Positions 1 through 58,087 of a DNA stretch of 58,087 nt are shown here, in pieces. Where the stretch lies: positions 1-58,087 of the forward strand of contig JAYQLI010000044.1 in assembly GCA_038143065.1 (NCBI GenBank), given 5' to 3'. The notes beneath the pieces were generated by a model, which saw nothing but the letters and a program-made list of their open reading frames with translations, did no database searches and was not told the DNA's origin. Both the position numbers and the translations under genes were made by a program. Source of the stretch: Rhodospirillales bacterium. Its GTDB lineage: Bacteria; Pseudomonadota; Alphaproteobacteria; Bin95. Within the stretch, counting starts at the first letter, position 1, and the number at the start of each line of letters is the position of its first letter.

Positions 1-504
1 CCCAAGCGCTCCGCCGAGCTGGGATGCTGCGATCAGCAGTGCGGCCGCCGCTGTGAAGCCAACAATCACTGAATGCGAAATGAATGAGATCAACCCGCCA
101 AACCGCGCGAGGCCTGCGCCCAGTTGCAGGACGCCCACAAGAAACGTCATGGTGAGCGCGAGCGAGATATAAGCTGCCGAGCCCGGAGCGACGACGTTCG
201 ACAGAGAGGCAAATAGGATGGCAGATATTGCGGTCGTCGGTCCCGAGACCATAATGGCCGAAGACCCCCACCAGGCCGCAATGATAGCCGTGACCATCGC
301 TGTGTAGAGTCCGTATTCCGGCGGCAGCCCGGCAATGATGGCGAAGGCAACGCCCTGAGGTAGGACAATGGCCGCGTTTGTTAGCCCGGCGAGTGCGTCT
401 TTTTTCAAGTTTTTCGATGAGATGTTGGCGACCCAAGGCCGGACGGGTGACAGCATAGCTAGACGCGGCTGCCGGTGAAATGACGGCTGTTGTACGGAGG
501 ACAT
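1..504 (-). CDS. sulP: SulP/SLC26 family sulfate/anion permease, N-terminal part (runs off the window)
   Basis: Manual translation of the minus strand (not in the ORF track): DALAGLTNAAIVLPQGVAFAIIAGLPPEYGLYTAMVTAIIAAWWGSSAIMVSGPTTAIS, the SulP signature. Start at ATG 504 or in-frame ATG 456. Confidence 0.9.
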   Translation of the reverse strand, partial: MSSVQQPSFHRQPRLAMLSPVRPWVANISSKNLKKDALAGLTNAAIVLPQGVAFAIIAGLPPEYGLYTAMVTAIIAAWWGSSAIMVSGPTTAISAILFASLSNVVAPGSAAYISLALTMTFLVGVLQLGAGLARFGGLISFISHSVIVGFTAAAALLIAASQLGGALG

Positions 505-572
505 CACGACTCAGACTTTTTGCTTAGGACATGCGGACTATTATCAGCTGCGCGATGAATAGGCAATAATAA

Positions 573-588
573 TGTTGACTATGCATCA
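573..588. promoter_or_regulatory. Putative MarR-family operator in the divergent sulP/hppD promoter region
   Basis: TGTTGACTATGCATCA, an imperfect palindrome matching TGTTGCACACGCAACA in front of the marR gene (9406-9421). Confidence 0.5.
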
Positions 589-707
589 TTAATGCGACTA
601 AAATTGATGTATGGTCAGAATCAATTCCGACCACCCGCGGGCCGGGGATCGCGAAAATCGCGTGGATGGGCACGAAAGCCGCGCGCCATATAGAAGGAGG
701 ACCTATT

Positions 708-1814
708 ATGGGACCTTTTCCGCATGATGCGCCGAAAGCAAAAATTGACGAGTTGAATATCGCCGGGACCGACGGCTTTGAGTTCGTCGAATTTGCCCAC
801 CCCGAGGCCGGCGTTCTCGAAGACCTCTTCACCAAGATGGGCTATGTCGAGGTCGCCAAGCACAAAAGCAAAGACATCTCGCTTTATCGCCAAGGCAACG
901 TGAACTACATCATCAACCGCGACCCCGATGGGCATGCCGCGCAGTTCGTCAAGGACCACGGCCCCTGCGCCCCCGCAATGGCGTGGCGCGTAGTGGATGC
1001 GCAGCACGCTCTGAAATGCGCGCTTGATTACGGTGCCGAGGAATATACTGGTCCCGGCAAATCCATCGACGTGCCTGCAGCTGTGGGCATTGGTGGTTCG
1101 CTGCTGTATTTCATCGAGAACTATGACGACGGTAAGAACCCCTACGATGCCGATTTCGAGTGGCTGGGTGAAGCCGATCCCAAGCCTGAAGGCGCGGGCT
1201 TCTATTATATCGACCACCTGACCCACAACGTTATGCAGGGGAACATGGACACGTGGTATCGCTTCTACGCAACTGCGTTCAACTTCCGCGAAATCAAGTT
1301 CTTCGACATCAAGGGCAAGATCACCGGGCTGACCAGCCGCGCGCTGACATCGCCCTGCGGCAAGATCCGCATTCCGATCAACGAAAGCTCGGACGATCAA
1401 AGCCAGATTGAGGAATACCTCAAGGAATACAAAGGCGAAGGTATTCAGCACATCGCCGTTGCTTCAGAGGACATCTATGCCTCGACCGATATCATCGGTG
1501 ATGCGGGCATCGACTTTATGCCGCCGCCTCCGGCGATTTACTACGACAAGTCTTTCGACCGTGTGAAAGGCCACGATGAGCCGCTCGACCGGATGAAAAA
1601 GCATGGTATCCTGATTGACGGCGAGGGTGTCGTGAAGGGCGGTATGACCCGCATCCTTTTACAGATCTTCTCGAAAACCGTGATCGGGCCGATCTTCTTC
1701 GAGTTCATCCAGCGCAAGGGTGACGATGGCTTTGGCGAGGGCAATTTCAAGGCGCTGTTTGAATCGATCGAAGAAGACCAGATTCAGCGCGGCGTTTTGA
1801 AAGCGGAGGCGTAA
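708..1814 (+). CDS. hppD: 4-hydroxyphenylpyruvate dioxygenase
   Basis: GTDGFEFVEF, IDHLTHNV, GIQHIA, FFEFIQRKGDDGFGEGNFKALF motifs. AAGGAGG RBS before ATG 708. Confidence 0.97.
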   Translation: MGPFPHDAPKAKIDELNIAGTDGFEFVEFAHPEAGVLEDLFTKMGYVEVAKHKSKDISLYRQGNVNYIINRDPDGHAAQFVKDHGPCAPAMAWRVVDAQHALKCALDYGAEEYTGPGKSIDVPAAVGIGGSLLYFIENYDDGKNPYDADFEWLGEADPKPEGAGFYYIDHLTHNVMQGNMDTWYRFYATAFNFREIKFFDIKGKITGLTSRALTSPCGKIRIPINESSDDQSQIEEYLKEYKGEGIQHIAVASEDIYASTDIIGDAGIDFMPPPPAIYYDKSFDRVKGHDEPLDRMKKHGILIDGEGVVKGGMTRILLQIFSKTVIGPIFFEFIQRKGDDGFGEGNFKALFESIEEDQIQRGVLKAEA

Positions 1815-1817
1815 GTC

Positions 1818-3188
1818 ATGAACGCTCCGACACCTGATTTCGTCGTGGCCAAGAGCCGCGCGAAGTACAACGAAGGCTACATGCCCGGCTTCGGCAATGA
1901 CTTTGAAACCGAGGCCGTCGAAGGCGCGCTGCCCATCGGTCAAAATAGCCCACAGCGCTGCCCCTATGGTCTTTATGCCGAGCAGCTTTCGGGTTCGCCC
2001 TTCACCGCGCCGCGCATCTCGAACGAGCGGTCTTGGCTTTATCGCATGCGTCCCACGGTCCAGCATATCTCTGACATGGTCCGGTTCGATCTGCCGCATT
2101 TTCGCTCTGCTCCTACGGTTGACGAAAGTGGCCTGCCGCTGGCACCGATGCGGTGGGACCCGGCGCCGATCCCGGAGGACGCGGGCACCTGGCTGGAAGG
2201 TATGCGCACCATCTTCACCGGCGGCGATGTGCTGACCCAGGTCGGCTATGCGATCCACACCTATGCGGTGACGGAAAGCATGGAAACCGAGGTGTTCTAC
2301 AACGCCGATGGCGAGATGTTGATCGTGCCCGAGGTGGGCGCGCTACGCTTCTTCACCGAGTTTGGGATCATCGACGTCGCCCCCGGCGAAATCGTCTGCA
2401 TCCCGCGCGGTGTGAAGTACAAGGTCCTGCTGAACGGTGACCATAAGGCACGCGGCTATATCTGCGAGAACTATGGCGCTGTCTTCACCGTACCCGAGCG
2501 CGGCCCCATCGGTGCCAACTGCATGGCGAACCCACGCGACTTCCTGTCGCCCGTGGCCGCGTTTGAGCAGAAGGAAGGGGTCAAGCACCGGGTTGTGACC
2601 AAGTGGTGCGGCCAGTTCCATGCCTGCGAGATCGACCACTCGCCGCTGGACGTGGTGGCCTGGCACGGCAATTACGCGCCCTACAAGTACAACCTGAGGC
2701 ACTACTCGCCCGTCGGCCCGATCCGCAACGACCACGCGGACCCGTCGATCTTTACCGTGCTGACCGCGCCTTCGGGCGAACCGGGCACAGCTAACATCGA
2801 CTTTGTGATCTTCCCACCGCGCTGGCTGGTGGCCGAGGACAGCTTTCGCCCGCCCTGGTATCACATGAACATCATGTCGGAGTTCATGGGGCTGATCGAA
2901 GGGGTCTATGACGCCAAGCCCGAGGGCTTCGTGCCCGGCGGTATGTCATGCCACAACATGATGCTGCCCCATGGGCCGGATGCGGATGCGTTCTATGCGG
3001 CGTCCTTGAAGGACCTCGAACCCGAAAAGCTGGACAACACCATCGCCTTCATGTTCGAGACCCGCTTCCCGCAGCAGCTGACCAAATACGCGGCCGGACT
3101 TGATACGCTGCAGGTCAAATACCCGGATGTCTGGAAGCCTCTGCGCAACCATTTCGATCCGAACCGGCTGGTCTGGAACGGCGAATAA
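1818..3188 (+). CDS. hmgA: Homogentisate 1,2-dioxygenase
   Basis: [50 protein letters not shown] motifs. Confidence 0.97.
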
Positions 3189-3250
3189 TCTCACATTCAG
3201 GGGCGATCGACTGGGTCGCCCCACATGAAAGACTTGAAGGGAGGCTGACC

Positions 3251-4519
3251 ATGGCTGGTCTGAACGAAACCCATAACCCTGCGCGCCGCTCATGGGTTGA
3301 ATCGGCAAACGCGGCGGGCACAGATTTCCCGATCCAGAACCTGCCTTATGGCGTTTTCTCGGTGGATGGCGGGGCGCACCGCGTTGGTGTGGCCATCGGT
3401 GATCAGATCCTCGACCTGACCCAGTTGGAAGCGGATGGCATCCTGACCCCAGGCGGGGACGCGAAGGTGTTCGACCAAGGTGTGCTCAACCCACTGATGG
3501 CGTTGCCGCAGCCTGTCTGGTCCGAGACCCGCGCCAAGATTGGGGAACTCTTAGATGCGGAAGGCGGCGATCGATCGCTCCCGCTGGTCGCCCAGTCAGG
3601 CGCCGACCTTCATTTACCGATTTTTGTACGGTCCTTCACCGACTTCTACGCGTCCAAAGAGCACGCGACCAATGTGGGCTGCATGTTCCGCGACCCGGAT
3701 AACGCGCTGATGCCGAACTGGCTGCATATCCCGATCGGGTATAACGGGCGCGCCTCGACCGTGGTGGCCTCCGGCACGCCGATCACCAGGCCCAATGGGC
3801 AGCTGAAAGCGCCCTCTGATGAGGCGCCGCACTTTGGCCCGTGTCAGAAACTGGACATCGAGCTGGAGCTGGGCGCCATTGTCGGTACGCCAAACCCGAT
3901 GGGTGCGCCGGTGACTGCGGCGGAGGCTTATGACAACATCTTCGGCTACGTGCTGATGAACGACTGGTCCGCCCGCGACATTCAGGTCTGGGAGTACCAG
4001 CCGCTGGGGCCGTTTCAGTCCAAGGGCTTCGGCACTTCGATCAGCCCTTGGGTTGTATCCCGTGAAGCGCTTGAGCCATTCCGCGTAGACGCGCCCGAGC
4101 GGGTGAAGCCACTCTTGCCTTATCTGCAAGAGGACACGCCCAACAACTTTGACATCGTGATGCAGGTGACGCTGGCCCCCAAGAGCGGCACGCCAAGCGT
4201 GATCAGCACGACGAACTACAAGTACATGTACTACTCCTCGGCCCTGCAACTGGTGCATCATGCCTCGTCAGGGTGCGCGATGGAAACCGGCGATGTGCTG
4301 GGTTCAGGCACCATCTCGGGGCCGACGCAGGACAGCTATGGCTCTATGCTAGAGCTGACCTGGAATGGCCGTGACGCGCTTACCGTCGATGGCGGGACGC
4401 GCACCTTCCTGGAGGATGGCGACAGCATCAACATCACCGGGCATTGCGACGGCGATTATCGCATCGGTTTTGGAAACTGCGAAGGCACGATCCTCCCCGC
4501 GCCGGAATTTGGTGGCTGA
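3251..4519 (+). CDS. fahA: Fumarylacetoacetase
   Basis: DFPIQNLPYG, PIGYNGRAS, LDIELE, NDWSARDIQ.WEY.PLGPF, GSGTISG motifs. GGAGG RBS. Confidence 0.97.
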   Translation: MAGLNETHNPARRSWVESANAAGTDFPIQNLPYGVFSVDGGAHRVGVAIGDQILDLTQLEADGILTPGGDAKVFDQGVLNPLMALPQPVWSETRAKIGELLDAEGGDRSLPLVAQSGADLHLPIFVRSFTDFYASKEHATNVGCMFRDPDNALMPNWLHIPIGYNGRASTVVASGTPITRPNGQLKAPSDEAPHFGPCQKLDIELELGAIVGTPNPMGAPVTAAEAYDNIFGYVLMNDWSARDIQVWEYQPLGPFQSKGFGTSISPWVVSREALEPFRVDAPERVKPLLPYLQEDTPNNFDIVMQVTLAPKSGTPSVISTTNYKYMYYSSALQLVHHASSGCAMETGDVLGSGTISGPTQDSYGSMLELTWNGRDALTVDGGTRTFLEDGDSINITGHCDGDYRIGFGNCEGTILPAPEFGG

Positions 4520-4520
4520 G

Positions 4521-4880
4521 ATGTCGGACGCCTGGAAATCCTACCGGGGTGCCCCGGAAGACGGGGCAGAGGTTTGCGCCGTCACGGACATCCCGGACGA
4601 CAATACGTTGTGCCTTGAACTGGACGGATTTCCATTGCTGCTGGTGCGACGGGGGGATGACGTAAGAGCTTACGTCAATGCCTGCCCGCATCAATACATG
4701 CCGCTGAACTATCAGGGCGATAAGTTGATCTCGGCAGACAAGACGGTGCTGCGCTGCACGATGCACGGCGCCGGATTTTCGGTTGAATCGGGCGAAGGCG
4801 TAGAGGGCTTGGGGATTGGCACCTGCCTTGATCCAGTGCCTGTCGCCATTGCCGACGGCACGGTGCGGGTCGGGGGATAA
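4521..4880 (+). CDS. Rieske [2Fe-2S] ferredoxin-type protein
   Basis: CPH...CTMH Rieske ligands. ATG 4521 directly after the fahA stop. Confidence 0.88.
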   Translation: MSDAWKSYRGAPEDGAEVCAVTDIPDDNTLCLELDGFPLLLVRRGDDVRAYVNACPHQYMPLNYQGDKLISADKTVLRCTMHGAGFSVESGEGVEGLGIGTCLDPVPVAIADGTVRVGG

Positions 4881-4907
4881 CGCGAAGACGATCAAAGGAA
4901 CTCTTTA

Positions 4908-5549
4908 GTGGCACAGATCATCTTTCATGACAGTCTTTTGTCTTCTGCCGCGTGGCGGGTGCGTGCCGCATTGCAGTTTAATGGCATCGCGCATCAGGTT
5001 CGGATGCATAACATCATGGGGCACGGGCATCGCACCCCGGCCTACATGGGTCTGAACCCGCAAGGCACGGTGCCCGTGCTTGAGGTGGATGGCTTGGTTA
5101 TCCCGCAATCGCTCGCGATCATCGAATACCTCGAAGAAACGCTTCCCGAACAGCGCCTGTTGCCGACTGATCCAGCCGCGCGTGCCCGGGTGCGCATTCT
5201 GTCCCACATCATCGCCATGGAGACCCATGCGGTCACCAACCGCGACGTGGCAAGCGATGCCTCGAGCGGGGGCGACATGACCGACTGGATGCAGCGCTAT
5301 ATCGCGCGCGGGTTCGACGCGTTCGAGGGCCATTTGGATCATCCAGAGACCGGCACGTTCTGTCACGGTGACACGCTCACGATGGCCGATTGCTGTCTGA
5401 TCCCTCAGGCGCGCAATGCCGAAAAAACGGGCGTCGATCTGGGGCGCTGGCCGCAGATTGCCGCGATTTATGCCCGCGCCTTGGAGCATCCCGCATTTGC
5501 AGAAACGCATCCCGACCGTTTGGCGGGCGTAGCGGACAAAAAAGGATAA
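4908..5549 (+). CDS. maiA: GST zeta-class maleylacetoacetate isomerase-like protein (divergent copy)
   Basis: SSAAWRVR, NPQGTVPVL, QSLAIIEYL, TMADCCLIPQ, HPD motifs. Confidence 0.8.
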   Translation: MAQIIFHDSLLSSAAWRVRAALQFNGIAHQVRMHNIMGHGHRTPAYMGLNPQGTVPVLEVDGLVIPQSLAIIEYLEETLPEQRLLPTDPAARARVRILSHIIAMETHAVTNRDVASDASSGGDMTDWMQRYIARGFDAFEGHLDHPETGTFCHGDTLTMADCCLIPQARNAEKTGVDLGRWPQIAAIYARALEHPAFAETHPDRLAGVADKKG

Positions 5550-5553
5550 AGAC

Positions 5554-6342
5554 ATGACCGATTTGAACGGCAAAACCGCCCTCATCACCGGCTCGACCAG
5601 CGGGATCGGCCTTGCCATTGCTGAGGCCATGGCCGGGGCCGGGGCCAATATCGTGTTGAACGGCTTCGGCGATGCGGACGCGATAGAGGCCACCCGCGCC
5701 TGGCTTGCCGCCACTTATGGCGTCACCGTGGCCTATGACGGCGCGGATATGACCAAGCCCGACCAGATCGCCGCCATGATCGCCAAGGCCGAGGCCGATT
5801 TCGGATCGCTTGACATCCTGGTGAACAACGCAGGCATCCAGCATGTCGCGCCGGTCGAGGACTTCCCGCTGGAGAAATGGGACGCCATCATCGCGATCAA
5901 TATGAACTCTGCCTTTCACACCTCGCGCGCGGCTCTTCCGGGCATGAAGGTACGGGGCTTCGGGCGGATTATCAACGTGGCTTCGGCCCATGGGTTGATC
6001 GCCTCGCCCTACAAGGCGGCCTATGTCACGGCCAAGCATGGCGTTGTTGGCATGACCAAAACCATCGCTCTGGAGACGGCACAGAACGGCATCACCTGCA
6101 ACGCGATCTGCCCGGGCTACGTGAAAACGCCCCTGGTCGAGGCGCAGATCCCCAACACCGCCAAAGCGCGCGGCATCACCGAAGAGGAAGTGGTGCGGGA
6201 CGTCATGCTGGCTGGGCAGCCCACGAAGAAATTCGTTGGCCTTGACGAGGTAGGGGCCTTCGCGGTCTTCCTCGCTTCAAACGCAGGCGCGTCGATCACT
6301 GGTGCGGCCCTGCCGATCGACGGAGGCTGGACCGCACAATGA
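5554..6342 (+). CDS. bdhA: D-3-hydroxybutyrate dehydrogenase (SDR)
   Basis: TGSTSGIG, NNAGIQHVAP, SAHGL, YVTAKHG, ICPGYV.TPLV, DGGWTAQ. Confidence 0.93.
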   Translation: MTDLNGKTALITGSTSGIGLAIAEAMAGAGANIVLNGFGDADAIEATRAWLAATYGVTVAYDGADMTKPDQIAAMIAKAEADFGSLDILVNNAGIQHVAPVEDFPLEKWDAIIAINMNSAFHTSRAALPGMKVRGFGRIINVASAHGLIASPYKAAYVTAKHGVVGMTKTIALETAQNGITCNAICPGYVKTPLVEAQIPNTAKARGITEEEVVRDVMLAGQPTKKFVGLDEVGAFAVFLASNAGASITGAALPIDGGWTAQ

Positions 6343-6986
6343 CAGTTCCATTACTTTATGACTACTGGCGGTCTTCGGCTAGCTACCGCGTGCGTATCGC
6401 GCTCAACCTTCTGGGCGAGGTGTACGAAGCCCTTCCGGTCAACCTGCTGACCGCCACGCATCGCGATGCGGACTATCTGGCCCTGAACCCGCAAGGCATC
6501 TTGCCGACGCTGGTTATCGACGGGCAGACCTTGACGCAATCGCTGGCGATTATCGAATATCTGCACAGCACGCGGGACGGCTCCAGCCTGATCCCCGACA
6601 GCCCGCTGGAACAGGCCCGCGTGCGGCAATTGTCCTATGCGGTGGCGATGGAAATCCACCCAGTGTGCAATCTGGGTGTGGCAAAGCATGTGGGCGCGCT
6701 GACCCATGGCGGCGACGCAGAGCGCGTCGCCTGGATGCGGCACTTTATCGGCAAGGGGCTGGATGGCCTTGAGGGATTGTTGGCGCAAGGCGGAGCGGGA
6801 CTGTTCTGCCACGGCGATACGCCGACCATGGCCGATTGCTGTTTGATACCGCAGCTCTACAATGCGGATCGCTGGGGTGTTGACTATTCCGGTCATACAC
6901 ATATCAGCCGGATTGCAAAGCAAGCCGCAAAGCACCCGGCATTCCAGGCTGCCCATCCCGATGCTATCGGCCCACCAGAGGCGTAA
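6339..6986 (+). CDS. maiA: Maleylacetoacetate isomerase (GST zeta)
   Basis: Canonical LYDYWRSSASYRVRIAL N-terminus, EIHPVCN, ADCCLIPQLYNA. Confidence 0.92.
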   Translation: MTVPLLYDYWRSSASYRVRIALNLLGEVYEALPVNLLTATHRDADYLALNPQGILPTLVIDGQTLTQSLAIIEYLHSTRDGSSLIPDSPLEQARVRQLSYAVAMEIHPVCNLGVAKHVGALTHGGDAERVAWMRHFIGKGLDGLEGLLAQGGAGLFCHGDTPTMADCCLIPQLYNADRWGVDYSGHTHISRIAKQAAKHPAFQAAHPDAIGPPEA

Positions 6987-6989
6987 TCC

Positions 6990-8923
6990 ATGCCGAACAA
7001 GACCTCTCTCCAGAAGCGGCTGCCGCGTTGATCCATGACGGCGATACGGTCACGACCTCGGGCTTTGTGGGTATCGGTGTGCCAGAGACCCTGCTGCGGG
7101 CTGTATCGGACCGATTCCAAGACACAGGCGCACCGCGCGACCTGTCCTTGTTCTTTGCAGCGGGGCAGGGGGACGGTAAGGATCGCGGTCTCAACCATCT
7201 GGCTCATGACAGGCTCTTGTCGCGCGTCGTCGGCGGTCATTGGGGGCTGATCCCCAAAGTCGCTGCACTGGCCAATGCTGGAGAGATCGACGCCTATAAT
7301 CTGCCGCAGGGCGTCATCAGCCAGATGTTTCGGGATATTGCCGCTGGAAAGCCCGGCACGCTGTCGCGAGTCGGCCTTGAGACATTTGTTGATCCACGCC
7401 AGACCGGTGGCAAGCTGAACCCGCGAACCACGGATGATCTGGTAGAACTGATGCAGATCGGCGGCGAAGAGGTTCTTTTTTACAAAGCAATGCCCATCGA
7501 TGTGGCCCTGCTCCGCGGCACGACGGCGGATACCAAGGGCAACGTGACGATGGAGAATGAGGCGCTGACCATCGACAATCTGGCGCAGGCGATGGCGGCC
7601 AAGAACTCGGGCGGGGTCGTGATTGTACAGGTGGAGAACGTGGTCGAGGCAGGCTCGCTCAGCCCCCGCGATGTGGAGATCCCTGGCGCTTTGGTCGATG
7701 CGGTGGTGATCGCCGAGCCGGACGATCACATGCAGACCTTCAAGACGCCATTCTCACCCGCCTTCACGGGCCGCTACAAAGCGCCCACGGGAAACCGCGC
7801 GGATCTGGACCTGAACGTGCGCAAGATCATCGCGCGGCGTGCCGCATTTGAGCTGCCAGTGAACGGGATCGTCAACCTTGGCATCGGGATGCCCGAAGGC
7901 GTGGCCGCTGTGGCGGCGGAGGAGAAAATCCTTGACAATCTGACACTCACCGCGGAGCCCGGCGTGATCGGCGGGCAGCCCGCCTCGGGGTTGGACTTCG
8001 GGGCGGCTGTGAACACCGACGCGATTATCGCCCAAAACCAGCAGTTTGATTTTTACGATGGCGGGGGCCTTGATATTGCAGTGCTTGGCATGGCCGAGGT
8101 GGGGCGGGACGGGTCAGTCAATGTCTCGAAATTCGGGCCGCGCCTCGCGGGTGCGGGCGGGTTCATCAACATCAGTCAAAATGCGCGCAAGGTTGTGTTC
8201 ACCGGCACCTTCACCTCGGTCGAGTTAGACATCCGGGTGGCCGACGGGGCACTTGATCTGCGAAGCGAAGGTCGCGTTCGAAAGTTCATTGAAAGCGTCG
8301 AGCACACCACCTTCTCGGGCGCGCGCGCCGCGCGACTGGGCCAACCGGTGCTCTATGTAACTGAGCGCTGTGTCTTCCGCTTGACCCCTGACGGCTTGGA
8401 ACTGATCGAGGTGGCGCCCGGCATAGATCTGGACCGGGACATTCTGGATCAGATGGCCTTTCGCCCGATCATTGAAGACGTGCAACCCATGGATCCGCGC
8501 ATCTTCACCGATGATCCGATGGGGTTGGATGTTGATCTGTTGGCGTTGGATTTGGATGTGCGGATCGCACTGGATACGGCGCAAGAACGGCTCTTCATTA
8601 ATCTCGAAAAGCTACGTATTCGCAACATTGGTGATGTCGAACGGATTAACGCGCGGGTCGAGGCGGTCTGCGGCGGGCTGGATCACAAGGTCGATGCCAT
8701 TGTTAACTATGATGGAACGGTGATCTATCCCGAGATTGAAGAGCACTATGCCGCACAGATCCAAACGCTAGAGAAACGGTTCTACCGAACCACGACGCGC
8801 TATTCCGCTTCGGTATTCATGCGCATGAAACTGGGCAAGGTGTTCGCCCGCTCCGAGGCTGCGCATATCTTTGAGTCGCAGCGAGATGCGCAGGCGTTTC
8901 TGGATGGGATATCCGGCGCATAA
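6990..8923 (+). CDS. Acyl-CoA:acetate/3-ketoacid CoA transferase (fused alpha/beta, family I) with C-terminal extension
   Basis: AAGQGD, LPQG, TFVDPR, VNLGIGMPE, catalytic AEPG, GAGGFINISQ, YVTERCVF. The probable start ATG 6990 is one base out of frame with ORF 7028 (restores MPNKTLSPEAAAALIHDG). Confidence 0.9.
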
Positions 8924-8926
8924 GCT

Positions 8927-9394
8927 TTAGGTCCCCAGCACTTCGCCCAGTTTCGACAACCCGCGCCATAAAGCGTCTTCATCTTCCTGGCCAATTTGTT
9001 CTTTTAATTGCTTCTGGCGATCTGCAAATTTTGGTCGGACCTCGTCCAGGATGCGCCGACCTTCGACGGAAAGGTTCACAAGTTTCTTGCGCTTGCTGTT
9101 GGGATCGGCGGAGAAGGTGACGAGGCCCTGCTTCCCAAGGTTTTCCGCCGTGCGGCTTATCTGGGCGCGATCGAGGGCGGTGAACCGGCTGAGATCAGAA
9201 ATCGAAATAGCTCCAAATGTCTCGACGACGTTCATTATCCGGTAGCCCGTCAGGCTGAGCGGCGAGCCCTTGAGCAGCTCAACTGATTGATGATCAAGGA
9301 CTTTGCTCAAGACAGACAGGCGAAACGTCAGTCGGCTTTCAAGATCTTTCACCTTTTCCAACTGGCTCTCTAATGTGGCGGCTGTAAGTTTCAT
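8927..9394 (-). CDS. MarR-family transcriptional regulator
   Basis: wHTH (ISISDLSRFTALDRAQISR...DPNSKRKKLVNLSVEG). AAGGAG RBS upstream of ATG 9394. Confidence 0.9.
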   Translation of the reverse strand: MKLTAATLESQLEKVKDLESRLTFRLSVLSKVLDHQSVELLKGSPLSLTGYRIMNVVETFGAISISDLSRFTALDRAQISRTAENLGKQGLVTFSADPNSKRKKLVNLSVEGRRILDEVRPKFADRQKQLKEQIGQEDEDALWRGLSKLGEVLGT

Positions 9395-9405
9395 CAAGAT
9401 CTCCT

Positions 9406-9421
9406 TGTTGCACACGCAACA
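9406..9421. promoter_or_regulatory. Palindromic operator, probable MarR autoregulatory site
   Basis: TGTTGC-acac-GCAACA inverted repeat abutting the marR RBS, between the divergent marR and sulfatase genes. Confidence 0.6.
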
Positions 9422-9501
9422 TTTTTGTTGCTTTCGTATCGTAATAAACGTAATGTCTGATTAAAGATGCGACGGCAATGAGAATCGTGCAAGGGAATTT
9501 G

Positions 9502-10929
9502 ATGGGAACTCCGACTAACATCTTGTTCGTCATGGCAGATGAACATCAAGCGGGCGCGCTTTCGTTTTTGGGCCATCCCGTTGTGCAAACGCCAAACCTT
9601 GACCGTTTGGCCGCGCGCGGAACGGTGTTTCAAAACGCCTATACGCCTTGCCCGATCTGCGTGCCCGCCCGCGCGGCCGTCGCAACAGGACGCTACACTC
9701 ATAAAACCGGCTATTGGGACAATGCCCACGCCTATGATGGGCGCGTGCCGGGCTGGGGCAGCGTTCTACAATCGGCAGGCGTGTCTGTGACCAGCATTGG
9801 CAAGCTACACTATCGCACCGCCGAAGATCCCACTGGTTTTGACGAACAGATCCTGCCCATGCATATCCAGAACGGGATTGGCCAAGTTTGGGGATCGGTG
9901 CGCAATCCGCTTCCCAAGGTCGCCAAAGGAACGGGTATGCTGGGACAAATCGGCGCTGGCCTCTCCAAGTATAACTCCTTCGACATGAACGTTGCTGAAA
10001 AGGCCGTCGATTGGCTGCAAGAGCCTCAACGCAAAGCAGAGCCCTGGGTGGCCTTTACCAGCTTTGTCGCGCCACATTTCCCGCTGACCGTCCCACAAGA
10101 ATATCTGGACATGTACCCGGCGGTTGAAATGCCCCTCCCGTCTGTGCGTCCGGGCCCGAATTACACTGTTCATCCCTGGCTAGACCGGATGAACGACATC
10201 GAAAACAGTGATGCCGAGCTTGGCACTGATGAAAAACGCCGCGAGGCGATTGCAGCATATTATGCGCTTTGTACCTTTGTTGACACGCAGATCGGTCGTG
10301 TGCTGGATGCTTTGGAAGCCTCCGGTCAGGCCGAAAACACGCTTGTGATCTACACCTCAGATCATGGGGAAGGTCTGGGCATGCGCGGCCGCTGGGGCAA
10401 ATCGCATCTTTACCGCGAGAGCGTGCAGGTGCCGATGATACTTGCTGGACCGAGTGTTTCCGCAGGCAGCACTGTCACAACGCCTGTAAGCCTTTTGGAC
10501 ATTGCGCCGACGATCAGCGACGTTTGCAAATTGCCCGCCGACCTCGAATGGGTGGGCCAATCCTTGCTGAAGATCGCCGCCAAGCCGGATGACTCTGAAC
10601 GGCTAGTCTTCGCCGAATATCATGCAGTCAACGCGCCTTCAGGTGGCTTCATGCTCGCGAATGCGCGCTGGAAATACCACGAATTCGTCGGCTACGGCGC
10701 CGAGTTGTTTGACCTGGAAGCAGACCCGCTTGAGGTCAACAACCTGATAGAGAACCCCAAACACAAGACCATTGCGCAATTCATGCGCACTCAACTTCAC
10801 GCAATCTGTGACCCTGAGGCCGTCGATGCAGCAGCAAAGGCGGATCAGGACAGGCTGGTTGCGCGATTTGGTGGCCCGGAGGCCGCCTTCAACACTGGAC
10901 CCTCCGGTGCAACACCGGTTCCAACGTAA
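9502..10929 (+). CDS. Cys-type sulfatase (choline-sulfatase-like), no signal peptide
   Basis: NILFVMADEH, CVPAR (CxPxR), GKLH, SDHG, WGKS. Start at ATG 9502 or 9478. Confidence 0.9.
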   Translation: MGTPTNILFVMADEHQAGALSFLGHPVVQTPNLDRLAARGTVFQNAYTPCPICVPARAAVATGRYTHKTGYWDNAHAYDGRVPGWGSVLQSAGVSVTSIGKLHYRTAEDPTGFDEQILPMHIQNGIGQVWGSVRNPLPKVAKGTGMLGQIGAGLSKYNSFDMNVAEKAVDWLQEPQRKAEPWVAFTSFVAPHFPLTVPQEYLDMYPAVEMPLPSVRPGPNYTVHPWLDRMNDIENSDAELGTDEKRREAIAAYYALCTFVDTQIGRVLDALEASGQAENTLVIYTSDHGEGLGMRGRWGKSHLYRESVQVPMILAGPSVSAGSTVTTPVSLLDIAPTISDVCKLPADLEWVGQSLLKIAAKPDDSERLVFAEYHAVNAPSGGFMLANARWKYHEFVGYGAELFDLEADPLEVNNLIENPKHKTIAQFMRTQLHAICDPEAVDAAAKADQDRLVARFGGPEAAFNTGPSGATPVPT

Positions 10930-10957
10930 TCCATCTTCGCAAATAGAGAGGAAAACT

Positions 10958-11914
10958 ATGAAATTCGCATTTTTGAAGAGCGCAGTCGCCACACTGGCAA
11001 TTGCAGCATCCGCAGTAACCGCAAACGCCGAGGATTGGGCGCCGAATGGCCCGATCAAAATGATGGTGGCGTTCCGGGCTGGTGGCGGCGTGGACACAAT
11101 GGCCCGTCTGCTGGCCGAAGAACTAAGCGCACGCAATGGCTGGGAGTTCATTCCAGAAAACGTGGCTGGCAAAGGCGGCGCCACGATGGCGACTGCTCTC
11201 AAGGACGAGCCGGCAGATGGTTTGGCCATAGGTGTAACAGTCAACGAAGCTGTGACCTACGGCGTTCAAGCGGCACGCAACCCCGGCTATTCGGTGGACG
11301 ATTTTGAGTATCTCTCTACGCTCACTGGATCTCAAATGGGGATCATTGCAAAAGCAGACCGGGGCTGGAACGACTTGGGCGATGTGATCGCTGCCGCGCA
11401 AGCGGGCGAAAAGATTACATTTGGCGCGATGAGCCCCAAGCTTGCGGATGCGGCATATGTGATTGGCAAAGCCAACGGCGTTGAGTTCACGACTGTTATG
11501 GTCAAGGGCGGCAAGGGCGGCCTGAACGGTGTTGTTGCAGATGATCTGGACGTTGCTTGGGCGGCTGGCGTGCAAACCCCGGGCGTCAAAGCAGGCGAAC
11601 TTGTCAACATTGTGTCTGCCGAAACCAGCCCGCTCAGGATTTCGCCAGATGCGCCGCTGCTGGAGCAGTACAATGTGCCGTTCACCTTCGGTGTGCAGTT
11701 CATGGTTATTGCGCCTGCTGGCCTGGATGATGCGGCAAAATCTGCCTACATCACGGCAATCGCCGAGGTTTTGAACGATCCTGAAAGCAAGGTTGCGGCC
11801 TTCGCAAACAAGGCCTTCGCTGGCCCTGTCGTGATCCAAGGGGATGCCCTGCGCGCAGAAATTGACGCGAACTATGCGGCCGCAGGCGCCCTTTTGGATG
11901 CTTCTGCTGAATAA
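10958..11914 (+). CDS. tctC: Tripartite tricarboxylate transporter substrate-binding protein (TctC/Bug)
   Basis: Signal peptide ending ANA, then W.PNGPIKMMVAFRAGGGVDTMAR, ENVAGKGG and PADG. Confidence 0.88.
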   Translation: MKFAFLKSAVATLAIAASAVTANAEDWAPNGPIKMMVAFRAGGGVDTMARLLAEELSARNGWEFIPENVAGKGGATMATALKDEPADGLAIGVTVNEAVTYGVQAARNPGYSVDDFEYLSTLTGSQMGIIAKADRGWNDLGDVIAAAQAGEKITFGAMSPKLADAAYVIGKANGVEFTTVMVKGGKGGLNGVVADDLDVAWAAGVQTPGVKAGELVNIVSAETSPLRISPDAPLLEQYNVPFTFGVQFMVIAPAGLDDAAKSAYITAIAEVLNDPESKVAAFANKAFAGPVVIQGDALRAEIDANYAAAGALLDASAE

Positions 11915-11924
11915 GCCTGATTTG

Positions 11925-11953
11925 GATCCGGCCCGGTGAAACCGGGTCGGGTC
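11925..11953 (+). terminator. Intergenic stem-loop after tctC (attenuator or mRNA-stabilising hairpin)
   Basis: GATCCGGCCCGGT-GAA-ACCGGGTCGGGTC with G-U pairs, no long U tract. Confidence 0.5.
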
Positions 11954-11993
11954 ATCCATTCTTCTATACAGCACTCATGAAGGGAGGCGTGCC

Positions 11994-12569
11994 ATGCTTG
12001 GACGGTCTGTCGAATTGTGGATTGGTTTTGGGTTTTTAGTTTTGTCGTTGGTCGCGGTGTTTGTCTGGGTGCCTTTCGATAGCGAAACTCCTCCGATCTA
12101 TGAGTTCCGTCGCAACACTTACATCGGGGATGCAATGCTTCCGATGGTGGCGGCTTCTGGCATTGTATTATGCGCCGCGGTTCATTGCTTTCTTTCGTTT
12201 CGCAGGCGTGACGAGAAAGGTGGCGACGGCCCCTTCGACGCGATGACTTTCATCTTTTTTGCCGCCGTTGTTGGCATATGCGTCAGCTCATTCGCGCTCA
12301 TGTATTGGGCGGGCCCAGTCGCTGTTGCGCTGTTTGGCCCATCGGGTGAAGAAGCTGTCACCTATCGCCAGCTGCGCGGCACTGTTCCGTGGAAATACAT
12401 TGGCTTCATTCTTGGCGGGTTCACGTTGGTTTTTGGCATCACATCTCTGATTGAAGGACGTTTGAGTGCTAAGCGTGCGCTCTCGTCGATCCTTGCTGTG
12501 ATTGTCCTTATCCTCATCTTCGACGTGCCTTTCGACACGATCCTCTTACCCCCGAACGGAGACTTCTAA
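11994..12569 (+). CDS. tctB: TctB-like small membrane subunit
   Basis: Multi-TM protein between tctC and tctA with C-terminal F...F...LP.G. Confidence 0.7.
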   Translation: MLGRSVELWIGFGFLVLSLVAVFVWVPFDSETPPIYEFRRNTYIGDAMLPMVAASGIVLCAAVHCFLSFRRRDEKGGDGPFDAMTFIFFAAVVGICVSSFALMYWAGPVAVALFGPSGEEAVTYRQLRGTVPWKYIGFILGGFTLVFGITSLIEGRLSAKRALSSILAVIVLILIFDVPFDTILLPPNGDF

Positions 12570-14173
12570 TGAGCGTCCTGGAGTATGTCTGGGCGGGGGT
12601 ACTGGCGGTAATAGCCGGCCCCGCCGCCTTTGAGATTTTCGGAATTGCCATTCCGATTACGCCCTTGATGGTGTTTGTCGGCTTTGTCATTGGGATCGTC
12701 GGTGGCGCAACGCCTGGCCTCGCCGGGCCGTTCCTGATGGCCATTTCGCTCCCGATCCTGCTCTCGATCTTTGGCTTTACACCGGACGCGTTGCTGCCGG
12801 TTCTGGGCTTTCTTGTGGGCGTCATGAAGGGCGCTACGGTTGGCGGCGCGGTTCCCGCAATTTTGTTTAATACGCCCGGCACGCCGGATGCGATGTTGAC
12901 CACGTTTGACGGCTACCCGATGGCGAAAAAGGGACAGGCTGGCAAAGCACTCAAGACGGCGCATTTCGCATCGGTTTCGGGCGATACCTTTTCTGACCTC
13001 GTTCTGTTCACCTGTGCGCCGTTTTTGGCGATCATTGTCGAGGCCTATCTTGGCTTCGGTGAAAAGGCGGCATTGATCCTGCTATCGCTTGCGTTTGTCG
13101 CAGCGGTTGTAGGAGCCTCTCCGATGAAGGGCATGATTGCCGCCTTCCTCGGGCTCTTCATTGCCGCGATCGGAACAGGTGAGGACACCTATTCGCGGCT
13201 TTCATTTGGCATTGATTTCCTATCTAATGGTGTGCCATTGATCACGGCCGTTCTTGGCGTATTGATCCTGGGCGAAGTCCTTTTTGCCTTTGAACAGATG
13301 TGGCGCGACAGACAGTCTGACCAGCCGCCTGTCGAGGTTTCGCAATCACGCGATAACAAGCTGACCTGGAAAGACCGTCGCAAGCTTATGCCATTTATCA
13401 GCGTGTCAGCGGTCATTGGTACAGGTATCGGTGCGCTGCCGGGCATTGGGTCGACGCTTGCGGCGACGCTGGGATATGCGACGGGCGAGCGGATGCACAA
13501 GGGCAAGGTACCCTTTGGCCAAGGCACACCTGAGGGCGTGGCCGCCACCGAAGCTGCGAACAGTTCGGTTTCGGGCGCGAACCTGATCCCGGTTTTGTCG
13601 CTGGGTATTCCCGGAAATGTGGGGGCTGTATTCTTGATTCTGGCCGCCGAAAGCATTGGTGGGTTCAATCCCGGGCCAAGCGTCTTCCGTTTCACAGCCT
13701 CGGAGGTGAACCCGGAACTGGTTATTGCCTTTGGCCTCTTCACCACGATGATGCTGGCCAACATCATGAACTGGATCATCGGTGGTCAATTCATGCGCAT
13801 GGTGGGCGTCATGGCCTCCATCCCGAAACAAGTTTTGTTGCCGATTGTTCTGCTGCTGACCATGACCGCGATCTATGTGCAGGAAACGGATTTCAACGCT
13901 TTCTACTTTGCCTTTGCTTTTGCAATTCTCGGCTACCTGATGCGCAAACTGAAGATACCAACCCTGCCTTTCGTCATCGCGTTCATTCTCGCGGGCAATT
14001 TGGAAACGGCATTCCGTCAAGCATTTGCTGTGGCTGATGGAGATCCGTTCTTCTTATTCAAGAGCCCACTGTCGCTGGTTTTCTTGGCTCTGTCTGTTGC
14101 AGTGATCGTGTTCTTTTCGCGGCCCAAGAAACCCGCAGTGAATGCAGCAATTGATGCAGAGAGGGACGCGTAA
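12569..14173 (+). CDS. tctA: Tripartite tricarboxylate transporter large subunit
   Basis: GATPGL, NTPGTP, DGYPMA..G, ALPGIG, EAAN, LGIPG motifs. Confidence 0.92.
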   Translation: MSVLEYVWAGVLAVIAGPAAFEIFGIAIPITPLMVFVGFVIGIVGGATPGLAGPFLMAISLPILLSIFGFTPDALLPVLGFLVGVMKGATVGGAVPAILFNTPGTPDAMLTTFDGYPMAKKGQAGKALKTAHFASVSGDTFSDLVLFTCAPFLAIIVEAYLGFGEKAALILLSLAFVAAVVGASPMKGMIAAFLGLFIAAIGTGEDTYSRLSFGIDFLSNGVPLITAVLGVLILGEVLFAFEQMWRDRQSDQPPVEVSQSRDNKLTWKDRRKLMPFISVSAVIGTGIGALPGIGSTLAATLGYATGERMHKGKVPFGQGTPEGVAATEAANSSVSGANLIPVLSLGIPGNVGAVFLILAAESIGGFNPGPSVFRFTASEVNPELVIAFGLFTTMMLANIMNWIIGGQFMRMVGVMASIPKQVLLPIVLLLTMTAIYVQETDFNAFYFAFAFAILGYLMRKLKIPTLPFVIAFILAGNLETAFRQAFAVADGDPFFLFKSPLSLVFLALSVAVIVFFSRPKKPAVNAAIDAERDA

Positions 14174-14997
14174 TGGCGATCAAAAATCTTCTTGTGGCCT
14201 TTAACGGGTCAGAGACATCCAAGAATGCGCTCGGGGCTGCGCTGCTGATGCAGAAAAAATATGATGCTCACATCACCGGGATTCTTGCCCATGAAGGAAA
14301 GCGCGATAGGTTCAGCCAGCATCAGTGGGTGCCAGAGAATGTCCGCGGTATTCTCAATGAAGCCATCCAGCAGAACGAAACCGAAGTCGAAGCCCAGTTT
14401 CATGCACAGGCCGGGCCAACAGTCCCGCCGGAAAAGCTGCATTGGATATCGCTCAGCGGGCAACCTGATCATACCGTTTCTCAGTATGCCTGCATGTTCG
14501 ACTTCACCCTTATCGGCAAACATGACAATGAGGTCTCTACCGACATAGACTTGCACCCGGAAACGATCGCGCTGAAAAGCGGCCGGCCGGTTTTGGTCGT
14601 TCCAAATATTGCGAACAATGAAGCCTTGGCAAAGACGGCCGTTCTTGCCTGGGATGGGCGGCGTTCAGCCACGCGTGCACTAAATGATGCGATGCTGATT
14701 CTGGAGACAAAACAAAAGGTCGATGTTGTTAGCTTTGGGCAGGATGTTCGGCCACCATTGGATGGAATAGATGTGGTGAGCGCTTTGCGGCGACACGAAG
14801 TACCTGCCAGTCGCATTCGACGACCGGCGACGTCACGCAATATTGGTCAAGATATTTTGAACTATTGCCACGAGGTCGATGCAGGTTTGTTGGTCATGGG
14901 TGCGTTTGAAAGGAGCCTGTTGCGCGAAGAAATATTTGGGGGCCCGACGAAATTCATTCTTGAAAATGCGACGCTGCCCGTCCTGCTTGCACACTGA
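14173..14997 (+). CDS. Universal stress protein (tandem Usp domains)
   Basis: IKNLLVAFNGS, SGRPVLVVP, AWDG..SA.RAL.DA, LLVMGAF, LPVLLAH. Confidence 0.88.
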   Translation: MAIKNLLVAFNGSETSKNALGAALLMQKKYDAHITGILAHEGKRDRFSQHQWVPENVRGILNEAIQQNETEVEAQFHAQAGPTVPPEKLHWISLSGQPDHTVSQYACMFDFTLIGKHDNEVSTDIDLHPETIALKSGRPVLVVPNIANNEALAKTAVLAWDGRRSATRALNDAMLILETKQKVDVVSFGQDVRPPLDGIDVVSALRRHEVPASRIRRPATSRNIGQDILNYCHEVDAGLLVMGAFERSLLREEIFGGPTKFILENATLPVLLAH

Positions 14998-15009
14998 CGG
15001 TCGTATGAT

Positions 15010-16536
15010 ATGCAAAGACCCAATTTCCTGATCATCTCCGCAGACCAACACCGGGGCGACTGCCTTGGGGTTGAAGGGCGTAGCGTGCGCACACCCAATT
15101 TAGACCAATTAGCAAATGAGGGTGTGCGTTTCACATCAGCCATTTGCTCCGCGCCCGTCTGCCAACCCGCACGTGCATCAATTTTAACAGGTCAGCTCTG
15201 TCGGACCCACGGCGTTCATGACAACGGCATTGATCTCAATGAGAGAACGGGGGAAGCTGGATTTGCTGGAACCCTCACGCAGGCGGGCTACGATACCGGG
15301 CTTTTTGGCAAGGCACATTTTTCAAGCTATGATCCGATAGAGCCTACAGGTCGACCAGAAGCCGCAATTTCTTCGGTCGATTTTGGTCCCGATTGGAATG
15401 GGCCATACATGGGCTTCAATCATGTCGAACTAATGCTTTCAGGCCCCTCTAACCATCCGCCGCAAGAGCCTCCGGTTGGACTACACTATGAACGGTTTTT
15501 CTACGCGGATGGTCGAGGAGAAGCGCGTAGGGATGAATATCTGGCAAATGCTGGCGACACCAAGGACGCGGCTCAGACATGGCATTCGAAATTGCCGACA
15601 AATTGGCACTATACGCCTTGGACAGCTGATCGCGCGATTGAATGGCTGCGCCATGGGCGAGACGAAACCAAACCTTTTTGTGCCTGGGTCAGTTTTGTAG
15701 ACCCTCACCATCCCTTTGATTGCCCCGAGCCTTGGTCGCGGTTGCATAACCCCAAAGACATCGACTTGCCAAAGCACCGCGAATTGGACCTTGACCAACG
15801 CCCTTGGTGGCATCGTGCAGCGGTTGAAAACACACCCAAAGGGGATGCCCAAGAAATCGCAGTCCGGTCCACCTATTCGCGCATAGCGCCTCAGACCGAT
15901 GATCAATTGCGCGAGATTATCGCAAATACTTATGGCCAGATATCTTTCATTGACGAACAGGTGGGCCGATTGATGGCCGTTCTCGACGAGGTTGGCTTGG
16001 CGGAAAATACGATCGTGATCTATACATCTGACCATGGAGACTGGTTGGGCGATCACGGGCTTATCTTGAAAGGTCCAATGCCTTATGAAGGATTGCTTCG
16101 CGTACCGCTAATTGCCAGGGGGCCGGGTATTTCCAACGGCAAGATCGTGACAGAGCCCGTGTCAACGCTCGATATTGCCTCGACGCTTTATGACTACAGC
16201 GGAACGGCTGCGGGGTTGCCCCAGCATGGCGCCTCGCTGAAACCTCTGCTTGAGAGTGAAGGCACGCGGGATTTTGCCATGATGGAATGGGAGCTTTTTG
16301 CCAACCGGGTTGGGGTCGCGTTGTCCCTGCGCACGGTTCGCACGGCGGATGCCAAATTAACCATGGACCTGCGGTCGGGGGCAGGGGAGATGTATGATCT
16401 GCGAACTGACCCAAACGAGTTGTGCAACGTTTTTCATGATCCGGACCACGCCGAATTGCGGGAAGTGCTTGAAGGGTATCTGCACGCAAGACCGGATGAC
16501 ATTGGACCAACTGGTCAACGAGTCGGAGCAGGATAG
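15010..16536 (+). CDS. Cys-type sulfatase, cytoplasmic
   Basis: PNFLIISADQHR, CQPAR, GKAH, DPHHP, SDHG, LKG. Confidence 0.9.
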   Translation: MQRPNFLIISADQHRGDCLGVEGRSVRTPNLDQLANEGVRFTSAICSAPVCQPARASILTGQLCRTHGVHDNGIDLNERTGEAGFAGTLTQAGYDTGLFGKAHFSSYDPIEPTGRPEAAISSVDFGPDWNGPYMGFNHVELMLSGPSNHPPQEPPVGLHYERFFYADGRGEARRDEYLANAGDTKDAAQTWHSKLPTNWHYTPWTADRAIEWLRHGRDETKPFCAWVSFVDPHHPFDCPEPWSRLHNPKDIDLPKHRELDLDQRPWWHRAAVENTPKGDAQEIAVRSTYSRIAPQTDDQLREIIANTYGQISFIDEQVGRLMAVLDEVGLAENTIVIYTSDHGDWLGDHGLILKGPMPYEGLLRVPLIARGPGISNGKIVTEPVSTLDIASTLYDYSGTAAGLPQHGASLKPLLESEGTRDFAMMEWELFANRVGVALSLRTVRTADAKLTMDLRSGAGEMYDLRTDPNELCNVFHDPDHAELREVLEGYLHARPDDIGPTGQRVGAG

Positions 16537-16539
16537 TAT

Positions 16540-17469
16540 ATGACTGAGTTCGCAAAACCCTGCTGTTCCCCTAGCCGCGCCGAAGGTGCTGCACAAACGC
16601 TAAGCGTAGAACTGGGTAAGCCGCAGCGCGCGGATGCAATTGACATCCCCGGCGGTGTGGCTTTGGTCGGCACAGCCCATCCCCGTATTGCCGATGATGG
16701 GGAGGGCCCTCTTCGAAAGGTGCGCCTTAAGCCGTTTCTCATGGGTCGGACAACAGTAACCAACGCCCAGTTCCGGCAATTCATTGAGGCCACTGACTAT
16801 GTTACCGAGGCCAAACGCTTTGGTTGGTCCTTCGTCTTTTGGAACCAGGTACCGCACCACGTGGGCGCGACCCAAGGTGTTGTAGAGGTAGAATGGTGGC
16901 GCCGGGTTGATGGAGCAACTTGGTGTTCACCAAACGGACCGCAGACAGAGGATACTTGTCTGGACGATCACCCGGTAGTGCACATTTCATGGAACGACGC
17001 CCGCGCTTATGCCGCTTGGGTCGGAGGCCGCTTGCCGACAGAAGTGGAATGGGAACATGCAGCGCGAGGAGGGCAGGGGGATGTGCCCTATCCGTGGGGC
17101 GAGAAGGAGCCCAATGACAATGACTACACGCCTTGTAACATATGGCAGGGGTTGTTTCCTGAGACAAACACAGGCGCAGACGGGCACATTACCACGGCTC
17201 CAGCAAAGTCGTTCGAGCCTAATGGCTATGGGCTGTACAACATGGTCGGGAATGTCTGGGAATGGACAGCAGACGCCTACAAGATCAAGTCACTAAAGAA
17301 ATCCGTGAAAGAGCGGCAACGAGCGATGCGCGGGTTCAAACTGTCCAAAGGCGGTTCATTTCTTTGTCATAGAAGCTATTGCACGCGCTACCGGATCGCC
17401 GCCCGGTCCGGCACCTCGCCCGATAGCACGACCACGCATCACGGATTTCGAGTGGTTTGGAATAAATAG
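16540..17469 (+). CDS. Formylglycine-generating enzyme (SUMF1 family sulfatase maturase)
   Basis: N-terminal CC, RLPTE.EWE.AARG, NMVGNVWEW, KGGSFLCH.SYC.RYR.AAR (active-site Cys pair). Confidence 0.93.
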   Translation: MTEFAKPCCSPSRAEGAAQTLSVELGKPQRADAIDIPGGVALVGTAHPRIADDGEGPLRKVRLKPFLMGRTTVTNAQFRQFIEATDYVTEAKRFGWSFVFWNQVPHHVGATQGVVEVEWWRRVDGATWCSPNGPQTEDTCLDDHPVVHISWNDARAYAAWVGGRLPTEVEWEHAARGGQGDVPYPWGEKEPNDNDYTPCNIWQGLFPETNTGADGHITTAPAKSFEPNGYGLYNMVGNVWEWTADAYKIKSLKKSVKERQRAMRGFKLSKGGSFLCHRSYCTRYRIAARSGTSPDSTTTHHGFRVVWNK

Positions 17470-17478
17470 GTACTTATC

Positions 17479-19089
17479 ATGACTAAGAATGTTCTTTTCA
17501 TCATGTGTGATCAGTTACGGTTTGACTACCTTGGTTGCACGGGTCATCCATTCATCAAGACGCCCAATATCGATGCGCTTGCCGCGCGCGGTGTGAGGTT
17601 TGATCGCACTTACGTGCAATCGCCAATTTGCGGTCCAAGCCGGATGAGTACCTATACCGGCCGCTATGTGCGCTCCCATGGCGCTAGCTGGAACAACTTT
17701 CCCCTCCGCGTCGGTGAAATGACTTTAGGGGACCATCTTGAACCCTTGGGCGTACGCACAGCGCTTTGCGGCAAAACCCACATGAGCGCTGATATGGAAG
17801 GCATGAAACGTCTGGGCATCGATCCAGAGTCACCTGTTGGTAAGCGCATTTCGGAATGCGGGTTCGAAGTTTGGGACCGTTTGGACGGCTTGCATCCAAC
17901 CGGTGGCAAGAAGCCCAGCCACTACAATGATTATCTACGAGCCCAAGGTTACAACATCGAAAATCCATGGGAAGATGTGGCAAATTCTGCCGAAGATCCC
18001 GAGGGAAAAGTCCTATCGGGCTGGCTCTATGAAAACGCAAACAAACCTGCGCGCGTTCCACAAGAGCACTCGGAAACAACCTATTCTACAACCCGTGCTA
18101 TTGAATTCATCCAAGACGCGGGCAATCAGCCATGGTGTTTACATCTGAGCTACATCAAGCCGCATTGGCCGTACATAGCGCCGGCACCATATCATAACAT
18201 GTATGGACCTGAACATGTTCAGCTTCCGGTCCGATCAGAGCAGGAGCAAATCGACGCTCACCCCGTGCTTGCAGCCTATTTCGACCACAGATTTTCCAAA
18301 GTCTTCACGCGCGACGAGGTGCGCGAGCGTGTAATACCGGCCTATATGGGTCTCATTGCTCAAATTGACGACCAAATCGGCCGTCTTGTGGCCTGGATGG
18401 ATAAGAACGGAGTATCGAAAGATACATTGATCGTTTTTACCTCAGATCATGGGGACTACTTGGGCGATCACTGGCTGGGTGAAAAAGAACTGTTCCACGA
18501 ACCCTCTGTACATGTCCCGATGATCTTGGTGGACCCCTCGCCTGAGGCAGATGAAACGCGCGGGAGCGTGTCCAATCACCTGGTTGAGTCCATCGACCTC
18601 GCACCCACATTCGTCGACTGGTTCGACGGAGAACCGCGACCCCAAATCCTAGAAGGGAGGTCTCTTCTCCCCATCCTGCGTGGCGAAGATCCCGAGTGGC
18701 GAAGCTATGTTATTAGCGAATATGATTACTCAATGCGCCGCGCCCGGCGAATTCTGGACCATCCCGTTGGCGACTGTCGCATGGTCATGGTGTTCGACGG
18801 TCGTTGGAAATACCTTCACGCGGAAGGTTTCCGGCCCATGCTTTTCGACCTCGAGACGGACCCAGAAGAGTTCTTCGATCTCGGAGGTGATCCAAAGTAC
18901 GAAGCTGAGCGCAGCAGATTATTCCATCAGTTGAACAGATGGGCGCTCGGCCACCACAACCGAGTCACCGTGTCTGACAAACGTATTTCAAGCCGCAAGG
19001 GCGGCGAACTTGCTAAGGGTATAATCGTTGGTTTTTGGGATGAAAACGAGCTGACTGAGGCGAAGGTCTTGGGAGAAAGCGGCAATTGA
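17479..19089 (+). CDS. Arylsulfatase of the PMH-related clade (alkaline phosphatase superfamily)
   Basis: FIMCDQLRFDYL, QSPICGPSRMSTYTGRY, KPHWP, SDHG, GEKE. From memory it resembles the Ruegeria pomeroyi SpAS-type arylsulfatases. Confidence 0.85.
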   Translation: MTKNVLFIMCDQLRFDYLGCTGHPFIKTPNIDALAARGVRFDRTYVQSPICGPSRMSTYTGRYVRSHGASWNNFPLRVGEMTLGDHLEPLGVRTALCGKTHMSADMEGMKRLGIDPESPVGKRISECGFEVWDRLDGLHPTGGKKPSHYNDYLRAQGYNIENPWEDVANSAEDPEGKVLSGWLYENANKPARVPQEHSETTYSTTRAIEFIQDAGNQPWCLHLSYIKPHWPYIAPAPYHNMYGPEHVQLPVRSEQEQIDAHPVLAAYFDHRFSKVFTRDEVRERVIPAYMGLIAQIDDQIGRLVAWMDKNGVSKDTLIVFTSDHGDYLGDHWLGEKELFHEPSVHVPMILVDPSPEADETRGSVSNHLVESIDLAPTFVDWFDGEPRPQILEGRSLLPILRGEDPEWRSYVISEYDYSMRRARRILDHPVGDCRMVMVFDGRWKYLHAEGFRPMLFDLETDPEEFFDLGGDPKYEAERSRLFHQLNRWALGHHNRVTVSDKRISSRKGGELAKGIIVGFWDENELTEAKVLGESGN

Positions 19090-19299
19090 ATGCTTCGTTT
19101 GAGCGAATTGGACGTTTGCTGCGCTGGAGCTGTCAGAATAACCCACCTTGCCCGACAGCGTGATGGATATTAGCCTCTGGGCCATGCCTAATCCTTTATC
19201 CTTCCGTTATTTCAAAACCATGATCCGAATGATAGTAACTAAAAGATCAAAAGAGGGGTACCCCCGTTAAAAGGGGCCATGGTCCATGGTCCACGGTCC

Positions 19300-19663
19300 T
19301 TTAGTATTGGCCAGACAAATTCATTCGGTGAATTATTTCATTTGGGTTTTTGCCCTTTGTGTAACACGGCAGTGCGACCATCACGCCTTTCCACCCAGTA
19401 ACCCTTCGCACCGCTGATCAATCTTTTTCAGAACCCTGGATCGCTGATCGTGGCTCTTGATCCCTGCGCAGTCCCAAACTTAAGCTGACAGTTCCAAAGA
19501 GTTAAGTTGATTTGGCGTTGACATTTTCATGAAGCCTTGAGCGACTAAGATGAGTCTAGATGTTGGATCGGGGATATTTACGTTTGATCCATCCAAATGT
19601 AACTGGTCCCTTGAGGAACATTGCATCCCGTTTTGCGCGCTGAGCGGCTTTCTTATTACCCAT
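19300..19663 (-). CDS. Small hypothetical, possible winged-HTH protein (frameshifted)
   Basis: Stitched translation MGNKKAAQRAKRDAMFLKGPVTFGWIK...WDCAGIKSHDQRSRVLKKIDQ...VERRDGRTAVL. Co-oriented downstream of the polymerase. Confidence 0.45.
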
Positions 19664-19712
19664 AGTAATACCCTATATTTATATTAAAGGAGAATAATAA
19701 GGATATAGATAC

Positions 19713-19754
19713 GGTGCCGCGGAACGCGCGTAGGTGTCCCGCGGAAACCGCGTC
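19713..19754. repeat. Two imperfect ~21-bp direct repeats next to an AT-rich tract (candidate origin)
   Basis: GGTGCCGCGGAACGCGCGTA / GGTGTCCCGCGGAAACCGCGTC, with an AT-rich stretch at 19664-19710. Confidence 0.45.
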
Positions 19755-19763
19755 GGTCTACCC

Positions 19764-21515
19764 TCAAGTCTGAGCTAGAAGGCCCATGATTTGGTCCCAC
19801 ATTTCTTGACCATGCTCGTCCATATATCGATCTGGATACCGAACAATATCCGCATCGACCCTGCAAACTATTCCGTTGCCCAGGACAGCCTCACTTGCTT
19901 CCGACATGCACTCTTTCAGCCTGACGACCTCTGCGTCTATCTGATCCGAAGGCCCCTCAATCAAAAGGGCGTCGTGTATCGGCGCACAGAGTTTAATGCC
20001 GCGTTCCACTGCAAGAATGCACGCAATGCGCATCATTTCTGCACCATGGGCTTGCATCGGCCAATTTAGAAACGTGTTCGCTTTAACATCACCGGATGTT
20101 ACTCGAATTGGCCACCCGAAACAGGTTTCCAGCTTCAGCCCAAGCAATCCACGATCTTTATTGTTTTCCGCCCACGCCCAAAATTTACGATAGGTCTCAC
20201 GATGCTTTTGAAGGAGTACCTTCGCTTCCAGTTCATGGATCTTTGCTGCTTGCGCCACGCCGTATGCACTCATTCCATAATTGGTACCTAAAACAACTGA
20301 TTTGCATCGGTTGCGGATGTCTTTGTGTGTCTCTTTAGTTGCATCTGACGGTGCCAGTCCCGCCTGTATCGCAAATGCGATATACGGATCGCCGCTTTGA
20401 TATGCGGTCCAAAGCAGTTCGTCGCCCGAAAGCGCGGCAGCGATTGCAATTTCTTGTGACGACCAATCGCAATAAGCCAATGCCATTCCCTCTGCGGGCT
20501 TGATTAATCCTCGAACCCATTTTGCTGGCCAAACACAAATTTGGTTGTACTCGGCTGATTGCGGCCCGTCTTTGCAGCAAACGGTGAGAGAATTGTTCGA
20601 TTGCGTCTGTCTTGACCAACCGCAAGCTTATTGAGCTTTAAATTCATCAAGTGTTTTTCGCAGTTCGTGCAAGGGCTGAATGTCGAGATACCTCTTACTC
20701 ATGTTACTGAACGTATCACGATCTAAGGCTAAACGGCCGCTATCTAACCTGGGCCATGGGATCTGCTTGTGTGCTAGGAAGGTCTGAAACAGCGCCTGTT
20801 TGAAAGTCCCATTCACATAGACACCATAGTGTGTATCCACTTTTGCAATCAGTTTTAGTTTTATAGTCGTCCCAGTTCGCATTCAGCGTGTTTAGGAGAT
20901 CTAAATCGATTGGGATGCCACGGTGTTGCATCGCTCCAACGGCTTTCATGTATCGACCGCGGAGTAGGGTTGGTTTAACTGCAACTCGGACCAAGGTGCA
21001 CGCTTCAGCATTGCATTCAACAAAGGGCCAAGCGCGACGACGTCTTGCTCACAATAAGCTAAAATTGCTGAGCGTTGACCCTTGGACCACGGACCACCAG
21101 ACAGGATCAAATCACGCATGCTGTCCTTTTCTTCTGGGATCAAATGGTCCAGCCCGTTGAATTGCAAAGCGCTCACCAGAGATTTCCGACCCACGTTCGG
21201 GTTGCCATTCGTTTGACAACGGAATTCCGCGAACAGATCAATGATAGACACATCAAGATCCCAACCCAGAGCGAGCATGCTTTGCACCTCGGCGGGCGCA
21301 AAATAGCAAACCAATGCAATATCCTCCCCCGTTTCAAACGGAGGAGTTTTCATTTTCTGAAGATCGTCTTGCCAATGTCGGCTTACTTCACCAGATCGAA
21401 GATCTTGGACCACCATACAAACAATGTTTGGAATTTCACCGTCCGATCCAGAGTATTCAAAATCGACCGCATAGAACTTCCGGAACGGTAGGCGTGTAAG
21501 CTCAGTATACGTCAT
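19764..21515 (-). CDS. Family A DNA polymerase (3'-5' exonuclease + polymerase, no 5'-3' nuclease), element-encoded, frameshifted
   Basis: ExoI VDFEY, ExoIII YCEQD, motif A YCDWSSQE, motif B RNRCKSVVLGTNYG, motif C PIHDAL, spread over ORFs 20946-21620, 20740-20994, 20628-20882 and 19764-20486. Confidence 0.88.
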
Positions 21516-22099
21516 TCCAACCCCCAGAGTTTCTGCAGGGCAGGGTGTTCTTGATCCATGATGACATGTGTTGACCCAAATGCGATTGTGAGGATTTCGT
21601 CCATTGTCAGCTCTGGCCAAACTGGCTCAGGATATTCTCCTTCGCTTCTGTCGCTTGATAACACCCCAAGTCTCTATTTGAAGTGAGCCGTATCCAGTTG
21701 TTTTCGGCTAGTTTTTGCTGCGTCACGTTGAGTTTCATTCCAGATGTTATCATTCCCCTCAATAGGTCTGGGAGGAATTGGCCACAGTAACACGTTGCCT
21801 TGTCTATCCATGGTCAGTTTTAACGTGACCATTTTGACATCACTTATAATCATCTGAGCGATTTCCGGTGATACCAAATAAGGTCGATCATCATCTTCTA
21901 GCTTGAGGATGGCGCATTCAAATTGACCAAGCACTTGACTGCAAACCCGGACAAATTGCTGTTTCGAAGGTTTTCTAACTGGAACATGTAGTAACACCTT
22001 TTGTGCGACAGGCAGATCCGAGCTTCCGGAGGGTATTTTAAACTTCGAGAAGTCTAACTTACCCTTTCCATTTTTTGTGCTGTCGTCATTCTTACTCAT
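21512..22099 (-). CDS. Conserved hypothetical protein translationally coupled to the polymerase (candidate ssDNA-binding/accessory protein), frameshifted
   Basis: ATGA overlaps with both alpA and polA. Stitched sequence VPVRKPSKQQFVRV...LLWP...NIWN...WIRLTSNRDLGCY...EPVWPELTMDEILTIAF...HPALQKLWGLE. Confidence 0.65.
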
Positions 22100-22296
22100 G
22101 ACTGGCCATCCATACGCTCTGCGAGCCATCGCTCAATTTCTGCACGGACCCATGCAACGCGGTTAGCACCGATGCGTTTGCGTTTTGGGAATTCGCCCTG
22201 ATCTTCCAAGCGATATAAATGCGCACGACTGTATGGAACACGTGCATCGACCTCTGGTGCGAGCATAAGCTCCGATTGCACAACATGCTGTTTCAT
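22096..22296 (-). CDS. alpA: AlpA-family excisionase/regulator
   Basis: VPYSRAHLYRLEDQGEFPKRKRIGANRVAWVRAEIERW. AAAGGAG RBS. Confidence 0.88.
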   Translation of the reverse strand: MKQHVVQSELMLAPEVDARVPYSRAHLYRLEDQGEFPKRKRIGANRVAWVRAEIERWLAERMDGQS

Positions 22297-22375
22297 TGGA
22301 TGTCTCCTTTTAATTTCCGATAAGAGGAGACTGCATCAGGTCACTTCCTGAACGTGATGCGGGGTGTCCAGGAAA

Positions 22376-23021
22376 TCAGGTAAAATCTTTCAGACGGCGA
22401 TATCCGTGGTGTTTAACCAAATCTTCTATCCCTGGAATGTGGACGCTCAATGGGGATTTGCTTTTCGTTAAATCGAAGTCATGATTTTGATCATGATTAT
22501 CAACCAACTTGGCCAGTTTCTCTTTTGTACCGACACCAATTATAGTTCTAGCATCAGCAATTAGTCGGTTCAGGCGATCTTCTTCATTCTGTGTCCTGTA
22601 ATCCTTCCAAAGCACCAAGGCAGCTGCTCAGATAATACTCTTGAACACATAATTTATTGGCAATTTTTCGTCCACCTAATGTCTTGGCGGTGGGCCCTCC
22701 GTGCAGCGTGTCAACTTGTAATCCAAAAAGATCCAAATTAGCTCGCGCATAGGCTTCGCTCTTATTTCCTTCAAATGCTGCTATGAAGCTTTGGATTGCT
22801 GAATATCTCATCAATACTCCACGATTGTCTTTCTGGGAAAGATTGAGTGACGCGATATCAATTTCTTCCAAAAGATACCGAATTTGTCCTATCTGCGAAG
22901 AGATAACTTGTTCAGAGATTGGTGATTGAGCAGGCTTAGGCCCTTCTGCTTGGCGTATTTTATGCGTTAACTTTAGGCAAAGTACCCCCACTTCGTTGAG
23001 TTTATTTAACGCCTCAGTCAT
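22376..23021 (-). CDS. Hypothetical protein (frameshifted) between integrase and alpA
   Basis: ORFs 22584-23036 and 22376-22618 overlap in different frames. The start overlaps the integrase stop. Confidence 0.5.
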
Positions 23022-24261
23022 TTTGGATTCCCGCATGAATTATTTTCTGTAAGCCTGCAGCCCATTGTTCCATGGCGTCCCGCTTCTGATCCAAATAATC
23101 AAACCGATCATAATAGACGCTGCCGACGTCAACGAGTGCATGGCCTTGCAACCTGTTGCGCATTTCAAGAGAGATGCCCATTGATCCCGGCTAATGTTTT
23201 GAATGTCCGGCGGAGATCGCGCGCTGAGAACGACGGAATGCCGCTTTGCTTTACAAATACAGCTACGGGTTTTGTAAGACTATCGTACCGACGAGGGCCA
23301 TCTGTGCCTCGTGCAGGAAACAAGAACTGTGGATCATGGGTTGTGGATCTTATTTCGTCCAGTATTTGGATATGTAAGTCAGTTAAAGCAACCAGATGCG
23401 GCTCAGATGTTTTTCCTCGGGTCTTTCTGCGTTCGCCAGGAATTGTCCAAAGTCTTTTTCAAAATCAAATTCGTCCCATGTCGCATGAAGAACTTCTTCC
23501 ACTCGTTGACCGCTGGCCAATATGAATTTTAGCGCAAGGTGCATCTGAGGCGACAGTAATTTCGTGTTCCATAGTTCTCTGACTTCGGTCTCTGATAAGG
23601 CCCGCTGACCTTTGGGTTTCCGGGCAAGTGTTCGCTTGATGGTAGCAACGGGATTGTGTTCGATAGAAAATTTGGGCGCTTTTCCGCGCCAGCGGGTCAT
23701 CGATTGTGCGTGGATGCCAAGTTCGAACGCTGCGCGTAAATACGCACGCACATTATCTGAGTGCACCTTGGCTCCTCGCTGTGCAATCGCTGCGAGGATA
23801 TCAAAATATCATCTCTGGAAACGAGATGAGCCGGGCGCGAGGAGATATGACGGAATATCCTTGCCTTTGATACGCTTAACCTCTTTCGCCGTGCGCTTCC
23901 CATCTTTCAGAAGGTCGGCAATGTACAAATCTAGTAAGTCTCCTAGGGTGCCCAGGGACCGTTGTTCGATATTATGTGCGATTGCCTGTTGTTTTTCTCG
24001 GGCAAGATCAACGCCGTTATCAATCCGTCCACGATACTCCAATGCTAGCCTTCTAGCATCAGCGAGTTTAATGCTTGGATATCTTCCCAGGCTGACTTGT
24101 TTCCGCTTCCCGTCTTCTGGACTTGTGAACGCTAAGAAGAAACTCTTTGCGCCTGAAGGTGCGATTGTCACGCCAAATCCGCGGACGACAGAATGAGTAT
24201 CCCGCAGGCGATAAACAGTATTTTTAGGCTTTGCGTCTCGAATTTGTTTGTCTGTCAGCAT
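23014..24261 (-). CDS. int: Tyrosine integrase with N-terminal Arm DNA-binding domain (P4-like), frameshifted
   Basis: MLTDKQIRDAKP, GAKSF, LGRYPSIKLADAR (Arm domain). SGQRVEE, RDLRRTF, QGH and YYDRFDY catalytic boxes. Confidence 0.9.
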
Positions 24262-24410
24262 TATTGCCGCTTTATTGCTACGTTATGAATGATACTTGAG
24301 GATATCTCATGAAGTCTCATCAAGCAATTTAAAATCAATAAAAACGCTAAAATATCATTAAAAAAGAAATTTATGAGACATTATGCGATATGGTGCTATA
24401 TTATTACCAC
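24261..24410. repeat. Candidate integrase arm-type sites
   Basis: TTATTGCCGC (24261), TTATTGCTAC (24272), TTATTACCAC (24401). Also tandem TCTCAT (24305, 24315), inverted relative to ATGAGA/ATGCGA (24373, 24383). Confidence 0.4.
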
Positions 24411-24414
24411 CTCA

Positions 24415-25916
<1,502 letters not shown>

Positions 25917-25930
25917 TAGCCTCGAGCTTA

Positions 25931-26182
25931 TTAATGGATCAGAAACCTTCTTTCGGCGCTGAAGATTGGCTTTGAAGTTTGTAAAGGCTTTGAGTGTTTG
26001 AGCATAATTTTGATTTTCTGAGCTCTTTTTTTTACCTCGGCTTCGTACTCAAGTGATATAGCGAGGCGCCTTAGTTCAAGTCGATGTCTGATCTGTAGAT
26101 TGTTATTGCAAGCTGAGGCCAGAATATTTTCTAGTGCTTGAGTGTCATAAATATGAAGTGTCGGTGGGGTGTGGCTTGCCAT
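25931..26182 (-). CDS. Hypothetical protein
   Basis: 83-aa ORF co-oriented with the recombinase. No recognisable motif. Confidence 0.3.
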   Translation of the reverse strand: MASHTPPTLHIYDTQALENILASACNNNLQIRHRLELRRLAISLEYEAEVKKRAQKIKIMLKHSKPLQTSKPIFSAERRFLIH

Positions 26183-26344
26183 AATAACAAACTATAATAT
26201 TAGCAAAAAATTTCGATATCTATTAGCGAGGAATGGAGAGCTGTACTTGAGAGTGGTCTGAGGATACTCTTAAAACCTTTGTTGTTTTACTTCTTGAAAG
26301 TTGATATTTGTATGAAATCTTTAGGTCAAAATTCAGAAGAATAA

Positions 26345-26817
26345 ATGGAAAATGAAATGTTAAACTATGTTAAATTATCCATAGCAATCACTGTAATCGC
26401 TGGGTTATCAGGTTGCACAACAACAAGTGTTGATATTTCCTCTTATGCCCCGGTTATTGATATCTATCAGCATGACATACAGCAATATAATACAGACTTG
26501 TCTCAATGTCGTACTTTGGCGTTTCAGGCTCAAAAAAATACCAAATACAGAGAGAAAAAGAACAATCTGAAATGGTAGCCTCTATGATTGTTGGCGCCGC
26601 AATTGGCGCTGCAATCGGTAATAGCCTAGATTCTAATGATGATAGTGGTACTACAATTGGTGCAATTTATGGCGCTGGGGTGGGAGCATCTGTGCAAGCC
26701 GAAAGTAACGCATATGACCGCCTCATGGTTAAGTTTGGTCCAACGGCTGTGGTGGACCGATGCATGATTAATAGAGGATATACAGTCTTATCCACAGAAG
26801 GATTGGGTGGTGGCTGA
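26345..26817 (+). CDS. Lipoprotein with glycine-zipper motif (frameshifted)
   Basis: Lipobox LSGC, DLSQCR, GAAIGAAIG...GAIYGAGVG, VDRCM.NRGY.VL. Confidence 0.75.
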
Positions 26818-26897
26818 TTTGGCATAATAAGTTTGAAAAAAAACTGATATTAAACCCTAATGTTTAAACCAATTTTATCGGGGTAAGAGTTGTATTC

Positions 26898-27311
26898 ATG
26901 CGTTATATAAAATCAACACTTCCGACAAATGAGGAGATCGTCAAAGAAATTAAGTTTCACTGGAGCCACGGCTTCATATCTTGGTTATATTTGATTTTCT
27001 TGGGTATGTTTTTAATTGGAGTTTACTTGTTCTTAAGATCTCTTATTGAACGATATTCTACCGAGCGCGCAATCACAGAACATAGAATTATAATCAAAAC
27101 AGGCTTAATTCGGAGAAGCACAGAAGAGATACGCCTGGATAGAATCGAGGAAATAAATCTAAATCAAAGCATTTTAGGGCGTCTAATTGGCACGGGTGAA
27201 TTGCTTATCACTGGCACCGGTGGCAGTGAGCTTCACATGAAATGGCTTAGTGATCCCATTGAAGTTCAAAAGGCGATAAATGCTTACCGCATGGTTGATT
27301 TGGGCTCTTAA
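26898..27311 (+). CDS. Membrane protein with bacterial PH (bPH_2) domain
   Basis: TM segment, then AITEHRIIIKTGLIRR..EEIRL..IE.I...QSILGR..G.G. Confidence 0.8.
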   Translation: MRYIKSTLPTNEEIVKEIKFHWSHGFISWLYLIFLGMFLIGVYLFLRSLIERYSTERAITEHRIIIKTGLIRRSTEEIRLDRIEEINLNQSILGRLIGTGELLITGTGGSELHMKWLSDPIEVQKAINAYRMVDLGS

Positions 27312-27341
27312 ATTTTATAAATAGCTTGTAAGTTACGGTAT

Positions 27342-28078
27342 CTAATTCTCTGCCAGCTCTTTCGTGAAATTTGCGGCTATAATTCCGGCTGGCATAGCAA
27401 CAATTCCAATACCCAATATAGCAATAGCACTAGCCAAGAGTTTTCCAATTGCAGTAACCGGATAGGCATCGCCATATCCGACAGTAGTGAGTGTAGCCAT
27501 AGACCACCACATTGCTCTTGGAATGCTGCCAAAAGTTTCGGGCTGAGCGTCTGATTCAACTAGGTATAAAGCACTCCGCCAACAAACAGCAAAAATAAGG
27601 TGACTATTAAAGAAGCTGCTAGCTGACTGCGGGACTTATAAAAAGCCTCAATAAAGATCATCAAAGGTCTATTAGATTTGACCAATTTTGCAACTCTAAA
27701 CATACGCAGAAGTCGGATGGCACGGAAAAGCATTAAGTCTGAATAAAGTCCAGCGACTAGGCTAGGGAGTATAGCAACCAAATCTATGATAGCATAAGGT
27801 GTAAAAATATAACGCACCCTGCCTTTCAAACCTTTATATTCATTAATTGCTCCAACGAAATATAGTCTCGCGATATATTCAATACTAAAAATTATGATAA
27901 ATATCATTTCAAGGTAAGAAAATAAATTTTGCCAGTCTTTGTAGAGTGTTGGCTCTGTCTCAAGAACTAGAGTAACAATAGAAAATATAATGATAGCCAT
28001 TATTAACTTTTCAAGAAAAGTTGCCTGATGGTCGTCAGTGGACAGCAACGAAATTTGAAGATACTCACGAACAGTCAT
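27342..28078 (-). CDS. Voltage-gated-type potassium channel (6TM ion transporter), one frameshift
   Basis: S4 FRAIRLLRMFRVAK. Pore FGSIPRAMWWSMATLTTVGYGDAYP read in a shifted frame. Confidence 0.9.
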
Positions 28079-28099
28079 TATATTACCTTGTGAAATGAT

Positions 28100-30033
28100 A
28101 TGTTAAAATATTTGCTCAGACCTTTAATTTGCCTCAACAAATATAAGCTGAAGTTTGTTAAGATCTCTTGGTAACTGGGCGTATGCCCCCTAGGTTAAGA
28201 TGCGTCGCAAAACCAGCATCCGCTTCATATCTCCACCCAATTAAAATACGTTGTGTTTCGAGCATCGCAGCGCCCCAGATTCCAAAGCTAGCTCCCTGAA
28301 GAGATGAGGGCAGGTCTGTTTCAATAATACGAATGTGGTAATTTGGTGCACAAATGAGATTATCGATAACGGTTTGCAAGTGAGGGTTTTCAATGAATTG
28401 CGCAAAAACTTTGCTGCTGATTTTCTCACTTACGACAAAATCTGAGTTCGCGCCTGCTGAAGTAATATCTTTATTCTTGCCAACTAGCATTTCGGTAACC
28501 AGATGAGGAGAGGTATTTTCCGCTTTAAAAATCTCCCGCAGAACAATCATGGCCCTAATTGTTTCTATGTCTTCTGCTCCAACATCATAGCTTGCGGTAT
28601 GCGTTACGATGATAGTATCAAATTCCCAACAATCCAGCCCATGAATGGCCTGCTTATCATCAGTCTTGCCTGTTATGACTTCAATTTTCTTATTATTACG
28701 ATTTTTTAATAAAGTGGCCATCGCTTGTCCAGCGGCAGTCTCAGGCAAAACAGCTTAAGTGTTTTAAGTTCCGGTAAGTTGTTTATTATCTGATCAACCA
28801 GATATTCATGTTCTTGTGATAATCCAATTATCAAAATTTTATTGAGAAGTTCACTTGAGTTTATATTTGAGGTTAGCGTTTTTATTTGGCCCGCAGTTTT
28901 TCGCAGTTGCTTTTCTATAAGTTTTTTGTCCCCCTGAGGACGTGGTATAATCGTAGAATCATCTTCAGCAACCACTTACAAGCTTATCATCAGAAGATAA
29001 AATTAGCGATGCAGGTGGTGCTAGGTTTAGATTTCCTGATGATGTAAGAATGCCAACAACGACGCTCTCTTGGAAACTTTGCCATGCAACGTCAAACCGT
29101 TTATTCTCAAGGCCAAATGTTGTAACAGGTTCGGTAATGTAAAATTCATTGCCATCAAAGCTAAGAATTTCTTCATAAATTTCTGGAAGATTTGGTTGCT
29201 CAATAGTTTCAACAACTAATCGTGTTGGAATATTGCTAACGTCAATTGTCACCGCAGACTGGTTTGAACTTCATATTTACGAAATCACCTGCCGAAGCTT
29301 CATCTACATTTACTAAAACATCCGGAAACTTTTTATTTTGCGGCAGGTTAAGGTTTAGATAACGCTGTAACGCTAAATATATTTTTAATCGGTCAGCTTC
29401 TATGAAGGGGCCCTCATCTCCTAAAATAAGAATTTTGCGCGCGTTTAATATATTTACATTTTCAAAACTATGCTGGCTTTGCAAATCGCGACTTCTTAAA
29501 AAGAACTGCGTTGTTTTTGAATCAGAAATGCTATTTGCTGCTGTTTGTGCTAATTTCTCCGCCGGCAAAGAGGATAAAATCATAATGCGTTCTAATGACT
29601 TGCTTTCATTTGCTTTAATTAGTTCTTCAATAATTGGTATCAACCGGGATGAATAGCCAACAATCACGATATGATCAGAATAGGGAAACGGCCTCTTTCC
29701 TTGCGCAACAGCATTTACGCGCGCGTCGATGATTGCAGATAAAAGTGAAATGAGAATCGATAAAACAAATATTCCAAATAACGTAACGGCCAACATCATC
29801 AGTAAATATGATAAAGAGCCCATGCTGGCTTCAATTTCCCATGGTGTAAGTGCCCGGATCATGAAATCCCAAAACAACGCCCCAAATGTCTCGTGCGGCC
29901 CTATTTGAAATATCCAAGTAATATAAGAGGCGGTCAGCACAAAAAGGATTGATATGCCTCCCAGCCAAATAATGAGTGAATTGGCTCCTCGGCTCAAAAG
30001 TTGATTCATTTTGAATTGTATTTTCGCCAACAT
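28100..30033 (-). CDS. CASTOR/POLLUX (DMI1)-like ion channel with two RCK domains, frameshifted
   Basis: TM-pore-TM, then HIVIVGYS...IIEELIKANES, IYEEILSFDGNEFY, HLVTEML and DFVVSEKISSKVFAQFIENP. Confidence 0.75.
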
Positions 30034-30153
30034 AAGTTTGCCGCTTTCAATTTAAATTCCTTTAATTCACTCTATACTTTATTAGAAAGAAGTTGATTTG
30101 CCTATATTTGGTGTCAATTAATTTATGTTAATTATTTTAAAAAGCTAAGATAC

Positions 30154-32674
30154 ATGCTAAACGAACCAGCCCAAAATATTTCTGACCTTTTAAATTTCAC
30201 AGGAAGTTGGCGTAGCTATCAGCAATCTGTACTAGATGAGCTTGACCATTATACGGATGATAGCAAAATCCATATTATTGCAGCACCAGGTGCTGGGAAA
30301 ACAGTCCTTGGGATTGAGCTTGTAAGACGTCTTGGGCATCCAGCATTAGTTTTAACACCGCGGGTAAGTATTCAAAGGCAGTGGATTGAAAGCTGCGCTA
30401 ATTTGTTCTTGGGTGGAAATAAAAATTCTGAATATTTTTCTGCAGATCCTGACAGGCTAAGCTTGTTTTCGGTACTTACCTATCAGTCGTAAAGCGGCTT
30501 TTATCCACTATGAAAAAGGGAAAAGGAAAGGCGGCTGAGACCCCTTTACCTATCACCCTAGTGTTAGATGAATGTCACCATTTGACAGGTGCATGGGCAA
30601 ATGATGTTGTTGCCCTCCAGCAGATTTTTGATGTGCGTTGTATTGTTTCGCTGACAGCAACCCCTCCTTATGAGGTGGATGTGAAGAAATGGGAAAAGTT
30701 TCAAGAGATTTGTGGGAATGTTGATGTTGAAATCTCAGTGCCTGAATTGGTTCAGCATCAAAGCCTTTGCCCCCACCAGGACTTCATTTATGCCAGCCAC
30801 CCAAGTGCTGACGAAGATATTTTATTAACTCAGCTTGCGACGGAACGTGATAATGCTGTTGAGGAAATACTTGCACATGCAGATTTTGACTCTCTACTTG
30901 AATATAATCTCGATCTGTTTGCTAACGCGGATAATGATTTTCTTATTCAACACACACGAAGCTATATTGCTACTCTGGCATTATGTCAGTTGCGGTCCAG
31001 GGATTTGACGGAAAAGATTGAACGAGAGCATGCACATGCCCCGAAACATATGCCACAATTTACAGTCTCCCATCTTGAAACATATCTAAACTACGTTTTT
31101 TCTCAGAAGTCAGTGCCAACAACGTTACGCAATACAGTGTCGTCAATGAAGGAGATATGCATCAAGAAGGGCGTTTTAGACCCTAATGGTGTGCAACTCA
31201 TCACGCCCCGGCAATAACAAAGGTTTTAGAAACAAGCACATCAAAACTTACATCTATCCAAAATATTGTTCTTAGCGAATATCAAGTTCTTAGAGACAGC
31301 CTTAGACAACTTGTCCTACTAGATTTCATCGGCGCAGATGCCCTGCAGGAAGAAAATAATTCGGAAAGCGATGATTCTAATCTAAGTCGGCTTACGGCTG
31401 TTGCTGCATTTTATGCACTGTATCAATGTTTGAAAAAACAAACCTACCAATAGCCATGGTTTCAGGGCAATTGGCTATCATTTCGGACCACTTTGCAGAT
31501 ATTTTAATTGAAGAGGGTGTTTTAGAGCCAAGAACAACAACACCAAAAAAGACGATTGAACCAGAAGAGAAAGCTCAGTTAGAATTTGAAGCCTTTTATA
31601 TTGTCAAAGTGGACAAAAGGGATTCTGGAATCTATGGAGCCGCGATGCACTGAATGGCTCAAGAATGGCGACCTCAAAATATTAGTGGGTACAGGTAGCC
31701 TTTTAGGTGAGGGATGGGACTGCCCGTCTATTAACTCTCTTATATTAGCCTCACAAATTGGCTCATTCGTATCGTCTAATCAAATGCGTGGTCGTGCCAT
31801 CAGAAAATTTAAAAAATCATCCGAACAAGGTCTCAAATATCTGGCATTTGATTACATTAAACACAAATGATGATGTTTCAAACCGTGATTTGAATATCCT
31901 TAAAAGACGGTTTAACACCTTTGTTGGCCCATCTTATCAAGAAGATAAGATTATGAGCGGTATTTCCCGTCTTCAATTAGGTGACGGCGCGCATTTGATA
32001 GGTGAAAAAAACAATACACATGTTTTGGCGTTATCCGCAAAACGGGCGTTAACTTCTGAAAAATGGCAAAAGCAATAGCAGCAGGAACCCAATCAATTTT
32101 GGCCCAAAAAATAGATGTTGAGAGATTGCAAGCACCAAAACGTCTATTAGTAGCAAATCTGTTCAGAGGCAAAGGAGTTTTCTCAAAAATCGTAAATCCT
32201 TTCATCTTCGCAGTGCTAAAGCCGAAAGCCGACAGCCAAACGATATTGGTTCAGCGTGTGGTTAAAAATATTGTGAAAGCTTTATATGAGTGTGGTTTCA
32301 TAAGTACCAAGCCACGAAAATTTAAAATCGTGTTTTCAGACAAAAGATCAATATGCATCACTGGTGGGTTGCAGCGTGAGGTGGCGATTATCACAAACGC
32401 GATAGATGAGTGTTTTACTTTCTCAACAGATACAAGATATGCGTTAGCGTTGAAGGTTCCTTGGAGTGCAAGTTGCTATATATTTGCACCAAAGTTACTT
32501 TCTGATAACAAAAAACGGCTTGAGATATTTTTAAAATATCTAGAGCGCGTATTTGGTCCTCTTGACCCCATTTTTTCAAGGGAAAAATGGAGAAGAACTA
32601 AAGCTCAAGCTTCTTCAAGACCAGGAATTGGGAGCCCCAATAATGAGGTTAATCACGGTCGTGTTTGGTTATAG
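30154..32674 (+). CDS. SF2 DEAD/DEAH-box (ResIII-like) helicase, frameshifted
   Basis: WRSYQ, AAPGAGKT, DECH, LTATP, EGWDCPS, QMRGRAIR. Confidence 0.85.
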
Positions 32675-32726
32675 AGATGCAGGCCATATTATGAAGCTAT
32701 TATATTTTTACTGCCGCTGTGGCGTG

Positions 32727-33284
32727 TTATCTCAGGGTAAACGCACTTGAAGTAGATTGGCAGGAAATTTGGCTTAAAATATCGTTTTCAATAAGGCCCG
32801 TTATTAGAGAAGTTTTAGTATCTTTCAGATCATTAACCTGGGTTGTTATGTCTTTTTTTATGGAAAACTGGAATGAATAAGCAGTAACAGACTGGCTGTC
32901 TTTGAGTGTTTTAATCAGCGTTTCCTGAGCGCGCTTGATGCTTTCGTGTGAAGCAAAATCTAGAGTATTTCCTGTGGTTTCCGATATAGCAGCGGTCTGG
33001 TTATTTGAATTTGTTGCCTTCATCTGCTGCGATTTTCCTAATTCTGAAATTTCACCAACCCGTTTGTTCTTAACGGTTAGCTTCATGTTGGCATCACAAA
33101 CTGCATTGGCCTTATCAAATAAGGTAGCTTTAGTTGCGTCGTCAAAATCTGTTTCCAGACCGCTTAATTCCACAGTTATTACCGTCTTTGAAAAAAGTTT
33201 TAGCACCTTCTCATCTTCGCCACAACCACTTAACAGAGTCATGGTTACAAACAAAAAGGGAAAACCAAATAGCGTTTTTACCAC
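32727..33284 (-). CDS. Hypothetical lipoprotein
   Basis: Signal peptide with LLSGC lipobox. AAGGA RBS. Confidence 0.65.
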   Translation of the reverse strand: MVKTLFGFPFLFVTMTLLSGCGEDEKVLKLFSKTVITVELSGLETDFDDATKATLFDKANAVCDANMKLTVKNKRVGEISELGKSQQMKATNSNNQTAAISETTGNTLDFASHESIKRAQETLIKTLKDSQSVTAYSFQFSIKKDITTQVNDLKDTKTSLITGLIENDILSQISCQSTSSAFTLR

Positions 33285-33460
33285 ATTAACTATCCTTCTT
33301 AATTTAAAAAATATTCATCAGTTTACAGATTAAATACGCTTTTTAGACTTATTTAGTTTATTCTTTAAGAGATTTTGCTAAATTAGTGTGTAGTGTTTTG
33401 ATAATAGAAAAGCTTATAAACCGCGTCTTGTGAAACACTGTAAATATAGGAGCATAGATA

Positions 33461-34083
33461 TTGTTAAAGCTTAATCTTGCATTCTTATCCGTCATAATTT
33501 GTTTTGCTGGTCCGGCAATGGCGTTGAAAAACTTGTCATTGGACAGACTGCATTTGTAGCCTGCAAAAACGTAAACCTTATGAAGGAAGCTAATAGCTTT
33601 TCACCAGTATTATCCTCTCTTGCTTTTGGTGAACAAGTGACAATCCTAGAATTAAAAGGCGAATTTGAATTACCTGATTCTGATTTTTCTTCAAAAGTAA
33701 AACTGGAAGCACAACTGCAAATGGCTGCTGGTGATGGTGAGCCAGCAGCGGTTCAAACTGAGGACTATACCAGAGCAGCCTGGGTAAAGATAAAACAAGG
33801 TCAGTTTGTTTCGGCGGCTTGTCTTGTATCTAAAGAAAATTTTCAGAACAGACTATGGAGAAAGCTGAAAAAAGGTGGCGCAGCTCTCATCAGGCACAGC
33901 AAAGCGGAATTTCTCAGAAGAGGAAGATGGTGACATGCGCGCGATGCGGGGGCAGCTGGAAAGCGAAGGTGGCACTGCAGATTTTTGAAGATCGATAGGC
34001 TTATAACCGAAAATCAGGGGTTAACAAATTTATCAACTCTAGAGGACTTCCGTAAGTCAGGCCGACTAGGAGAGTTTAAATGA
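33461..34083 (+). CDS. Secreted SH3-like domain protein (frameshifted)
   Basis: AGGAG RBS, signal peptide, VNLMKEANSFSPVLSSLAFGEQVTIL...WVKI, AMRG, C-terminal FRKSGRLG. Stop overlaps the M48 start. Confidence 0.6.
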
Positions 34084-35038
34084 GCTTAACAAAACGTATT
34101 TTTTCACACCTGCTTTTGATGCTGCTAATCACCGGATCTTTCAGCGCCTCATGCAGAACTGAAGTCTTTACTTGGGGAGGGCTCGGGGAACAGCCTTTTA
34201 GATAATATGCTCAACAATGGTAGTGGCGGCGGCGATGAAAAATGAACTGACAGACATGTTTAGTGGCTTAGGACAAACTAGCAGTGATGAAATATCAGAT
34301 GCCGATGCAGGGTCGAGTCTAAGTTTATTTTCTGTTGTAAACGACATGGTGGAATCAAATCAAAATACAAATTTAGGTCCAGTTGGCCGATTTGTGCTTG
34401 GCCGAAATTTATCCGCCAGGGTTGTTGGAGCGTCAAATATTGTTCCTGTATTAGATCCCAGAGTGTCCTATGTTCGAAATGTTGCAGTTACGATTATGCA
34501 AAGTAGCCGATATGGTGCGAATTATGTGGAGCCAGTTTTTATCCTAATTGAGGATCCTAAATTGATAAATGCCTTTGCTGCACCTGGCGGCTTTGTATTT
34601 ATTACTACTGGAATGCTGGATTTTCTTAAAAATGAAGATGAGCTGGCATTTGTTCTTGCGCATGAAATTGCACATATTGAATTAGACCATGGTTTGAATG
34701 CTATCAAACAGAATGAGGGCGCCAAGTTATTTTCCAAGGGTACGGAGGCGATGAATATGGAGGGAGCTAATCAAATGTTTGATGGTTCCTTGATTTTGCC
34801 GAAAATGGCTATTCTGTTGAACTTGAGGCGGAAGCTGATAGACGTGGAGCCGAACTTGTCAGTGCATTAGGCTATGATGTTCAGGCAGGTATAGATGTCA
34901 TTCGGCGATTAGAAGAAATTTCAGATAGAAAACATGCTATGGGTTATCCTGAAGATAGGCTCGACTTCTAAATTCTGTGGTAAAAAACGTTAACATCTCG
35001 TCAGAAATTAAAAGGGCAAGAGAGCAAAGATATCTCTG
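34080..35038 (+). CDS. M48-family zinc metalloprotease, secreted (frameshifted)
   Basis: INAFAAPGGFVFITTG, EDELAFVLAHEIAH, EAEAD, GYD. Confidence 0.88.
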
Positions 35039-35074
35039 AAATATTTGATTAAGGTAAGTGATTAGGCGCACAAG

Positions 35075-36771
35075 ATGAGTAAAAAAACCCCTGGCGGGAC
35101 AGCAGAAAATAAAAATGAACAAGCCGCGCTCGCGGCCTTAATCGAGCGGCAAAATCAGCAGCTGCAAAATCTAGAGAAAATATTATCCCCGGAAAATCAG
35201 GAACAGCAACAGCGGCGATTTGTCAGGGCCCTGATTAGGGGCATGTCGGTTTTTGCGATCGCAATTTCTGGTGCTATCGGCAGTTGGGAACTTGGTGTGT
35301 TTTTGAAGGAAAGTTGGGATATAAGGCAATTAGCGCATGATTATGCCAATGTAGGTGTCCAACTTTATTATCAAGAGAATAATCCTGCTGTAGCAAAAAA
35401 ATTTCTTGAGAAAGCAATAGATTTACAGCCAGATAACTCTGATTTCATGTATCCAGATGCCTATATTGACGGTATGGCGTCGGTCCGGGGATTATTCAAT
35501 CTGGACAGACCTTATAATGCTGAAGAACTGAACAATGCTTATGAGGCTCTGGCGAAGTCTGTTTTACTAGAGCAGCAACAACCGGCAAGTCCAGAACCAT
35601 ATATCCTAAGAGGCCAAATCTATGCCGCATTGAAGGACAATGATAGAGCGCAAAGGACGCTTGAAAGAGCTGTAGCTCTAGATCCAGAAAATGATTTCGC
35701 CCATATGCGCCTCGGCGTTGTTTCCTATAATAAGGGGATACCTCATCGGCACTGTCCTATCTGGACAAAGCTGGAACCTTAAACCCTCAATCAAAATGGG
35801 TTTATTTATGGAAGGAGTAATAGCTAGCGAGCAAAAATGAAACAGAAAGAGCCACAGGCCTGTTTTCACAGGCGCTAGATATCGATCCCCGATTTGACTT
35901 GGCTTATTATAATCTTGATGGACTTATTTGGGCGCTGACACAAAAGATTATAGAAGGCAGAGACTGCTTTCAGAAAGGCATTATCTCTAAACCCTGAATA
36001 TAAAGAGGCTTTTTTATGGATTGGGATGGTTTATGGTTACCAGCGCCAATATGAGATCGCTAGTGAATATTTGTCCAAAGCGCTCTTGCTCGATAATCAA
36101 TTTTTGACAGCATTTAAATGGCGGGGAATTGTACATGATGAGCTTGTGGAATACGAAAAGGCTCTGGATGATTTTTTCATCTGCCATTGCAATTGACCGG
36201 GCAACGCCCAAATCTTTATCCGGCGAGCGCGCGTCAATATTAAAACCAAAAATTACGAAGATGGGCTTTCTGACTTGTTGCTTGCTCGAAATTTTGATCC
36301 AGAAAACCCCCGAATTGGGCTGTATCTTGGCAATCTTTATTTTGATATCGAGGAATATGCCCTTAGCCTAGATGCAGTTAATGAAGCATTAACCCTTCGT
36401 CCAGCTTATAGTGATGCCCTGCGTCTGCGTGCCCAAATCCATACAAAGGCAGAAAATTATGAACAAGAAGCTCTGGAGGATTTGAGACTGCTCCTTAAAA
36501 GTACAAAAATATCGGCAAGAACGTATGTTTTTTCAAAGGGGCCAAATATTAGGCCTTATGAATAGAAACAAAGAAGCTTTTGAAAAATTTTGAGACTGCC
36601 CGTTCAATTAACCCTAATTTTGCTGATGCCTGGCTTGAAGAAGCAAAAGTGAAGCTATTATTAGCGAAACTATCTGACGCGCGCCTAGCGTTCTCAGAAT
36701 ATCTAAAATTACGGCCAAACGAGTCCAACATCAAAGAATTAAAAAAAATTTGGTTATTGAATGGCGAATAA
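35075..36771 (+). CDS. Membrane-anchored multi-TPR protein (frameshifted)
   Basis: One TM helix, then repeated TPR units (AVALDPENDFAHMRLG, DPRFDLAYYN, LNPEYKEA, LRPAYSDA, INPNFADAW). Confidence 0.8.
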
Positions 36772-36785
36772 ACTATTTTGTGCCC

Positions 36786-36804
36786 CCTCAGCTTAAAGCT
36801 GAGG
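36786..36804 (+). terminator. Stem-loop after the TPR gene
   Basis: CCTCAGCT-TAA-AGCTGAGG. Confidence 0.4.
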
Positions 36805-36915
36805 CCTATACTCTATTTTATTAGATATAAATAAATCTAAATCATTTGCGGGTGTATAGATAGTTAGGTGCAATATTATGTATCAAAATTTTATGGAAAT
36901 ACTGAGGTGAATATC

Positions 36916-38432
36916 ATGAAAAAGAAATCAGTCTTGTTCGCGGTAATGCTAACAATAGGGTTTTCTCAACCAGTGTTGGCAAACGATAATCCGCTAGGTG
37001 GCCTTTTTAAAGGTCTTAAAAAGCTTGAGCAGGATTTAAGTAATGGCCTTGGTACCAGTAAAGGAAGCTCTAATGAGAGTAACGGTTCATCTGTTTCAAG
37101 TTCGAGTGGCGGGACGGTAAAAAAAATGTCCAGCTCGCAATCTTCTGAGGATATTGCAGGTTCTAAATATATCGCATCGAAATGTTTTGTTGAAAATCCT
37201 GCTAAATTATATGCCAAGCTTCCTGGAACTAATGTAGGTAAAGTGGTGAATGATTTTAATATGGGCGAAAAGGAATTAATGAATCTTTTGTCCAGCGGGA
37301 AAACAAGCAGTTTGCCCTACATTTACGACCTAGAAGTTTATAACAATGCCTTTGCAAGTCGAAATATCGCCGTAGTATTTGAGGATTTTAATAAAACAGT
37401 TGAACCCAAAAACGATTGGAACTTTTAGGTTTGATTGCCGCCTCTATGGAAGTGGGTGGATTCTCAAAAGATAAAAAGGCCATAGGTGCAGACGCGACAG
37501 CAGCTTATGGGCTTATTCATTTATATTATTCCAATTATGGCGGCAATAAAGATTTGGGCCATAAGTTAATCAAAACAGCCGCTAAAAAGAACCAGGTGAT
37601 AGCTCCATACATAGAAGGGTTGCGCTATTTCAAAGGCTATGGATATGCCCAAAACCTTACAACTGCAGCCCAGTGGATGCGGAAGTCGAAAAAGCTCTGT
37701 TTGACAAGAGCCAAGAGGCTATAAAATCGACAGCAACCAAAAAATTTGACGTTTCTTCTGTTCTAAGGGACAAAGTAAAACAAGGAATGGTTTGCATTGA
37801 TTTTGACCCTGCATATCCAAATCGTGATGAAGCCATCAGACAGAAACAATTAGCTGCGGATATGGAAGCGGAGTTCAACCAGAAATATAACCAAAACCCT
37901 CCAAGTACAGGTAATAGGTTTCAATTTTTGAAAGAAATGGCCATCAAGACTGCACAGGTTCAGGCTGATGCGCTTGAGTTATTAGGGGATGCGAAAGGCG
38001 CAGACCAAACTCGTAGGCTTCTTGCGAAATTCCAGGCAGATAAAAATGTAGACCAAGAAAAGTTAGCAACTTTTATGTTTACAATTGGTGAGAGTGACAA
38101 GCTTATCAGACAGGCTCTCGGCAACGCTAAAAAAATTTGGACTCAGCTGGAAAAGAGAAGCTCAAACAGTGATCTATGATCTGGAAGATTTGATCTATAC
38201 TTCTGAAAATTATATTGCCGGAATGTTTGCCAGTTTGTTAATGGGAGGTGGCGGCAACCATAGTAGCCTTGGTTTTGAAATGGGTACCCTCGGTAATGTA
38301 CGACGCTTGGGTTGTAGTGCTTGGGCTAATACAAATAAATTTGCTAAGCGTACATCTGTTGCGATGAAAACTAACAGACAGCCTAAAACATTAAAATCAG
38401 CTGCCGCTGCGTTAGGGGATGATGATAACTAG
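36916..38432 (+). CDS. Secreted hypothetical protein with a Sel1-like repeat (frameshifted)
   Basis: Signal peptide (VLA), Ser/Gly linker, EGLRYFKGYGYAQNLTTAAQWM. Confidence 0.6.
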
Positions 38433-38452
38433 ACCTAATGTTCAACTATCAA

Positions 38453-38484
38453 ATAAAAAATGCGGCTGATGCCGCATTTTTTAT
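38453..38484. terminator. Bidirectional rho-independent terminator
   Basis: ATAAAAAATGCGGC-TGAT-GCCGCATTTTTTAT between convergent genes. Confidence 0.85.
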
Positions 38485-38503
38485 CTAACTAAAACCGCTT
38501 AAC

Positions 38504-39790
38504 TTAAATCAACAATAAAGCTTTTACAGCATCAGATTCAGTGTTTGTTACCTTTTCATCTTTTGTGCTTAAACCAAATGTCTGGACATCACCTGCATCA
38601 CCTAATTTTTCTTCAATGCCAGAGATCAAATTTTTGCGCTCATCTTCATCTATGATGCTTTTAAAACCTCGATCTAGCAATTCTTCATAAAGGTCAACAA
38701 TATAAGAGAAAGGGTCACGGCGCTGACGCTCATCCTTTGGGGATTTATATAAAACAGTGGCGATGAACCTTTGATTATAGATACGTTTATCATCACCAAA
38801 GCTATCAAAAACCCTAATTCTTAATGCAAGGATTATTTCGACTGTCATCTCACTATCAATAACCGGATCATCTGTATATTGAATAACCCACCCTTGTAGA
38901 TGGGGTTTATTTTGCAAATCTGCTTCAGTGGTACGCGTTTTTAGTACGCGGTCCGTGTCGCCAATTCGTATAGCGATATCGGCGCGGGTTGCATTGGAAT
39001 CTGTAAAGGGAATAACAATCGTTTAGAATGAATTCCCAAATCTATAGGTTGCAATATTTCCCACCCATTTGCGGACCAATTCTGGCGAGCGCCCCAACGC
39101 ATCGCAGCTTTGCAGAAAACGTTCATTATTAGTAACTTCAGAAACATGAGAAAATAAACCGTTACCCTGATTGCTAAATGGGTAACTTAAAAGGCTATTT
39201 TTAAAATAATTAGCAATAGTTTCTTGGTATTCGCCAACACCAGATAGCAATTCCAAATATTGATCACGAATCTCCAGTTCTTGGTTTCCATCTACTGAGT
39301 AATTATAGCTTTTAGCTAAAATTGGAAACATGTTCACAATGGTTGATGTTTCAATATTGTAAATAAATACAGAGCCGCTAAGCCTCAACGCGGTCAGCCT
39401 TTGCTTATTCTGTTCAATTTTTATGTCTGATATTGTCATTTCCTGGCTGACCGCAAACACCATGGCATGGTCAGCATATCTCTCCTGACCCGTTGCTCCA
39501 CTAACTAACAGATTCATACCCTTTTCTTCTAAGGTGGAGCTGGGAATACTGTTTAATGAATCTGAGAGGGAAGAATTAATTTTTTGTTAGAGTGTTTTTA
39601 TCATCTAGAATACCAATGACATTTGGTAGTTCCCTCCTCATCTCCTGCTGTATAAGAAATGCCACTCCATAAAATTGTCTGGCCGTCTACAACGGCTAGC
39701 GTTCGGAATATTAAAAGATTGAAAAACTGCACTTGCGCTCACCGCATAACCTGCTGCAGTCATTGATTTCAATACAGCTCTTCGTTTCAT
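38504..39790 (-). CDS. Hypothetical protein with Tat-like signal peptide (frameshifted)
   Basis: GAGG RBS, then MKRRAVLKSMTAAG. Continues through ORFs 39023-39517 and 38504-38917. Confidence 0.55.
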
Positions 39791-39959
39791 ATTGTAAGCC
39801 TCATCTTTTCAAAATTCTATAGCCTATTTTCAAGATCAGCATGCTTATGGGTAGGGATCAAGAATAAAATAATGGGCAAAATATCAGGCTATTTGAAAGC
39901 TGTGAGAAAAAAAGGCTCTAACGTGTTCATATGAATAGTGAACGTAATTGGAGGCTTTA

Positions 39960-40478
39960 ATGAAGGTTAATTATTTTATTCCAACTTTGATGGCTATATC
40001 ACTGCTTTGTTCAGCCGCCGCTGCATCTGGCAACCAGTTTCAGCATGTTGAATATGGCACAGTATTAGATGTAGAGACGATTTGGTCAACGAATATAAAT
40101 TCACAGCCAGTTATTGAACAAAGTTGCTCGATGGTTCGCCAGTCCTACAAACCTGATCCAGGCAAGCAGGTGCTGGGCGGTCTAATTGGCTCAGGCATTG
40201 GCAATGCAATTTCTGACAAAGACGGCGCAGGTAGCGCCGGTGCTGTGTTAGGTGCAATTCTAGCTTCTCGCGAAACGCAACCACGTTATGTGGAAAAATG
40301 TTCAGAGCGTGTGGTGTATAAGAAATCCCGTTCTAGAGTGCCAAGTTATTACCGGATCAAAGCATCGCTTAATGGAAACACCTTTATTGTGAATTCCGAT
40401 AAAGCCTATCACCGGCATCAGAGAATACCAATTTCGGTCCGCTCTGAATACAGCATAGCTTCAGGTAATATACGCTGA
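39960..40478 (+). CDS. Secreted glycine-zipper 2TM protein (SlyB/YcfJ-like)
   Basis: Signal peptide, Cys-flanked GGLIGSGIGNAI...GAVLGAILA. GGAGG RBS. Confidence 0.75.
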   Translation: MKVNYFIPTLMAISLLCSAAAASGNQFQHVEYGTVLDVETIWSTNINSQPVIEQSCSMVRQSYKPDPGKQVLGGLIGSGIGNAISDKDGAGSAGAVLGAILASRETQPRYVEKCSERVVYKKSRSRVPSYYRIKASLNGNTFIVNSDKAYHRHQRIPISVRSEYSIASGNIR

Positions 40479-40528
40479 AGTCGCCCCTCTATCCTTTCAT
40501 CCATTATCTTTTATCAAGGAATAAGAAA

Positions 40529-41087
40529 ATGAAACGCATTAGAAAAAATCTCATAAGCTGCTCGGTCTTACTGTCTACTTTCTTTCTTGGCGCCTGCCAA
40601 ACTCTTCCTAGCCCGGATATTTATGGAGGTGTGGACCATCGCACAGAACGCTATGACAACATTGTTAGTCAGAAGTTATTTAATGATTGCCGGCAGGGAA
40701 GGAATAAATTTCGACCGTCAGGCTAATGAACAAGGTCGGCCGGAATTATTCCTGCAAAGTGCTAATCAATTATTATCTTGTGAAACCAGTGTTGCTGGGC
40801 GTGCCCATCTGATCGATACAGAGCTGCGCATGCAGACTTATGCTCTGGCTATCCAAAACAAGATAAAGGGTGGTGATGTATATGGTGGCCATGAGGCTTT
40901 TTTGAAATTCACCAACACCTTTCAAGGTCGTGACCTGATTTATACAAATGGTTCTTCTTTCGTTGATACGATGCATGTTCTGTTCAATCTAACAGATACA
41001 AAAAGCCCCTTTCATTTAGCAGCTATGAATGCACGTCCAAAAGTTAAGGATGAAGTGCGCAGAATTAGCTATTGGCGTTCAAATTAA
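40529..41087 (+). CDS. Hypothetical lipoprotein (frameshifted)
   Basis: Lipobox FLGAC. Helical body ending EVRRISYWRSN. Confidence 0.65.
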
Positions 41088-41119
41088 GCTCCAACCTAAC
41101 TGCAAAAAGGATGAGTAAA

Positions 41120-42005
41120 ATGAAACAATATTCTCTTATCAAAGGTGCTGGGGTCAAGTTCAACAATAGGTTTACTGTTGTACCTTACCCCCATATGGTC
41201 TCAGACGGTAGTGGCATCAGAATGGAATCCCCAGCTATCAGAACGTGTCTTGATGTTGCCACCGCAGCATCTGGAACGAGTGGTTGAGCAGGATTTCAAC
41301 CTGTCCTCTCTTGCTGAGGAGTTGAATACCGTTGGCGATGATGTGTCAGCGAAGGTTGAAACCATTCAGTCCCTCCAAGACATTGCTCCGCAATATGATG
41401 GTGAAGAGCAAATAGAGGTGCGGCATCAAATTATTGAAGGCAAGAAATCATATATTGAATTGGGTGGGTGCACAGATGTCTTTACAGCGTCAGCGTTTCT
41501 ACAAAAATTCGCTTATATAAAAGACTTTTAGAAAAGGCTGAACGGGACAGGTTGAAATCAGGTTCAACTAAAAACAATTGCGGCGCTCCAGGAACAGGCT
41601 GTTGAACGCTCCCGTAATGTTCAGAACAAGTTGCAAGACACAGTAATTTTCACGCCATCGTCAGAGAAATCTAAGTTTAGTGTGTCCTATGAAGAAAATA
41701 TAGCCGCCATTGATGCGCTGAAGGAATCCATTCAAAATCACCCAATGGCACAGCATGCCGGCCTTTCTGATACGGGCGAGCTTTCATCCAAAGATTATCT
41801 GCGCCAGATGATTCAAAATTCTGAGGCGGAATTGGCGATATTGGATATGGAAGAAGAGGTGTTAGGTCATATGGCAAAGCTTGTTGTTTTAGATGCGATG
41901 GCATTAGCGGATGATTTAAGCGCTTTACAATTTGCTGCGATGAGTCCAAACATGACGAAACGTTCATCAGGACCAGCAGCCGCCACAGAATTATTTCTTC
42001 GCTGA
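41120..42005 (+). CDS. Secreted coiled-coil hypothetical protein (frameshifted)
   Basis: Signal-like N-terminus, WNPQLSERVLMLP, long helical acidic segments. Confidence 0.6.
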
Positions 42006-42049
42006 ACAAATATCAAAAATTTCCAAATATGAAAATTATGGAGACAACA

Positions 42050-42434
42050 ATGAGAACAAAGTCACTGACGCCAATTTTATTTACTATGGCTCTTTTCATT
42101 AGTGGTAACGCAATAGCATCATCCATTGATAATCTAGAGCGGGAGCGCGCAATTACTCTTGCCGAATATCTAAGTCCTGATGTTGGTCCAGACGAACGTT
42201 GGTCGCAGCTGGAAAAAGGCCAAGCGTCGCCTAACTGACTTAGAGCGTGTTGCATTACAGGACAAAACTCTCAAAAAAAGTGGCTCATATAGAGCTATCC
42301 GCGCCTTTAAAGATTATGAGCAAACGTTCTTGGTTCATGCTTCGGCTGAATTCAACAAAACGCCTATCATTCACTGGATGGATAATGTTGGGCTGACATC
42401 AACAAACCTTTTGGCAACACGGGAAGTTAAATAA
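42050..42434 (+). CDS. Secreted hypothetical protein (frameshifted)
   Basis: GGAG RBS, signal peptide (AIA), LERERA...RRLTDLER...YEQTFLVHAS. Confidence 0.6.
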
Positions 42435-42988
42435 TGCTACCGAGGTTTTTTGAAAATTTTGCTCTATTATCTCGATGTTTTAGTTACATTGGTGGCTTTG
42501 CCGTCATAGGTTTTGCGATTGTCTTATTCCTATATGGTAAAACACCCGGTAATTTTATGGGGTGGATTGCCAGTGTATTAAGTTGGAGCTTTGTTTGCCT
42601 GCTGATATCTCTAGTCACAGCCTGTATGTTCTGTATTTTGAAAATAATGAACATTGCACCTAATGAGGTTCAGCAATGTGAATATTGGTGCAATTAGGCT
42701 TCAATCATCTTCAGCAATAGCAACATTGGCTCTGACCTATACGTTGTTATTGGGAATTAGTATGGGTATTGGTTCTTTGTCGGGTCGGAGATGGACGCTG
42801 CGAATGTAAACCAAGTCATTTCCAACCTGACTAAACAGTTTAGTATGGCTTTTATGACCTCGGTCATTGGTTTGCCGGTTTCTGCAGCTTTCAGAACTAT
42901 TCTTGTTGTTGCCCCATTAAAACCCCGTTTGAAGCAGAGCTCTTCTCAGCTATTGCCGCTTGCCCCTTTATCCTCAACGGAGACTTAA
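42434..42988 (+). CDS. MotA/TolQ/ExbB proton-channel-like membrane protein (frameshifted)
   Basis: Two N-terminal TMs, then ATLALTYTL..GISMGIGSL and QFSMAFMTSVIGLP, matching the two Thr-bearing channel helices of this family. Confidence 0.65.
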
Positions 42989-42989
42989 T

Positions 42990-43706
42990 ATGCGTTTTTT
43001 CATTTTTAATTTATTGGTGCTTTCAAGTCTTGCTTATTTGGTGACCGCCTTCTCAGGCATGTCACCAACCAAATGGGCTCGTGAATTTCCAGACAAATTG
43101 AAGAATTCTATAGATGGCCATGCTAAAGAACATCTATCTGACAAAACGTCATTTGATGATGATATCATGCAGAATATGACGCAAAAGCTGAACGATGTAT
43201 CAAAAGCGGCTAGCAAAACAGGGCTAACTGTCATTGAAAAAAGCAAAGATATAGCACGTCTTGACCCTCCAGTGGCGGCTAAAAATGTCTCCAGAAGATA
43301 TTGAAAAATTAATTAGGATACGGTTGCCCAGACAATGAACGAGGCTTCGCTTAAAGAACGGCATGCCAGGGAAAGTTCAGAAAAAGAGGAAGTTTCTCTT
43401 CCCATAAAAATAGCTAAGGCTGAACAAAATGGAATGTCAAAAACTTCTGTTAAAGCTAGACAAAGTCAAGCCTGTTGAAACCGTTGATACAAATAAAGGT
43501 TCAGAAAAAAGTGATGCAGAACTTGAGGCTGCCTTCAACGAAATGATGGCAATGCCCGTAAATGCCCCAACAGATGAGCCAGTAATGTCACAAAGACAAA
43601 CAAACATCTCGAGCTTAAATTCATGACCACAGGTCAACGACAGTCTTCTCTTGCGAAGGTTATGCAGGATATGGAGCTATTTTATCTTGAGCGTGTAACG
43701 AGATAG
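42990..43706 (+). CDS. Single-TM hypothetical protein with low-complexity linker (frameshifted)
   Basis: MRFFIFNLLVLSSLAYLV anchor. C-terminus QDMELFYLERVTR. Confidence 0.55.
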
Positions 43707-43709
43707 ATT

Positions 43710-44887
43710 ATGAAAAAGACAAGCGTGGCAAGCATTACATCAAATATATTATTTGTGCTCATCCTATCCACCGTACTTGTTGAAAAAGAGCAAGATACTA
43801 AAGATTCTACAGAACATAGTGTTAGCCAACCTGTTGCGTCGCTGCAGAGCCAAAACCAGATGCTGTCCCATTTCTCATTTGCTTCCCCAAAAATACTTGA
43901 AAATTGGTCAGGTGAAGCGCCTTCGGCTATGGAAAATTTCAGTTGAAAAGGTTTTCGGCAGCAGATATCGCGGAGGCCAGGGGTGATTTTGCTCAGCCAC
44001 TTTTGCCGCTGACCGAAAACCACGTGATAGGGGCACAGCAAAGCTTATACCCGCCAGTTATGAATCCGATGTTCAAAAGCCAGAAAACTGGTTCCGCTTT
44101 CAGCACCTAATCCTGCTCTGGCGAAGACAGTAAAGCCCGATCAACTTGCCGCTGTTAAGGAAACTGGAAGCACAAGACAGACTGCCCTCCCATCCATAAC
44201 CCCATTGACATATAAAAAACCAAAACCAAATACTGAGCGCCTCTTTGAGGTAAAAATTGAAACTGAACCAAAGGATAAAGTGACAATTAAGGGTCAAGGA
44301 CACCCTTGTGAAAATATAACAACTGACACCTCTGAGAAAAGAAACAAACCTGCTTTGCTGCCTCCACCTAGTATGACTGAGGTAAAGGCCACACAAATGA
44401 TACTTAACAATTTGGATCAAGTAGATGGTCTTGCTATGACATTTATTTGGCCAGAAGACACCTATATTAAATCACGCATACACAGAGCATTAAAAGAGTG
44501 TTACGGGATGCGGCTTGGCCATCTAAAACAAAACGGCAATTATATTTCTCAAACACCCAAAAAGCGACAAAAAAGGCTGAGCTTGATTTTTACTCTCCAT
44601 TATTAAGACTTGTAAGTGTGCCTATCGATAAAAGAGAAATAGAGGAAATTCGAAAGATTAAGACAAATGTCAGCGGACAATTGGTTAGGCTATTTCAAAG
44701 CGTCTGGATGCCTATATCCTTGCCACTCTAAAAACAGGTGTTAAATCCAGCAGAAAAATTAAAAGGTCAATTTACAGGTGTTTATCAATTCAAAGGCGGT
44801 AAGCCCGGTTTAGGGGAATTTAAACTTAACGGTCAGCTACTTAATGTTGAAATAGAATTGCCAGTTAGCCAGATAGGTTGCCTGTAA
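43710..44887 (+). CDS. Single-TM protein with Pro/Lys-rich linker and C-terminal globular domain (TonB/TolA-like architecture), frameshifted
   Basis: VASITSNILFVLIL anchor (SxxxN spacing like the TonB SxxxH motif), Pro-rich spacer, FIWP...CYGM domain. Confidence 0.45.
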
Positions 44888-45013
44888 AACCTATTATTAA
44901 TTTGCCTCTAAAAGGGGGCGCAAAATACAGAACTTTCAAGCCAATTCCAGCAAGGCCAAACCGAGTTGTTGTTGTTTCGAGAGTAAATACGCCTGATTGT
45001 ATTTAAATTAAAT

Positions 45014-46196
45014 TCAACCATTGCTGGGCAATTTCAGATGGTCGATCTGTTGCAAACAAGGCAATAAGGTCACTTTTAGCGGATAAAAAAAAATGGTCGG
45101 GTAAGAAAGTTTGTCCAGGTTCGCGTTGTTGTTCCATGCGGCGGTGTTGTCTTTTTTATCAGTTGCCTTAGAACGGATATTACGCAGCCAAATCTCTAAT
45201 TTTTTTTCACCGCTATTGATTATCTGAATTTGAATTGACAACTCAAATTAACATTGGATGGCAAAATATCTGAATTTATTTTTGTTGAAAAAATTGTAGG
45301 GCAGTCATTTTGAATGATAGACAGATCTAGCATCTCTGTGACACGAGCTGATTTCTGCAGCATGGTTTGTTCAAAAAAAATTGCAGTATTTGCTTGTATC
45401 CAGTTACCATCTCTCCTGCTTTTTTTAATTAGGCGACTTAAGGCAATATGTTGTCCATCTTCTTCAAGAAGGCGCCATTTTTTCCAATCTGAGTAAAGTG
45501 AATAAAAATACCCGCAATCAAGGTTGCAGAAAAAAAAAAAGCATTAATATAGCAACCAGAAGAGCTGGTACAATTAACAAGCGTTTTTTTTATCGTTATT
45601 GGTGCGGTAACAGGAGCCCGGGGTTTCACTTAGCTCCAGACCCATGGCGAAAAGCACACTTACCTCAGAGAAGTGGCTGCATGCAATAATTTTATCTGCA
45701 ACAAAATGATTGAAAGCTAGTTCCGAGATATTGTCGGGATGCATCACAACGAATACCTTACCACCCTGCTGCTGATAGTTTATCAGCATATTTTCAGATA
45801 AATGTGTTTTTTTCTCAATATGGTCAACTCTGCAATATCCAGATTTGAAGCACGCGGCCTGTTGTAAAAATCAGAATATCATGATTTAGATTGCGGCATC
45901 TAATACTGTGAGCTGGTCATAGGATGATGCCAAATGGCCAATAGCGATACCCAATTGCCAGCTTTGGCCTGTGTTATGGGCGCAGACAAATCTGTTCTGT
46001 AAGAATTATCGCCAATAATTTCTGAATGATACCAGTAGGGCGCCGGATAAAAGCGTCATAAGCCGCACTGATAGGGAAGTGCCTGAAAACTATTTTTCAG
46101 ACATAAAACCGAATTTATATTTGGTGTCTCCTTTGTAATCGATACCAATTCAACAGGTATATCTGTTGTGGGAATAACTATGCAAAACTTATTCAC
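45014..46196 (-). CDS. Membrane-anchored Lon-type (S16-like) Ser-Lys protease domain protein without ATPase, frameshifted
   Basis: Stitched translation ...YRTDLSAPIT-GQSWQLGIAIGHLA...IFTTG.V...LDI..VDHIEKK..., then hydrophobic LLIVPALLVAILMLFFF. GTG start overlaps the upstream stop. Confidence 0.55.
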
Positions 46197-46735
46197 TTGA
46201 TAAAAAACTCTGCTGTCACATCCGCAAAGGCATTTTTAACTGGATGGTTAGGTCGAGTAACACCTGCACCAAACCATTTGAGGGTTTGCAGCTCTATCAT
46301 GATAACCTTTGCTATCTTTCGCAAACAGGTAATTGAAAGGCCGAGAGACACCCTCATGAAAGGAGATAACAAGATATGCACTACCATCATTTTTTGAGGA
46401 CATATGTAATTTTAGATCAAAATGCTCTCCTATCCGGCTCGGTAATTTCATCTGGAGCAGCGGCAACTAATAATGGTTGTGTCCCGTTGCCAGAATGCAA
46501 AAGAATGGTGCGAAAATCTTCCTGCAATTTTTGGCTAGCATTGACAATTTGCCACCAATCCTTTGTTTGTGCGCCGCCTCGATTTTCTGCTAGAGCTACT
46601 AATTGGGAGAAGCTTATTCCAAAGTTGAGGTTGTTTCTATTTTCTTTGTTAGCAAGACTTTTCGGAGTATATCTCTACATTCCATCGTTACAAACAAAGC
46701 TTCAACGGGTCTGCTATTTGCTCGTTATCGTTCAT
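46193..46735 (-). CDS. Small hypothetical protein (helical N-half, LVAAA linker, beta-rich C-half), frameshifted
   Basis: ISFSQLVALAE...LQEDFRTILL...QPLLVAAAPDEITE.IGEHFDLKLHMSSKNDGSAYLVISF...AFADVTAEFFIK. Overlaps both neighbours. Confidence 0.55.
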
Positions 46736-48430
46736 TTGAAATGCCTTTATATGTTGGCTTCGCCATGTAATAGGTCAAATTGTTTTTGCTAAATACTGCC
46801 TTATCTTGTCGCACCTGTGAGGCAAGTACTGCGTTGTCTGGAAAATGACTGCGCAACTTGGCGCACAATTTTCTTAAATGTTTGTGAAGCTCAATCTGTG
46901 TTTCGGCACCATTAACCAAGTCATTATGCCAGCGCAAGCGTGCCTCATCCGTAAATATTCTTGTCTGGTTTAACAAGCCCAAATCGTTTGAATTTACGTC
47001 CAGCCCATAAAATCCCTCTTGATTAGCTTCAATGTTTTTTCTTCGGAAACCAAAAGCATGCCGGCAATTTGCGCTGCTCTGCGATCGATATCTACAGGTT
47101 CTTTTATTTTGCTGGATAATGCTGATATCTGGTCGTGAACATCACCTTTCTCCTGTTCTGATATCAGTTCCATCATCAGTGCAATAGCCTCGACCCTTTT
47201 ATCTTCCCAAAGGCGTAGGCATCCAACCTTTGCTAATTCATGGGCCTGTTCTCCTGCGGCCTCCAGCGCTTTTATTGTGTCGCTGTAAATGTTGTCAGAG
47301 AGTACAGTTTTAGCATTAGGACTTCAGTGCCATTGTCTTTTAACTTCCGGCTGACTTCCACCAATGTAGATTGCACTGGACTGAATACATGCGTGCGCAA
47401 TAACGAGAGACACAAATCTTCACTTTCTTTATCTGATATACAAAATAACTCTAAGAATTTTAGTTCCTTTTTAGTTATAAATTTAACCGTTTGTGATGAT
47501 TCTTCGTTTAATATATTTAGCCTGTCGTTAAGAGATAATTGGTTATCAATTAAGTCTGCATAATTGTTTTCACTTCTGTAAATTCCAATAAATCAATATC
47601 AGAATTATAAACAATTTGATTAAGGCTAGCCATAGGCTGAAAGCCAGAATGGCTAGCCACACGCAAGGCCATCGATATCGAATCCATGAATGAACACATG
47701 AACTGAATAGTTTGAACCGCAGCGCTTTGTCGGCACTTTTTTCTTTCCAGAAAGACAGAATAAGTTCGTCTGTAATATCGGTATAGTAAGATTGATTTCG
47801 GTTTGTGTGGTCAGATAAATATTTACTCAGCAGCTTTGCCTTTGCACGCAAGGCTGCTGCAGGCAAATGATTTTGTAAATATTGGTACATGGATGCAGAT
47901 AATTCATTGGTCATTTTATCTAGATCTGTTTTGTCCAGCCCTTTGTCCCGAGCGTGCGCCATGCTCGAAAATAAAAACTCATGGCCAATTGTTTCAAAGA
48001 TGAATTCTATTATGGCTTCCAGAGTTGATATTCTTGTGAAATGCAGGGGTAAATTTTGACGTATTATTCGAATAGGAAATAATAACTTGCCGGTCATTGA
48101 AGGTGACATCATCGAGCAAATTTGCTCACGCAACACAGTTTTTAAAAATCTGGATGAAGATTGCCCATCTTGTGAAAACAGAACTGTTAGCGGAAGATTC
48201 AGACGCGCTAAAAGACCAATGAGATGCATTGCTTCATAGAAACTTGGCCCATAGCCAAACGATGCCACAGATGTGATTAACTTGGTTTGTGTCTTATCTG
48301 AATAACGCCGATGACCAAACTCCATCTGTTGCATTACATACTTGGGTTAGGTGATTAATCAACGTTTGACTAGGTGGCTCTAACATAAACTCTGGCCAGC
48401 CCTTGAGCATTGTAACAACTTCTATAGGCA
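46725..48430 (-). CDS. Large cytoplasmic helical hypothetical protein, possibly a divergent sigma-factor-like regulator (frameshifted)
   Basis: ORFs 47570-48334, 46994-47176 and 46725-46982 join across frames. RFKLFSSCVHSWIRY resembles sigma70 region 2.3. Confidence 0.5.
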
Positions 48431-48569
48431 CAGTCTTTTACCTTAGCTAATGGATTGATTGATATTAGACCTATCATACCTGGTCATTCAAGTGGCTAAT
48501 TAGATAGGAATTTGATTTGTCAAAACTTTCCTCCCAAGCGCTTTTGAAAATTGTGGCTATTCATTGTCA

Positions 48570-49253
48570 TTTTAAGACTTAAGGCAGAACCCTTTATTGT
48601 CTTACCTGAAGGATGTCTATTTCGCATATGTGTAATAATTTCCAACCAGATTTTCATATCTTCTAACCCTTCTATATCGTTTTTTTCTACAAGCCGTGTT
48701 TTGTCTTTGGCAGCTCTTTAAGGGTTGGCTCATATATGCTTTGATGGTTATTTTGATAGCGCCCATCTGTTAAGGCAGTATGATATTTTCTGGCTTTATC
48801 CAGAACATTTTCAACATAGTTGCGTGTATAGGGCAAAACCCTAGAATGCGGCCAGGCTCCAACTGCAGACCCACCATTATAATGAGAAAGAGCAAAATGC
48901 ATTCTGCCCTTATATCTGTGGGCTAGTTGGTCTAGAAAGCGGATACCAATACGAATATTTGTGTGCGGATCAAACAAAGCCTGTCGCGAAACCCCAAATT
49001 CTAATCTGGCGGTTCTTGGCATGATTTGCATGATCCCTATTGCGCCTTTACGCGAAACCGCATCCGGCCTAAAGGATGATTCTGCTTCGGCAACTGCCAG
49101 CGCTATGGCAGGCGAAACAAAATCCGACTTCTGGGCCTCAGCTATGATGACCTGTTTGATCATAGATTGGTCCACACCCATGGATAAGGCTGGCTGGTTG
49201 CCTGCGCTTATTATCAAAAAAATGAGCGAATATATCATGCCCCTGATTGCCAA
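48570..49253 (-). CDS. Soluble lytic transglycosylase (SLT/GH23)
   Basis: ALAVAEAESSFRPDAVSRKGAIGIMQIMP, ALSHYNGG, TRNYV. Signal/TM at the N-terminus. C-terminus frameshifted. Confidence 0.9.
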
Positions 49254-49314
49254 GCTAAGGCCATGGCCGCTATCATTAATAATTGTTAAATTTGGAAGAG
49301 AGAAAAATAAGCTG

Positions 49315-49701
49315 TCATGGCTGTAACCTCAGCTTCCATTCCTCAGTTAAAGTGGTAACCTGAAGGTCTTTTCCCGATAGTTGTTCTGTAACCACCAAGA
49401 TATCCTGTAAATTGGCCTCTGCATCTAACGCTAACAAGACGGGTTTTTCATTTAGGGAAGTTAGCGATATCACACGCAATTCTCATCAAGAAAACGCCCA
49501 TTATGGTAAATAACAAGAGTTGTATCCGATGGCTTGTCGGCGAGGGGCTTCTGGCTATTTTGAATCTCAACAGCCTGTGACACAGATGCCGTGATGGGTT
49601 TTTGCGTAATAGAAAACAGCATCAAGATCATAAGGCTAAAGAATGCCATCGATAATGCTAGCGCCACTTCCGCAAGGGGGGTTGCTACCATCTGAAATCA
49701 T
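49315..49701 (-). CDS. ExbD/TolR-like single-TM protein (frameshifted)
   Basis: PLAEVALALSMAFFSLMILMLF (acidic residue at the TM start, like ExbD PxxDV), then LVIYHNG and VLLALDAEANLQDIL. Confidence 0.55.
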
Positions 49702-50681
49702 TAAAAGCTCCAAATAAATTTCTGTATGCTTTTCTTATGAAGACTTCAGAGTGCTTTTTGACAATCTTGTTACGCAAAAAATTAGTTAAAACGGGAACCC
49801 CTAACCTTGGGCGTTTTAATGGTGAAACAGGTAAATATCTACGGATGTCAATCTGCCTGTCACTAATCACTAATTCGATGTCTGTGTCGGGATCAAGGCC
49901 GATTTCAGATAGGCTGATAATTAACCATTCTCGTAATTTATCTGCAGAAGCAGAGGTGCTGTAATCAAATTGTTGTCGCGGACCTTGCGCTCGGACACTT
50001 GAAATTTCTGCGAATCCAGGGGAATTCATTCCTCATTAAATCTATAAGCTGAACAGTTTCTGTTTCGGTTAAATCCAATAAATCCAATTGAAAGGTGATA
50101 ATAGGCAATCCGGACTGGGATTGATATGCAGAAGGTACTGATAACAGCTGAATAAGACCTTTGCTTAATAGTTCAGAATCCCTGCGCATCTCGTCGGCTA
50201 GCCATGTATCAAAACAGCTGTCTCATGCAGTCGCCTGGCAGAGTTACGGTCTGAACAGGTAAGGACCAGAGCTAACAAAACTTCTCTTAGCTACAGAATA
50301 AATATCAGCTGCAAGTGCATAGCCTATGATGCCATTTTCTTGTTTGGTTAGATCAATCTGCATTTGAACGAAAATTAACTTTAAGGCTGGGTATTTGGCT
50401 GCCAGCACATCACTACTGGACAAGAGCTTTTCTCTGTTAAGGCTGAAAATATCATCCATCTGCGTCAGATAAGTATCATCATACACAATAAAGCCAGAGC
50501 GGCTAAAGCGTGATTTTATTGCGGATAATACTTTTTCTGAACTGAAAGCAGATAATAATTGTTTGTTTTGCGGGTCCTGTAAAATCATTATATTTGCCCA
50601 GCTCGCATGACTTTTAAAAAGGATGCAAATGGCCACAAAACCGATAACCATCATCTGTTTTAGGGAGCTTACGAGTTTCAT
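49685..50681 (-). CDS. Secreted hypothetical protein, EFPGF-domain paralog B (frameshifted; 3' end uncertain)
   Basis: Signal peptide (SWA), TolB-N/CsgG-like pattern FSRSGFIVYD, C-terminal NEFPGF domain. Confidence 0.55.
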
Positions 50682-50717
50682 AATAAAGCCTGTCTCCATA
50701 TCCTGTGGATGCACAAT

Positions 50718-51554
50718 TTAAAAACAGTCGGACAAAAAGGCGGTTTTGTTCCTAGCCAGAAGGCGTAAATTATCTGCTTTCCCGATAATCATAAAATCAT
50801 CTTCGGAGGCGAGACCATATTCAAAAAATAACACACGAAGCCATTTCTGTATTTTCTGGCTAGTTGCTGTTGTCTGATAGTTAAAAATACTGATTGTAGG
50901 TGTCGGACTTTTTTCAAGTTCCAACGAAACGAACCCTGGAAATTCTTTTTCCAAAATATCAAGAAGATAGTTTTGCTCGCAGCCATCAAACTTTTCTATT
51001 GATATTCGAATGATTTGTGGTGTTTTGGCCAAATATAATGAGCTATATCCGCCTAAGCGATGACCTTTGTCTGCAAGCTTGCGCGCAAGGGATCGGCTTA
51101 GGGAAATAGAGGCAGCAGTTAAGTTGATCTGGCTGGAATTAAGCGCAACTGGCATTGTCGTAGCCATCCCCAGTAGTTCACCTGAAGATAGATTTACTGC
51201 CTTTTATAGGGAATATATTCACCATTCTTTTCGGCAAGCAGGCTCTAATTGCTTCTGCAAAAAAGAGGGTGAACTGGCGCCATTTGTTTCTTTATGCCCT
51301 GACTTGCTTAAATCTGTTGCGTCCGCCGATCATATAATTTTATCCCAAGGTCGAGGAATGAAGTTGCTAACGCATTGCCCGAATTTACGGGTAAAAAGTT
51401 GAAGCTCGCCTTCCGTGAGGTCAGAAGATGGCACCAAAGTTACAAGTGGGAAAAGAGGCAGTATCTCATTATCCCTGATATCAGCATGAGCAAGATTGCC
51501 CCCAAGGCAAAACATCACAGCCCCAAAGGAGAACACATTTTAATCTGAAACCAT
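50718..51554 (-). CDS. Secreted hypothetical protein, EFPGF-domain paralog A (frameshifted)
   Basis: Signal peptide (AHA), KAVNLSSGELLG strand, C-terminal KEFPGF domain. Confidence 0.55.
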
Positions 51555-51643
51555 TTAAACATCCAGTAATTATCCTATCTTTCGTGCTTTGATCCCAATT
51601 TCCAATTACTTATGATCGTTAATATTATCAGTATATTTGGATC

Positions 51644-52500
51644 TTAGAAATCATCATCAGTTTTGATGCGGCTGCTGCCGCTATATAATCTCCCGTACCA
51701 AATTCATTTCCGTTATGAAGTGACTGGATCTGGATTTAGGTGTCAAAAACATCACGAAAAATTGGCTCTTCTGTAGTTGCGTTAATTGGTTTGATAGAAG
51801 TGATTTCGTTGAGCCATGTCTGAGCAAAATATAATTGTTTTCCATTCTGGCCATGTCGTATTTAATTCGAATGATTCTAAATCATCAGGATATTTCTGAA
51901 TAGATTTAAAAACGAATGGTTGGGCGAAATCATTATTATCGCCTTTAACATATCCTGCATCAATAACAGTGATTTTGTCAGAGGTAAAAAGTTTCTGCGT
52001 TAAAAATATGCTGAGCTGCCAGAACATTCGCTACATAATCATTAGTATGCATCAAGACCCGGCTATTCGGCCAGCCTCTAACAATTGAGCTTCCCATGAT
52101 AATCAGTTAATGCTACTGCGAGATTACCATTTCTGGTGGCAATTAGATAATCTAGATGGGCAAGGCCAGCGATAATCGCTTCAAGTGGGGCTCATCGCCT
52201 GTCCAGCTGCATTATTAACCTTCCTTCTGACAGGCGATTGCATCGCACCATATCCACCCCAATCGGTGTTTGGAACATGATAAAAATTTGTTTCAACTCT
52301 CGCAACTGCCAGTGCTAAACTCGTATCAACAAATTCAAAATTCTGTGCATGATAAACAATTATATTTTGGATGTCCTGACGGTAAGATCTCTATTTTCTT
52401 CTGCTAGCGCGAAAGCTGTTGGATACAAACTTCCAATGACAGCTAAACCGGCCATGGATTTTGCTAGCCCAATTGATATTTTCAGCCCCACTCTATAAAA
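51644..52500 (-). CDS. Second lytic transglycosylase-like protein (heavily frameshifted, mostly missed by the ORF track)
   Basis: IQNIIVYHAQNFEFVDTSLALAVARVETNF....DWGGYGAMQ parallels the first SLT (catalytic E and GxMQ). Ends TDDDF. Confidence 0.6.
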
Positions 52501-52860
52501 GCTTAATTTTTGTTTGTGAACGAGGGTGTTTGATAAATGGATAAAAAAATAAGCTGTAAAATTTGGAAAATAATATTTTTTATCTTTACAAAATTTCTGC
52601 CTGCCATGACTATGAAGACATTTGCGTTGTTTTTTGCTGAATAACGTTAACTGGATAGCAGAAAGTCTTTTTCTAGCGGCTTGCGGTGCATCTGTTCTGA
52701 TGCGTGCGCTAATTGTCAAAAATATTTGGCATATTTTAGCGTCGAAATCTCCTAAATTCGGGATATTTAAATATTTTTAATCTAAATTGGTGCCTTTAGT
52801 ATAAATTAGTAAATTTACGTCAAATGTTTTAATTGTAAATGCAAAGGGGGAGGCAACAAC

Positions 52861-54070
52861 ATGTCGGTTCGGCTTCATTCAATACTATCTTCACGCAAAC
52901 CTTGGGTTGCCGGGTGTGCCTCTGCAAAGGGTGTTCATGATTTTGCCAAACAACCACTCTGCATTGGCCGCGTGTGACAGCACAAAAGTTTTCGGGCGCA
53001 AGCAGAGATAACTATAAAATAGAAAGGTTTTTCCTCAACGCCCCCGGCTGAGGCATTGGAACAATCTCGCCAGGCGCAATTGAACGCATTTTAAAATATC
53101 CCTGAAAGCTGTATGGAAGCTGGCGCCATGCAGCTATATCTTCAAAAAAGATGAGATTTTGTCTAACTTAGATGAATTCGTGAATATAACTTATGAAGAT
53201 CAGGCAGTTGATAAAAAGAATAAGAAAATCAAAACAAGAATTAAGTTAACGGTAAATAGTAAAACATTAGACAGCATGTTTGTGGCAACGCCTGCGGCTA
53301 CTGCCGGCGGTGGCAGTGGTCGTCCCTGGTTTATGGTGTGGATTTTTGCTGCTAAGATGGCCACTTCAACGACAGGTGGGCCGTCAGGGGCGGGTCTGTT
53401 AAAACATTTAAAAAGAAAGAAACGGACATAGCCAAAACAAAAACAGCAGATGCGGCAATGGAAACTTCCTCATCTCCAGGGTGGAACCATGGTAACTGCC
53501 TCTCAGACCGAGTATGGCGCAGGTTACTACTGGCGGTAGTGTTGAGAAAAAAGATGATATCGTCATTGGCGATACCCGCACATCCTCAACCGAGAATGGC
53601 AAATTGTTTCTACCAAAAGCCTTGATGCCGCCTTTGGAGACCAGCTTACATTGAATAATTTAGGCCTGTACTTGCTTATGCAGCAGTAAATAAATGTGGA
53701 GTGGGAGGAGCCGGGAAATTGCTGCTAGCGAACTGGCTCTTGAGGGGGAACTGTCACGTGAAACCTTAAACGCAGTAACCAATGCTGCAAGGCTGTCGTA
53801 TTGAATTTCTGGCTTTAAGTACAGTGGATGTGAACACACCGCAGCAAAGCACCGTTAATGAAGAGGGGAATTCGAGCTATCTAAAGGTCAATGCCAAGGT
53901 TATAGATTTGCGTGATTTCCTACCTTATGACCTAGCTACGGTTCCAACATTTGATATTAGAGCCTCTATGGTCTAGAGGACAATGAAGCAACTGAAAATG
54001 CACTGCAACTTGCTGGCAAGTCTGCTGCAAAGAAATTGTGTCCCGGTTGAAGGCTAATGGTATTAGATAA
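52861..54070 (+). CDS. Secreted hypothetical protein (FlgT-N/CsgG-cluster type), heavily frameshifted
   Basis: GGAGG RBS before ATG 52861. Fragments LDEFVNITYEDQAVDKKNKKIKTRIKLTVN and VNAKVIDLR. Confidence 0.45.
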
Positions 54071-54079
54071 AGAAGACTA

Positions 54080-55415
54080 ATGGATAAAACTCAATATAAA
54101 TGTTACGCCGTTGACACTTGTTCAGGATTACAAAGAGCTTCATATCTCTAAATATGGCCCTTATAGTCATATTTACATGGTCGCTGAGGGGGTACCGCAA
54201 TTGCAGCGTCAAAGCTGCAATTTGTGGAAGTTGTAACTGAGGGTAGTGGCAAAACGATAAATTTAGCGGCTTTAGACGGTCTTAAGATGGCAGTGAGCCA
54301 GGTTAATGGCGCTACAGTTGCTGCCTCACAGCAACATCCATTTCCTCATCGGTGATGGGTCAGGGCGATAATAAAGAGTATCTCTACTCTAACCAATTCC
54401 AAAAGCAGATTGAAACTGCAACAAAGGGTGTTGTAAAAAATTGGACTATTTTGAGCGAGCGTCAGGATACTAATTTGGGAAATATTTATTTCCTGAAAAT
54501 GCGTGTCACAGTAGCAAAATATAAAGAGTCGGCGCAGCTTCAACGCTTGCGTTTGGCCTTTTCAGATTTTGGTTATACGAGATCACAAGGGGACGGTGCA
54601 AAGGCCGCATCTGCCGCGAGGGGATACCCGGCAACGATTGACGGCCCATTTAACACAGACGCGAAGGTTTGCCATTATTGATCGACAGAATATGGATAGA
54701 ACACAAGCAGAGTTGAACCTTATCCAAAGTGGTGATTTCAAGGTTGAAGAAATGGCTAGGTTGGGTAATAAGGTCGGCGCTGACTATATGGTTGTCGGCG
54801 ATGTCACAAAAGCTGACGCTCGCACAACGAAACAGGTTATGCAAACAACCGGCAAAACATTTACTAAAACCACAAGTAACCTTTCCATCTCAATTCGGAT
54901 TATTGATATTGCCACATCACAGGTAAAATTTGCTGACCAGTTTGACCTAACTGATGAGGCATCTTTAGGCGTGCTAGCATCTGATATGTCTCGGGAAATG
55001 GGCGAATTTATTCTTAATGCCATTTACCGGTTCATGAATTGTCGCGGTTAATGGCGATGAAATAACTTTGGGGCAGGGCGGCCGCACTATCCAAAGAGGT
55101 CGCTCCTATAATCTTATAAAGTTAGGGGGACGTATTTATGATCCCTACACTGCGAAAGCCTGGGCCGACAAGAAACAATCGTTGGCACCGTAAACATTAC
55201 TTCTGTTCCAGGCAAAGACCTCAACAGCAAAAATTGCACGACTTAGCGGCATCACATCTGACGAATTGAGCCAGATAGATTTAATCGTACGCCCAACTAA
55301 AATGGGAGAGCGAAAAAGCCGGATAGCGGCTGCAAAGAAATCTGTAAAGAAAGTAATAAAAGAGGGCCAAAACGCAATCAAATCCTTTGATGAGGAGGTA
55401 AAAAATGACTGGTAG
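54080..55415 (+). CDS. CsgG/HfaB-family protein with LPP20/FlgT-N-like N-terminal domain (frameshifted)
   Basis: VTEGSG.....A..DGL..AVSQVNG. LTQTRRFAIIDRQ, RLGNKVGADYMVVG, IRIIDIATSQVKFAD, LGQGG. Confidence 0.78.
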
Positions 55416-55434
55416 AAACGGTTTAGGTGTTATT

Positions 55435-56853
55435 ATGCAAGAACAAAAATATAAAATTTTCACGGCAATTTGGGCGTTTCTGCAATGTTTATTGCCTCAT
55501 CTGCTTTTTGCAGAAAGACGAATTTTTTCGACTTTGATGCTCCTCCACAAATCGTAGTCAAGCCCCTGAAAAATGTTGAGAGCATTTGTGAGCAATATGT
55601 TACACGGAAAATGAAAAAGTCTGTTGGCTTGAATATAAAAGCGAGCGGAGAAGAATATTTCTTAAATGTTGGGGAAGCCACTATTTCGGCTCCTGTTGGA
55701 AGCGAAAATTATATAACTGCACGTCAAAATGCTTATGAGCAAGCTGTTCTTGCTGAGAAGAAAATATTTGATTAATATGAAAGCTAATGTTTCTCGAAAG
55801 CTTGCGTATAATTTGAGCCAACCTAAAAATATTTTGGAAGTTCCTGAAACAGCTGCAGAAGAGCAAAAAACAATTAGGCGGTTCAATGACAATCGGACTT
55901 AACCTCTGCGTATAATAAATCTCTTGAACTTCTCAATCGTGAGCTGGATGTCCTGCTAGAAGAAACTGCCCCAGCTGGACCGATTTGAGACGGTAGAAGA
56001 GGCCGAGGAATATATTCAAAAAGTTCTTGGAAAAAGTTTTTCTGATAGCGTTGCATTATCTTCCTTTAGCCAGCTCTACGGTGTAAGACGCGTCTTTTCA
56101 CTTGATTGGTCTCCAGCAGGTAAAAATGGAAAGATCTGTGTTGTTGTTGTCCATTCAGACAAAACGCGGGCGGTTGCTGATGGCATGTACGCTCAAGACG
56201 CCAGTCGTCTTCCTGCTGGAAAGATAGGCAAACCCTTATATTGGAACCAAATTCCGAACTCCGGACACGTCAGCAGGTGTTGCTGAACTGTTAAATACCT
56301 TTGGCGTAGATATGGTTCGCGATGAGAACGGTGACTTCGTCTTAGTATCTTACGCTCAATCAGGCGTTGCTATAGAGGGCGATCAAGATGCCATAGTAAT
56401 TGCAAAAGATATTGCGAGGGACAGAGCTATCGCTGGTTTGCGAAGTTTCATGGGGGAAGTAGCGACCCTGCAAAATGCAGGCGAATTTTCTGAAGATGCA
56501 TCAAAGTACAGGACGGGTCAGGCGACTATACGTTTAATAACGCTTACGAGACGAATATTGAATCTTCATCTCTAGGCAATGGATATTGTTGGTATATCAC
56601 AGGAGATCTTGGGGCGTCAAACATCCAGTGACAAACCAAACAGTTGTTGGGACTTGGGTTGAATGGTCTTCGAAAACATTGTCTGCATCCAAGCGGGCTC
56701 AGCAATAATTTAATAGCCAGCGTCCAGCTGTGAATACAGGGAACAGCCAATCACAAAATTCTGGTACATCAGATGGTGGAACACAAAATGTCCCATCCAG
56801 TACAGGTATGATTGGTGGTGCTGGCCGTGGAACGAGCGAAGACGATTTTTTAA
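55435..56853 (+). CDS. Secreted hypothetical protein commonly linked to CsgG-like genes (frameshifted)
   Basis: ARQNAYEQAVL, FGVDMVRDENGDFVLVSYAQSG, ARDRAIAGLRSF. Acidic C-terminus SEDDF. Confidence 0.55.
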
Positions 56854-56854
56854 A

Positions 56855-57961
56855 GTGAATGTCTACATTTTGTGGGCGCTGGCAGGTATAATATGCCTGC
56901 CAGCCACCGCACTATCTGAAACCTATCAAAAGATAGTGAAGGTCACGCAAGCTAGTGTTGATTTGCCAATGGAAGCTTATGAGCAACAAGCTTTGGCGCG
57001 TTTGCAGTCCAAAATCCTTAACGACCATGTTACCTTTAAACTTCAATGGTAAAGCCAGGTTCTTGATGAACATAAAGAATGGCTAATACCTGAAATCAAG
57101 CGGCAGTTTGACGTAAATATCGACGTATCCGAAATTCTGCTGGAAGCTAAATACAAAGATGCTGATGATTATCTGTTCGAATACATATAAAATCGATGAA
57201 TCTAAATTTATACGGTCAAAGGTGACTATATTCTCAATAGAATAAACGCCATTGCAGCGGATGATACATACCCCGGATATGCGCGACTCGAACTTGAGCT
57301 AGCTTACCCAAATTTGATTAATAAGGTGATGGGTGTTGGAATTCACGCTTTAACAGCTATTCGTTATGCCTTAAAAAAAAGTTGCCAATCGATTCCTATG
57401 AGGTGATTGCCTCAACAGCAAAGAGTGTTATCGTCTGATGAACTTGATTTGAATTAAAAGCTCTTTTACTTTGTATGATCATCTCCATTCAATGTATATG
57501 TATGCTTGGAGCTTTCAGCCAAAATAGATAAACAGCTGCCAAAACTAGCAGAACTTATTATGCAATCTTGTCTAAATTTCAATTTTCAAGATAGCTTGGT
57601 AATCATAGATACAAACGAACAACAGAAAGATACGCAAACTTGTTCAAAGAGCTAAAAGAGATTGACTAAAGCCATAGAACTTTCATTAGATGAGAGTTCC
57701 TCTTTTTGCCTTTATTTTGGCATTTTGCGGTAAATATCCCATTGAATTACCTCAAATTCGGGAATGACTTTCGAAGACTTGCTTGATGATCAAGGGTTGG
57801 TTCATAATATGATAAATGCAGAGAAAAATTTAGTCTAAACGATATCCTCAATCTTAAAAAACCATATGGATGAAAATAATTATCACTCTATGCGCATGTA
57901 TAATAGAGAGACAGATAGAGAATATTTATTGATTTATGTAAATATTTTGGAGGTTACGTGA
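56855..57961 (+). CDS. Secreted hypothetical protein (heavily frameshifted, end uncertain)
   Basis: Signal peptide (ALS) in ORF 56855-57052. Coding-like sequence continues in shifting frames. Confidence 0.35.
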
Positions 57962-58087
57962 TTTTAAAAACATTATTTTTATTATTTTTTTCATTATACT
58001 TTGGTTTGCCCTACCAGTTGAAGCGAAGGGCAAATAATTTTGTAACTGCCCCTATTATTGTTGATTTTGTCCTCAGAGTGTTATTTT

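Follow-up and report, generated by a model that had tools for sequence, protein, structure and literature searches.

A three-gene module of marine Alphaproteobacteria with a predicted membrane-anchored Lon-fold protease, its putative adaptor and a large partner protein

Results

A minus-strand gene triad is a candidate transmembrane protease relay

The 58,087-nucleotide contig analyzed here (hereafter the window) carries three co-directional minus-strand genes in the order A-B-C, spanning positions 48477-44894. We consider the odds to be slightly better than even that these genes form one operon, intact but broken in this assembly, that encodes a proteolytic relay across the membrane. The module, which had not been annotated before and is widespread in marine bacteria, is probably a transmembrane variant of protease-relay signaling. 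Feature coordinates are collected in Table 1.

A first-pass annotation of this DNA had described three overlapping minus-strand genes at 45014..48430 that the open reading frame track shatters. Direct reading of the sequence bears out the shattering, the strand and the number of genes, and the diagnostic motifs sit where they had been placed. Specifically, GQSWQLGIAIGHLA lies in gene C on the minus strand, with its Ser codon at 45961-45963, and is followed downstream by DILIFTTGRV and then VDHIEKK. The overlap is limited to genes B and C, which share 4 bases, whereas A and B are separated by 11 bases in L002, a related contig that is described below. The earlier span needs adjustment at both ends. 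The module extends about 120 bases past 45014, because the stop at that position is a frameshift artifact, and it may begin 47 bases upstream of 48430.

Table 1. Coordinates of the module genes and of selected features of their products in the window
Feature	Position	Strand	Description	Basis
Gene A	46747..48477	(-)	~577 aa, soluble, mostly helical (predicted)	Alignment to intact L002:10001-11734
Gene B	46193..46735	(-)	~183-aa putative adaptor, probable substrate	Alignment to L002
V-A-A-A-P codons of B	46453..46467	(-)	Proposed scissile motif	Read from sequence
Gene C	44894..46196	(-)	~427-aa single-pass membrane protein (predicted)	Alignment to L002
Lon-fold protease domain of C, residues ~1-190	45625..46196	(-)	Without AAA+ module
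Ser79 codon of C (in GQSWQLG)	45961..45963	(-)	Proposed nucleophile
Lys131 codon of C (second K of VDHIEKK)	45808..45810	(-)	Proposed general base
TM helix of C, residues 207-228 of intact protein	45504..45574 (approximate)	(-)		Model helix and indel table
Extracytoplasmic Ig-like beta-sandwich of C, residues 286-420	44919..45330 (approximate)	(-)	Conserved Cys pair

The reading frames are broken by assembly errors

The A, B and C genes are intact in nature and are broken only in the present assembly. Contig L002, which is 90.5% identical to the window and colinear with it over 21.3 kb, has open frames for all three genes, and alignment to it accomplishes the indel correction that the first-pass annotation had called for. 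Relative to L002, the window carries 12 indels in A, 6 in B and 20 in C (38 in total), and the length of 37 of these is not divisible by three. At the indel sites, the window is contradicted by mutually consistent contigs from one RNA library and three independent DNA metagenome runs; one such contig of 2.3 kb differs from the window by 24 substitutions and 27 gaps. Because these independent contigs and the intact L002 lack the indels of the window, the shattering is technical. The RNA-library contigs cover positions 46516-46838 and 47838-48062, which we do not take as proof of transcription.

The density of lesions, 38 indels within 3.6 kb, together with the scarcity of long open reading frames over 26-58 kb of the window, could instead be read as the decay of pseudogenes on a dead island, with no function left in the source genome. 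We regard this as scarcely credible, given that near-identical independent contigs are free of the indels. Furthermore, substitutions relative to L002 fall at codon positions 1, 2 and 3 in the ratio 386/260/1008, which indicates purifying selection. There is approximately one indel per 10 substitutions, and neutral decay at such a rate would erase this third-position bias. Noisy reads are suggested by the finding that homopolymer runs of at least 3 bases adjoin just 25 of 120 single-base indels. The shattering of genes in this contig is thus an assembly artifact, and these genes are not to be annotated as pseudogenes.

Protein C combines a Lon-type protease fold with a membrane anchor and an outer domain

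The first-pass annotation had proposed that the last gene encodes a membrane-anchored Lon-type Ser-Lys protease lacking an ATPase, with a TM helix followed by an extracytoplasmic domain, and this proposal is upheld. In a confident AF2 model (pLDDT 91.4), the chain begins at residue 1 with a Lon-fold protease domain expected to be cytoplasmic, after which come a TM helix (207-228), a helical stalk and an Ig-like extracytoplasmic domain. When Foldseek was used with this model, protease domains of Lon or RadA made up all top matches (E 7e-6 to 2e-4, probability 1.00). VIA superposed residues 1-186/196 on RadA, Lon, LonC and ComM domains with Z 12.4-14.1 (rmsd ~3.1-3.5 Å over 155-171 residues), on BrxL with Z 11.8 and on CalpL with Z 10.4, the last at 21% identity, the highest among the structural matches. 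The family profile likewise matches Lon proteases in the PDB (E 7e-5 to 6e-4).

The fold is therefore that of Lon by structure, although Pfam Lon_C, the other check that had been proposed, does not detect it: there was no match in 85 C relatives at E ≤ 0.01, none for the L002 protein at E ≤ 0.1 and none in 53 further relatives at E ≤ 1e-4. The same 85 relatives contain no AAA+, PDZ or any other Pfam domain. With 741 cluster representatives at E ≤ 1e-3, the family is a large one, and Pfam has no model for it.

The putative catalytic residues are conserved as anticipated. All 85 diverse relatives share S79, K131, G77, H88 and G114, and among the 81 C sequences derived from module loci Ser79 is present in 80 and Lys131 in 79, the exceptions being gaps at those columns. 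In the HMMER alignment to 4ypm and 7fid, K131 occupies the column of the second K in the Lon GG-x-KEK motif. Because RadA and ComM, whose Lon folds are non-proteolytic, are among the top structural matches, catalysis by C is argued solely from this conserved dyad.

A Lys/Arg cluster, DKKRS-LILPAILAAILMLFSATLI in L002, lies N-terminal to the TM helix. The outer domain (residues 281-424) resembles the Ig-like domains of MSP, filamin and pilus chaperones (VIA Z 6-7) and carries a Cys pair, C295 in 74 and C316 in 76 of 81 sequences. In relatives, this outer part is replaced by other domains. Sequence conservation and the model together strongly support the view that C is a single-pass membrane protein with a cytoplasmic N-terminal, ATP-independent Lon-fold domain, a predicted protease using Ser79 and Lys131, and a disulfide-bearing Ig-like domain on the outer side. 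The predicted protease is probably site-specific rather than processive.

Protein B carries an invariant Ala-Ala motif

In protein B, an Ala-rich motif separates the N-terminal from the C-terminal part. The motif, which had been noted as an LVAAA linker exposed to cleavage, proves to be the most conserved feature of the B family. A93, A94 and R102 are invariant in an alignment of 60 sequences, and AA[AG][ST] occurs in 68 of 71 homologs. The sequence reads LVAAAP in the window (LLVAAAP codons, 46453-46473) and LVAAAS in L002, with a family consensus of AAASS, and an indel hot spot follows it immediately.

The mapped CalpL cut sites in CalpT resemble this motif (LAA↓A and A↓S, wherein the arrow marks the scissile bond). 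When CCaCalpL cleaves CalpT at LAA↓A, a ClpXP degron remains, and the P1 residue of SsCalpT is Ala194 (A194↓S), with an S1 pocket that admits only Ala or Gly. This analogy, along with the conservation of the motif, makes B a probable substrate that would be cut within its Ala-Ala motif.

A Pfam search with 60 B homologs gave just two unrelated single-member matches, a profile search against PDB sequences gave no credible match, and neither search revealed likeness to MazF or DUF2080. Neighbors of B in the protein atlas are unnamed clusters only, and its C-terminal half shows a weak beta-sandwich likeness there (TM 0.3-0.4).

B is predicted to bridge A and C

A multimer prediction had been suggested by the first-pass annotation, and we ran it with all three chains together. 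B was placed between A and the protease, with ipSAE values of 0.75, 0.75 and 0.76 against 0.45 for the best of 3 controls. In the benchmark, 58 of 80 solved complexes and 2 of 110 mismatched pairs attained the mark for this score, which is a rough guide here, where three chains and their own alignments are unlike the calibration. The runs share at least 84% of contacts, with a partner pLDDT of at least 78. The score fell to 0.00 when B was replaced and to 0.45 when A was replaced, the latter pointing to residual B-C signal.

In the lowest-error pairs, residues 40-44, 68, 98-101, 210-217 and 267-271 of A meet residues 12-25 and 45-49 of B. Overall, B residues 8-84 touch A, and residues among B 112-167 and C 19-67 are found in the predicted interface. 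Ser79 is not among the listed contacts, and the Ala motif of B (residues 92-96) is absent from the confident contacts of the three-chain model, which leaves docking of the motif into the active site of C unsupported. The model nonetheless supports an arrangement wherein B bridges A and protease C.

A placement of B between A and C would also be expected if A were the substrate and B merely an adaptor presenting it, such that cutting or degrading A switches it off or on, and an acidic low-confidence linker between the two domains of A (residues 279-312) could be cut. We judge this arrangement quite unlikely, in that A has no invariant small-residue motif, and B alone in the triad has an invariant motif rich in Ala, which matches known CalpL sites. 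Cleavage of B is the reading that we carry forward.

Protein A has a confident model but no recognizable fold

The AF2 model of A (pLDDT 88.3, pTM 0.83) comprises an N-terminal domain (residues ~20-280) and a C-terminal helical domain on either side of the linker. L201, L205, D237, W244, R362, R378, R500, G502 and F564 are invariant. The whole 577-aa model matched nothing in PDB and BFVD by Foldseek at E ≤ 1e-3, and its best VIA score was Z 5.5, to designed and generic helical bundles, both being whole-model comparisons that a small embedded domain could escape. None of 68 homologs matched Pfam at E ≤ 0.01, and the A profile found no PDB sequence at E ≤ 10. Word-index protein searches gave 1 match with A itself and 2 with the 68-sequence profile. 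The modeled fold thus has no match among the solved structures searched.

Stretches resembling sigma70 regions 2.3 (FKLFSSCVHSWIR), 3.2 (ASLNQ) and 4.1 (ITKKELKFLEL) had been pointed out in the first-pass annotation, and all three lie within gene A. On this basis, A would be a divergent sigma-70-type factor, kept in check by an anti-sigma-like B until its release, and would then transcribe the envelope cluster. The logic parallels that of CalpL-CalpT-CalpS. Sigma factors are acidic, and A has a median pI of 5.5, which is weak evidence; in the protein atlas, where all neighbors of A score below 0.9, one neighbor is a Sigma70_r2 cluster at chance level (cosine 0.88, 93 shared features). The proposal finds no support in the searches described above, which yielded neither a sigma fold nor a Pfam signal, and hhalign against five sigma factors of the same genome gave a probability of 0.09% (E 0.57). 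At 577 aa, A is also three times the size of an ECF sigma factor. The assignment of A as a sigma-like factor is thus not supported, and we consider it very improbable.

The three genes travel together, in most relatives within a conserved envelope cluster

Co-occurrence of the three genes, a further expectation of the first-pass annotation, is near-universal in loci with room for them. Of 81 loci, 77 have an A homolog immediately upstream of B-C, and 71 have B between A and C at E ≤ 1e-3. These loci belong mostly to marine Alphaproteobacteria, and start/stop overlaps of 4 bases are common among them. Pairwise distances of A, B and C correlate with r of 0.89-0.94 over 48 loci, although this may merely reflect shared genome ancestry.

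Most relatives have the module embedded in a conserved envelope cluster with two SLT transglycosylases, small TM proteins and lipoproteins. For the suggestion that the module controls this cluster, the flanking genes provide context only; they are retained in 45-57 of 81 loci and missing elsewhere. NCBIfam returned nothing for A, B, C or 14 neighbors, Pfam searches with 16 window pieces gave just four sub-threshold chance matches, and no cas family appears among the neighbor Pfam hits scanned in the window, L002, L003, L032 and L051. All homologs that were looked up, including those of cultured strains, are named “hypothetical protein.” A literature search returned no paper on the module, with ~1.7 million PMC articles and subscription journals lying outside its scope.

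Two neighbors of 132 aa and 184 aa were considered as an ExbD- and ExbB/TolQ-like stator on the basis of their appearance and a weak ZorA match (E 0.012). Because their profiles (36 and 38 homologs) matched no ExbB, TolQ, MotA, ExbD or TolR chain among PDB sequences, this is not claimed.

The same architecture could serve in anti-phage defense or another conflict, wherein C senses envelope damage or an invader and cuts B to free a toxic or growth-arresting A. The distribution is patchy, with a C relative in 12 of 300 other genomes of the same class and A in none of the 40 nearest genomes (258-aa piece as query), and the window module occupies a low-GC region that starts after integrase- and recombinase-like genes. 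Among 53 further relatives scanned, one has the Lon-like domain of this family fused to an nSTAND1 NTPase, and the Thiodiazotropha locus lacks the envelope cluster and is flanked by caspase, DUF4384 and FGE-sulfatase genes. CalpLTS, the closest characterized analog, is a defense system. Nevertheless, we consider such a role unlikely. PADLOC gave sub-significant CRISPR-Lon (E 0.011) and SAVED_LON matches that are restricted to the Lon part of C (residues 76-138), and none for B. Moreover, the envelope genes that recur beside the module do not look like defense genes, the Nisaea loci lie among housekeeping genes without the envelope cluster, and A has no toxin or nuclease domain recognizable by Pfam, Foldseek or VIA.

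Discussion

A model for signaling through the A-B-C module

In the signaling relay that we favor, B would be a two-part adaptor that holds the N-terminal domain of A with its own N-terminal part and, through its C-terminal part, appears to reach the Lon domain of C. Because B would hold A and appears to contact C, A may be tethered at the membrane in the resting state. An extracytoplasmic cue sensed by the outer domain of C would switch the protease on, possibly via oligomerization as in CalpL, and C would then cut B once within the invariant Ala-Ala motif that lies between the N- and C-terminal parts (V-A-A↓A-S). A would thereby be released with the N-terminal fragment of B still attached. 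The fragment would end in ...LVAA, and because this end resembles an ssrA C-degron, ClpXP-type proteases could remove the fragment and liberate A. A would be the output of the relay, with the envelope cluster and its two SLT transglycosylases as the most likely target. Because the confident model of A is without a structural relative, its function would be new biology.

A more ambitious proposal, which we put forward tentatively and would not expect to hold in full, is that the module exemplifies a widespread and undescribed class in which a swappable outer sensor is joined through one TM helix to a cytoplasmic, ATP-independent Lon-fold protease, a single cut in the two-part adaptor B frees the ~580-aa A protein, and the whole governs an undescribed envelope machine. 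The module suggests that many bacteria use CalpL-like chemistry (a Ser-Lys dyad, an Ala-specific single cut and a possible Ala-Ala degron) for transmembrane signaling, and such signaling from the outside to the cytoplasm would need neither CRISPR nor a nucleotide messenger. Cultivable hosts are available in Nisaea, Thalassobaculum, Aestuariispira and Curvivirga.

Comparison with known systems

Canonical Lon proteases constitute MEROPS family S16. C shares the protease-domain fold of LonA, LonB and LonC (Z 12.4-13.6 to Lon of T. onnurineus, B. subtilis, E. coli, A. fulgidus and M. taiwanensis, and to MtaLonC), and it has the Ser-Lys dyad in the same G-x-S ... TG-E-V ... K arrangement. Unlike LonA and LonB, it is without an AAA+ module and places the protease domain at the N terminus, ahead of a TM helix, and unlike canonical Lon its family falls below the Pfam Lon_C threshold (0/85).

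In the RseA/DegS/RseP and RsiW systems, proteolysis of a tethering protein carries an envelope signal across the membrane, and the process may be finished by ClpXP at an Ala-Ala C terminus. The module differs from RseA-type anti-sigma proteolysis in that sensor and protease would be united in one Lon-fold protein, C. Moreover, B is soluble and has neither a zf-HC2 domain nor a TM segment, and A is no recognizable sigma factor.

Birnavirus VP4 Ser-Lys proteases, which are ATP-independent and site-specific, also share a Lon-like fold with C (VIA Z 7.2-8.8), and their broader cleavage consensus has Ala at P1. The internal site of IPNV is VQRA↓KGSN, with Ala at P1 (PMC13067793). VP4 differs from C in its role, which is self-processing of a viral polyprotein, and has no sensor, membrane anchor or partner genes.

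YlbL/DdcP of Bacillus subtilis, a TM-Lon-PDZ checkpoint-recovery protease, is a membrane-anchored ATPase-less Lon protease that targets a specific small regulatory protein (PMC6051672). Its TM segment is N-terminal, its Lon domain is extracellular, and it also has a PDZ domain. C is likewise a membrane-anchored Lon-domain protein without an ATPase. In contrast to YlbL, its Lon domain is predicted to be cytoplasmic and precedes the TM helix, it has no PDZ domain, and it is accompanied by two dedicated partner genes.

Regulated proteolysis by an ATPase-less Lon-fold protease was demonstrated recently for the CRISPR-linked CalpL, and CalpL-CalpT-CalpS is the closest parallel in layout. Both systems couple an ATPase-less Lon-fold Ser-Lys protease to a sensor, both comprise three genes with a small middle protein that bears a conserved Ala-rich site, and in both the two halves of the middle protein are predicted to hold the output and the protease, respectively, as the three-chain model suggests here. 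There are also clear differences. C has no SAVED or CARF domain and no cyclic-nucleotide input, its sensor being a TM helix and an Ig-like domain. B has no match to the MazF-like N-domain or the DUF2080 C-domain of CalpT, and its likeness to CalpT is therefore one of function and does not imply homology. The scanned neighbors include no cas family, and A, at 577 aa and without a fold match, is not a recognizable ECF sigma factor. Under the more ambitious proposal above, the module would be the membrane-spanning equivalent of CalpLTS, independent of CRISPR and with an output of a new kind.

Frame breaks in the triad are assembly errors

On the minus strand of the window, the stretch from about 48480 to 44890 has its reading frames split into pieces of 25 to 258 codons. 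The first-pass annotation had nevertheless read this stretch as three genes, encoding a sigma-like protein (A, about 577 amino acids), a protein with an LVAAA linker (B, about 183 amino acids), and a membrane-anchored, ATPase-less Lon-type protease (C, about 427 amino acids). The strings that it quoted, namely GQSWQLGIAIGHLA (Ser codon at 45961–45963), DILIFTTGRV, VDHIEKK, LLVAAAP, FKLFSSCVHSWIR, ASLNQ, and ITKKELKFLEL, are all present on this strand. A Pfam search with 16 ORF pieces of the window returned nothing credible. The largest ORF piece matched a 577-amino acid protein, through which we reached L002, a metagenome locus that is colinear with window positions 58087 to 36750 at 90.5% identity and whose genes are intact.

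Base-by-base alignment of the window with L002 yielded 19366 matches, 1830 mismatches, and 175 indel events. Within 21 ORFs of L002, mismatches at codon positions 1, 2, and 3 number 386, 260, and 1008, respectively. This excess at third positions indicates that the divergence built up under purifying selection, which cannot be reconciled with indels that are long-standing pseudogene lesions. Of the single-base indels (120 in all), 50 are flanked by no identical base, and just 25 adjoin runs of at least three. Moreover, Logan contigs from three DNA metagenome runs and one RNA library share one reading that contradicts the window at indel positions 45497, 45499, 45530 (5 bases), 45620, 46250, 46280, 46436, 46953, 47949, 47968, 48046, and 48120, as well as at 43 more. 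A single contig spanning 46218 to 48477 differs from the window by 27 gaps yet by only 24 substitutions. Within A, B, and C, as aligned to L002, 37 of the 38 indels have lengths that are not a multiple of three. Dead pseudogenes are an exceedingly improbable explanation. The breaks are assembly errors, and for this reason the intact L002 proteins, whose residue numbers are used below, served for all later protein work.

Positions of the triad genes in the window, as mapped from the L002 alignment
Gene	Position	Strand	Indels relative to L002
A	48477-46747	minus	12
B	46735-46193	minus	6
C	46196-44894	minus	20

A metatranscriptomic seawater library has contigs over 46516–46838 and 47838–48062 (the A-B junction and parts of A) with 95 to 99% likeness. 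They hint at expression of a closely related operon, DNA carry-over being possible.

The window (contig C44) belongs to a 4.63-Mb genome assembled in 52 contigs, with an estimated contamination of 5.5%. Its first 19 kb have a GC content of 0.53 to 0.62 and long, clean ORFs for housekeeping metabolism, with genes for homogentisate catabolism, three sulfatases and an FGE enzyme, and TctABC, among others. From about 26 kb onward, GC falls to about 0.40 and few long ORFs occur. A sharp composition break lies within positions 1 to 26000, reflecting either the integration of an island from a minority strain or the chimeric assembly of sequences from two organisms. Pieces of a family-A DNA polymerase, an integrase Arm-DNA-binding domain, and a recombinase occupy 19.7 to 26 kb, after which the indel-ridden, low-GC part begins; upstream in this part (26898–35782) are pieces of a bPH_2 protein, an ion-transport channel with an RCK-like piece, a Peptidase_M48, and a TPR protein. 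Coverage by long ORFs (at least 150 amino acids) is 0.84 on the 2.86-Mb contig of the same genome versus 0.36 to 0.63 on six of the smaller contigs sampled. Many of the assembly's small contigs probably carry indel noise, which would create false pseudogenes.

Protein C is a predicted membrane-anchored Lon-fold protease

C of L002 has no match in Pfam or NCBIfam, and a relevant Pfam domain is found in none of 85 relatives. A HMMER search of 1.84 billion representatives recovered 741 relatives at E ≤ 1e-3, 476 at E ≤ 1e-10, and 11 at E ≤ 1e-30, most of which share residues ~1 to 160 only. The 85-sequence alignment (consensus ...PIxxGxSWQLG...WxTGEVDxDLxVxPVxHxxxKL) is invariant at C32, Y46, F49, G55, G77, S79, H88, G114, K131, and C316. 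When compared with PDB sequences, the C profile finds Lon proteases (4ypm, 7fid, 1z0e, 4fwd, 7p6u, and others) at E 7e-5 to 6e-4 and CalpL, the protease of the CRISPR-linked CalpL-CalpT-CalpS (CalpLTS) relay, at E 0.5, with K131 at the position of the EK lysine in Lon's GG-x-KEK motif. PADLOC reports weak matches of residues 76 to 138 to CRISPR-Lon (E 0.011) and SAVED_LON (E 0.02).

Structural comparison points the same way. Foldseek, given a confident AF2 model of C (pLDDT 91.4), returned a list full of Lon, RadA, and ComM protease-type domains (E 7e-6 to 2.5e-4, probability 1.00). VIA-align against 48161 chains matched residues 1 to 186/196 to Lon-fold domains at Z 12.4 to 14.1, to BrxL at Z 11.8, and to birnavirus VP4 at Z 7.2 to 8.8; CalpL scored Z 10.4 (rmsd 2.6 Å over 126 residues) with 21% identity, the highest in the list. 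Beyond the protease domain, the model includes a transmembrane helix (207–228, with DKKRS just before it), three helices, and an Ig-like sandwich (281–424) that resembles MSP, filamin, and chaperone domains at VIA Z 6 to 7. Across 81 locus-derived sequences, S79 is kept in 80, K131 in 79, and H88 in 80, all exceptions being gaps; C295 is kept in 74 (four gaps, three substitutions) and C316 in 76 (five gaps), a Cys pair that would fit an extracytoplasmic placement. As judged from its sequence and model, C is a membrane-anchored, ATPase-less Lon-fold Ser-Lys protease, with its catalytic domain predicted to be inside and a small binding-type domain outside.

Among 53 further C relatives, an nSTAND1 NTPase, an FGE-sulfatase domain, and a DUF4189 are each fused in one. 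These Lon-like domain fusions are proteins P0139 (1515 amino acids), P0093, and P0154, and a 1215-amino acid open frame in another genome (G270) also carries the domain. The protease head is thus a module joined to different sensors.

A sigma-factor reading of protein A is unsupported

A is a soluble protein from an acidic family (median pI 5.5). Its AF2 model is confident (pLDDT 88.3, pTM 0.83) and helical, with one small sheet (125–146) and an acidic, low-confidence linker (279–312). The first-pass annotation had called A sigma-like from short stretches such as ASLNQ, and the output of CalpLTS is indeed a sigma factor, CalpS. Searches lend this likeness no support: 68 A homologues have no Pfam match, the A profile finds nothing among PDB sequences at E ≤ 10, Foldseek with the whole model finds nothing in PDB and BFVD at E ≤ 1e-3, and hhalign against five sigma factors of the window's genome gives a probability of 0.09%. 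The best VIA match of the whole model (Z 5.5) is to designed or generic helical proteins. The sigma reading is thus unsupported, and we regard it as very improbable.

Protein B is a candidate adaptor with a conserved Ala motif

B has no credible relatives in Pfam or among PDB sequences, and a protein atlas places it in unnamed proteobacterial clusters only. In a 60-sequence alignment (consensus ...PxxAAASSGxxxxRxGxxF...), A93, A94, and R102 alone are invariant. The Ala motif reads LLVAAAS in L002 and LLVAAAP in the window, AA[AG][ST] occurs in 68 of 71 homologues, and an insertion hot spot immediately follows the motif. According to two preprints, CCaCalpL cleaves CalpT within LAAA, between A204 and A205, and the fresh ...LAA C terminus is a ClpXP degron (bioRxiv 10.1101/2024.05.08.593097), and SsCalpL, with dyad S152/K193, cuts after A194 and limits P1 to Ala or Gly (bioRxiv 10.1101/2021.12.06.471393). 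By its resemblance to these mapped sites, the B motif is what a CalpL-like enzyme would cut, and the N-fragment of L002 B would then end ...LLVAA.

We predicted a complex of A, B (the scored partner), and C residues 1 to 200, each with its own alignment. The ipSAE values were 0.75, 0.75, and 0.76, against 0.45 for the best of three controls. In the tool's calibration, from which our three chains and custom alignments depart, 58 of 80 solved complexes and 2 of 110 mismatched pairs attained the mark. At least 84% of contacts recur across the runs, with partner pLDDT of at least 78. Replacing B gave 0.00, twice, and replacing A gave 0.45 with 38 confident contacts. The surest contacts join B 12–25 and 45–49 to A 40–44, 68, 98–101, 210–217, and 267–271; the confident interface also takes in B 112–167 and C 19–67, and the Ala motif (92–96) lies outside it. 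These models fit an adaptor in two parts, of which one holds A and the other C, with the Ala motif lying between them. The predicted arrangement is like that of CalpT, whose N-fragment binds CalpS while its C-fragment remains on CalpL, as reported (bioRxiv 10.1101/2024.05.08.593097): one half on the output protein, the other on the protease. That A, which is also part of this predicted complex, is the substrate rather than B is decidedly unlikely, given the likeness of the B motif to CalpL cut sites.

The triad is conserved, usually within an envelope cluster

Scanning a single genome from each species gave 80 loci (81 with L002), mostly from marine Alphaproteobacteria (SAR116/Puniceispirillaceae, Rhodospirillales, Nisaea, Thalassobaculum, Curvivirga, Aestuariispira) with a few from Gammaproteobacteria. 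Carriers that can be cultivated include Nisaea denitrificans DSM 18348, Thalassobaculum fulvum, Aestuariispira insulae, and Curvivirga aplysinae. An A homologue lies upstream in 77 of the 81 loci, the other four (L004, L014, L024, L026) ending too near the gene, and a B homologue lies between A and C in 71 (phmmer E ≤ 1e-3), the rest keeping an A-C gap of similar size. Most loci have a 4-base overlap of start and stop codons. Across 48 loci, the pairwise distances for A, B, and C are correlated (r 0.89 to 0.94), a level that none of 500 permutations reached, although shared genome ancestry would give the same. The C family occurs in 12 of 300 other genomes sampled evenly across the class and once in the window's genome; in five cultured species, every homologue of A, B, and C is named 'hypothetical protein'.

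Genes flanking L002 are seen again in 45 to 57 of the 81 loci, the recurrent set comprising two SLT transglycosylases, 132- and 184-amino acid membrane proteins, and 134-, 298-, and 185-amino acid secreted proteins. This envelope set is absent from the Nisaea loci, which have housekeeping neighbors, and from the Thiodiazotropha locus; the module is thus autonomous, but usually sits inside one envelope cluster. The set lies within 36750–58087 of the window and 5933–17951 of L002, and a CsgG/LpoB-like lipoprotein joins it in fewer loci. Its 132-amino acid protein has a single transmembrane segment containing an invariant Glu, and its 184-amino acid protein is multi-transmembrane with an invariant G-L-P motif; the set looks stator-like (ExbB/ExbD), a likeness left unconfirmed by profile searches of PDB sequences.

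In the Candidatus Thiodiazotropha taylori MAG (L032, 255–14769), the triad lies amid five FGE-sulfatase, two caspase (Peptidase_C14), one DUF4384, and one PEGA-domain genes, a context that recalls conflict or sensor systems more than the SAR116-type envelope cluster. A relay that serves as a defense or conflict device would suit this locus, and is unlikely for a family whose flanks are so often envelope genes.

A putative relay and its relation to known systems

We moderately favor a transmembrane relay. An outside cue would switch on the cytoplasmic Lon-fold domain of C, which would cleave B at AA|(A/S), so that A, still bound to B's N-fragment, could leave the membrane. This fragment may then be removed from A by a degron-dependent protease, and A would act on its target, probably the flanking envelope system.

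Literature searches found no published description of this module. C shares the fold and Ser-Lys dyad of Lon proteases, while a Pfam Lon_C match and an AAA+ module are missing. The known membrane Lon-domain protease YlbL/DdcP has the opposite topology and a PDZ domain. The SAVED domain, MazF/DUF2080 substrate, and sigma output of CalpLTS are also missing, and the neighbors scanned include no cas genes. The module is not a member of CalpLTS; by analogy, it most likely works like it.
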